Positions 1-64,000 of a DNA stretch of 64,000 bases are shown here, piece after piece (the first letter of the stretch is position 1; every line of letters starts with the position of its first letter). The notes beneath the pieces are model-generated. The model saw nothing but the letters and a program-made list of their open reading frames with translations. It was not told where the DNA came from and searched no databases. The translations under genes and the position numbers were made by a program. The stretch comes from Eledone cirrhosa. Taxonomy: Eukaryota. The DNA lies in the NCBI GenBank assembly GCA_964016885.1, contig OZ024742.1, positions 136,834,001-136,898,000 on the forward strand, read 5' to 3'.

Positions 1-811
1 TATGACCAATAAATATTATTGAGGCCGGAAATAGTTGACAAATTTTATTCAAAATATCTTATTCACTCTACTCATGGTTGAAATTTTCTTTACGTCTCCT
101 GAAGCAACAATATTCAAAACACATTCTCCAACTAAAAGCTTTCGTAACGCCTTCTCACTTCACTTCTGAATCTAGTTTTCTATTATGTGTTATATTTATT
201 TGATTATCTATTTATTTAATTTTCATTTATTTGTGTATATGTTTGCAATTTACGATATAATGTAACTCCTGGGTCACATTCTTGCGTATAGCTTTTTTCC
301 GATCCAATCCCAATAATTGGAAAGGTTGTTTAGAGAGTCATATCGCAAGATGTTTCCTCTGTAGTTTGACAGTTTGCGTTATTCAGTCTGTTTCGTTCAC
401 CGCTTTTCTGTTGACGAGAGTTACAAGCGAATACCAGTGACTCTGTTCAGAACGGGACTTAATTTCCTAATGCACCGATGTTTTGGGTGTCACCGGTCAT
501 TGTATCCCTCAGCGATGTAAACAGACAAAAGATACACACATGCACACAAACATATCTACACACACAAACACAGACACACTCATACATATATGTTGTCGGA
601 AATGTATGTAAAAACAAAAATCATTATTTATATACTCCTATATTCACGCGACATTGGTATATACTGTTGATTTCTCATCAACCAACTCTGTACAGGCACA
701 GGGTTTTATCCTGCTAACACTCTACGAGATTGTAATGAATGACGTGATCGAACCCGTGAGATCCTAGCATGCTCGACCGGATGAAATGTCATGTGAGGCG
801 TATTATTTCTT

Positions 812-989
812 GTACCAGTAATGCACTGGGTAATTTCTGGCCTTGTGCCTAATGTAGAAACAATTATTTCTTCTTTAAATCCCGTTCAAGGTTAACTTTG
901 CCTGTCATCCTTACGGGGTCGATAAAATAAAGTACCAGTAATATACTGTGTAATTGGTGGCCTTGTGCCAAAAGTAGAAACAATTATTT
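812..989 (+). mobile_element. Two tandem 5'-truncated copies of tRNA-derived SINE family A
   Basis: Matches the 3' half of the full copies at 6269 and 60104 (gttaactttgcc..catccttacggggtcgataaaataaagtaccagtaat..ggccttgtgccaaaagtagaaacaattatt). Confidence 0.8.
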
Positions 990-1609
990 ATTTTATCCTT
1001 AATCTATGCAATATGACGAACTATTTTATTGGTTCTGTCCCTCCTCCATAATTTGACCTTTGAACAATGTTGGAAATTATTGGCAGTATCGAACGTATTT
1101 AGTAAAATATTTGTCACGGTCGAATATGTTTTTCATCCTTCTGGGCTCTATAAAATAAATAAGAGCCAGGTAGAGTGTTAGCTGAAATCGGTTACAAACA
1201 TGATCTAAGTTTCCTGGCATTGAGTCAATGTTTGAAATATTATTATTTCTTCATATCATCATGAACCATAGAACAACATTTAGCTGTTTGGGAGGCAAGA
1301 ATACTATGCAGTTTATCATACCTGTCACAGAGTAAGCCGACTTCAGTTATGTTGCTAATACAGTTTGGAAACAAATAAGTCACAGCATCAGTTCTCGAAA
1401 TATTCTGCAGCATTTTGCTATGATCTCCATTTAATGTTCAAATATTGCCAGTGTTAGGAAATCGCCTTTCAATTCACTGGGATCTTTTACATATGTATCG
1501 GTAACTAATTGATGTAAGTCAATCATTCAATATCGTTGCCGCAACAGGTGCAGCCAGTCATTGTGGTGCCATTATAGACGCTTTCATAGCCAGTCGTCGC
1601 CATTAATTT

Positions 1610-2005
1610 CTATTCTCCGTCATACCTTGAGGGGTCCGGTGTTGCAATCACTCCAGTCTTTGATGTTGTTTGCCTAGGATTTTTTTGTTTGCCTCTTCTT
1701 CATTCTCCCTCGACTGTGCCCTGAAGGATAGTTTTAGACAAGTTGTGGCGGCATACATGACCATACCAGGCAAGCTTTCGTCTTTTCACCTTCGCAAGCT
1801 GTGGTTTCTGTCAGTCAATATATTTGTTAACTTGTTGCCTGACAAAGCTGCTTGTTTTGTGCTCCATGCGCGGGATATGTAGCAACCCTCTGAGGCACTT
1901 GTGCTCGAATGCTTGAATTATGTGTTCCATGTCAGCTGTGAGAGTTCAATTTCCACATCCATACAAAAAGATCGAAGTCACCAAGAACTTGTATAATTCA
2001 AGCTT
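1610..2005 (-). mobile_element. RTE-clade LINE remnant, post-RT C-terminal region
   Basis: Minus strand reads KLELYKFLVTSIFLYGCGN*TLTADMEHIIQAFEHKCLR..VKRRKLAWYGHVCR..KTILQGTVEG, the typical RTE YGCE-W / WxGHV / ILQG motifs, with stops. Confidence 0.8.
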
Positions 2006-2109
2006 CTTACGGATAAACAAAGTACGGATATCAAAATCAATTGAATTGTGTCGACAGTCAAATATCATTGCCCCTAATATTAATGTGTTCTTAGCCACGA
2101 TACGTAACT

Positions 2110-2330
2110 ATTTTCACCGACAGACTTCTTGTTTCTCAGCTTCTGGATAACATCGCACAGTTCCTCAATAGTTGGTATATCCGAGTTGCATGGATAGCAG
2201 CTGTGGAGTCTATGTCTGCTGGGGTAGGCCTTTTGGTTGACGCTTCGTGGTTGAGGAGAATCGAAAAGTTGTCACACCATCGGTTGAGGCGTTTATCGAA
2301 AAACGGATCGCACGTGAGTGGTACTCTTTC
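2110..2330 (-). mobile_element. LINE ORF2 fragment (EN-RT linker)
   Basis: RLNRWCDNFSILLN then, after a frameshift, DIPTIEELCDVIQKLRNKKSVGEN; matches the RWxEHFxxLLN..PTxEEVxxAIxxLKxxKSPGxD linker. Confidence 0.6.
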
Positions 2331-3044
2331 GTAGTCGATTCTGTAGATTGGTATCAGCTTCCATGAAACACCGACAGAAATTGTATGCTCCATGTCTCGA
2401 GCTATGGTACACCAATAATGATTACGGAGTGGACCAGTGATAAACGTGGATTGTCATGGTCAAGTTGGATCTTGAGTTAATATTTTGTCCTCGCTTATAT
2501 GATGTCCACCGTTAGAATTGGGATTGGCTGTCAATATATGTGTCGAATGTCCGCGACCACTGTCTTTGATGTGCTATGAATGCAATGGCTGAAGCTATGC
2601 TCTTCCCATCATGAGTGAACACCGACACAAGTACAAACACAACTAAGTATGCTTAAGTTTCAATGACTGATTCTTATGTAAGTTTCTCGGTTCATAATGA
2701 TTCCTTAATGTAACCTATATCTATCTGTTCAATGTAGTTGGTAATATGTGGCTCATTTGATTAACATTACAGAAACCTGAGCTAAATATGAGCTGAATAG
2801 AATCTTCAGGTTCTGAAAAAATGCCATCAATCCGAACAACTATAGCATACATTTATCCCTAACTGTAATACTAAACTTGCAACTAAGAAATATATGGAAG
2901 CAAATAGTAAAGAGTTAACTACATTAATGTTTAAAATAAATATTTTCTTTCTTATCACAACATTAATTATATGAATACAGAAGTTATAAATGACATCTGA
3001 AAATATACACGCACACATATGTATGATTGTACGTGTGTATGATT

Positions 3045-3125
3045 GTATGTATGTATGTATGTATGTATGTATGTATGTATGTATGTATGTATGTATGTAT
3101 GTATGTATGTATGTATGTATGTATG
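3045..3125. repeat. (TATG)n microsatellite; similar tracts near 3703-3785, 7300-7440 and 55123-55197
   Basis: Direct inspection. Confidence 0.95.
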
Positions 3126-3743
3126 TACGTACGTACGTACGAATGCATGCATGTTGCATGAATGTCATCATGTATGCATGTATGTACTTATGTATGTTTG
3201 TACGAATGTATGCATGAATGCAGCATCAATGTATGTATGTATGTATATATTGAAGTGTGTATAGAGATCATACCAGATGGACTGTCGAGCAAAAAATTAG
3301 CTAATTCATGAAATATTATATTCCTAGAATTGCTGTCCAAAGGATTAGACACGGAAATCACTCAAAGTTTGAAAACAAAAATGTAATTACTGTTAATCGT
3401 AGGATGTAGTCAAGTTACATAAATATCTGTAATGTTAGATGGTGGAAGAAAAAACAAACAAAAAACTACAGATATGAAAACTAGAAATTAAACATTAAAA
3501 TAGAAAATTATAGAAAATTATATAAGTATTTGAGATATAATTTAGTTAGATCATTTTTTGATAGAGTCCATATAATTCCTCTATATAATGACTTTCTTCT
3601 TAAATTTGTGTAAAAAGCAGTCTTTTAATTACCATGGTAGTTCGGAGTGCTTATCGATGCGTTGATATTTTTTTAAGTAGAGATATATACGCGCATGAAC
3701 AAGTATGTATGTATGTATGTATGTATGTATGTATGTATGTATG

Positions 3744-3774
<31 letters not shown>

Positions 3775-3794
3775 GTATGTATGTATATATACAT

Positions 3795-3893
<99 letters not shown>

Positions 3894-3902
3894 TGTATAT
3901 AT

Positions 3903-4019
3903 GAATTAACTATGGAGATATAAAAGATACAGAAGCGAAAACCAACCAAACAGTGAGTGTGTTCTGTTATTATTTCTGGCAATATTATTACAACAATATG
4001 AACCTCCCCAAGTATAACA

Positions 4020-4057
<38 letters not shown>

Positions 4058-4174
4058 TGTTATACTTGGGGAGGGTCATATTGTTGTAATAATATTGCCA
4101 GAAATAATAACAGAACACACTCTCTGTTTGGTTGGTTTTCGCTTCTGTATCTTTTATATCTCCATAGTTAATTC
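3903..4174. repeat. Tail-to-tail palindrome of a PLE terminal fragment centred on (TA)n
   Basis: Arms 3903-4020 and 4057-4174 are reverse complements with about 2 mismatches; centre is (TA)n; outer flanks are mirrored (TG)n and (CA)n. Same family as 14764-15160. Confidence 0.9.
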
Positions 4175-4192
4175 ATATATATATACACACAC

Positions 4193-4303
<111 letters not shown>

Positions 4304-4468
4304 AAACGAAGGAGGTGTGGTAAGGAACCAGATGGACAATAACGCACAAGAGTACTCTATACTTAGGGTAGTAGAGTGGGTAATAGGTAAAAGTTTAACC
4401 CCGACGGCAGAGCTCGAGCCGTTTCATCAAAACGGCTTCAGCTCTGCCGTCGGGGTTAAACTTTTTCC
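4304..4468 (-). mobile_element. Hairpin element family H1, copy 1 (PLE-type, in (TA)n)
   Basis: Tailed minus arm plus inverted tail-less arm ending ..tttttcc(TA)n; contains gaaacggct..gccgtcggggt. Confidence 0.85.
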
Positions 4469-5149
4469 TATATATATATATATATATATATATAAACAAC
4501 ATAATATATATATAAAGAACACATATATATATATGTGTGTGTCTGTGTGTGTGTGCGTGTGTGTGCATACGTGTGCACGTGCGTGTACAGGCACACAGAC
4601 GTACACATACATGTATATATTTATATGAGAGCTGGTAAATTTTTAACGGAAATGACAACCTTTTGCTTTCTGTTTCTTCATCCCTTTAAAAATTCAGTGT
4701 CTCTCCATCCTGGCATCTCAGTATGACGACATATAAACCATAATGGTTTATGTCGTGAAAAGTTTATTAAACTAAAGAGAAAATGAGATAAAAACTCTGT
4801 TACATAAATGACAACAAGGACTCGAGAATGAAATATAATAAGAGAAAATAACTGAAGAAGAAACAAATTATGCAGCAAAATAAATGGAAAAGGGAGGCGA
4901 TAGACTCTACACTCCATTCCTAGATTCTGCTAGCTCTTTTATATTGGGCACAACAGTCATTTTTATATGTATTCAAATACACCGTCGCTTCGACTCTATC
5001 AGAGACAACATTGGTTGTTCATCTAACTTCCTCATAGGTATGATTAGCTTTCTATTTAGGACAGGCACCTCAGCTTGAAGTCCACTATTACATTATTTTT
5101 CTTTGCTTTGTTTTCTTTCTTTCTTTTCTGTGCTATTTATTTTATAACA

Positions 5150-5230
5150 CACATATCATACCAGCAGAAAGATTCATCTTTCTGCTGCACGATCCAGCAT
5201 TTGAAAATAGTACTCTCAATTAAATCATGT
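5150..5230 (-). mobile_element. Possible hAT transposase dimerisation-domain remnant
   Basis: Minus strand RVLFSNAGSCSRKMNLS resembles ERLFSxAGxxxxxRRxxLS; short and decayed. Confidence 0.35.
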
Positions 5231-5389
5231 GAAGCCATTTTACTGGTTTGAGAGCTGATGAGGGTGAAGATGTGTAAATAAACTTGCTTGTACATCACTT
5301 TTCTTTATTTCCTCTTCCGGTCACATTTGTGCGCCAACCCACTTCTCCTTGTCTTCCCCCTCTTTCAATGTTCAATCTTTTCTATATTT

Positions 5390-5520
5390 CATCTGCCTTA
5401 TGGATTATCTTTCTGTTGACCACTGGCCGCTGGTCTCTGTCCTCTGAGATATTTTTGCCCATCGCTGTCCTTGAGACAGCATTTAGCTGTTGTAACGACT
5501 GTTCTATTGATGAGATTTCA
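5390..5520. repeat. Unclassified interspersed repeat; second copy at about 51505-51615
   Basis: Shared ttgaccactggccgctggtctctg..ccatcgctgtc..ttagctgtt..aacg.ctgttcta..gatga. Confidence 0.7.
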
Positions 5521-6268
5521 GGTTGAATATATATCTTTACTTCATTTTAGCAAAAAAGGAATAAAATATGATTCCTTCGAATCATGAATATAATATATGA
5601 ATTTAGTGTTCACAAATGAATATAGTTTTCACAAACTAATAGTGTTCAGTAAATCCTCAGTTTTGAGCACGAATCTTTTATTTACCAAGGGTTTTTCCCT
5701 TAAAAGAAAAGTAACAATTTGCTGTCGACAGTGCGTAGCTGGCTGGCTGGCTGGTGTAATAGTAAGCTGTTATATATCCTGGCTTTGTTGTCTCAGAGAA
5801 GAGGCAGATGACTGAGTGAGTTAGGGCCACAGGACAGCCTATTTATAATGACCGCTAATTATTTTACTGATAGACAACATATGGCCCTAGAATGTGTTCT
5901 CCTTTCTAGGACTGTTGCCGTAAATCCTACCATCAGGGAACATTAATCTATTGTATTCTCTGTGTTGTCGCAGTTCACTTACTCGGTGGCAGTGTCCGTA
6001 GGGGGAAAAATAAAACACTGTGGAAAAACATATACACGCATATATATATATTTAGGTACATCCACACAAGTTTTAGCCCGCTTCGTATGACACGTCTGGT
6101 GCTACAAATTGGATCTTGTGGCTCCAGAACAGAAGATTATTATCGTTGTGGTTGTTAATATTAATTCTATTATTGCCTTTCTTCCTTAAGGGGTCGATAA
6201 AATAAAGTACCAGTAATGCACTGGGTAATTGCTGGCCTTGTGCCTATATAAGTAACCATTATTATTAA

Positions 6269-6495
6269 GGGCGGTGGTTTGGCAGTATCGGTAGAGCGTC
6301 AGACACCATGCTTTGCAGCATAGGAGTTATGGCCCTTTACATTCTGAGTTCAAATCCGGCCAGGTTAACTTTGCCTTTCATCCTTACGAAGTCGATAAAA
6401 TAAAGCACCAGTAATACACTGATGTCGATTTAATCGACATCCCCCTCCTCCCCCCGAATTACTGGCCTTGTGCCTATATAAGAAACCATTATTAT
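6269..6495 (+). mobile_element. tRNA-derived SINE family A, full length (partial copy upstream at about 6172-6265)
   Basis: A box TGGCAGTATCGG, B box GTTCAAATCC, central domain, (ATT)n tail. Confidence 0.9.
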
Positions 6496-6609
6496 TATTA
6501 GTAGTAATAGTAGTAGTAGTAACTTCAAAATACATATCATATTGAATTGTTGCGATTGGAATATATATTAAATAACAGCTACAACAATAATAACAATAAT
6601 ATTAATATA

Positions 6610-6669
<60 letters not shown>

Positions 6670-6993
6670 TTATTTATTTATTTATTTATAAAAAAAAATA
6701 AAGAGATGGAATGGAGACTAAAGGAAATGAAAAACGAACAAATATCAAGGAAAATTGGAAATAGGAATCTTTATAATGGTAAATGACGTAAATGTCTTGA
6801 GAAAAACCTGTTATCCATACAGATTTAACGTTCTTTAACGCATTTTCTCCGGCATTCCTATTCATACGTCCATACGTATATACATAGATAAATGCATACA
6901 TAAATATCTACACGCATATATACATACATGCATACATTCATACTAACAAACAAATACTTACACACACACACACGCGCATAAACACACGCATCC

Positions 6994-7064
<71 letters not shown>

Positions 7065-7914
7065 TAAAGAGAGAGAGAGAGATACGTATAGATACGTATA
7101 CAGGCATAGATACATACAGGCATATATGCATATTACAGGAGTAAACACATACATATTTCCATACGTATATAGGAATATACATACGCATATATATATACCT
7201 TTGTATATACAAACATATATATGTAGATACATACATGCATTCAAATATACATATGGACATATATAGAATTATACCCAAGTACGTACGTACGTACGTACGT
7301 ACATACATACATACATATATACATACATACCTACATACCTACATAGCTACATATATACCTACATACCTACATACATGCACACCTACCTACCTACATACAT
7401 ACATACATACATACATACATACATACATACATACATACATGCATACAAATTCTATTTCCATTCATTCTGTGACGTTGTTAAGGTTTTTATGTGACTGCGT
7501 AAAAGAAAATCTTGATCAAATTGCAAGCATATCGCTGTTACTGCCGTAACCAACAAAAAACATTCCCCCTTATATATAAACATTCCTGTCCAACCACTAT
7601 TACCATCAGCGTCACTACCCCCACCTCCGACACCAACACAGCCACCATTGTCGCTTTCACCTAGATTGTCTACTACCAAAGAACGTCCTCAGAGACAAAA
7701 ACACTAATACAACCTCTACTGTCAAAGGTACCCATACCATTAAAACGATCATTGCCTAGAACTTACATTAATTTATCGCTATTAACACTGCCATAATAGT
7801 CACTACCATCTCCAACAACAGCACCAATTCCTCCCAAAACATCCATCGGAGGAGTCTCTACGTGGTTATTTGAGCTTCAAAAATTAGCTGCCAAATCCCA
7901 ACAGTCTAAAGTAT

Positions 7915-8155
7915 GTCTCAAGCCCGATGGTTTATCAGACCAGTGCTTATCCCAGTTTCCGTGACGTGAAGTAACTGAGAGTTCATGAGCTCGGCCCTGG
8001 ACATGACGCCAGTCTATCCCAGGGTTAAACCCTCAACTATTGGAACAACGTGAAATGAAGTGTTTTGCTCAAGAACACAACACGCAACACTGTCCAGGAA
8101 TCGAAGTCAAGGCGTTATGATTGTAAGTCCAATACACTTACCACTAGGCCACGTA
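7915..8155 (-). mobile_element. tRNA/CORE-type SINE (OR-like); homolog on + at about 19330-19600
   Basis: caacgtgaaatgaagtgttttgctcaagaacacaac core and ggaatcgaa B-box complement; tail shared with the 19.4 kb copy. Confidence 0.7.
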
Positions 8156-8584
8156 CCAAATCTGCCTAAATAAATACCCCAAAGCCTGTAGTATAAATGG
8201 AAGAACACATTTGGTAATATATTTCTAGATATTCTATTGCTGAAAAGAAGGTGGGATAGCAACGGCTAGAAAGATTTTCATCAAATATTGACTATATCAT
8301 TGCCGAGATGAACAATAACATAAAAAATAACACCCACATATTATTTATGATTACTTAAGACCATTACAACCCACACACATTCAGATGAATTTCAGAGGAC
8401 ACATCCACTAGAGTCTTCCACAAAACAGGTTTAGAAGAATAACAGATAAATGAACTGGAGAAAGCGAAATCTATTCAAGTCATGATAAACACACACACAC
8501 GCGCACAGGCACACGCACACACAGACACACACACACAAACACACACGCACACACATATATATATATGTCTATATACATAGAAGG

Positions 8585-8885
8585 AGGCACTCCGTCGGTT
8601 ACGATGAGTGTTCAAGTTGATCTGATCAACGAAACAGACTTCTCATGAAATTAACATGCAAGTGACTGAGCATTACACAGACACGTGTACCCTTAACGTA
8701 GTTCTCGGGGATATTCAGCGTGACACAGAATCTGACATGGCTGCTCATTCGAACTCCCGGTACAACTCATTTTTGGTAGGTGAGTGGACTGGAGCAACGG
8801 GAAATAAAGTGTCTTGCTCAACGGCACAACGCGCCGCCGGAAATCGAACTCATAACCTCACGATTGTAAGTCGAACATCCTAACC
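8585..8885 (-). mobile_element. tRNA/CORE-type SINE (octopus OR-like); decayed + copy at about 11610-11930
   Basis: ggagcaacgggaaataaagtgtcttgctcaa core, aatcgaactc B box, long tail (gaaattaacatgcaagtgactgagc..cccttaacgtagttctcggg). Confidence 0.8.
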
Positions 8886-8889
8886 TATG

Positions 8890-8934
<45 letters not shown>

Positions 8935-8962
8935 ATATATATATATATATATTTTTTTTTTT

Positions 8963-9839
<877 letters not shown>

Positions 9840-9862
9840 AAAGAATAGAGGTGTATGTATAT

Positions 9863-9901
<39 letters not shown>

Positions 9902-9991
9902 CATACACACACACTTCACACACACACACACATATATATATATATCCAGGGGTGCAACTCGATGTTTAGGTTCACTTCTGTGTTATCCTTT

Positions 9992-10073
<82 letters not shown>

Positions 10074-10382
10074 TATAAGGATAAGGAACCAGGGTTCAGT
10101 GTTGCATCATAACAAATTTAATAACATATTGCATATGTTATTACATATTCGGAGACGAATTCATATACTAAGTATATCTAACGACCTTTCGGTTACAGAG
10201 TCAGGTTCAATCTATAATAGATCTTGCCTCGAGCTGATCGATAGTGAAACATTTGTAATATTTTAAATATATTATGATTCAACACTGAATCCTTGTTCCT
10301 TATCCTTATAATATTATACTCTGCTCTATGTGAGCATCGAGTGCTCAACCGGCATACCGCATTTTTCATGCAACCACACAAC
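10074..10382 (+). mobile_element. Hairpin element family H3 with decayed hammerhead (10174-10261)
   Basis: Terminal arms tataaggataaggaac../..gttccttatccttata and a tail; atat-CTAACGA..GAAA-catttg-TA-atat; homologous to 49398-49672. Confidence 0.75.
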
Positions 10383-10477
10383 TATATATATATATATTCC
10401 ACTCTCAAGCGTGAACCTAATACTAACACTTTGTATAACTCTTTGCTTTATTTTTGCTTTTTGTTTTCTGTTTTAAC

Positions 10478-10517
<40 letters not shown>

Positions 10518-10519
<2 letters not shown>

Positions 10520-11064
10520 TATTTACACACTCAGCCTCCGGAATCCTCTCCCCCCACGCCTCTGACCCCTCCCCATCCACACACGCACACACACACCGAC
10601 CTACACCCCACCCCACACACACTTCTTCCTGAACATGCAACCCCGTTCTTCCCCCACCTCTTACTTTCACATACACACACACACATACACACGTACACCT
10701 ACACACACACACCACCTTCAGCCCTCCCCACTCGGACACCCCACCTCCCTCTCCCCACTCCACCCACCACCATCCCTACACGCCCCACACCCTTCCACCA
10801 CCTATTCTACTTCATGTTTATTTTTATTTTTATTATGCTTTTATATTTAATTTCATTTGTACCGTTTCCTCTCACCCCCTTTTTTTCTATATGTCACTCC
10901 ACCACTCCCCTACACACCCTTGGAACTCTCTTCCCACACACTTTTCACCTGAAGAAGGGCTTATGCCCGAAACGTCGTTCCCCACCACCACCCCACTCTC
11001 AAGAGCGTGAAACTAATAAACCTTTGTTCGTACTGCCTCTCTGTTTTGTTCCCGTTCAATTTTT

Positions 11065-11067
<3 letters not shown>
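10518..11067 (+). mobile_element. PLE 3' pseudo-LTR fragment (C-rich family)
   Basis: Homologous to 34023-34602; minimal hammerhead, AATAAA, ends in (TA)n. Related short terminus at about 10398-10478. Confidence 0.8.
10947..10978 (+). ncRNA. Minimal type I hammerhead ribozyme
   Basis: ac-CTGAAGA-a-gggc ttat gccc-GAAA-cg-TC-gt; stem III is the palindrome ACGT. Confidence 0.75.
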
Positions 11068-11107
<40 letters not shown>

Positions 11108-12744
11108 CTTGTAGCTGAAAGATTTTCTATTGCGAAACACGTCTCATACAGGCATGTGAATAAATATTTCATAGAGTAAAATTTCACTCACTCTCTTAGT
11201 TAATGTAACAGAACCGACTGAAATGACTGCTTACTCAACATTAAATGTCGTGAAATAAATCTTGCCCTATTAATTCAAAACAAGATTTATCAGTCATCAC
11301 AGCTTTAGACACTTTGCATGGTGTTCTCTGGGTTCACTCGAGTAAACACACAGAGCAGATACTGAAATATTACAAAATTTATAAGCAGTCAACATTAAAG
11401 CATACATCCTCAAATACCAACTCCGATGGGTAGGTCAAATTGTTAGATCTGATGACAGCAGAGTCCCAATGATTGTTTAAAAATTCTTTCGCACAGTACA
11501 AAATTGCCCTATCTTGCTGGTAGATCAGGACATTGGACTAGCTGTATTATAAAGATGGATTGTAAAGTTGTGTTGTATAGTTATAGGTCATAGTATTGAT
11601 TAATAATGGGTGCCTGCATAGCTAAGTGGTTAAGAAGCTGACCTCGCAATCATGTGGTTCCAGATACGACACCTCTGCGTGGCCTCTTTATCATAGCCTC
11701 ATATTGACTAAAGCGTTGTGAGTTAAATTGGTATGTTAAAGCCCATGAGATACATTGCACATTCAATTCGAAAGTTCTTACTTGTCACATACTGTATAAC
11801 ACTGATTCGACTTGGGATTTACGTTAATCATACACATGTTTTTGAAATACTCAGCCACTTACACGCTAATTCACAAGTTAGTCGTTTAATTGATCGAACT
11901 ACTGATTGCTCCAGGCTGAAACTGACAATGAATTCATCATGGTATTACCACATTATAGAGTTGTCTTGTATAGACGCAAGTATTGCTATTTGGGCCTTCA
12001 TTCCATTATAGACATTAATTTGTTTTGATGATTGTGAGCAGGAAGGAGCAATACTTTTCTCTATAAAACTACAGCTTTTTAGACGTACCTTCTAATGGTA
12101 CGCGTGCTTCCTAGCGTAAGGGCATTACAAATCACGTTACGGCATTTCTCGTAAATCTTGCATAACTCAGTATTGTATTATTGTGTATATCATTGGTAGT
12201 GGACAGAAGGCAGTAACTTGTATCGATAGAGCGTCTGACAACGTACGGTCCTTTAAGTTGTGAGTTCAAATACCGCCGCGGTTAACTTTGCCTTTGAGGT
12301 TTACTGGGCCGATAAAACAAAGTAGTAGTAACGTACTAGAAAGGATTTAATCCCCCCCGCCCCACACACACATACAGAAAAAGTCGTTGGCCTTGTGTTT
12401 AAATCAGAAAGCATTATTGGTCATGGCCGATGTGTTATAAAGCAATATTTTTATTTTTATTTGATTCGTATTACATGTCTTGTTCTTAAATATTTCTATG
12501 ATGGCGTGGTTCTATATATAACATTTGCTGTAAACATTATATGTTGTGAAATCACAACAATAAATACATAAAATAAGAATTAGTTGTATTTAACGGAGGA
12601 TCAAATAGCATCACCCTTCATATGGTTTGTTCATTTTTTTGCTCTAGAATTTCTTTTCCTTTCTCTACAAAGTAAAATGTTACAATATTATTTTTGTTAT
12701 TTGAGCAAAGCCAGTTGTTTTGTGACATTATGTCAACATTAAGG

Positions 12745-12777
<33 letters not shown>

Positions 12778-12803
12778 GTTGTTGTTGTTGTTGTTGTTGT
12801 TGA

Positions 12804-13022
12804 GGGCGGTGGATTGCCAGTATCGTTAGAGCGTCGGACAACATGTCTTGCGACATAGAGCTATGACCCATTACGTTCTGAGTTCAAATCCCACCGAAGT
12901 TAGCTTTGTGTTTCATCCTTACTGAGTCGATACAATAAAGTACCGTCACGCACTGGTGTCGATTTAATTGACTTTCCCCTCACTCGGAATTGCTGGCCTT
13001 GTACCTATATAAGAAACCATTA
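12804..13022 (+). mobile_element. tRNA-derived SINE family A, full length
   Basis: gggcggtgg head, GTTCAAATCC B box, same body as 6269. Older decayed copies near 1080, 12200, 17190 (-), 35600 and 37250. Confidence 0.9.
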
Positions 13023-14276
13023 CTGTTGTTGTTTTTGTTATTGCTGTTTTTGTTTTTTGTTGTTGCTGCTACTACTACTACTACTACTACTAGATTTTCT
13101 TGTTATTGTTCTTCTTTGCTGTGAAGGTTCTACAGTACTCCTTTTTCATCTAAGATTAACATATGAAAAATACATTTTGTGCTTACTTACCACCAAGAAA
13201 CTCCAGATCAATTAGTCGTATATCCCATTATATAGGGCAGAGGAAAGGTCTGTCTTCAGACGTTTAAAAATCTGTTAGGTATTTTTGACATTTGCAATAG
13301 CTAAACGTTGCAATATGGCTGCCTCAAGAGTGACAGAAAGAGGTACTCACTAGCGCTGTAGTAGCACTAACATAAACAAACACGCCCATAAGCTATTAAT
13401 CAAACATACAGAAAACCTAAACTCTGACATATGCACAAGAGAGGAAAAAACAACAAACAATGCTGGAAAAACAAATCTTATATTCAAAAGAAAAAAACGC
13501 GCAAATTTTAATGAATGACAACAGCAACAGAAAATATCTATCCTCATTTGCTAACCTTGTGACGAAAAGAAAAAAAGGATCGACTTAATTTGAACCAGCT
13601 CATGGAAATACTTTAGCTATGATAGGAGAAAGAGGAGGTGACATACCTCTCCTTTTCAAGAAAGAGTAGTTTCCATGTGTATGATTTTTTTCATAATAAA
13701 TAAAATATAAATATGAATATTTTCTACGCAAATACAATGTAATGTTATCCGCTAATATACTGCCCTGAAAATACATGTAATGTGATCATTTTTTATCTGA
13801 AGACATAGAAATATTATTAATAAATTGACGCAAACAAAACAATTTAGTCATTTAATTGTCCAGAGTAATTTGAGAATTCTCAGACACTTCTCCTTCCCAC
13901 ACCTCCTTTCACCAAATCGGGGGACGAGAAGACTTATTTGCACATGGGTAGGGAACCTCAATGAGTATATGTATACAACTTCTGGGTGTCTCAATGTCTG
14001 ACGCACAAATCTGGCCTGGCTGGAGTAAGCGAATGTATGAGGGGTGATGTTCCTGTCCTGTCGCATAAATTGGTGTTTAACACAGGGTCAGAGCGTTCTG
14101 CTCGATTCTGGTACGAGTGGATAGAGTCCGTCGAGAAAAATGATGTCTGAGACAGTGTAGTTTTGAGTAAACTTATTGAGGAACGTAGGTGATAGGTAAA
14201 GGAGTTGTACTTCTCAAGTCGTATGTTGTCCCTCAGTTCTATCAAACAGCGGCCTGTTTATCCGATACATATGAAC

Positions 14277-14328
<52 letters not shown>

Positions 14329-14330
<2 letters not shown>

Positions 14331-14511
14331 CGAAGGAAATGTGGTAAGGAACCAGGTGGACCATAACGCACCAAAGTACTCAATAGTTAGGGTAGTAGAG
14401 TGGGTAATAGGAACGAGTAGGACCCCGACGGCTGAGCTCAAGCCGTTTCATTTAGTCCAGAATTAGCCGTCGAAACGGCTTGAGCTCAGCCGTCGGGGTC
14501 CTACTCGTTCC
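14329..14511 (-). mobile_element. Hairpin element family H1, copy 2
   Basis: Tailed minus arm plus tail-less plus arm ending ctactcgttcc(TA)n. Confidence 0.9.
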
Positions 14512-14526
14512 TATATATATATATAT

Positions 14527-14743
14527 GAAGGCGAATGGCTGAGCGGTTAGAGAATTGGATTCGCAATCGTAAGGTTGTGAGTTCGATTCCTGGACCAGGT
14601 GATGCGTTATGTCCTTGAGCAAGACACTTTATTTCACGTTGCTCCTTCTACCTGGAGTTGCGACCGATAGATAGTATTAGCAATTGGAAAGACCAACGGA
14701 AACATTGTTCCCTCGGTCCGATTTGACGAAAGTCGATCGTTCC
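14527..14743 (+). mobile_element. SINE family B, full length, inside (TA)n
   Basis: A box TGGCTGAGCGG, B box GTTCGATTCC, gtccttgagcaagacactt CORE-like domain, ends tcgttcc(TA)n. Confidence 0.9.
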
Positions 14744-14763
14744 TATATATATATATATATATA

Positions 14764-15157
14764 GTTATACTTGCGGAAGGTCATATTGTTGTTATAATAT
14801 TGCCAGAAATAATAACAGAACACACTCACTGTTTGGTTGGTTTTCGCTTCTGTATTTTTTATATCTCCACAGTTAATTCATTTGGTCCACAATGTTTATC
14901 AATGTTTATCAACGGTAAAAAATACAGATATAAATACATATATATAGTCTTACACAGTTCTTTCGTTGCACATCTGCAACATCATCAGTGGTACTATTAT
15001 ATTCCTCCTGTTGTATTGTATATTTACGCAATCTTTATTTAATCTCTGTTATTAATTCTGGCAATATTATTACAACAATATGACCCTCCCTAAGTATAAC
15101 AAAATATGTTGCGACACGATTTCATATCAAAAACCTCGCAAAACAAATTCATCGCCG

Positions 15158-15160
<3 letters not shown>
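14764..15160 (+). mobile_element. PLE hairpin derivative sharing its 3' end with the 49.7-51.0 kb element; decayed hammerhead on - at 14952-14993
   Basis: Inverted arms; tail gaccctccctaagtataacaa..cacgatttca.at.aa.a..ct.gc.aaacaaattca matches the 49700-49780 reverse complement; CTGATGA-t-gttgca gatg tgcaac-GAAA-gaac. Confidence 0.85.
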
Positions 15161-15197
<37 letters not shown>

Positions 15198-15238
15198 CAG
15201 ATCACTAATCCTATTACCTATATATATATATATATATA

Positions 15239-15444
15239 GAACGAAGGAGGTGTGGTAAGGAACCAGAAGGACCATAACGCGCCAGAGTACTCAATACTTA
15301 GGGTAGTAGAGTGGGTAATAGGAAAATGTTTGTCACCGACGGCAGAGCTCAGGCCGTTTCGACGGCTATTTCTGGACTTCAGAATAGCCGGGATCCAGAA
15401 ATAGCCGTTGAAACGGCTTGAGCTCTGCCGTCGGGGTCAAACAT

Positions 15445-15448
<4 letters not shown>
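15239..15448 (-). mobile_element. Hairpin element family H1, copy 3
   Basis: Same architecture as the other H1 copies; (TA)n flanks. Confidence 0.9.
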
Positions 15449-15485
<37 letters not shown>

Positions 15486-15487
<2 letters not shown>

Positions 15488-15700
15488 AATGATCGACTTT
15501 CGTCAAATCGGACTGAGGGAACAATATTTCCGTTGGTCTTTCCAATTGCTAATATAATCTATCGGTCGCAACTCCAGGTAGAAGGAGCAACGTGAAATAA
15601 AGTGTCTTGCTCAAGGACATAACGCATCACCTGGTCCAGGAATCGAACTCACAACCTTACGATTGCGAATCCAATTACCTAACCCCTCAGCCACACGCCT

Positions 15701-15702
<2 letters not shown>
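15486..15702 (-). mobile_element. SINE family B, full length, inside (TA)n
   Basis: Reverse complement of 14527-14743 at high identity. Confidence 0.9.
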
Positions 15703-15777
<75 letters not shown>

Positions 15778-15810
15778 GGTGGAAGAGACAGACAGATAGA
15801 TAGATAGATA

Positions 15811-15930
15811 GATTTCTTTATTAGCCACAAGGGCGCAACAAGAAAGGGGACAATACAAAGACATGCCGGGGATTTTACATACAGTCGTGTAAAAAATATA
15901 AAAACAAACAATTTCAACAATCGAAATCCC
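15811..15930 (-). mobile_element. LINE 3' UTR terminus (probably L1/Tx1 type) in (GATA)n
   Basis: Minus strand ends ttgtcccct..cttgtggctaataaagaaatc, as does 57119-57160. Confidence 0.55.
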
Positions 15931-16842
15931 CAATAGACAGATAGATAGATAAATAGATAGATATGCTTGTGTCCCACTTAAGCAAGCTTTTCTACTTCTC
16001 TTTCATTGACACAAGATACTGTGAGCTACTCTGAAAGCCAGAAGGTCCTGATTGTATTTCGCCTATTATCTCTAGGTGTGTCGCAAAATAAGGTCAAATC
16101 TGATCAACTTGAATGAATATTTGTCTGTGAAATATATTTAAGATCTGCCAATTCTGCTTCCAATTAGACACGTTACTGGTGACATGTGATATGATATTTT
16201 GTTGTTTATTTCATGGTATGATACATTTTGTTTTTAAACAGTGTGTCCCCAAATGTGAAAAGTTTGGAATACTGTGATGTAACCTTTAGTTTGAAACCAC
16301 GCTAAAGCTAACAAACAAAAAAGCATCAACAAACACAACAGTACACATACAGACACGAAACAAAGAACAACAACCACAAGGAAGTTAAAAAAAAGCATGT
16401 AGTAATAATGTCGTAGTTAAGCTGATTATTCTAAAATCGTTTCTGTTATATGAGTATCTTGATGCCTTTTATAATTCTTTTTCTCGAAAGAATTTTATAG
16501 ATTGTTGACAGTGAACTGTTTGACTTGTTAAATATTGTAATCTGTTTTCTCTAATCTTCAATGATATAGAACAAGAACGATGTATTTTAGGACTAGCAGA
16601 ACGAATGTTACATTGTTGCCAGGAATAAAAGCCCTACTACGGTCTTATATTGACAAATATCGTCTGCTCCACTGAGTTCATAGTGCATATTAGGTGGCTG
16701 TAAATAAAAATCTAAGCTATTGTTTGATGCAATAATGTTGGGTTCTTAGAATATATAAATCTATACATACGTACACACACATATCCACAGACAAACACAC
16801 ACATATACAGTATATATACATATATATATGTATGTATGCATG

Positions 16843-17026
<184 letters not shown>

Positions 17027-17449
17027 GAGAGAGAGGGAGAAATAAATAAGATGTTATTAAATACGTCTAATGAGACACTTATACAACTTATTACTCCGTA
17101 CGTAAGAAAATTAGATGTAGATATTATTAGATAGCTATGCACAACATTCAACCTTAAACTATTTATAATAATTATTTCTAACATTGGCCCTCGTTCAACA
17201 ATTTATAGGACGTTTACAATTTAATCGGGACTGTATTTCATCAACCTTAAAATGTCACAGTTTAGTGCAGTGGGATTTGAACTCAGTATATAGAAATTCG
17301 TAACTAAACACCGCAATGCATTTGTCTAAAATATTTAAAATATTAATAATTATTTATTCATTGGTTGAAAATATTCTAAATATTAATAATTCTTCATTCA
17401 TTGGCTAGTTGAGCCGCAAAACAAGGGACACTACTAATGGACCAAAGCA

Positions 17450-17895
17450 GTGTGGATTCACATCTCTGAACGACATTATCAGATGGAGCCTAGACGCAGC
17501 CGGTTTCCCGCCACAATTGGAGTCAGCTGGCCTCAACCATGGCGATGACATGAACCCAGACGGATTAATCCTTTTCCGTTTCGAGGGGAGCAAATACCTA
17601 ATTTAGGATGCAACGTGCAGCGACTCGTTCTCCACCTCCAGCCTTGTAGCTTCGGCCATAAACATGGGATCCACTGTCCGCAAAGTTGAGGAGCGGAGGA
17701 AAGTTAAATACCGGGGTCTGACCGACAGCTACCTTCTTACACTAGTCTTTGTCAGAACATCTGGCGTCCTTGGCCTCCGCACTGCTTTCCTCCGTAATAT
17801 CGGAAAGATATTAGCGAGCTTGAGGAGGAAACACCTTGAGGTGGGGTGGTTGTTGCGGCGGGTATCTCAAGCCATTCTCCACAGTAATGCCATGG
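17450..17895 (+). mobile_element. CRE-like non-LTR retrotransposon remnant, restriction-like endonuclease domain
   Basis: LNDIIRWSLDAAGFPPQLESAGL..PDGL..LI*DATCSDS..EERRKVKY..TSGVLG..RVSQAILHSNA matches the PD-(D/E)xK C-terminus of CRE-type elements. Confidence 0.8.
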
Positions 17896-20479
17896 GGCAC
17901 GGCTTAGGCACCAATCAGACTGGGGTGTGGTGGCTCTGCTATAACTGGCACAGCGTTCGTCTAAAACTATCACCTAACTATCAACTACTCCTCGAGATTG
18001 CGAAATACTACATCCCGAGATTGTCACTTAGAAGCTCATATTGTCCGATGTGTTTATTGCGATTACAAACTTTAGAGGACACTAGATCTTTTGCGAAAGT
18101 ACCTACAAACCAATAACTATCGATCAAACCACTGGATGGATGTAAATGTCCGATATGTCCACTCAGTATTGGTTATATACTTACAAACAAAAGTTTCCAG
18201 TATAATAGAAATGGATTATGGGACTAAAATTCGCGATATGCAAATATGAATGTAATTTCTATTTTCATCTATTGCATGCATCTATTGAAAAATTATCGTA
18301 GGTAAATTTGCATTTCACTTACCAGCAGAGTATCTATAAATTAGCATAGAGTTATAAAATATTCGAAATTTGTATTCCACTTTGACAATTGTACCAGTTA
18401 TTTCTCACCAAAGATACCCTATCACTGCAGTTCAAGACAATATAGTAGATCTCTACATGTTTGCTCAGCTAAATTTCTTTCACATCAAAATTTATGCCCA
18501 TAGAGTTCCAATATATCCTCACTTTAAAGACGTAATGGATATAATTAGAATAAACTTTGAACACGTGTCTGATTAATCAAGATTAAACCAGGTCTAAAAA
18601 AAATACAACTGCTGATTAAACAGTTTTTTCTCCTCCTTGCAGATATATATAGATCACTATAATGAAGATTGTCAGACATTTGAACCAACTATTATATATT
18701 AATAAATATCACCATAGTGGGGTGGAGTCAATAACCTATAACCATTATTTCATATAAATGTAGCAGGTTCTGAACTTCCGAGAAAATAGATTATAAACGT
18801 ACTATTTTCATAATCAGTGTATTAGTTGAGGGCGGTGCTTGCGAAATTTGAGAAAAATCTTTTCGAATTGCTTTAAACACCCTGTGGACGTACGTTCTCA
18901 TTATATCTTCAATGTTCAGACAGCTTCTCTTAATCTATATGTCACTTGATACAAAAATATACAATAGGGAATAATAGCAATAAAATGTCAATCCTTATTT
19001 GCAAAGCTTTTGATCCTTTTTAAAAAGGTTCGCGCAAAGTGTATATCAGTTTCCATATGGAGAGAGAAAATTGGTTGATTATATACCACGTATGAAATGC
19101 AGCTGGCCATGTCTATAGGGAGGCAGGCTACTAAAGGGAATGTTAGCGGTGTGTATCATATAACTATAATAGGCTATTATTTCTCTGGTCAAATGATTTA
19201 ATACGAAAAATCTAATGACTCACACTTCCCCATTATAAAATAGGGAATAAGGTTCACCAATGCCAGGAGTGAGAGCCTCAACTAAATTCACGAATGTTTC
19301 TGTAATTTGAATCTTTGCATTAGTGTAAAGGTTTGTGGTAAGTGTGACGGACTTACGATCATAACATCATCAGTTCGATTGCTGGACTACATTGTGTTCT
19401 GCATTCTTGAGCAAAACACTTCATTTCACGTTTCCCCAGTATATTTCACTCAAAATGAGTACCAGCAATAGCTATGAGTTTAAACCTGTGATGGACTGGC
19501 ATCATGTCCAGTGATGGAGGAGTCTTCAATTCTCAGTCGCTTAATGCCACAAAAAACCCTGGATAAGCACCGGACTAATCAGCCTCCTGAGTCGACAGAG
19601 ACTTTAGATTCATCTAGATATGGGGCTTGGGTAACGAGATAAGATTAATCGGGCCCTTTGTTCTAGATACATTACAAGGAAACTTAAATATTTAGTAATG
19701 ATCAGATAGAATTGCAGACAAAAATGGTAATGCCCATAGTCCAGGCTTCAGTGGCTGGTATTGATCAGCTGTAGCACTAACATTACGGCATTCATCAGAG
19801 AAATGTATGTGAAGTCGTATATGATATGTTATTTATATTAAATCTACATAAATCCCACTATACATGGTTTATGCTGTGAGCATATGACAGCTACCTTAGA
19901 GCCATGTTAATTCTATTGCTAATTATTCGCAAACATTCAAGCCTGCACTATATGCATGTATGGCCCCACAACTCCCGCGGTAGTCGTAGGGGTGGTGTAT
20001 TCGCATCGGACATTTCTAGGGTATTATTAAACAGGGGAGAATCTAAGTCTCCGCACTATACACAAATGAGCGTATGTGTTTTATGCAAATTGTGTATATC
20101 TTATCTATATAATACTAAAAGTCTGTGATTACTTGCTTGTTTGCTTGTATGTAAGGTAATACAGCGAAAAGGGCGCATAATGGGTTAATATTTTAAAAGG
20201 AAGTTGACCCTGAAATGGTAATACAAATGGAATTCAACAAGTTTCGCATAAATTGGACCACGAGATATGGAGTTTTTTCGGGTACCTTCATAAACAAAGA
20301 AAGAGAAAGATAGAGAGGAAGAGATAGTAGTTGTGACAGAGTAGATTGAAAGAGAGACATAGAGAGAGGGAGAGGAGACAGAGAAGGCGAATGGAAGAGA
20401 GCTGATGGTGTTGTTGTGTATATATATATATGTGAGTGTGTGTGTGTGTATCCAATACCAGTGTATATAGATCACAGAC

Positions 20480-20513
<34 letters not shown>

Positions 20514-20893
20514 GTATACAAACACACACCTTTGTATATATATATATATACATACACACACGTATTTATATGGGCCTTCCAGTTTCATTTCATATTATAT
20601 ACATGACTGTGTATATTTTAATTATTTATAAATTATTTTTAAGTGAATATGATTTTTTAAAAGTATTTCGAAGTAAACGTGACCCGGAGGGCCATGGGTG
20701 GCCTAGTATCTTATACTTGTCTCAGTACTGAAGGAGTAAGCGTGACTGGTGATGCTTACAAATATTTACATTTTGCATATTTCACATGCAATATTTGTTG
20801 TCTATATATTTCTAGTCCTAATATTGTATGCATTTACCTCTGTGTTTCTCGACAGGCACCTGTAAATTGCGTTGTGCTTTCTTTCTTTTGTTA

Positions 20894-21050
20894 TCATCTG
20901 AGGGGCATCGTACAAAAGAGCGGTTCTTCAAATTGTTGTTGAAGCTGTGCAATGGCATATTAACGTGCACAATTGTACTGCAGAAATGTGTCTAATGAAA
21001 TAGAGATGCAGTAGTTCATAAATATATTTCTGTGTGTATTTTCCGGTATT
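20894..21050 (+). mobile_element. PLE-type terminal fragment with decayed hammerhead-like fold; inverted partner at 24826-24969
   Basis: 20913-21050 is the reverse complement of 24826-24969; tcat-CTGAGGG..GAAA-tgtgtc-TA-atga. Confidence 0.65.
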
Positions 21051-21199
21051 TATATATATATATATATATATATGTAGGAGGTGAGTTTTATTGTAGTACA
21101 ATAAAGCAATGCAGATATCGGATAAGAAGCACTCTACAGTTTGTAGGACTGGAGTATACATAATATATAAGATCAAAAGATGGTTAAAAGAGTTCCATG

Positions 21200-21270
21200 T
21201 ATTTTATTATGCGCATTTCAAAAACAAATATCATCATGCACTAATATTTGTGTTTTCATCAGATAAAATA
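21200..21270 (-). ncRNA. Type I hammerhead ribozyme, canonical core
   Basis: tattttat-CTGATGA-aaacacaaatat..atatttgttttt-GAAA-tgcgca-TA-ataaaata; 8-bp stem I, palindromic stem III ATGCGCAT. Confidence 0.88.
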
Positions 21271-22169
21271 GGAAGACATGATATGAAGGTTAAAAAACAC
21301 TTGTGAATAGTGCAGTTTTAAATCAACATATGAAAAGTAGTTTTAGATTGATGTGTGATATTGGGAAAAAACATTTCTTTTGAGGGAGGGGGGGGGATGA
21401 AAAAGAGGAGGAGATGAGAGTAAAAAGTGGAGGGGGAGGAGTATAATGAGGAAGGATGAGATAGGAGGAGAGATGGGTGATAGAGAGAGAGAGATAGCTT
21501 TTATAACTGAGAAAAATATATTGTTTTACATAGAGAGGTTGAAAATCCGTTGGAAGATAATGTATAAATTAAAAGAATTTGAAAGTTAACGAAGAGAAAA
21601 TAATGTAAAGTTAAGGTTTGTATATTGAAGGGTTTAATAATATGTGCGATGAAAAGAAAATGTTAATATGTATTAAGAATAATATTTAAGGGTTTAATAA
21701 TATGTGCGATGGAAAGAAAATGTTGTTATGTATTATTAAAAAAAACAAAAGTAATGTAAGTAAGGATATATTGTGAGATGAGCATGAATAAGTTAGATGA
21801 AAGGGAGAAAAAAATAATGAATTGAGGATGAATAATCTAACGTCAAAAAAATGTGTTCATGTTTACGAAGGATTTTTTCAAGGTGATATAAGGTAAGAAT
21901 ATATTGTATTGTGTAATAATTGTTTCTATGTTAGGCACAGTGAGAAAAGGTACAGATTAGGGGTTAGAAATTAAAAGAAAAAGAAAAGAAAAGGAAAAGG
22001 AAGAAAGGGAAGTGATAAATAGGAGTGATATAGAATGAGTAACAAGTATTATATAATGTATAATAAATAACTTTGAAATAAGGTAGAAAGATGGGTATAT
22101 TTTTAAAGAAGTATATATATATATATGTGCCTTTGAGAAAAGAATTCTAAATTGATAAAGTATTGGATA

Positions 22170-24153
22170 TTAGCTGTATACTTTATGGAATGTTCTGTGG
22201 AATTTATGCAAGCAGAGAGAAAACAAGTCAGTGCGTCTATTTATTATAGAATCTAAATTAGATATAATGGTAAATTTTTCATTTAGACAGAGATTGCAAG
22301 TCTTGGATAGAGAACTGTTCAAGTATAAAGAAGCAGAAGAAACCTTTTTCCAAGAGATGTTATATTTAATATTTTTGTCTTTCAAGGACCATATGAGTTC
22401 TGAGAGAGCCGTGTTGGTTCTTTTAAGTTGGTATTTAAAAGACGAATGATGATTATAAAGACGAGCTTTAAAGGAGGTGGAAGTGGAGCCAAAATAGGTG
22501 AAGGAATTGGCGTCAGTTATAACTTTACATTCGTAGATTAAGTTTTTATCAATGGTTGTTGAGAGGACATTTATTTTTAACAGGGCAATTGCAATTGCGA
22601 TTAGAGAGATTATTAACGAGTGACCTAGTGTTATCTATAGAAGGAATTGGATTGGAGAAGTTATTTGCGATAGGAATAATAGTTTCTTGATTTAGAATGG
22701 GATTAAGAACATTTAGCGAAGTTGTGTTTGACGTTGTATTTGGGTTTGCAGAAATTAGCCTAGAGTTTACAATAACGTCGGGAGTACTATTACTATTATT
22801 ATGATATTCAGTGTTGGAAGGAAGAGATTTAGTATTTAGTATTTTATTTTTGTGTTTAGAGATAATGTTGGAAATGTTGGAGGATGTCGAATAGGAACAT
22901 TTTATAGTGTGTTTGTTAAATATTTTACTATAGATATGTGAGGGAGGGAAGCATTTATTTAAGGCACTAAAGAATAATTTAGGAATATTATTATTAATAG
23001 AGATGGAGAAAGGAGCATTATACCAGATTATGTTTTTGTATCTAGGTCTTTTATTAAAGTTATTGGAATGATCATGTTTAATTATTCTACTGTAAAATCT
23101 TCTAGAATTTGTTTCTTTACTATATTTGATTTTATCAGGATAGCCGGCTTTAGAAAGCGCGTTATTATAGTAATTGGCGTTAGCATCAAAGATATTTTTA
23201 TTAGAAGATAGGTTAGATATTCTTTTTCCAATATTACTAACTATAGCATTCTTAATATTAGTGGGGTGGTTAGATCTAAAACTAACATAATTTAGGTTCT
23301 CATTGTTTTTATGGTAAGGGTAATATAGGCCAGTGTCAAGATTAAGAGATACATCCAAGAAATTAGCTAGTTTGATGCTGTTATCAAATTCAATTTTTAA
23401 GTTATGTTGGTTAAAGAGATTACGTATATTGTTCTTAATAATATTAAGGTTAACTATGTTGCCATTTAAGATAGTAAAGAGTCCATCGTCACGATAAATT
23501 CCACCGCGAAGTTGAGGAATTTTCCGACTCAAAGAGTTCAAAATAAAGATACCAATTAAATCTGTCAATTGGGATGAATCGGATGCTCCCATTGTGATGT
23601 CGAAGATGTTAGAGGTATCAGCTCTGGTCCAATATTCATTGTTGAATTCTAGGATGGTTTTACGTGCGGTGAGAATGATATGAAGTTCATCTGTGCTGAT
23701 GTCAGAATATTTAAATGCGAAAGATAGAGCATTGTTGAGAAGTGAAGGCGAAATAGAAGAATAGTAGCTGGCAATATCAAATTGAACAAATTTTAGTTTG
23801 TTTTTATTATTCAATTTGTTGAACCAGTCAATCACTTCAGAAGTACCAAACCATAAATTTAAGTTCAAAGAAGAGCAATTAGAACGAACCTGTGGGATAA
23901 TTCTATCCAAGATGGCTTTACTAACAACCCCCAGATCTGATTTAGAGGGGGCGATTAATCTAACAGGTAGTTCAGTACGAACATTGTTTTTGTGATCCTT
24001 GAGATTTATCCTCGGAGTTCTTGGGAGGAATGGTTCGGTCTTTTTTCCGATGCCAAGTTTTGACATAATCTCAGAGGCTTCAAAGTTTATGGATTCTAAA
24101 TTATCATGGTTGGTTTTACGATATTTTTTCCTAACATTTTCTTTCCATCGCAC
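22170..24153 (-). pseudogene. PLE polyprotein: reverse transcriptase + Cys linker + GIY-YIG endonuclease; frameshift near 22550, N-terminus missing
   Basis: FDIASYYSSI, FDITMGASD, GIYRDDGL, NFLDVSL, SNHP, CNC..CPL; then KNLIYECKV..YFGSTSTSFKARLYNH..CNLCLNEK. Confidence 0.93.
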
Positions 24154-24469
24154 ATATTATTAAACCCTTAAATATTATTCTTAATACATATTAACATTTT
24201 CTTTCCATCGCACATATTATTAAACCATTAAATATTATTCTTAATACATATTAACATTTTCATTCCATCGCACATATTATTAAACCATTAAATATTATTC
24301 TTAATACATATTAACATTTTCTTTCCATCGCACATATTATTAAACCATTAAATATTATTCTTAATACATATTAACATTTTCTTTCCATCGCACATATTAT
24401 TAAACCATTAAATATTATTCTTAATACATATTAACATTTTCTTTTCATCGCACATATTATTAAACCCTT
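24132..24469 (+). repeat. 60-bp tandem repeat, about 5.6 copies
   Basis: Unit taacattttctttccatcgcacatattattaaacc(a/c)ttaaatattattcttaatacatat recurs every 60 nt. Confidence 0.95.
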
Positions 24470-24585
24470 CAATATACAAACCTTAACTTTACATTATTTT
24501 CTCTTCGTTAATTTTCAAATTCTTTTAATTTATACATTATCTTCCAACGGTTTTTCAACCTCTCTATGTAAAACAATATATTTTA

Positions 24586-24650
24586 TTTATCTGATGAAAA
24601 CACAAATATTATTGCATGATGATATTTGTTTTTGAAATGCGCATAATAAA
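24586..24650 (+). ncRNA. Type I hammerhead ribozyme in the inverted pLTR
   Basis: tttat-CTGATGA..GAAA-tgcgca-TA-ataaa; copy of 21200-21270. Confidence 0.85.
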
Positions 24651-24683
24651 ATACATGGAACTCTTTTAACCATCTTTTGATCT

Positions 24684-24767
<84 letters not shown>

Positions 24768-24775
24768 CGCTATTA

Positions 24776-24810
<35 letters not shown>

Positions 24811-24968
24811 TATATATGTATATATATTAATAGCGGAAAATACTCACAGAAATATATTTATGAACTACTGCATCTCTATTTCATTAGACACATTTCTGCA
24901 GTACAATTGTGCACGTTAATATGCCATTGCACAACAGCTTCAACAACAATTTGAAGAACCGCTCTTTT

Positions 24969-25017
<49 letters not shown>

Positions 25018-25107
25018 GTATGCGTTTGCTTGTATGTACGTATGTATGTATCATCATCATCATCATCATCACCGTTTTACGTCCGTTCTTCCACGCTACC
25101 ATGTATG

Positions 25108-25139
<32 letters not shown>

Positions 25140-25159
25140 TATATATATATATGTATATG

Positions 25160-25198
<39 letters not shown>

Positions 25199-25444
25199 TT
25201 GCTTCCCGTATTGCTATATGTATTAATTTTGGCTGACATTCCTCAAGTCTTTCATTTCAGAAATAAAGAATGCAATACACCATACGTAGTTCTCTTCCCT
25301 TTTGGAGCAGCTTTTGTTGTTGTCATATTTATACTTTTGCCATTGTTGATTTCACCCTTTTCACTTTTCTCTATTTACTTCAAGATCAATCACGTATATA
25401 TATTCACAATGTTACAATACGCCCTTTTTGTTCTCTTTGATTGC

Positions 25445-25499
<55 letters not shown>

Positions 25500-25898
25500 A
25501 GTGTATGTGTATGTCTGTGCAGTAGTCTACCATTGTCAGTCTGTATTAGATTGTGCGTCATATAATATAATTGTGTGTATTCAGTAATTTCAGTTTGATT
25601 TAGGAGCGGTTACCGATCTAACAAATATAATAATACATAAAAATATTTAAGTAAAAATAATTTAAAAATTTGTAAATCTAATAAAAGAAAGAAATAACTA
25701 GCTACAGGAAACGTCCAAGAATAAAGGAATATTTTCTAACATTCATTTAAAACCCAAATCGCATCTGTAGCTTTTATAAAGGAAACATGAATTGATGGAG
25801 CACTCCTCTTCTATATTTTACAAAATACTATACAGAGTATGGTGAGCATACATACAAAAACACACACACACACATGCACACACACATGCACACACACA

Positions 25899-25932
<34 letters not shown>

Positions 25933-25936
<4 letters not shown>

Positions 25937-26251
25937 CGAGTATAACCCCGACGGCTGAGCTCAAGCCGTTTCGACGGCTAATTCTGGACTAAATGAACAT
26001 TTTTATCCTGGTAAATGAATAGCTGAGCTTCTCAGGGGGTAATGTTCCATATATGGTATATTACCCCCTGATAAGCTCGGCTATTCATTTACCAGGATAA
26101 ACATTTTCATTTAGTCCAGAATTAGCCGTCGAAACGGCTTGTGCTTAGCCGTCGGTGTCCTACTCTTTCCTATTACCTACTCTACTACCCTAAGTATTGA
26201 GTACTTTGGTGCGTTATGGTACATCTGGTTCCTTACCACATTTCCTTCGTT
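25933..26251 (+). mobile_element. Hairpin element family H1, longest copy (4); both arms retain a whole hammerhead fold
   Basis: Arms about 25936-26043 and 26060-26166, tail to 26251, (TA)n flanks. Confidence 0.9.
25945..26040 (-). ncRNA. Type I hammerhead-like RNA with non-canonical core and long stem II (plus-strand twin 26063-26158)
   Basis: acccc-CTGAGAA-gctcagcta..tagccgtc-GAAA-cggct tgagctc agccg-TC-ggggt; the twin has CTGATAA. Confidence 0.7.
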
Positions 26252-26689
26252 ATATATATATATATATACATATATGATGTGGACTAAAATGTGCATGTGC
26301 TTTTGTACAAAATGGAGCAAATAGTACAGCAAGAACAAAAATATATTTATATGAGACAAGACGGAGAACAATTTTCGCCTCTTCAGTCATATACCACAGG
26401 TTACATAAAATTCCGGTTTCGATGTGAAGAAAGGTACCGGATATATACTTGCATTGCTTGCTTACAAGTCTGAGGGTAATAGCGAATAAAGAACACCAAA
26501 AACTGCAGTATGGTAGGATGGATTAAAAGCAATCATCCTACACGTGGGTTTACAAGGGATGCATTTAGAATTCTTCGAAAAATATAATGCAGCCTCCAAA
26601 TGTCGTAAAATCTGGTGATGCAGCTGCATCTCCTGCTGAGAGGCATGGGATGAACACACAAAGGTTGCGTATCACAAAACGACCACATT

Positions 26690-27560
26690 CCATGGGACTT
26701 GTTGAAGTATGGACAGCTTCTTGTTGTATTGAAGTCCTTATATGAATGCCCTAGTATTTGTGATCGGAGATATTGTGCTCAATCTAAACTATTCAATGTA
26801 GGTCTCGAACTCCGCCATGGGTAAGTACTCTTACTTCTTCTGTTCATAATTGTAATGAACAGGATTGAAATGGGCAACTGGGTTGGGAGTAGAATAGAGA
26901 CAATAGGGTGCAGAATTAGTCGGATGGAATTTGCAGGTGACATGGTATTTTTGAACTCGCCGGAACATGAATTCTGACATGCACTTGATAGGTTTGATGC
27001 GAAGTGCTGCACGAAAAGGAGGAACATCAGTGCTGCGATGCTTGAGAATCTTGACCTCTCAAGAAAGCCTTCACAGTGTACTTTGCATGTGAGTGAAGTT
27101 CCACTGAAATGGATGGAGACTTCCAAGTACCTCAGGATTGTTTAGACGAGTGACGAAAATCAGGAGGGGTGCAATAATGCGCCAATTTCATCACTTGGTC
27201 ATGAGGAGTGTGGGGTAGTTGTAAAAGCCAAATTCGCTATCTTCAAGTCAGTGTTCATGCCAACACTTACATATGATCTTGAATCTTAGGTAGTGACCGA
27301 AAGAATACTATCGTGAATATATGCAACCGAAATGGGGTTCCTCCAAGTGGTCGTTTAAGTAACGTTAATCCTCCGGTTCAAGAGATCACAACACCAATAC
27401 TACAGGCATGGGGTTAGTATGTCCAAGGAGAGAATCGTAGGAACCATTTTACAAACAAAGACAGCGAGTTGTAGACCCATGCGTAAACCACGAACAAGAT
27501 GTTTCGATAACACGCATGAGCTCGGTAGCTCTCACTAAGGTATCCAAACGTATGGAGACG
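26690..27560 (+). mobile_element. RTE/RTE-X-like LINE remnant, RT domain to 3' region
   Basis: SKLFNVGLELRHG*VLLLLLFIIVM (GLRQGCVLSPLLF), MEFAGDMVFL (FADD), ttccaagtacctcagg (FKYLG-like), IFKSVFMPTLTY; many stops. Confidence 0.75.
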
Positions 27561-27916
27561 CTTGCTTCTGATAGCATTCTCTGAAAAACCATACGATTTT
27601 TTAAAGGTCTTCAGGCCTGATTTTGAGAATTATTTCCAAATGAATCTAAGAATAATAATAATAATAATAATAATAATAAGACAGGAATATTTTACGACGA
27701 TGTTAACTAATTATCAATAACAAACACAAGGCCTCCCAACTGATATGTGACGCCAAACATTAAATATCAATAAATCCATGTGATGTAGCATTTGCTTGAC
27801 TGAGAAACAACATTCTCCTGCAACCTATCAAAAATCTAAAGGCGTTGTCCAAACCTAGTCAATAGTAAAGACATCTACATCTACGCATGACGAAGCGAAC
27901 GCCTTAACTACACAAT

Positions 27917-27992
<76 letters not shown>

Positions 27993-27994
27993 TG

Positions 27995-28176
27995 AAGAAA
28001 ATGTGGTAAGGAACCAGGTGGACCATAACGCACCAAAGTACTCAATACTTAGGGTAGTAGAGTGGGTAATAGGAACGAGTAGGACCCCGACGGCTGAGTT
28101 CAAGCCGTTTCGACGGCTAATCCCGAATTAGCCGTCGAAACGGCTTGAGCTCAGCCGTCGGGGTCCTACACGTTCC
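27995..28176 (-). mobile_element. Hairpin element family H1, copy 5, with 14-bp flanking direct repeat
   Basis: tatataatattatg at 27981-27994 and 28177-28190. Confidence 0.88.
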
Positions 28177-28499
28177 TATATAATATTATGTATATATGTA
28201 GTCTAATAGTAGCGAGGTTATAGGAAATATATTCACAATCATTTCGATTTCTCACAATTCTCATTCAATGAGATATGGTTTGACCGTATAAGCGAGCGAG
28301 CCTGTGTCAGAGTGTTAACAAAATATATATTTATAATGGGGCGGTCACACAATTATCCCGGAACTTGAGGTTTCTGCAAGTGTGGAGTGCATCGACAAGT
28401 ACAATTTACAATTTGCCGACCACAGTGGCAGCATCGTGCATGTAGGCCAGCCACTAATAAATTCTATATACCCGCATTTCCATTTCGTAAACTTCTTCT

Positions 28500-28609
<110 letters not shown>

Positions 28610-28960
28610 GTAAGTGTGCGTACGTGTGCGTACATATATACATATGTATATTGTACCTTTTAATTTTTATTGTAATTTTAATATTGGTAAAGGTATATTA
28701 TATTATATTACATTGTATTATATATAATTCCTGCTCTATATAACCACCTTTGTTTAGCTCTAGGGTTTTTTTGCTTTGGACTATATTTGTAATATGGTTC
28801 TTAATGTTATACACCTCCTTAGTAATTTTTATTATATATTTTTATTATTTTTATTATATATTTTTACCCATAATCTTGCAATACTTTAGTGTATGTACAC
28901 TCCATATTCTTCGGAGTTTCCGGCTTGTATTGGCCGATAATACTTCTTGTTGTTTTAATT

Positions 28961-28998
28961 GCCCTGATGAGTCCTTAATAGGACGAAACATTGTCAGC
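28961..28998 (+). ncRNA. Minimal type I hammerhead in a PLE pLTR fragment (about 28650-29147)
   Basis: gcc-CTGATGA-gtcct taat aggac-GAAA-cattg-TC-agc followed by AATAAA; element ends in (TA)n. Confidence 0.8.
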
Positions 28999-29169
28999 TA
29001 ATAAAGACTTTTGAAGTATTGAAGGCTTCTTTGTTTTACTTTCTTAATTCTTCGGCTCTGTTTAACTACATTGAGCTATACCTTTTACTGTCATTTCTAT
29101 AATACGAAGAGGGTGTTTAACTCCAACACGCTCCAGTATTTTAACCCTTATATATATATATATATATAT

Positions 29170-29326
29170 AACAAAGAACGTGTGGTAAGAAACCAGGTGG
29201 ACCATAACGTCCAGAGTACTCTATACTTAGAGTAGTAGAGTTGGTAATAGGAAATATTCGGGACCGCTACGGCTGAGCTCCGGCCGTTTCGAAACGACTG
29301 GAGCTCAACCACGGGATCCTCACTCT

Positions 29327-29330
<4 letters not shown>
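29170..29330 (-). mobile_element. Hairpin element family H1, copy 6 (diverged)
   Basis: tgtggtaagaaaccaggtggaccataacg tail; centre gtttcgaaac. Confidence 0.85.
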
Positions 29331-29364
<34 letters not shown>

Positions 29365-29773
29365 TCCTTTTTCGTTTTTCTAGTTCTATTTCTCATTTTT
29401 CATGTTATTTATTAAAAAGAAACAAAAAGGCCAATAGTTTAAATCTTACAACCAGACAAAAAGAAAATCGAAAAAACAAAATCTAATAACAATATACGAG
29501 AGAAGTAAACATAGAAGTTTAAATGTGAGAAGTTGGGAAAATATGGTGGTTATAAGAGGAAGAATGAGAAGTAACACATTGGAAAGCATTAAGTAATATA
29601 CAAAACATCAGATCGAATATATATAGGAAGAATGGAATAGTATTGATGAAAGAAATATAGATGTAACATTCCTGTTTGGCATATTTACGATTGCTTCAAT
29701 AGATAGTTGCGAAAGAACCCAATTTATGGGCATGCGTCGTTTCAGACATCTCAGTTCAAATGGGTCAGAAATA

Positions 29774-29857
<84 letters not shown>

Positions 29858-30199
29858 TTATGCATTCGTGAGTTTATATCGAATAATAATAACATTATAA
29901 CATAATTAATATTCGATTCGTTTGCAAGCAAACAGCATCATAACACAGTAAAACTCAGCCGATGTATACTCTAGAGAATATTATATATTCTCAAGAGTTC
30001 TAGTGAGCAGTAGAATAGGGCGAGATATAGACTCTTTACAAGGAGCAATAACCTTCAAACAATTGTCGATGTTTCTCTCTGATACCGCTAGAACAAAAGG
30101 ATGGTGATAGCCGTTTAAAATGCATAGCGCTATGAGGTTGTTTGCTTGCAAAAGAATCGAATATTAATAATTCTATCATAATATTATAATATATATTTT

Positions 30200-30376
30200 T
30201 TGGCAGTATCGGTAGAGGGTCAGACACCATGCTTTGCAGCATAGAGTTATGTTCTGAGTTCAAATCCTGCCGAGGTTAACTTTGCCTTACTTCCTTATGG
30301 GGTCAATAAATTAAAGTACCAGTAATGCACTGGGGTAATTGCTGGCCTTGTTCCAAAAGTAGAAACATTATTATTT
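30200..30376 (+). mobile_element. tRNA-derived SINE family A
   Basis: Matches 60104-60290. Confidence 0.9.
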
Positions 30377-30439
30377 GATATAACACTCACGAATGCATTT
30401 TAGTATCTGCTATGTTAGAGCGAAAACAAATTTTGTTTA

Positions 30440-33400
30440 TATATATACAAGGACACTGACGTAAAACATACGATCCGATCAACTCGTTGTCACCGTTCCA
30501 GCATGCTAGGCCATAGCAGATGAACTGCAGAAGTAAAGGGTCAGGTCAGATTAGCACACACTGCACTTCATCTAAATACTCCGCTAGAAGCCGAAGTCCC
30601 AGTTCAGCATACAGGTGGTTCAGGATATTGCTCTTTGACCCGAGGATGACAATATCGTTCGGCACATCCTGAATGACCAAGCAGATTTCTCTAGGAACAG
30701 CACTGCTTGTTACACATGGAGGGGTGCATAGAAAAGGTGACCTAGACAAAGTTCATCTCTTACACTCCCAGTTAGTAAACCGCGGTCAACAGGAATCTTC
30801 ACATTCGGTCGAATATCAACGAAGAAAAGGTACATACCCAACTGCAAGGATGTGAAACTACAGAACCATGTTGGACACAGATGGCAGCAGTCTTCCAGAA
30901 CGTCACTCCACTCTAATTGCTAGGAGCTGTCAAAACTGAATGTTGATATCGCTACTGTCAGAGAAGTCCACTTCACAGAGGAAGGCAGTCTACATGAACA
31001 ATGTGCCGGACGATCCCTCTACAGACCAGGTAAACCAGCAGAAAGGAGACGCTTTCAGGAGTGAGCTTCATGGTCGCTTCCAAGCTTGAAAACCTGCGAA
31101 CAGGTCATTCTGACATACAAAATTTCCATGCTCCTCTTACTGTGTATTCATCAAAATGCCATGTTCTTCAATGTGTACTCCCTAACTCTTTCAGGAGATC
31201 CTACAGATTAAAGAAAACAAAATTTGTTCTAATCTGCAGAGTCTTCTACAAAGCAACTCTGCGAACGACAAGGTTATAATCTTTGGCGATTTCAACGGCC
31301 GAGCTTATGTAGATTGGGATGGAGTACTTGGGAGACATGGTGTTGGTAACTGCAATAACAATGTGTGTTTGCTGTTGGTGTTCTGCACAGAAACTCAACT
31401 CTTCATCACAAACACCATCTTCTAGCAGAAGGACAGTTTGAAAACAACTTTAATGTATGCTCGTTCCCAGCACTCATTCTTTATATTCTAGTGCACGTTG
31501 TGACCAGGAATACTTCTTGCATACCAGAGTGATGCCCAATGCGGAATGCCACACAAGCCATCGTCTCGTTATCTTTAAACACAAGCATAAACCAAGAATA
31601 TGCTCAATGACGACAGTTTCCAGTCGGCTGATATGAAAGTTAATTTCCAGACACCTTTTCAGTGGAGGCTTGAAGATACAAGGAATTCCACAGATCCCTC
31701 TCTTGAAACACTTTGAGAATAACTAAAAACTGCCGTTCTTCAGACGTCTGGAGAAGTACTTGGGTTCACCTAAAAAACTGGCTTGACGAAAACAATAAGA
31801 AAATTCCCGAATTGCTGGTGAAGAAGAGATCCACCAATTACGCCCGCTTAGCTCAGCCATCTTGTCTTTTGAAGAAAGCTACATTACGCCTTGTATGCAG
31901 TAATCCATAACGCAAACTAAGAGAGATCCAGAATAAGTTGTGGAAAACTTCGATGAGAGAACGCAGCTGTGCACAGGCACCGGAGACATCAAAGCTTCTA
32001 CAAAGCCTTAATTGTGGTGTATGGCCATACCGCGTCCTTTGTACAGTGCAGACAGCCAGGGCTCCTTGCTGACAGGGCGTCTATCCAAACCTGTTGGTGA
32101 GAATATTTCCAGACCCTCTTCAGCGTTAATCACACTCTCCAGAAATCAGCATTTCTCTGCATTCCCCAGTAACCAGTTGAAGGGGAACTGGATGACTTCC
32201 CATTATTGAAGAGATCAGCAAAGCCACAGAGAATCTAAAGAGGGGCAAAGAAGCAAGAGTGGATAGATATCCACCTGAGATTTGGAAGCATAGTGCCTAT
32301 CGATACAAACGAAACTCCACGAGCTCTTCGTATGTCACTGGGAGCAGTGCAATATGCCATAAGATCTCCACAATGCAGTAATCATCCCATTTTACAAGAA
32401 CAAAGGGAAAAAGTCAGACTGCTCAAATTACAGGGAGATTACTTTTCTTTCTGCCGCGGGAAAAATAATCGCAAGGATTCCTCTAAAGAGACTGGTACCT
32501 ACCATCGCTGAAGACCACCTCCCAGAGCTCCAGTGAGGATTCAGAGCGACACAAGCATGGTGTTTGTTCTCAGACAGTTCCAAGAAAAGTGCCGGGAACA
32601 AAATAAAGAGCTGTATGTGGCGCTCGTTAACTTGACAAAAGCATTCGATACAATGATCAGAAAAGAAATGTGATAGATCATGGAACGAATCGGTTGTCCT
32701 CCAATGTTCCTGAACATGATCATCCAGCTGCACAAAAACTAACGGGGCCACGTCAGACTCAACAATGACCTCTCAGAACCTTTCCGAATCTTCAACAGGC
32801 TGAAGCAGTGTTTCGTACTGGCACAAACTCTCTTTACCATCTTCTTCAGAATTATAATCAAGCAGGCCACGGAAGATATTGACGAGAGTATGCTTAATCT
32901 TCATCAGCTACAGGTCCATACGAAGACCCTGGAGCAACTGATCCGAGAACTCTTCTTTGCCTCTGATGCTGTTCTTGTTGCCCACCCAGAAAGAGACTTG
33001 CAGCTCTTTGGGCTAGACGTCAGCTTAAAGAATACGGAGGTACTCCACTAGCCCCACCTCGGGAAGCGTGCTAACAACCCATAACACCATTGGCGACACT
33101 GAACTAAAACACTCCTTCAGTTCACCTACCCAAGGTGCACCCTCGTGTCAGATGCCAATATCGACATGGAAATCAACAACACACTGAAAAAAGGTGAACA
33201 GCGTACTTTGTAGACTGTACAAATGCGTGTGAAAAAACAAACACTTGAAGAAAGTTACGAATATTTGCGTGTACACAGCCATATTCCTTACTACCCTCCT
33301 ATATGACTCAGAATCGTAGGTCACTTGTCGTCACGGCCTTCGACTTCTGGAGCTTTTTCACCAGCGTTGCCTTCGCACCATCTTCTCCATCCACGGGAAT

Positions 33401-33620
33401 GACTTTGTCAACAATGTTGAAGTCCTTGAACAGGCGGAGGTCACCAGCATCAAGGCCATGCTACTCAAGTTTCAACTATGCTCGACAGGGAACGTTACCA
33501 AACCCTGACCACACATTCAGCTGCAGCCGCTGTCTGACATTGCCCTGATCAGCCACGACCGTTCCTGCAGTTAACGTGGACCACCATCTTCTTAATCTTC
33601 GTTCGCGTAGCCAAGCCATA
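30440..33620 (+). mobile_element. RTE-clade (BovB-like) LINE, near full length, heavily decayed
   Basis: APE motifs (IIFGDFNGR, ITNTIF), RT motifs (CSNYREIT, VALVNLTKAFDT, LKQCFVLAQTLF, RELFFASD) and a post-RT LLYDSES; no intact frame. Confidence 0.85.
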
Positions 33621-33692
33621 CAAAAAACTACAAGATAATCTCTAAAATACTCTAGTTGCATTTTCTATTTTTTATTAAGAAAAACCCCATTT

Positions 33693-33818
33693 TCTTATAT
33701 ATATATCTCCTCTTATATATATATCTCCTCTTATATATATATCTCCTCTTATATATATATCTCCTCTTATATATATATCTCCTCTTATATATATATCTCC
33801 TCTTATATATATATCTCC
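33693..33818 (+). repeat. 18-bp tandem repeat, 7 copies (tcttatatatatatctcc)
   Basis: Direct inspection; abuts the 5' end of a PLE fragment. Confidence 0.95.
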
Positions 33819-34599
33819 TCTTCCGACCACCGCTTCTTGGATTACCCACACGCGTTTTGACTTCTAACCCAAATCTCCATACATCCGTGTAACTTACCAC
33901 TTTTCAACCATCCTCTTACACCATCACCTATATAACTCACCCACACACCCCAAAACAATTTTTTTATCCACACGCCACCCACACCCACAACATGCTTAAA
34001 CCACACACACGTGCTTCCCACCACATATTTACACCCTCAGCCCCCTGATTCCTCTCCCCCCACCCCCTATCCACACACGCACAGACCCTCCGACCCACAA
34101 AAACACCCCCCACACACACCTTCCTGAACATGCAACCCCGTTCTTCCCCCAACCCTCACTTTCACATACACACACACACACGCGCGCACCTAACCACACA
34201 CACCACCTTCAGCCCTCCCCGCTCGGACACCCGTCTCCCTCTCCCCACTCCACCCGCCACCACCTCTACTCACCCCACACCCTTCCACCACCTGTTTACC
34301 CCCCTTTTAATTTCAGTTTATTTTGATCATGCCTTTATTTTTAAATTTTCTCATTCCTTGTATTTTGATCATGCTTTATTTTTATTTATTATTTATTATA
34401 TTTTTGTCTTTATTTGTTAATTTTTCATTCGCACCGTTTCCTTTCGCTATATGTCTCTCCACCACTCCCCTACACACATTTTGAACTCTCACCTGAAGAA
34501 GGGCTTATGCCCGAAACGTCGTCCCCCACCTACCCCCCACTCTCCTGAGCGTGAATTTAATAAACATTTATCGTACTGCCTCTCTGTTCTGTCCCTGTT

Positions 34600-34602
<3 letters not shown>
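33819..34602 (+). mobile_element. PLE 3' pseudo-LTR fragment (C-rich family)
   Basis: Homologous to 10518-11067; ends in (TA)n. Confidence 0.8.
34491..34522 (+). ncRNA. Minimal type I hammerhead ribozyme
   Basis: ac-CTGAAGA-a-gggc ttat gccc-GAAA-cg-TC-gt; identical to 10947-10978 although the flanks have diverged. Confidence 0.75.
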
Positions 34603-34656
<54 letters not shown>

Positions 34657-34696
34657 TATATGTGTGTGTGTTTGTGTGTGTACGAGAGAGAGAGAG

Positions 34697-34774
<78 letters not shown>

Positions 34775-34929
34775 TTTTTTTATTTCACGCGGCACACATG
34801 TAGAAATATAGAGAAAAGAATTTGAAAATTCATTTGGAGCACAATTTCATGAGAGTTGTGGGGCTATAGAGGATTTGTTTGTTTTCCTGCAAAGTTCATG
34901 CATCTTAGGACAACGTCTATTCTATTGAG

Positions 34930-35590
34930 AGATGCCTGGATAGCCTGTAGTGTCGGAGTGGTAAAGAAGAAACACCCGCCAGATTTTATATCAAAGATCG
35001 TACGGGACGGATTTGGCATTCAGCTAAATTTACCATAAAGAAGCGACTACTTTCTTTTGCAAAGAAAAGCAGTTAATTTTCCTCTACCTCCTGGGTTTTG
35101 TACAGGAGGTTTTATGGTAGCTTTGGTGGAAAGTTTTGAGGATTGAGCTTTTCTTCCCGGAAGTAATTCGGATTGAATTATTTACAGGCTACTTTAGTGT
35201 GGATGTGAGAGTAGAGACCGAGGTGCTATCCTCCAATAAGTTATATGAAAGATGAGTGAGAGAAGATGCCTTCGCTACGCTTTAATTAGGAAGTTGTAGT
35301 ATCGTAGAACAAAGCTGGAAGAAGGTATTGCTTTATGTGTGTCATAATAATCTGGATTTTGGTGTCAGGGTCTCTTTCCTATATTCTGTTAGTTATGTTT
35401 ATTACTATACATTTATACTTATATTTCTCCTTAGTCATAAATAAGTAACGGATGTTATAAATGACTTTATTGTTATTGTTGAACCCATTATTTTACTTAT
35501 GTAAATCCTCCGCTATAGCTTGATTGTTGTTTTGCTGTGTACCTCGCTTTTCTTGTCTCCCCAGCCTCATATGTCAATAAAAGAAATAGT
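34930..35590 (+). mobile_element. Decayed L1/Tx1-like 3' end
   Basis: Weak C..C..EET zinc-finger trace; 3' end tatgtaaatcc..tcaataaaagaaat resembles 15811-15930. Confidence 0.35.
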
Positions 35591-36328
35591 TACACTATTA
35601 GGTGGATTATCAGAATTATTAGTCTATTAGTTAAATCTTTTGCGGTACTTAGATCCACTTCTTTACGTTCTGTATTCAAATCCCGCTGAGGTCAACTTCA
35701 CCTTTTATTTCTTTGAGTTCAGCAATTAAAGTATCAATCATGTACTGGTGGTGATGTATTCGACTGCCTCACCCCCAAATTGCTTGCTTTGTGCCGATGT
35801 TAAAGACCATTATTATTCTTGTTGTTGTTGATGATGATGTTGTATTTGTCGTTGTTATTAAGACTATCGTTATGATTGCTAGTATGATCAGTCTTATATA
35901 CATCGTCATCCCCACCATCATCCAAACGACTAGCCACACCAATACCATGATCAACAATTTTCTCGTCATGACTATCACCATCATGCCATCATCCCCAGCG
36001 ACTTCTTTATCGTTGTACCACCACAATAATCTCCCACCACCACCACAACGAGCTCACGGTATCATATTGAATGAAGAATATCAAGTGACAGTATGAAAGT
36101 TATGAAGCATGAACAACAAAGATACAAAATGGCAGCCATATTGCGTTTATTTATTTACTATTTATTTTTTTATGATTTTTCTTATTTTACCACGTAGACA
36201 ACTGGCGTCACTTTGAAGAACACACACACATACATAAACATGTCTATCTATCTCTCTCTCTATATATATATATATGCGTGTTTTCCAGTGTAAGTGTGTG
36301 TCTATAAGTATATATACATACACACACT

Positions 36329-36370
<42 letters not shown>

Positions 36371-36869
36371 CATACACACACATAAATACACACATATACG
36401 TGTATATATATACATATATATATATACGTATGTACATGTATATACAGCTATACACACTACACACACATATGTGTGTGTGCGCGAGCGTATGTATCCGTGG
36501 TGTGTGAGTATGTGTGCGCGTGACATGTGATAGGTTTTGTAACTTAACTCGCTTTCGTAAGACTTTTATACCAAACATGCTTCTCACTTATATTTTCTTT
36601 TATCTTAAAGAAGAAATGCCAGATTGTATCTGCTTACAGGAATGATCCAAAGTCTAATGGACTTTGCTGTAAAGTTCAATACGGCAAGCGTTTCTGCTAA
36701 ATGGTTGAAACTGTACCTTGCTTGAAATAAAATCTTGAGATTGAGTGATTATGCACAAAGGAATTTATGTACTTATGTATGTAAATAATCATGTCTATAT
36801 GTATTTATATCTGACAAATACATATAAATTATTTTGACAGCCATTATGACGGCTGTATAAAACTATATA

Positions 36870-36953
<84 letters not shown>

Positions 36954-38559
36954 GTCTGTGTGCGTCTGTATGTGTGTATATATGATTAATAAGCAGCTGT
37001 GGGGTTCGGTGCTTCCACGATTTGCGTGTTTGTTTGTTTTTTTAAATATACGATAAGAAAGCTTTTTAACGAATTTTGTATTAAGTCGCTCATACTTTTT
37101 ATAAGGAGATTTATTAATATTGCTATCCTGCAAAAAAAAAATGAAGGTTTAGCATTTCAAGAAGCGAAGATTTTATTATTTGGACAATAACACTCAGATG
37201 CACAGACAGAAACATATATCGGGATAATTATCTCAGTATTGGTTATGGGATTTTGCTCTCTTCTTCCAAATCCCGTCATGCCTCATGTTGCCTTTCTTCC
37301 TTTTAGGGTTGACAATTAAACTACCATTTAATGCTGAATGTATTAACGAAATTGTTAAGGTGTTTAATGGGTTGCTTTGCTATATCAGTTATAGCTCTGT
37401 GTGTTTTGAGTTCAAATTATGTCCCATTCAATGGAAAACTGGTGATAATTCTGCCAAGAACTGAAACCAGGAGATAGTAGCAGATATCGAAAGACCAATC
37501 ATTACCCATGCTTTGATCTGACGATCCTTTCTTTCTTCATTTGAGCTAACGATGACCACTTAAGTCAAGCAGAAAGTAAAACACCGTCAGTAGGTTGGAT
37601 GGATGAGTAGATGACTGATTCCGATCTTCATGGAAGATACATTCACAGTTTTAAAAAGGGATGACCTTAAGGTGCTTCTTTCTATTAGGTTTGTCTTTTT
37701 GATTCGTTAGGAAAACCACGTGGGTGGCTGTATGAAATTTGTATGATTTGCATTGTTATGAAATACATTATATTAATTCCTAGTGATATGCTACCAAATA
37801 TTTGGTACTAATATACAGGATCTCAATAATGTTTATTTTTTCGATATCTCCATTTTGCAGCTTCTGTGAGTTGGTTATTTCAAGTGTTTTTTACAGTAGT
37901 TTTACTCGTGGTCAGATTTGTGGAATCATTTGCATGATTAAGTTAAATGTGATCCAACCATAGGTTATTTTAAAATGCTTTTGAAATTTTTTGTCATGTG
38001 GTTTATTAACTCAAATATTTATAGCGTCTTTAAATGTGGATCAATCAGGGTGCTGCTTCGAAATTTGCAAAGAAAATACGTTTTAAAAATGTGGTTTCAT
38101 GCAGTACGGAATGTTAAGTGTTAATATTCTCATACTGACCTTAGCGTGTTTCGATCACATTTATATATAGATAATTATCAGAGTAGTTCATCATTTTTGT
38201 ATATTTACAGGATGTTCGTCTATGGACTTCCATTTTCTCATGTGGTTACGTATATACATACGAATGTATACATAAATATGCGCGTGCAAGAAAATAGAAA
38301 CGCCAATCTATGCATATACGTATAGTGAAACACTAAGAGACATTGATATACAAAATTAATGATGAAATATAATGACATGAACTTAGGAAAATAACTTCCG
38401 GTCTTTCGGATGTCTACATACATAATTAACACGTAGGGACAAATACATACATACATTTAATCCGACACAATCACACAGCCAGACATACAAGTATATATAT
38501 GTATCAATAAATAATTACAAAAAGCCAAGTGCGTTAAAGTACACAATTCTCCCCCCCCC

Positions 38560-38670
<111 letters not shown>

Positions 38671-38752
38671 TATTTAGTGTAGGAGTTGACAGGGATTGAA
38701 CCCCAGAGCGGCACCACCACAGTCTCTAATATCTACCACTAGGCCACAAATA

Positions 38753-38798
38753 CGTCGAAACGGCTCGAACTCTGCCGTCGGGGTCTTGAACATTTTCC
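38753..38798 (+). mobile_element. Family H1 tail-less arm fragment (copy 7)
   Basis: cgtcgaaacggctcgaactctgccgtcggggtc..ttttcc(TA). Confidence 0.8.
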
Positions 38799-38825
38799 TA
38801 TATATATTAACGAGTGGGGTGGAGC

Positions 38826-39025
38826 CCGTCAAATCGGACCGAGGAAATAATGTTTTCCATTGATTTTTTCCAATTGCTAATACTATCTGTCAGTCACAAA
38901 TCCAGGCAGAAGGAGCGACGTGAAATAAAGTGTCTTGCTCAAGGACATAACGCACCGCCCGGTCTAGGAATCGAAATCACAAACTCACAATTGTGAATCC
39001 AGTTCTCTCAGGCACGCACCTTCAC
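38826..39025 (-). mobile_element. SINE family B (older copy)
   Basis: cgtcaaatcggaccgagg tail plus CORE-like domain. Confidence 0.85.
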
Positions 39026-39054
39026 AATATCCATTTATCTATCTAACTCTATGT

Positions 39055-39099
<45 letters not shown>

Positions 39100-39108
39100 A
39101 AATGAAGT

Positions 39109-39645
39109 AATATGGATAGGTAACTATTTAAATTATATTTTTTTTATTTATTTTGAAAGACTGTTTGAATTTTGCTTGTCCCGCTTATCTCATTTTTATA
39201 GTTCTGGTATGTCAAATTAATACCATCGAACAACAACAGTATCATAGACACCCTATATATTTCCGAGGGTACTCATTTTCTGTATATCCTCCCATGTGTA
39301 GAGAAAAAATCCGTCGTTTACCTAGCTGCTATTTTTAGTGGTGTGGCAGACAACACGTCTATGCTCCTACTCCCGCTTCTACTAACGACCAGTTCACGTT
39401 TACGGCCCCATTCGATCCTGCACTAGCTGGCTAAAGGCAATATATTTGCTGGCTGTGACTTTATGTCTAATGCAAGGGAAAATGCTTTCTGAAGAGCCGA
39501 ACTTTCTGTTGGAAGTCCCTTGGATTTCCAATCTTTTGTGAGGCGAAACCGTCGGTAAAAGCAATATGGATAGGTAAATATATAAATTATACTTTTTGAA
39601 TTTATTTTGGAAGATTGTTTGAATTATGCTTGTCCCGCTTATCTC

Positions 39646-39705
<60 letters not shown>

Positions 39706-39838
39706 GAGATAAGCGGGACAAGCATAATTCAAACAATCTTCCAAAATAAATTCAAAAAGTATAATTTATATATTTACCTATCCATATTGCTTTTACCGAC
39801 GGTTTCGCCTCACAAAAGATTGGAAATCCAAGGGACTT

Positions 39839-39840
<2 letters not shown>
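39109..39840 (+). mobile_element. PLE-type terminal family: tailed copy 39109-39252, hammerhead copy 39261-39648, inverted copy 39703-39840
   Basis: Shared tatggataggtaa..tgcttgtcccgcttatctcattt; 39511-39648 and 39703-39840 are reverse complements around (TA)n. Confidence 0.85.
39483..39563 (+). ncRNA. Type I hammerhead ribozyme, canonical core, extended stem II
   Basis: tgcttt-CTGAAGA-gcc..ttggaa..ttccaa..ggc-GAAA-cc gtc gg-TA-aaagca; predicted cleavage after GUA at 39557. Confidence 0.9.
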
Positions 39841-39920
<80 letters not shown>

Positions 39921-40242
39921 ATATATATAAATGAGATAAGTATATATACACTTACGTTAAACATTGATGAAATTTACTTCAAGCGCTCAATGCCATGTTA
40001 CTTCTTCTAAATATGAATATAGTGTATATTTAGAATGATGTAAATGTGAAGTTTGTTGTTGATGTTAAAGTGTCCTTTATTGCTAAAGGATGTGATACAT
40101 ATTTCAATGACGCCATTCCTATTTTGAAGAAGTAACATGATGTTGATAGCTTGAATTGAATTGCATCCTGATTTCCCGTAAGAATTTAGTTCCTATCTGT
40201 TGAGCGCTTTATGGTGTAACCGATATATAAATATATAATAGA

Positions 40243-40420
40243 TTCTACTTTTGGCACAAGTCCAGCAATTATCCCAGTGCATTACTGGTACTTTATTTTA
40301 TTGACTCCGTAAGGATGAACGTCAAGTTAACCTCGGCAGGATCTGAACTCAGACCGTAAAGGGCCGTAAGTCTATGCTGCAAAGCATGGCTTCCGACCCT
40401 CCACAAATGCTGCCAATCCA
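40243..40420 (-). mobile_element. tRNA-derived SINE family A
   Basis: Reverse complement of the 60104 copy. Confidence 0.9.
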
Positions 40421-41021
40421 CATATATATAATTAAGTGGAGACATTGGCTATCAACTACACGCGAAATTCCCCCTACCTTGGGGACCAATTACACCTATT
40501 TTATATCTCTACCAGAGGACGGATCTAAAATAAGAACCAACATTCGACCCGTAGCTAAGAAGATCAAAATGAACGTGAAACCTCTTATTTTCCCGCAATA
40601 CCCTTTATTTTGCACTGAAGCCTGGAATAGGCATCTCTAGCTTGATCCCCTCTCGCTTCCGCAGATGATGGACTGCCAGAGCATCTTATGTGTACTTTAC
40701 ATTGACAAAATTGACCCAAATAGCCACTGCACTCTGACTGTAACTGAACTCACTATAATTCGTCACCGCTAACCTTATTTACATTTCGATATATATATTT
40801 TCCTTTCATTTTGTATCTCCATGTAGCTTTATCTTTATTTATTCATGTTATAGATTCATATATTAAACAACTGATTTATATATATATATATATATATATG
40901 CCTTTAATACGTAGAAATATCTGTGATCTCCATCAGACAACTGATGAAGGGAAATTATCCCCCGTTCGTGCTTTCCTCTTACTTATAAATACACTCTATC
41001 CAGCAACCACACAGCCCGTTT

Positions 41022-41080
<59 letters not shown>

Positions 41081-41084
<4 letters not shown>

Positions 41085-41513
41085 TGAAACAAAATGAAAA
41101 CGAAATTTCATTTCTCACTCTTAGTATGGCACTTACTTAAATGTAAGTATGCATGTATACGTACATACATATATGTATACAGACGTACAGTAGCATGCAT
41201 ATATATATATATATATATACATATATACATACATATGCATACAGGTACACATACATATATGCACGTATCAGTTTAGCGGCGCTTATTGTAACGTCGCTTT
41301 GTTCGTTTGTAAACAAACTGAACAGCCTGAATGTATGCCATACGGTGTTAAGGCAACCACGTCACCTTTTTGTTCAACACTTTTGCCTTAACACCGTATG
41401 GCATAAATTCAGGCTGTTCAGTTTGTTTACAAACGAACAAAGCGACGTTACAATAAGCGCCGCTAAACTGATACGTGCATATATGTATGTGTACCTGTAT
41501 GCATATGTATGTA

Positions 41514-41546
<33 letters not shown>

Positions 41547-41602
41547 GCATGCTACTGTACGTCTGTATACATATATGTATGTACGTATACATGCATACTT
41601 AC

Positions 41603-41607
<5 letters not shown>
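41081..41607 (-). mobile_element. Hairpin element in (TA)n: tail 41081-41137, arms 41138-41356 and 41383-41607
   Basis: Near-perfect inverted repeat of about 220 bp, 26-nt loop, internal (AT)n in both arms. Confidence 0.88.
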
Positions 41608-41698
<91 letters not shown>

Positions 41699-41737
41699 AT
41701 ATTAAATAAATGGAAACTATATTTATAAAAGCATATT

Positions 41738-41803
41738 TATTTTATTATATATATTTCAAGCGCAACCAAGACAACATTGGTACGCTTTCATCAGATAAAA
41801 TAC
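41738..41803 (-). ncRNA. Type I hammerhead ribozyme
   Basis: tattttat-CTGATGA-aagcg..cgctt-GAAA-tatata-TA-ataaaata. Confidence 0.85.
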
Positions 41804-41896
41804 AAAGTTTGTTTTATAAATAGAGACACACCCATGAAAAACATACCTTATCGATATGATTTTCATGGGTATGTCTCTAATTATAAAACAAACTTT

Positions 41897-41963
41897 GTAT
41901 TTTATCTGATGAAAGCGTATCAATGTTGTGTTGGTTGCCCTTGAAATATATATAATAAAATAC
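41897..41963 (+). ncRNA. Type I hammerhead ribozyme (twin arm)
   Basis: gtattttat-CTGATGA-aagcg..ccctt-GAAA-tatata-TA-ataaaatac; 9-bp stem I. Confidence 0.82.
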
Positions 41964-42096
41964 ATATAGTTTTATAAATATAGTTTCCATTTATTTAATA
42001 TCATTGACTATTTACTCCAGTAACTTGTTGAGTGCTCTAAATCAGTTATAAACATTTATATTTGTCGGACTTCCAACAAATTAATTACCACTTCTA

Positions 42097-42154
<58 letters not shown>

Positions 42155-42363
42155 TGTGATTGTATGATATGCATGTGTTGAGCTGTAAGTTGTAGATATG
42201 GCTCTATGCATACAACAGTCAAAATTTACTGATGGAGCTAGCTATGCTGCAAAGTATATATTATATGTATCTTGGTTGAATTATACTCGAGGTTCGACGT
42301 TGACCTCTGCAAAAATCGAGTATCAACCAACATACATGCCTGCACACACACTCACATACACAT

Positions 42364-42432
<69 letters not shown>

Positions 42433-42562
42433 AAGTAACTATTCTACCGTGAACTCTTACGGTTTCTGCTCGAGACTTCACTCAGACGATTAAGTTAAAG
42501 ATAAAGGGGAATAGAAAGAGAGAGAGAGGTGGGGGACGGAAAGAGAGAGATGGAGAGGGAAA

Positions 42563-42656
<94 letters not shown>

Positions 42657-44534
42657 AAGAGAGAGGGAGAGAGATAGTGAAAGAAACTAAGGAAGATTTA
42701 GAAAACTATACTGTAAAAGCTTGTGGAAATATTTACTCGCTATCTGAGGAATGTGGAATTCATTGCAAGATAGTTTCGATTTTGTTTATTTTCATGTTTG
42801 CTTTATCTTTATTGTGTTTATGTTTTCTTAGTGATTTGACGACGATTGACTTCGTGCTGTTAGTTTAGAAATCTAGAGAGCTATTCACCAAAGCATGAGG
42901 ATCGGGTTCACTTACATATTAGCTTTCTCTCTCAACGAGTTCTAATAATTTGATATTTGTCAAGCCACCAAAAGCGCTTCCGCGTGGTCACCATATCAGC
43001 TATGATAATAACCAAATCCCCATCTGAAACCAAAGTCTGCCGTTTTCACATTTTTGATACCAAGCAACAAGATACCGAAACATGACCGACGATATTAAAC
43101 TGCATATTAATCCAAAATATTTCCTTTTATCATTTAAGTTGTTTCAAACAAAATTTTAATAATGAAAACGTTGTATAATCACTGCAAATTCATGGCTACT
43201 TGCAAAATTATTTGAAATCCAAAACCAGTGTCTTTCGTTTGAAATGTAGTAATAAAGGGGTAAAAAATGAAGAATAGTTTGAATTATATGTTTTAGATAT
43301 GTTGTATATGCTTAAAAACGAGATGACCACGGCTGGATTGTCTCCTCCACTACCACCTAAATTATCTTTGAGATAACGAGGAAACCACAATGCAGTTGCT
43401 CGGTCTTCCAGAAATAGCAGCCTAGTCTTTTTGAAATTATATCCTACCCTGTGAAAGAAGGAAGGATAATTTGTTGAACAAACTTTTTCTCGGTATACAA
43501 AAAACTGGGAAAATTCACGCCGAGAAAATCTTTGACTATGAGCCATCTCAATCAATGCTGGCACGAGACTAAGAAAACTTCAAAAACAGAAGTATAATAA
43601 AAACAAGAAAAACAAGAATTAGAACCACTACAGCTAGATATTTGCAGTTATTTTCTTTCTTTTCACACTCTGAAGCTGAAAACGTAGTTATGGAATGAAA
43701 CTTTTAACACTTGGTAATTCCTCCGTCTATGCTTTGCAGTAATTTTCTCGACTCGTTACATTTAGTGTAGAATTTCCACTCAGTCATCCTTCGTGAGTTT
43801 ATGAAATATATAATAGACAAATACAGGTACAAGATTATCTACGTCCAGCTATCATGCCTTTCACGTTTCGCTATTTAATTGGTGAAAGGTTGAGGACGCT
43901 GTATTATTGTTTAAACGTATATCTAAATGTATGACGATTACTCTACATGTTGCGTTTTTTTTTATGAGATACTACTGTGCATTTTGTCAAAGTTTTGTAT
44001 CAGACAGTGCTTTGCTAACATCATACATACACTCTTTATAATACACGGCTACAACATTACTACACACACAGTCAGACAGACACACACACACAGACACACA
44101 CACACACATATTTATATATGGAAAGCCACGAATGCAATTGTAGAATATTTACAAAGAACACACACACATTTATATATATATATATATATATATATAAATA
44201 TATATATACACATTTATATAAATATTTGTATATGTGAGCAGATCTTTCAAATATGTTATATTGAAAACACGAGTGTGCTTTAGTTTGATGAATCTTATTA
44301 AGTATTTTTCGTATTTCCTTGTTATTTAGTTATGCTTAGTTTAGAACACTACCATTTATATATCTATGTGTACATCAATAAGGAAATATGAAAAGTCCTT
44401 AATAAAAATGATCAAATAGAAGCACAGTTTGGTTTCCTATACACGACACGCGCCGACACACATATATTCATACACATCCACGTACACATCCACATACACA
44501 CACACATATATGTGTGTATGAATACAGAAATATT

Positions 44535-44587
<53 letters not shown>

Positions 44588-44620
44588 ATGTATAATATAT
44601 ACATTTACATACATATATAC

Positions 44621-44706
<86 letters not shown>

Positions 44707-45028
44707 ATATACACACATAAATATTTACGTACTTACATCCACACACATACATACACACATACAAACATACATACATATATGAATATACCTATAAGCCAAC
44801 GCAAACACATTCTTGTTCTCGTATACGAATTCTAGAAACATAGAAAGCGGCTTGAGAGAGAAAGAAAGCAGGAGGCTGGGATGAAGTATGTTATTCAATC
44901 GATAAGATACAACTTGTAATAAAAGAGAATAGTAAGAGTAACCATTGCCAACCAGAGTTGAGAGTTGGTTTCTACAGCCAGACAGCTTGATCATTTCTAA
45001 TATCATCTGGCGAGGAGAGATTTAGGGA

Positions 45029-45303
<275 letters not shown>

Positions 45304-45430
45304 AACGTTCTATTTAAATTGTTGGGATACAACAAGCAAACACTTTTATAACTTATATAAAGCACTCGACAAGTAATTGGAGTAAATATACGATATTAAC
45401 AAATGGAAACTCTATTTATAAAACCATATC

Positions 45431-45496
45431 TATTTTATTATACATATTTCAAGGATACCATGTTAAATTATGGTATGCTTTCATCAGACAAAATAC
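45431..45496 (-). ncRNA. Type I hammerhead in PLE terminal fragment 45301-45520
   Basis: gtattttgt-CTGATGA-aagcataccat..atggtatcctt-GAAA-tatgta-TA-ataaaata. Confidence 0.8.
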
Positions 45497-45807
45497 AATA
45501 TATACCAGTTTTATAAATAAATTTTAAGTAACCCTTTCAAAATGCAACTGTTACTTTTGGAAGACATCAGGATATTGGATTTGTTTATCATAGTAAGTCA
45601 TTGTGTTACGGAGAAGGAAAAATATCGTATATATATATATATATATATTTAACATGTAGAATCCCGAGTGGTGTCGTTGTGTGACCACAATTAAATAAGG
45701 TACTCATTGCGTACGTTGAGTATATAGGCATCCCTATATACTCAACATCCGTAGAAGTCATTCTCTCTCCCCCCTCTCTCTTTCTCTCTCTCCCCCTTCT
45801 CCCCCCC

Positions 45808-45857
<50 letters not shown>

Positions 45858-45863
45858 TCGCAT

Positions 45864-45896
<33 letters not shown>

Positions 45897-45989
45897 CACA
45901 CGTAATTACATACGCACGCACATGTTTGTATATATTTTTTGAATATGTGTATATATGATAATTTCATTGTATTTTACATATACCACCTG

Positions 45990-48540
45990 TTAGTCTTTAG
46001 CTAGATAGGTAGGGTGTCATGATAATTATAACTTCAGCGATGAAATAACTTATGAGCTGGCGTCAGGGAATATCGGTCTTTTAGGAAAACAGATTTAATC
46101 CTGGAGTCGAGGCTTTGTGTAGTTGTTAAATGGAAAAGAAGCATAGATGTATTCGCAGAATTTTCTGGATTCCAAAGTTACATCAAACTCTATATAAATG
46201 TAGATTTATTGCCGCTTTACAATCGGTACGAAGAGGCAGGTAGCTATTTTTGTCAGTAAGGCTTTAGCAGTAGGTTATGGTTAAGTATTGTGATGCGATT
46301 CTTAATAATTGTTCTACTTTTGGCACAAGGCCAGCAATTATCCCAGTGCATTACTGGTGCTTTATTTTATCTACCCCGTAATGATGAAAGGCAAAGTTAA
46401 CCTCGGTGGGATTTGAACTCAGACCGTAAAGGACGATTCTTAATAATAGTAATATGAAAATGAGATGGAGTAGAGGATCGACTACTATACTTGTGGCCTG
46501 TTTGGATTTAATAGAAGTGATAAAAATCAGGTACGTGTATGATTTGTTTACCTTATATAATCGTTCGGAGCTGGATTTCTTTGAGGATGGAATGGTTAGG
46601 ATAATCGATCTGGTCTTCGGACTGAAATATACTTCCGTTTCTTTTAAGAACGGGACATGCTTCATGTATTGAATAAGGTATAATGAGTACACGTATTAAA
46701 CAAAGGTTAAGCTCAAACAGGCAGTCTGATTTATAGTTAATCTTAAATATTTTATGTTTACAGTTGGTCTCTTCAAGCAGGTCAGAAATGTACCAATGGG
46801 TGGGAAGTATAGTTCTTTTCTGGCAGATGTATAAAACGCACTCGAGTAGCATTGAAGCGAATAAGAATGATTTCAAAATAAATCAGCTCAATTATTTATA
46901 CGACTAGTCAATAGAGGTGAGAGTTTATGATAAGAGTAGGGATGCTAGTATTCAGGTAGCTTGGATGCTCTTCGTTTCCCGCTGTTTACCCATGTTAATA
47001 AATTATAACATGTATTAAAGTCAAATATTAAGCTACTGTACAATAATTAACCAGTATAAAGTTTTGTAGAGGAGCTATGGAGACTATTAACGCAGATGAT
47101 TAGACAACGATTCGATAAAAAACTATTTATACAGATGTGTCGTAGCGCTGTCGTAGCGATATTTTGAGAAGGCCGTGTTCTTTTTCAAGACTGCAGTTAA
47201 GTAAGGAGTAAATGAGTGCCGAGAGAAAAAGGAGGTAATTTGATAGTTTGTGGGTTTTCCATAGAGCTGGTAATTCTATTTGCTTCCCCTCTTAGCTTTG
47301 TTGGTCAATCAGAGATGCTTGGCGTCTTTCGTGATTCATCTTTGTCCGAATGTGCACAGAGTGGTTGAGGTTGGACTGAGTTTAACAGGTGTGCATACAT
47401 GTAGGGTGTCATGTGTATGATACTGGACGACGGTACCTGAAAATATGGTTTAGCAAGGTAGTGTAGTTGATTGATGGTTGACTGACAGACGGATACAATA
47501 TCATGGACGGATGCCTGTAATGTTAGTGACTCTGACTTCGGACGTTTCCGTGTAGATCGCTGTTGTATTTCAATAGGCAGCGTTGCATTGCTTTCAGGTC
47601 AGTGGACATTTAGTAACTATTCTATGCTTTTGTTGATTATGTAATACTAAGATTCACAATCTAATATTCTTCAATCTAGTATCTTTCCAAATAAGGTTTC
47701 TGCTCAGTAATTTCGTTTGTTCTGTGTTGGCCTATGGATAACATGCTTTATTACGCAAAGGTTTTGTATCATATGTTTTATTTGCTTCCAACTGTTTTCC
47801 TATTTCGTTTACTTTGTACATGCACAGTTGTTTCATATGGTTTGTAGTTGTATTCACTTAGTTATTTATTGGCTGGACTCATAGGTTCACTTCTTTTCTT
47901 TTCGGGTATATTTGTTCGTTGTGGGTAAAGGTTTTGAATTAATTGATTGTGATCCTAGTATCTCGATTGGATCAGTTCAGTTCCTGGGAGTTGTGCTTAG
48001 GGTTAGACGCTACGCATGTCTGTGTACGGAATGGGTTATTAAGGGTTTTGGGTCGCTGGTTGTTCCTAAGGATTGTTTGGGTTATGCGTGAGTACCATGC
48101 AAATTAAGTAATAAAGGTGTAATCGCTGCAGATTATTATACAGAAGCTACGTAATATGATAACTGCAGCTTGATACGTCTGTCATTTCCATACCAGTAAC
48201 CGCTGCTCGGTGGATGTCGGTTTACGCAAATGGGTGTAATTATATAAACTATTCCTTAAGCATTATGATTCTTGTGATTGAAGTCATTTATATGGATATC
48301 GTTTACTTTGCGTTGGTTCATTATTCGTGTTGCTTTAATCTGGATGGATTTATCTTCAGATAAAGGCACTTGGCGGTCTTTTTTATACATAATAGGAAAA
48401 TAGTCTTTACGTTTCGGACACTAGTCTTTGATCAGAAGATAGAATGGGCAATAGAAGTTAAAATAGAAAGATAGAAAGTGTGAAGAGGAAGGAACGTAAA
48501 CAAAAATTAGGGGGAAAAGACGTGTTTCAGACAGCCATAT
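45990..48540 (-). mobile_element. Highly decayed Penelope-like element
   Basis: Traces of RT (KTHK, IIEL..FILKSF..FN, VPFL), terminal PGLN, and an upstream hammerhead remnant tctt-CTGATCA-a-agac tagt gtcc-GAAA-cg-TA-aaga at 48404-48439. Confidence 0.5.
46310..46433 (-). mobile_element. 5'-truncated SINE family A with 14-bp TSD
   Basis: cgattcttaataat at 46296-46309 and 46434-46447. Confidence 0.9.
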
Positions 48541-49151
48541 ATATATGTACGTTAAAAAAACACTGCAAGAAGATATATGTAATATAAACACACATTAAAA
48601 ATGTAACACAGGTATCTTCACACACATGTTATTTATACTTAAGTGAGATGCACGAGAAGCACATATGCACTTAAACATGGTGTATAGGATTCACAGACAT
48701 ACAGAGACACGGACACACGCACACACATACATACATACACACACACATACATACACACACAGACACACACACATACACACACAAAATATATATGATCACG
48801 GAGTGTACAAAACACCTCAACAGATAGTTGGTGTTATTTGAGTATCCAATTCTATAGTATTACCAAATAGAGTATTCTGAATGTATTTTCATTTCCTCTT
48901 CTAACGTTGTAATTATTTCTCATTGATTATTTCTCGTTGATATGTCGAGTGGCCTCTTTCTGGCCGATAAATACAACCACTATTTTCATTCGTACATTTG
49001 TTATTGTTTAGCTCAACAGCAACTAGTTAGATGAATAATGAACAACATATCTAGATGTCCCGCATGGTGACGCGTGATCCAAATTTTCATTACTTTGTGT
49101 ATTTGAGATCCATCCCTACGTTTTCTATAATACATAGACTCGCACAAGACA

Positions 49152-49269
<118 letters not shown>

Positions 49270-49397
49270 TGTTAAGTCTGTTTAATTTAAAGTCATAACA
49301 CTGTCAACCAATAAAGACATAGTTCTATCATGCTTGTATGAGCCAAGTGCCAGAATTGTAATGTCTAAATTCATGTGTATATATATATATATATATA

Positions 49398-49672
49398 TCA
49401 CAGAAAAAAATAGAATCAGTGTTGCGACGAATGGAATTTATTGGACATGTTACAATCGTTTCTCTGGCGACCAGCTCGAGGCACGATCGATGTGATGATC
49501 GAACCTGACTCTGAAAATTGCAAGGTCCTCAGATACGTCTTGATTCTACGAAGCAGATTTTCCTAATTCGGAAAATCTGGTCTTTTTTTCTGTGATATCA
49601 TACTCTGTCTATGAGAGCATCGAGTGCTCAAACGGTCTACCGCATACGGACGCTTTAAGCATCCAACACCAA
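49398..49672 (+). mobile_element. Hairpin element family H3, second copy; hammerhead-like fold on - at 49446-49537
   Basis: tcacagaaaaaaa../..tttttttctgtga termini; tail gagcatcgagtgctcaa.cgg..taccgcat shared with 10330-10365; CTGAGGA..GAAA-cgattg-TA. Confidence 0.75.
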
Positions 49673-49921
49673 TTATATATATATATATATATATATATTT
49701 CGTTTCTGAATTTGTTTAGCAAGATTCTTTATCTGAAATCGTGTGTTGAAACCGATATTGTTATACTTTGGGAGGGTCATGTTGCCAATAAGAAACACAC
49801 GCACCAGTTGCTTTCACTTCAATTTAATTTATTAAATATTTATAAGTTTACAAATTTATAAATTTATAAATTTCTGGTTGGTTGGTTGGTTCCACAACCA
49901 GATAGTTGTTTATATATATAT

Positions 49922-49966
49922 AGTCATAGTTCTTTCGTCACACACTCTGTGACCTCTTCAGTGACT
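49922..49966 (-). ncRNA. Minimal type I hammerhead ribozyme
   Basis: agtca-CTGAAGA-g-gtcaca gagtg tgtgac-GAAA-gaac-TA-tgact; predicted cleavage after CUA (49927). Confidence 0.88.
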
Positions 49967-50269
49967 GGGGATTTCTTTCTTCGTTTCTGTGCCTTTCCTT
50001 TCTTCTATCCTACGCCATTTTGTTTGTGTGTGGGTTGCGTGCTCAGTTTGCGCATGCGCCACATCCGGGTGTCTGTGTGTGTGTTTGTGTTCATTTTTCT
50101 ATTTTTCTATTTATATTTTTCTATTTGTTTGTTTATTTATTTATTTATTGTTGGTTGGTTGTTTGTTCTATGTGTGTGTGTGTTTTCATTTTGTCTTGTG
50201 TGTGTTTTCAATTGTAAGTTGTTTGTTCTATGTGTGTGTGTGTTTTCATTTTGTCCTTAATTGTAAGTT

Positions 50270-51020
50270 GTGATGTTGCTGTTCCACTCATATTTTCTAT
50301 TTAATTTGGTTTTAATTCTTTTATGCTTACTGCCTCTGTAATTTGCCTAAACATTGCGTCTTTCTTGTGTGTGGATTCTATTTTTATTTCTATGCTCTCT
50401 AATTTACCCCTGTGTTCTATCTTAGCATGTTGGTAGAGCACAGATGATTCTTTACTATCTTGGAGGTCTCGCCAGTGTTCATTTATTCGTTCCCCTATAC
50501 TACGAGCTGTCTCACCTATGTACACTACATTTTTGTTTCTACATTGTCCTTCAGTACATCTTATGCTATATACTACATTTCTAGTTTTACAGTTAATATG
50601 GGAGCTTATTTTACAGGTTATGCATTTCTTATCTATACATGAGGGTCTTTGGAACGGGTATGTCTTGCTAATAAGTGTTTTTACGGAGGTACCAGGTCTT
50701 TCTACTATCTTAATATTGAGATTATGTTTCTTTAGGGCCCTTCTAAATTTGTAGGCTAGTTCGCCTCTAGGGGTTGTATTGATGAACATTACACTCTGGT
50801 ATTTATTGCTATCATACCATGAGTTTATTCTATTGGCCTTGTTCTTAGTTCTTTCTATTCTATTCCAAAATTTGCTCCTATACAAGGGGCAGGTCCCATT
50901 TATGTCATTATTTACCATTTTTTCCCATTTGGTTCTGGCTCCTTTATACACTCTGATTCTATCTCTCTGATTGTAGCCAGAGAACTGCATACGGTGGATG
51001 AAGTGTTGTATGTGTCTCTC
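50270..51020 (-). pseudogene. PLE linker + GIY-YIG endonuclease, 5'-truncated
   Basis: MQFSGY..PLYR..W..C.DKKCITC..C..RNVVYSIRC..YIGETARSIGERINEH..H..H..RQITEAVSI; frameshifted NRKYEWN end. Confidence 0.9.
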
Positions 51021-52726
51021 TAGAAATATTTACTGATACGAAACTGTTTAAGCTTCACCATTTAGTCCACTGTTTCAACATTTCTTATTTATTATAATGT
51101 AGTCTAGTTGCACTTTCAATCGGTATTCGTTTCGTTTATTGAAGATTCAGGCTTATTAGTGCACATTCTGTTGCAAGATCGATTAAGTGTCGAGCGATTA
51201 GATATGTTTCTTGACGAAGAGAAAAATATTTTGAATCTGTGTGTCCAATTTTAGCGTTAGAATCAATCACCCGCACTTATGAACATTGTTACAATAGTAG
51301 ATATATATACAGCACGTGCCCTTAAAATGCCAGACGCAAGTTTTTTCTGTTTCAAAGATCACGTATTTGTTTTATCGTATCTGAAATAGCTGATCGTTTA
51401 GAAATTTATACACAAGTGTTAATTGTATGTGTGTTTAAAGATTAGACAGGAAACTCCTACAAATATCCTCCTCTTCCAATATTTCTATATTTCATCTACC
51501 TGACACCTACCCTGTGGATTGTCTCTCTTTTGACCACTGGCCGCTGGTCTCTGAGACATATTTGCTCATCGCTGTCTTAGCTGTTTTAACGGCTGTTCTA
51601 GCGATGAATATTTTCATTTGTATATGTACAAATGATATTGTTCTCATTCTCATTGGACAGCTTATTGGACCATTTATATGGATGTATGAAACAATAATTT
51701 ATATTAAATTCAATTCCGCATCCACATATGTGGCCTTATTGCTTGATATCTTCTTTTTCGACATTCTGTTGACAAAGAACGAGAGGGCGAGTGAGAGATA
51801 TGAGAAAAAGAAAGAATGAGAGATATGGAGTGCACGAGGTAGACAGGATAAGAAAAGGATGACGAGAAAGAGGTTGATAAAGAAAAATGATGATTGATAT
51901 AGACATAGAGATAGATAGTTAAATAGATAGATAGATAGATAGATAGATAGAGAGATAGAGAGAGAGGGAGAGAGAGATAGAGAAAGACATAAAGAAAGAG
52001 ATGGAGATAATGCGTAATAGAATATAAGAGTGAAAATATTAGAAGAGGCGGATAAGGGATGAAGTGGAGACGAGAAAAGCGATAGGTCCATACAGGTTCA
52101 CATTAAGCACATAAACACATCTAATCGCCAATGAGGTACAAATGAGAGTGGGAAAGAGAGTAAAGAAAGAGTCACAGAGTAAAAGAACGAGACAAAAGAT
52201 GTATTGAGACTTAAAAAAAGAGAGATACAATATCTGACGTGCGGAAGATTTTGCAACGCTACATTTGTAAGTGGGTGTAAGTGTATGTGTACTTGTGGAT
52301 AAATTTAAAAGCATATACATAAATATATATATTATTTAAACATACCCATATACACCCACACATACACACACACACACATTTATATATGTATATAATAGTT
52401 GTGTGTATACGAGTATAAATGTATGTATGTTCGTCTAGGTTCATAATTTTATAAAGTTTTACCAATAGAGCGAGAGTCGCTTCGTAAGACAAACAGAAGA
52501 CATTTTCATTGGAATGTAGACACCATCGACTAGGTATGCATTTCTGCATACATGCATCTGTATGCAGGTATGGATATTATTATATGTGTGGATGTGGATG
52601 TTTTGTGTTATATATGTGTATGTGCACATGTTTTGTATCCGTACATGTGCACATGGAGTTATTATATGCCGAATGTTTGGAATGTTTTACATATTTTTAC
52701 AGTTCCATTAATAAATTGTACTTGTA

Positions 52727-55121
52727 GCTTCATAACTCGTCTTGTCCTTTCTGGTGTTGTGAAGCCTAGCTTCTCCTGATTTGTTCTGAGGCAGTAGTAA
52801 CATATCCCAGACCCCCAATAATCACAGGCATAAATCTGAAGGTATAGTCAGGATGGACTATCTGCAGATTTCTTATGAATTCTACATAGATTTTCTCTTG
52901 TTCAATAATTTTAATATTATATTGGCATCTGCTGGGCAGCTGATTTCCACTGCTGTGCATGCCTTATTTTCACTGTCCCATATCATTATATCTGGTCTGT
53001 TATGCTTGCATTTTATTGGGGCTTTGACTGGACATTCCACTAGTATACAGTCATATTATATATGTATATGTCTTCCACATTTCTGTAACTTTTAATGCGT
53101 TTATTATCGGGGCTATCTTTTCTACGGATAGCATTGTATAGTTTTTTGGCCACTACATCCTGCCTCATAGGTAAATAGTACCGCAATGACATCTTTAAAC
53201 AGTTGCTTATTACATGGTTGACATCTTCGATGATTATTCTGCATAGTCTGCATTTGTTGTCTTATCTAGGTATTTCGCTTACATCCCTATCTCTTTTGTG
53301 AATCAGGTATTTTGTATTGATTCCCTGTTCTTGGATTGTTAAAGCATATCTTTCAAAATGAGAGCCAATATAGCGGTTGTTGGTCTAAGATAAACTACCT
53401 TGTTTATCTATATTGCTCTCACCCTGGAGCTTCCTGGCAACATATCCATGCACAATTCTTTGCTGATAAGTATGCAGTTTCTCATCTATGGATTCACTGC
53501 GGTATTGCTGGGCAATTTCCCTGGGGGTGAGAGTTTGATTATTATGCCGGGCGTAATTTTCAAGGATTTTCTTCCCAACTCTCATGATCTTATCTGTCTC
53601 ATGTAGACAAATTTGCTCAATACATGGGTTCTTATGCTTGGTGGTCTTATATGTTGTCGGGGGGATATGATGCGATATGGGCTGATTTTAAACCTCTGCT
53701 CCCCCACCACCTACGTTCTAAGAAGTGGCGGTCTATGTCATTGTTGATGTGGAAGTTTCCCGTGTTGTTTAGGATTGTTTGGGTTCTAACAACCAGAGCT
53801 CGGATTCATCCAATCGAATATTCCAAACTTTGGTGTTAGGACAGGCACAGCAAACACATTGTGAGCCACTGTTTTATTGTACGCAGAGATTTCAGATGAC
53901 CGTATTTTTCTTAACCGGGTGTAATATTTCCTAGTTACGCGTTTCTTGTTAAATATACCATCACATGATATATTCTCATCTGTCGCTAGGTATCTGTAGC
54001 AGTCCTCGTTAGATACCGGTTAAACAGTTAGACCATTGATAAAAATGTTGCTAAATTTGCTTGTAGTTTTCCCCTGCTTTATAATTATATACGAACATTT
54101 ATCATGGCCAAACTCCATTTTTATATTCTTTGAAAACGTCGTAACCAGGTCAAAATCTTTCTTCATCCCATTTATGTTTTTGGCATAAAGTTTCAGGACA
54201 TCCACAAAGAAGTTATGGTTTGAGTTTGTATTTCTGTCCTCATGTGAGCCAATTACGTATCCTTCACATTTCTTGAACAGAAAAGACAAGGGTTTTAATG
54301 AAGGATAAATAGTAACACAGAAAGACTGTCTCTTTGAAATATGCCCCTGTGATATTCTATTTTATCAGTGAAAATAGAGTCCTTCTTCTCTGTTTTAACT
54401 TTAGGATAGTAGCGCAAGAAGATAGGTTCTCTGAAGATAGGTTCTCTATCATCAAAAAGTGGGAACAGAGTCAAATGCTTTCCTGTAGTCCAGCCAGACT
54501 GTAATCATATTCCTCCTAAATTGTCACACCTCTGACATGACAGATTTTTTTAATTAGGAGTTATTCAACACAGACCCAAACATATTCCTTCCCAGCTGCT
54601 TGCTCATCTGAGATGTTGTTATTACTGTCGCAGTGATCTTGAAGAAATAAGTTCAGGCAGGCTTTATACATTTTATACATTAGGTTCTGGCATGCAATGG
54701 GCCGATAGTATTTTGCCAAGTGGGTGTCTTTGTTCTTGTGGCCCAATATTGTTTCTATTAATGTCAGCCACCCTGGTTTACGCGCATTTCACTTCAGAGC
54801 TTGCTAGTAACGGTTGATAAGATACATCCGATCAAATATCAGTGTTTTGTCCGGGCGTAGCCGACAATCAGATATATCCTAGTGATTTCTTATCTTGGAG
54901 TTTTCACACCACAGTCTCAATGGTATCATCATTTATTCTGTATGTTTTCGTTTTAATGTAGAGGAAGTAGTTATTTTGGATCTCTTTTAGCCACACTGCA
55001 TCTTCGTTAAATTTCTTCTTTTCACCTCATATTTTACACCAGAAGGAATCTATGTCTTTCTGGGATGGGGCCACAGTGACACTTATTACTTTGTCCTTCA
55101 TATCTCTATAGACTGATGCTT
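52727..55121 (-). mobile_element. R4/Dong-like non-LTR retrotransposon remnant (RT + CCHC + restriction-like endonuclease)
   Basis: YRPIACQNLMYK, HNFFVDVLKLYAK, KMEFGHDKC, CRLC..NHVISNC..RQDVVAK, KHNRPDIMIWD, VEISCP; many stops. Related + fragment at about 55955-56165 (VWKSELSAFNK). Confidence 0.85.
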
Positions 55122-55199
55122 GGTATGTATGTATGTATGTATGTATGTATGTATGTATGTATGTATGTATGTATGTATGTATGTATGTGTATGTATGTG

Positions 55200-55230
<31 letters not shown>

Positions 55231-56205
55231 AAGGGAGAGTGAGAGAGAGGGAGAAAGAGAGAACGTGGGAGTGACAGAGAATGAAACACCTGTTAGATCA
55301 ATACACAGAAAGTTTTTACTTGTATTGGTATATATGAGAAAAGTGTAAAACAACGGAGAAACATTCCTTGACACACTCGAGCTCACATATTCATATAGGT
55401 ATGCCGCTATGTGTACACAAACACATGCACATACACACAACACAGATACACAAACACATTTTTTAGTGTATGTATGTATGTATGCATGTATGTTTATATG
55501 TAAGTCTATCACCGATAATCTATGTGAAATGGTGGAGAGAGCAAGTGTGTGAAATACAGATACTGAGAACTAAAGGAAAGGATGTGGCTACATACTACAT
55601 ACGTGGGAGTGAGAGAGGTTGTAAAAATAAGTGGAGTTATTACGTTTGGAGAAGAAAGATTGCCGTGGTATTTGTAAGTTAAAAAATTGGCCTCGTAGTT
55701 TCAAACAATTTCAAAGGAAGATTAAGTGAAGCTTAAAATAATGTAAAATCGAAGAAAGAAAATATCGGAGAAATATACATATATACATATGCATATAAAT
55801 GTTCATATTTAATAGTCATTCGAGGAAAGTTTGTTGACCAGACAAGGAATATGTATATCAATATCAATGGTCTATAAAACTTCCCTATCACCAATGCCGA
55901 ATGCTACATATATATCGGAATTTATTAGAATGTTGCATATGCTGGAACTGTAAATAAAGCTAAAGTGATAACGGAATACATCAACACACATGAAAATGTA
56001 TGGAAATCAGAGCTATCCGCATTCAATAAGATCATATACTATAAAGATGTTGCAGTGCCAATGCTCAGTATAAACATTTGGGATATTGGGATATTCGTCT
56101 AGGCACTAGAATAGATTCGGTAACTTAGACATCAAGACTTGAAGGCTACTAACCACCATTGATAGCTCTTAAATCTACACTGACACACCAATGACACACA
56201 CCACT

Positions 56206-56280
<75 letters not shown>

Positions 56281-56591
56281 TTATATATATATTTATATAT
56301 ACATGAGGACGTGGATCCTGCCTAGTTACCTACTGTATACTAACATTACCACCTAATTTCTGCACATCGTCGTTCCATTCGGACCACCGTTGGCAGAACG
56401 GAATTATAGAAACTGGAGCATAGCTCCGGGTAATTCAAATTTCCTACCCACACGAAGTCGTGTTCTTCACTGATGTGTACACGCTAATCGGTTAGGTTCG
56501 AATTTTAATAATACGGACGTAATTAAAATATTGATTGAGTGGGGAAACGACCGAAGCTATTTTCATTCTATTCGATAAGCATCGTTGCTTA

Positions 56592-56632
<41 letters not shown>

Positions 56633-56633
56633 A

Positions 56634-56814
56634 GGGTGGTCGATTGGCAGTGTCGGTAGAGGGTCTAACGCCATGCTTTGATGTATAGAGTTACGGCCCT
56701 TGCCATTCTGATTTCAAATCCCGCCGAGGTTAACTTTGCCTTTCATCCTTACGCGGTCTATAAACTAAAGTACCAGTAATGTAGTGGTTAATTGCTGGCC
56801 TTGTGCCAAAAGTA

Positions 56815-56817
<3 letters not shown>
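56634..56817 (+). mobile_element. tRNA-derived SINE family A
   Basis: Matches 60104-60290; preceded by (ATT)n. Confidence 0.9.
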
Positions 56818-56883
<66 letters not shown>

Positions 56884-56885
<2 letters not shown>

Positions 56886-57082
56886 AAAAGAGTCAGGACC
56901 CCGATGGCTGAGCTCCGGCCGTTTCGACAGCTAGATCCGAAGGCTCGGAGCTAGCTGTCGAAACGGCCGGATATCAGTCATCTGGGTCCTGACTCTTTTC
57001 AAAATAACCCACTCTACTGCCCTAAGTATCGAGTACTCTGGTGCGTTATGGTCCACCTGGTTTCTTACCACACTCTCTTTTT
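56884..57082 (+). mobile_element. Hairpin element family H1, copy 8
   Basis: Tail-less inverted arm then tailed arm; (TA)n flanks. Confidence 0.88.
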
Positions 57083-57178
57083 TATATATAGTCTTCACAT
57101 TTATCATTATTATTATTATTGTCCCCTACATGTCGGCTCTTGTGGACAATAAATGAAATCATTATTATTATTATTATT

Positions 57179-59652
57179 GAATGCCATGGTTGACGGAGGC
57201 TCGGCTCTGTAAGTTATAGTAATTTTTAACCGTTATAACAATTGTAAATTATTTAAAACTTGAACCAAATTGTAGATAAAAACACCCTCCTCCTCGTGAG
57301 AGGGGTCTTTCTGCCCGTTATTTGGCCCTTCGGTGGTAAATAACCGCTTATTGGGGTTTTGTGCCCAATATTCATTTTAAACCAAAAAAAAACATGGCTA
57401 CAAAAAATAATTTTCACGAGTCACTCCCACTCATTCCGTCTCCTTCTTCCTCAATCGTCACTACATCAGAGAGAAGATTGTCTCTCTCCCTCCCTTCTCT
57501 AAATGTGGTGTCGCATCTTTCGCAAGCGACGCCATTAAAGAAAAAGAAAAATATAGTTTCTGGTAGATTTCACCAAGAGAACGTGCATTGCGTGGAACAT
57601 TTCTCCACGACGACGACAACGACGAACAATGTGTGCGGTAAATACGGAAAGCCATTTCATTCGTCTGACGTCATGAAGAATAGCAGCAACAGCCGTATTA
57701 ACAGCAGCAGCAGCAGCAGCAGCAAGAGTGACAAGGAAAACACTAGTAGCAGCTGCAACAACATCAGCAGCAGCATAAACAACAACAGCAGCAGCAACAG
57801 CAACAACAACAGCAGCAGCAGCAATAACAACAACAACCACAGCAACAGCGGCGGCGGCGGTCGTAGTACCAGCAGCAACAACAAAAGTAACAGCAGCTCT
57901 GACGAGAACAACAACAACAACAACAAGAAAGAAAAACCAATCTCGTTTGCAGGCATCGCAAAGAACCTGGAAACCATCCTTATAACAAATGAGGAATTAC
58001 ATGAAGCAAAGAAGATGGTGACGAAAGCCGGACACCGAGCAATCTGCAAGGCAGCCGAAAGATTTTTCGAAACCCAACAGCACTGTACGGTCACGTACCG
58101 TACAGTAAGCACAAAATCCCGTAGGGTTGAAAGAGCCACAGAGGCTCAAATACAAAAAGCCTTAGGGTCTGTGTGGCAGCGGAAAACGCATATCACCCGA
58201 GGCAAGAAATATGCCACCGTGGACGTGCTTTTTGCCACACCCCAGGAGGCAAAGGCTCAATCCTTAGTGACCCTAAGGAGCGAGGAAATGGTGTTGGTGC
58301 CATCCAACTGCGGGCAAAAAATTGTGAGAGTCAAACTGAACCACGCCCCCAAGAGATGGCCCTTTCTTGGCTGGCCGCGTCTGTCCTCGTCGGAATCGCG
58401 GACAAAACAACTGCACTGCAAGTACAGAAAAAAGTACGAGAAGATTGGTAGGCACGTCCGTTGAGATGTTAATTTAAACCAACCAGGATTGCATCGAAGC
58501 TATCCCGGATGTGATAGACTTCGATAACGGCACTCAACTGCCCATAAGTGCTGAGGGCAAACGCTCGAAATGCTTTTGCTCTGGGTCGAAGACTCACCTC
58601 AGCGCCTTCTGTAATGAGAAGAACCTGAGAAAGGAGAAAACCCCCTTCCTTCCGATACCGGCTCCACTGCTACCAGCAACAGCACAGGCGGCAAGGAGGA
58701 AGGATAAGTCCGTGGCACCTATACCCACGCTACGGAAATCAAGAACATCAGCAGCAGTGGAAGTATTAACAACAACAACTGTAATACCAACTGCAGCTGC
58801 AACAGAGACTCCACTGCAACCATCACCAACAAGAACAAGTGAAAGAGTGGAGCTGGTATCCGTCCCCGACCTCACAGAATCGGACATGGAGTGTGAGGTG
58901 GGAGAGGGATGGCAAAAAATTGCAAGAAAGCACAAACGCAGAAGCAGCGCATCGTCGCCTTCGAAAAGAGAGGGAAGAAATGAAAAAAGAGACTTACATC
59001 AGCAACACCACCAACACCATCACCACACACACTAGCACCACCATCACCACCGGCGACAACCCTACCGCCAACAACAACAACACCTTCACCACAAGCACAA
59101 ACATCGCAAACACAACAACAAAACACACACACCCAGCAACAACGGCAAGAAAATAGCGGAACCACAGTCCACCCCCAGAAAAAGAAATGCACAGCAATAA
59201 ATACACACAACAAGAAACTACTTACATAATTGAACACACAGACATTTCACAGCATGACTACATAATACCAGCACCAATCAAAACACCAACGAACATAAGA
59301 CTGGTAAGAATAGAACAGAAACAATACACAAACATTAAAACGAAATTCCCCAACGCAGTTGGTGATTTCAGAGACCTAGGAGGTACACTAAACCGGAGAG
59401 TATATTCGGATATACTCACAGAAGAGCCGACGACCAGCCGAGGGGACGATTGAACGGTCCCTTCACCAGACGATCAAGTGGAAAGGGATGGAGAAACCAT
59501 CCTGCCTCTACGAGAAGTAAGGTAAGTGGTCTTTCCCATCTTTTTCACTCCATTTCAACATGACCTCACTCAGAATAAGCAGCATAAATGCGCGTTGCTT
59601 GGGGTCGTAATGGATAGAGGGCCACCTGCTCAATGACCTCAGGTCACTAAAC
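57179..59652 (+). mobile_element. L1/Tx1-clade LINE, 5' unit: 5' UTR, disrupted ORF1, first about 90 nt of ORF2
   Basis: ORF1 57361-59035 with Ser/Asn tract, ISFAGI, zinc-knuckle remnant KCFCSGSKTHLSAFC and GWQKI; 59270-59652 duplicates 60360-60700. Confidence 0.8.
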
Positions 59653-60103
59653 TTGCAGACTTTCATTTCCCGCCAATATGAATGACTGCAGGTGTTGAAG
59701 CCGCCACCCTCACCACCACCACAGCGACAACAGAAACAAAATAAAAAAATAAATTATCTCGTGACATCGAAATTTATTCATCCTGAATCAACTCTTCCAC
59801 ACCGAACACCACTGACGCCAAAAAAGAAAAAAATCCTCTTCCTTCCCCCTCCAAAATCAAAATACAGAGGGAAACAAATAAACTATCAAACAAAAAAGTT
59901 AGGACAGCTATGCCACCATCCACACCAACATCACCAACCCCATCACCACAAACACCAACACCATCACCATCATTAACCCCAACACCACCATCACCAACAC
60001 CACAAAAGTCACCAAAAAGCGAAACAGAAACAAACCCACAACAAACGCAAACAAAACAAAACAACCAAAACGATACACACTACACAGCATTAAATTTGAA
60101 CAA

Positions 60104-60290
60104 GGGCAGTGGATTGGCAGTATCGGTAGAGGGTCGGACGCCATGCGTTGACGCATAGAGTTACGGCCCTTTCTATTCTGAGTTCAAATCCCGCCGAGGT
60201 CAACTTTGCCTTTCATCCTTACGGGGTCGATAAAATAAAGTACCAGTAATGTACTGGGTTATTGCTGACCTTGTGCCAAAAGTAGAAACA
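60104..60290 (+). mobile_element. Young SINE family A insertion with 15-bp TSD
   Basis: attaaatttgaacaa at 60089-60103 and 60291-60305; intact A and B boxes. Confidence 0.95.
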
Positions 60291-60606
60291 ATTAAATTTG
60301 AACAACAACCAATTATTACACTACATCCAACACAACACCAGCATCACAAAAAAGACTACACAATAACCCCAAAGTTCACACCAGCTCCACACATACAAAT
60401 CACTCGCATCACACAGAAAACGTACACGACACTGAAACAAAAATTCCCCAAAGACATCGGAGACTTCCGACAAACACTCTCTAGGAGGATTTATACGGAT
60501 ATCCTTCCGGAGGAGGTCACAAGCAGTGAAAAGGATGGACAAACCATCCTTCCTCTAGGAGAAGTAAGGTAAGTGGTCTTTCCCATCTTTTCCACTCTAT
60601 TTCAAC

Positions 60607-63600
60607 ATGACCTCACTCAGAATAGGCAGCATAAATGCGCGTGGCTTGGGGACGTCATGGAAGCAGGGCCACCTGCTCAACGACCTCAGGTCATTAAACA
60701 TAGATGTAGTGGCCATCAGCGAAACCAGAATCTCTGAAGCACAGGCCTTCGCACCGTTCTTCGGCGGCTACGATGTGTACCTATCTCCCAGCCCTCCGGG
60801 ATCGGGGGGAGGAATTGCTGTGCTTTTTCGGAGAGGTTTGGATCTCGCCATACGGTCCATCTTCCGGGACCCAGAAGGTAAGTTGGTGGTGCTGGACGTG
60901 ACCAGCGGAGACGGGCAAGCTTTCAGGCTGGTGGCCGTCTATGCCCCGACAGGAGCAGGGCGGCCTGATTACTTCCGGCGTCTGGAGACCTTTCTTGGAA
61001 CGTCCCGCTCTTTAGTGTTAGTGGCGAGTAGAACGGGATCTCAGATGCACGCTGGGACTGTGTGGGATTAGCGGATAGGGGAGGAGGGTGCAAGAGCCTC
61101 ACCAACCTGCTCAGGCGTTTTGAACTGTCTGACAGGTATCGATTGGATTTTCCGAATGTGCCAATGTGGACTTGGACAAATCGTATAGGGTCATCCAGAT
61201 CATATCTAGATAGAGTATTTTGTAGGGAAATAGATAAGTCTAGCATAGGCTGTCCACAATTCAAGATAGTCAGCTACACGGACCACAAATTCGTGATCTG
61301 TGTGCTTGACTTAGATAAGCTTCATAGACGAGGACCTGGCTACTGGAAGCTAAACGCGTTATTACCAGCGACCGGATTAGCGAAAGGCCTACAGAAACCG
61401 GATTATCGAACTAGTTAAGCGGGTGTTGACGGGGTCCATCGTCAACAACAAGTGGTGGTTTGCTCTGAAAAGAGCGATTAGAATAGACTCCATTAGGTTT
61501 AGTATGGCTTTAGCAATAGAGAAAAATAGAGCAGAGGGAGAACTAGTTAGAAAATTAGACGAGGCGCTTAGCAAAGGCATCGCGACCGACGTACTTGCTG
61601 CGAAATTGGCCCTTGACCAATTCTTCAATGCAAAGCACGAAGGCTGCGATGTCAGAGCTAGGGTGCGTGCTCTCAGACACGAGGGGACGAAAGCCGTTCA
61701 ATGGGCCCGAGTGGCGGAGGCGCGTCGTGGCAACAAAGCCACGATCTGGTCTTTGGTGGACCACGACGGGCGCATGCTACTCGATCCCGGGCAAATGTGT
61801 GAAGCTTTTCAGAGACATTTCGCACAGCTGTTCGGGGGCAGCAGCGGGCCGGATAGAGGGATGGACTTTAGTGTCTACCTCGACGGACTGCCGCGGCTTT
61901 CGGCCACTGAGGCGGAGTGTTGCGAAAAGCCGATAACAGCCGCTGAAGTACGGGAGGCAATGGGTGGCTGCACAAGGGATAAAACGCCGGGTTTGGATGG
62001 TCTGCCCTATGAACTTTACGTACAGATGCCAGACTTGTTCGGAGGCCTCTTGGCGGACGTCTACTGCAACTGGCAACAGAACGGGAGAATTCCCAGCTCT
62101 GTGAGCCGAGGAGCTGTGGCGCTGCTGAGAAAGGATCCGAACAAGGGGGATAACATAGATAATTTCAGGCACATAACTCTGCTAAACACAGAGTTCAAGA
62201 TTTTGGCCAAGGTGCTAGAAAAGAGGTTGCCGCTTGTCGTTGGTGGTCTGGTGGGAGCGGCGCAGACGTGCGCCATTCCCGACAGATCCATCCACGACAA
62301 CCTCCACCTCATGCGATACATCATAGAGAGGGTAGCTAGGGAACCTGGCACGCGTGGTTCCTTTATCAATTTAGATCAGTCGAAAGCTTTCGATAAGGTC
62401 GACCATCTTTACCTAGCGGCAGTCCTGAGGGCGGCTGGCTTTGGGCCGGCCTTCAGAGCTGTATCGCTGCCATGCACAGCGACATATGCTCTGTGGTGAG
62501 AGTGAACGGTCACCTTTCGGAACCGTTCAACATCATGCGCTCGGTCCGCCAAGGATGTCCCCTCCCGTCCCTCTTGTACGTATGGACTCTCGAGCCATTA
62601 CTGCACAAACTGGAGACGTTGAGGGGGGTCCCGCGCGAACTAGGATGCGGAAGATCCGTGTCAGCATATGCGGATGATGTCACCGTAGTGGTGTCGAACG
62701 CCAAAGACATCGAGGCGAACCGCACTACACTAAGAGAATACGAAGCGGTGACAGGAGCAATGATCAACCAGGAAAAGTCAGTGGGCTTGCAGCTCGGCAC
62801 CTGGAGAGTCAGGTCCATGCCGTCCAACAGCGTCGTCGGGCGCTGGACGGACGGGCCGTTAAATTGCTAGGGGTCTGGTTCGGTCCGGACCTCCAGACGG
62901 ACAAAAACTGGGACGAGGTAACGAGCAGGGTGGCTTCTCTCACTATCCCTGAAAGGTCAGCGGAGGTGGCTAACGCGTACATCGCGTCCGTCATCTACTA
63001 CCGCCTGACCGTCGTACCTTGTCCTAAGCCCCGCATGACTGCGCTGGAGAGTTTGCTCTTTCGCTTTTTGTGGAAGGGACGCGCTCCGATGGTCAGGCGG
63101 TCCATCTGCTGTCAACACCCGCTACGTGGAAGGCTGGGCATGCCGTGGCTGATGATGCGCAGACACGCGCTCAGGCTACGACATCTCCACTTCTTCCTCG
63201 ACGGTGATCAGGTGTGGTCGCCGTTTACTAGACACGTCTTGCCCCAGCTCCTCTCCTTTACAGAGCTGCTGTCCTGGGTCAAGCGAAGACCGAGAGGGAG
63301 CGCTTGGAGACTGGAATGTCTTCAGGCGCTCACAGCCCTCGGGCAATGTGATCGGTGGAAACTCCACCTTGGCGTTCTAAAGAGGATTTGTGGAGGGAAA
63401 GAGCGACGACGTACTTGGAGAAACTCTAGGCGTCGACGAAAAATCAACTAGCCAATCTCTTCGGAAGGACTTTCGGGCCGGGGCCTATGGACAACTTCCA
63501 GAAATCCTTGGCCTGGCAGTGCTACCGAGGAGCTTTGCCAGTTCGGGATAAACTCTACAGGCATGGAGGTGCCGTCAGCCTGGCATGTCCGAGATGCGCA

Positions 63601-63999
63601 CAGGGCGACGAAACCGTCCTGCACGCACTCGTCCAGTGTCCGAGCATTGCTGACTTGTGGGTTTATGTCGAACACCTGCTGTCACGTGTAGGACGGATCC
63701 GGCTATCAGCTGAGTACATCGTGAGGATTGCTCCGCCCTCTTACTTTAGCCGGGAAGAGCAGGCAGTTTTTATCTCTCTGGTGGCCATGGCAAAAGAGAT
63801 AGTATGGTGGACACGTTTGAAAGGGCTGAAGACGAGCACTTACCTCTTCGGTGATGCCCTGATTAACTTTTTCAAATTTCATTTGAAAAGGAAAATCAGG
63901 GTAGAGGAAGTGCTCTCTTCCCAGCATTTTGTTGAAAGATGGGTGAGAGAAGCAAGTATGGCCCGTGTGAATGGGCCTACTCTGAGTATGTGTCTGTAA
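60607..63999 (+). pseudogene. L1/Tx1 ORF2: APE endonuclease + reverse transcriptase + C-terminal zinc finger, with several frameshifts
   Basis: SINARGL, ISET, VYAP, SYLDRVF, TDH; KTPGLDGL, LDQSKAFDKV, SVRQGCPL, AYADDV; CPRC..ETVLHALVQC. Confidence 0.93.
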
Positions 64000-64000
64000 T

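What the first reader, a model, noticed from the sequence alone, without database searches (positions are those of the whole stretch)
25933..26251. Family H1: eight copies of a hammerhead element with a non-canonical core and a self-complementary stem III loop
Seen: copies at 4304, 14329, 15239, 25933, 27995, 29170, 38753 and 56884. The longest shows stem I acccc/ggggt, a stem II with about 40 nt inserted, GAAA, stem III cggct/agccg with a loop containing palindromic GAGCTC, and a GUC site. Both arms read CTGAGAA or CTGATAA rather than CTGAnGA, so either G8 is lost or position 7 is deleted. Seven of the eight tail-less arms stop at the same point (..TCC or ..TTC before TA), matching the internal TCC|TATTA that begins the tail. 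No coding partner is in the window. Inference: a high-copy family with a variant catalytic core that may cleave as a dimer.
Basis: partly seen in the sequence, partly recalled or inferred. Interest (0 to 1): 0.72.

Follow-up and report, generated by a model that had tools for sequence, protein, structure and literature searches.

The report
Penelope retroelement ends with decaying hammerhead
These eight mirror-image repeats are short ends of a very abundant Penelope-type jumping gene. Its hammerhead motif has a known U-A core pair, and one lineage kept spreading after that pair became mismatched; where the copies begin likely records both the RNA's start and the predicted self-cut, which gives a way to test whether these elements need their ribozyme.

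Summary
All eight copies are real, but only the one at 25933 holds the 5' hammerhead core; the other seven start inside the motif. They are ends of a Hydra-type Penelope-like element (PLE). Longer genomic copies run into a 720-aa RT + GIY-YIG ORF, intact in 3.5-kb tandem arrays. Position 7 is not deleted: core counts are U3-A8 5,729, C3·A8 1,780 and G8 95. U3-A8 is a published variant. C3·A8 is a derived, mismatched lineage whose ORF stayed under purifying selection (shared pN/pS 0.12). Copy 5' ends pile up at two points: mostly inside loop II (inferred transcription start), and a minority at the predicted cleavage site (2.1% of tails in one U3 lineage, 0.31% in C3). The U3 sister of C3 is equally low (2 of 692), so the decline came before the mismatch; predicted misfolding fits this. 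Dimer cleavage is not required by the structure and could not repair a 3-8 mismatch. The scan had already noted the mid-motif start, the mismatch and the paired ends on other DNA of this genome. The cleavage-site footprint is in none of the notes I saw. No RNA data. New variant of a known kind.

The parts
25933..26251 (.). Longest window copy: head-to-head fold-back of two PLE ends in (TA)n; C3·A8 lineage
   Evidence: (arms 89.5% identical)
26047..26251 (+). Tail-bearing arm (end of 3' UTR, hammerhead, tail)
   Evidence: 95% identical to L031 3' end over 207 nt
25933..26056 (-). Inverted tail-less arm; core CTGAGAA at 26035-26029
26047..26056 (.). 10-bp palindrome of the element's own 3' UTR at the fold-back centre (likely joining microhomology)
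   Evidence: sequence; same motif in long copies; role inferred
26063..26074 (+). Stem I 5' strand (26063-26067) and core C3 U4 G5 A6 N7 A8 A9 (26068-26074)
   Evidence: register fixed by variable N7 across lineages
26113..26114 (+). Main 5' end of genomic copies, inside loop II; inferred transcription start
26131..26158 (+). GAAA (26131-26134), stem III with loop, GUC, predicted cleavage after 26153, stem I 3' strand (26154-26158, one private change)
   Evidence: second pile-up of copy ends at the equivalent of 26154
26171..26251 (+). 81-nt tail between the two fixed 3' end points; in full-length elements it runs on into the 5' leader of the ORF
4304..4469 (.). Short fold-back copy, no 5' core
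14329..14512 (.). Short fold-back copy with C3-type tail, no 5' core
   Evidence: tail type
15239..15450 (.). Short fold-back copy, no 5' core
27995..28177 (.). Short fold-back copy, no 5' core
29170..29330 (.). Short diverged fold-back copy, no 5' core
38753..38797 (+). Lone tail-less arm; loop III GAACTC (not palindromic)
56884..57080 (.). Short fold-back copy of a diverged subfamily, no 5' core

Best explanation
H1 copies are the hammerhead-and-tail ends of an autonomous Hydra-type Penelope-like retrotransposon, set in (TA)n and mostly paired head to head, and they were likely made when the element's enzyme primed twice, at two fixed RNA sites, and ran off an RNA 5' end that likely lies at a transcription start inside loop II or, less often, at the predicted ribozyme cut. 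Shown: link to the RT + GIY-YIG ORF; two fixed 3' ends paired one of each; two pile-ups of 5' ends; a U3-A8 core in most copies, with a derived C3·A8 lineage that kept a selected ORF. Inferred: that the loop II pile-up is a transcription start, that the second pile-up is self-cleavage, that the two arms come from two priming events, and that the ribozyme of the window's lineage is weakened (first by a rival hairpin that hides GAAA, then by U3 to C) and is not essential for spread.
For: ORF link: long copies run through a 1.1-1.2 kb UTR into GIY-YIG and RT; intact ORFs in 3,542-bp tandem arrays and in L169, L172, L175, L178; 720 aa from the first ATG. Paired ends: in 1.2 Mb of evenly spaced sequence, 23 fold-back pairs, 20 with one end at each site, 3 with one arm unclassified, 0 with two alike. 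Loop II start: 30,859 arms match from that point but only 9,070 six bases further upstream; 44 of 70 non-edge arms start within a 20-nt span around it; about 19 of 31 distinct (TA)n-flanked places begin at those two bases and none reach more than about 4 nt above them (hand count); 13 of 16 template-jump junctions land within 4 nt of it. Cleavage site: 227 mini-hairpins turn at or within a few bases of it; among the first 100 of 667 short hairpins, U3-type tails give 46 there against 16 at the stronger 8-bp palindrome, C-type tails 8 against 20 (hand count; p=6e-5). Core: counts; with positions 3 and 8 masked, C3 needs 2 changes on a 73-row tree and forms a ladder nested in U3 lineages; among 14 C3-linked copies shared changes give pN/pS 0.12 and private ones 0.45, p=2e-6. 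Folding: median probability of the rival hairpin 0.83 in 48 C3 copies, 0.60 in 8 copies of the U3 sister, 0.24 in 5 young U3 copies, 0.02 in 14 older U3 copies.
Against: No RNA run, so no start, cut or expression is seen directly. The cleavage footprint does not track position 3: the U3 sister has 2 of 692 (0.29%), the same as C3 (17 of 5,534) and below the U3 TTG lineage (47 of 2,251; p=5e-4). It could therefore follow tail sequence rather than ribozyme activity. The cut site lies at the foot of stem III and on a CG palindrome, so RT stalling or 2-nt microhomology could add to the peak. A residual peak remains in C3. In the random sample only 2 of 70 arms start there. Three U3 copies with the TGG tail also fold poorly (0.75) although that tail type is rich in cut-site ends. 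Lineage labels of short copies rest on tail letters seen in the copies. The loop II ends are spread over several bases. Pfam gave no hit for the ORF, and clade placement rests on motifs read by eye, with no RT tree.
Confidence: 0.7

Rival explanations
1. One reading: a high-copy hammerhead element with a functional new core (G8 lost or position 7 deleted) that cleaves as a dimer through the GAGCUC loop.
For: C3·A8 is fixed in 1,780 core matches. The loop palindrome is kept in most lineages and a self-dimer is predicted favourable. 17 C3-type hairpins turn at the cut site. Dimer cleavage is proposed for metazoan PLE hammerheads (PMC4209133).
Against: N7 is present and free and U3 is the majority state. 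Single C3G or G8C changes abolish cleavage in a PLE hammerhead (PMC11167929; C3·A8 itself was not tested there). Stem III is stable as a monomer. Some copies lack the palindrome. Cut-site ends are about 7-fold rarer in C3.
Confidence: 0.12
2. Both 5' pile-ups are reverse-transcriptase stops at RNA structure (foot of stem III; stem II and the rival hairpin) on uncut read-through RNA, not true RNA ends; the hammerhead is inactive in all lineages.
For: The peaks lie beside predicted helices. The footprint fails to follow position 3. In vitro the uncut RNA is the main template of a PLE (PMC11167929).
Against: The main peak lies in the loop, after the enzyme has passed stem III and the stem II 3' strand. 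Template jumps land there in 13 of 16 cases. TTG and C3 lineages share stem III yet differ 7-fold at the cut site. Many junctions have both arms ending at the first base after the cut, with a single extra A or T.
Confidence: 0.18
3. The inverted arm is made by one cDNA folding back on itself, and the short end is cut by the endonuclease at the internal TA-rich site; there is no second priming.
For: Both 3' end points sit at TA-rich motifs like the target. Several centres coincide with internal palindromes. Craig 2021 attributes the tail to endonuclease resolution.
Against: Frangieh 2024 maps two RT start sites that bound the tail, on both cut strands. Lone short-end and lone long-end arms both occur (6 and 11). 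Many centres hold extra bases between two arms that end at the same point.
Confidence: 0.2

Closest known systems
Hydra clade of C-terminal-EN Penelope-like elements (Craig et al. 2021, PMC8557442; passages, section 11, supplement parts and finds read), including Hydra-1_Obim
   Same: Single RT + C-terminal GIY-YIG ORF with RW[K/R], DKT, CxCx5C, CxxC and CxH motifs and no CCHH; (TA)n targets; partial tandems, inverted 5'-truncated copy, one-sided tail; hammerhead in the pLTR.
   Different: All 26 Hydra rows of File S2 have a canonical CUGAnGA core, loop II of 3-10 nt and stem III of 3-4 bp. Here the core is U3-A8 or C3·A8, loop II is about 40 nt and stem III is 5-6 bp. Unit 3.5 kb (Hydra usually under 3 kb); tail 81 nt (usually 30-40). 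Hydra-1_Obim is a different family (2,507 bp, canonical core).
U3-A8 minimal hammerheads of Cercyon PLEs in Schistosoma mansoni (Cervera and De la Pena 2014, PMC4209133; parts 1-2 of 4 read)
   Same: U3-A8 covariation in a PLE hammerhead; type I fold; G10.1-C11.1 kept.
   Different: Those lack a stable helix III and need dimers. This one has a long helix III, a long loop II and a mismatched derived lineage.
Poseidon PLE of Anolis (Frangieh et al. 2024, PMC11167929; parts 1-2 of 4 read)
   Same: Two RT start sites bounding the tail, downstream of the hammerhead; AT-rich targets; hammerhead not needed for insertion in vitro.
   Different: Different clade. That study found no RNA reads starting at the cut site, whereas here genomic copies pile up there. 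Here the tail lies upstream of the first ATG.
Animal non-LTR retrozymes (bioRxiv 10.64898/2026.07.22.740005; part 1 of 5 read)
   Same: Short PLE-derived hammerhead repeats.
   Different: Retrozymes are tandem units each with a full hammerhead. H1 copies are dispersed head-to-head half motifs; the one short tandem seen (L092) lacks the core.

Membership tests
EN+ Penelope-like element | Single ORF with RT and C-terminal GIY-YIG | tested here: met
   Intact ORFs with YRDDG and VIY...YIG motifs; close resemblance by eye to Hydra alignments; Pfam silent
EN+ Penelope-like element | pLTR-ORF-pLTR or tandem arrangement | tested here: met
   L031, L169, L170, L172, L177, L178; arrays L162-L164
EN+ Penelope-like element | Inverted 5'-truncated copy and one-sided tail | tested here: met
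   20 of 23 pairs with one end of each kind; tail is 81 nt, longer than the published 30-40
Hydra clade | RWK-like, DKT, CxCx5C, CxxC, CxH motifs; no CCHH | tested here: met
   RWR, SDKTG, CNCPDRSIC, CNLCSEE, CKH read by eye, against the list
Hydra clade | Insertion into (TA)n | tested here: met
   Most arm 3' flanks are (TA)n
Hydra clade | Placement in the Hydra clade of an RT tree | not tested
   Reference proteins were seen only as paper text; no tree built
Hydra clade | Canonical hammerhead core (reported as universal in the clade) | tested here: not met
   G8 in 95 of 7,604 core matches. Filed therefore as Hydra-type on protein motifs, with a variant ribozyme
Type I hammerhead ribozyme | Three stems around the core with G12 A13 A14 and NUH | tested here: met
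   Stems formable in all lineages folded; lowest-energy fold in the young lineage only. No formal covariation test
Type I hammerhead ribozyme | Watson-Crick pair between positions 3 and 8 | tested here: not met
   Not met for the window copy and its lineage (C3·A8, 1,780); met for 5,729 U3-A8 matches
Type I hammerhead ribozyme | Self-cleavage | not testable with these tools
   Only an indirect genomic footprint
Dimer-dependent minimal PLE hammerhead | Absent or 1-2 bp helix III with palindromic loop | tested here: not met
   Helix III is 5-6 bp, predicted -4.9 to -7.8 kcal/mol alone
Non-LTR retrozyme | Tandem units each with a complete hammerhead | tested here: not met
   Short copies are dispersed and lack the core

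The most novel reading that the evidence does not exclude
The genome holds a lineage-by-lineage fossil record of a PLE ribozyme at work and in decline. Transcription starts inside loop II, so only the 3' hammerhead is whole. Its cut leaves an RNA with a 41-nt terminal repeat, across which the short first cDNA would jump, as in retroviral strand transfer. The roughly 125,000 short copies are failed jumps. One autonomous lineage lost the fold, then the 3-8 pair, and kept transposing.
Probability: 0.25. Interest if true: 0.78.

Novelty: new variant of a known kind. Interest (0 to 1): 0.52.

Why it matters
What PLE hammerheads do and how PLEs make their pseudo-LTRs are open questions (PMC8557442 calls the role unclear; PMC11167929 found cleavage dispensable in vitro and saw no RNA reads at the cut). 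This family offers a young intact element, natural U3-A8 and C3·A8 versions, and countable genomic ends at both the inferred start and the predicted cut. That makes 'does the ribozyme cut in vivo, and is it needed' directly testable. The element class, the insertion shape and the U3-A8 pair are already published.

Tried and rejected
Rfam scan: only low-complexity miRNA-like matches among the 150 shown. Pfam: no hit for the family ORF (two pieces) or the window RT; a weak GIY-YIG hit only for 50304-51029. Run search: no RNA holder listed, so no reads were laid; this is no evidence on expression. Position-7 deletion: rejected. Canonical ancestor inside this family: rejected. Window ORF 22170-24156 as the partner: rejected, 42% protein identity and no nucleotide match to the long copies; my simple canonical-hammerhead scan of the window gave one weak unrelated hit. 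The idea that the cleavage footprint switches off with U3 to C: not supported, the U3 sister is equally low. Lunse et al. on PLE hammerhead variants could not be read; I saw only its title in a reference list, and it may already cover C3·A8-like cores. Searches for prior reports found none of a cut-site footprint or strand transfer in PLEs, within this library only. Sequence look-up in earlier scan notes was empty. No protein homolog search, structure prediction or formal covariation test was run.

Full report
Observation. The eight copies are at the stated places. Seven are head-to-head fold-backs in (TA)n with one arm carrying an 81-nt tail; the copy at 38753 is a lone tail-less arm. Only the copy at 25933 reaches the 5' core, and each of its arms has private lesions. 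The other seven begin in loop II or further 3'. The genome is 3.0 Gb in 1,796 contigs; the host is not identified here. In 120 evenly spaced 10-kb stretches I found 73 arms in 50 insertions, which scales to about 125,000 insertions (Poisson range 93,000-165,000). The stretches were mostly from the largest contigs.

What it belongs to. Longer copies run 5' through a 1.1-1.2 kb untranslated region into a GIY-YIG and RT reading frame. L031 shows pLTR-ORF-pLTR with one stop. Intact frames occur in 3,542-bp tandem arrays (L162, L163) and in L169, L172, L175 and L178; the frame is 720 aa from the first ATG. The protein has the motifs that Craig et al. 2021 list for the Hydra clade (PMC8557442 section 11), read by eye; I built no RT tree, and Pfam gave no hit. 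The same paper describes the inverted 5'-truncated copy, the one-sided tail and (TA)n targeting, so the insertion shape is published. The PLE frame inside the window (22170-24156, minus) is another family.

The core. Exact pattern counts over the genome give U3-A8 5,729, C3·A8 1,780 and any base at 3 with G8 95. These count arms, not insertions. Position 7 takes G, A, C or T, which fixes the register: nothing is deleted. U3-A8 is the covariant core reported for Schistosoma PLEs (PMC4209133). None of the 26 Hydra rows in Craig's File S2 has it. A tree of 73 of 123 core-bearing copies (those with element-derived upstream sequence), built with positions 3 and 8 masked, needs two changes for C3 against U3 and shows C3 as a ladder of well-supported steps nested among U3 lineages, midpoint-rooted. 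The C3 rows were enriched by my choice of searches, and some rows are two arms of one insertion. Among 14 C3-linked copies, codon changes shared by two or more copies give pN/pS 0.12 and private ones 0.45. So source elements with the mismatch kept a working protein while they spread. Single changes at 3 or 8 abolish cleavage of another PLE hammerhead without stopping insertion in vitro (PMC11167929); C3·A8 itself was not tested there.

Folding. The stem II 3' strand and stem III 5' strand are complementary around GAAA, so a rival hairpin can hide the catalytic purines. Its median predicted probability is 0.83 in 48 C3 copies, 0.60 in 8 copies of the U3 sister lineage, 0.24 in 5 young U3 copies, 0.52 in 4 and 0.75 in 3 other U3 copies, and 0.02 in 14 older U3 copies. 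The hammerhead is the lowest-energy fold in the young lineage, and has probability 0.001 or less in L031 and both window arms. These are secondary-structure predictions without tertiary contacts or protein. A self-dimer through the loop palindrome is predicted favourable, but stem III is stable alone and some copies lack the palindrome.

3' ends. Arms end at two fixed points, before the tail or after it. Of 23 fold-back pairs in the sample, 20 have one of each, 3 have one arm unclassified, none has two alike (only opposite-strand arms within 60 nt were paired). In full-length copies the tail continues into the ORF leader. This matches the two RT start sites mapped for the Anolis PLE, so two priming events are the likely origin; fold-back of one cDNA plus endonuclease trimming is the rival.

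5' ends, main peak. 30,859 arms match 23 bases starting at the equivalent of window 26113, but only 9,070 match six more bases upstream; some of that drop is ordinary divergence and subfamily letters outside my pattern. In the sample, 44 of 70 non-edge arms (3 edge arms dropped) start within a 20-nt span around that point. Of about 31 distinct (TA)n-flanked places listed, about 19 start at those two bases (hand count; three are tandem units of one locus). Where a piece of the ORF's 5' part (64-856 nt) is followed by a jump back into the pLTR, 13 of 16 junctions land within 4 nt of the site (two are repeats in one locus). The site reads TTAGT or TCAGT, like an initiator; that consensus is recalled, not tested. 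D. virilis Penelope has an internal promoter with an initiator (PMC2377424, passages). I infer a transcription start inside loop II, which would leave the 5' copy of the ribozyme without its core.

5' ends, second peak. Mini-hairpins whose arms turn at or close to the first base after the predicted cut number 227 with full tail. With a gap wide enough to show other centres (667 matches, first 100 read by hand), U3-type tails gave 46 at the cut site (plus one duplicate), 16 at the 8-bp loop palindrome and 7 elsewhere; C-type tails gave 8, 20 and 2. Exact counts with at most 2 bases between arms: 47 of 2,251 tails in the U3 TTG lineage (about 41 after likely segmental duplicates), 17 of 5,534 in C3 and 2 of 692 in the U3 sister. 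The simplest reading is that the ribozyme does cut in vivo in some lineages. Against a clean story, the sister lineage with an intact U3-A8 pair is as low as C3, so the loss preceded the mismatch. Predicted misfolding in the sister fits this, but an effect of tail sequence, RT stalling at stem III, or CG microhomology is not excluded, and a residual peak remains in C3.

Mechanism committed to. Transcript starts in loop II (inferred). The element's protein nicks (TA)n and primes at two sites about 57 and 139 nt from that start (inferred from paired ends and PMC11167929). Most cDNAs run off the RNA 5' end and join head to head, giving the short fold-backs (inferred). A minority come from RNA cut by the hammerhead (inferred). 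The window's lineage carries a weakened ribozyme and spread anyway (spread shown, weakness inferred). The bolder extension, a 41-nt terminal repeat used for strand transfer, is untested; my searches found no paper on it, within this library only.

Relation to earlier notes and papers. The scan's notes already hold the paired ends (e1-8668198) and the mid-motif start with a mismatched core (e1-9570153) on other DNA of this genome. My notebook shows those readings before the look-ups (the paired-end count, ran in the same turn); they are not independent support. Papers: PMC8557442 passages, section 11, supplement finds and part 2 of 59; PMC4209133 and PMC11167929 parts 1-2 of 4; the retrozyme preprint part 1 of 5 (its supplements are closed); PMC2377424 and PMC6765202 passages. 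Lunse et al. was not available and may bear on the novelty of C3·A8.

Verdict. Real, a variant of a known kind; interest 0.52.

Noticed in passing
window 20913-24969: A second Hydra-type PLE family: RT frame 22549-24156 and GIY-YIG frame 22170-22634 on the minus strand, with an inverted copy of its 3' end at 24132-24969 and 60-bp internal repeats; 42% identical in RT to the H1 parent. Its 3' end reads CTGATGA ... GAAA with a long spacer.
   Followed up: partly
window 50301-51029 (-): GIY-YIG fragment of a third PLE-like family, weak Pfam PF01541 hit.
   Followed up: partly
window 57340-64000 (+): Broken non-LTR retrotransposon with endonuclease-like and RT-like frames; related copies lie in L031 and L035.
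   Followed up: no
window 8963-9169, 14527-14743, 15486-15702, 38827-39025: A roughly 215-bp repeat with a tRNA-like head (by eye) sits right beside three H1 copies, across a short TA run or nearby.
   Followed up: no
window 39510-39841, 41261-41478, 41757-41943, 3901-4176: Other fold-back palindromes unrelated to H1 by BLAST.
   Followed up: no
L163:7172-9977: At the 5' end of a tandem array of the element, a 55-bp internal ORF piece is repeated about 50 times, running to the end of the fetched stretch; suggests repeated copying of a tiny template.
   Followed up: no
L092:1285-2008: Three head-to-tail 257-bp units, each from the loop II start through the tail into the ORF start, preceded by an inverted short arm.
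   Followed up: partly
L120, L121 (around 1490): Two copies with similar flanks begin exactly after the tail, directly at (TA)n, with no upstream pLTR.
   Followed up: no
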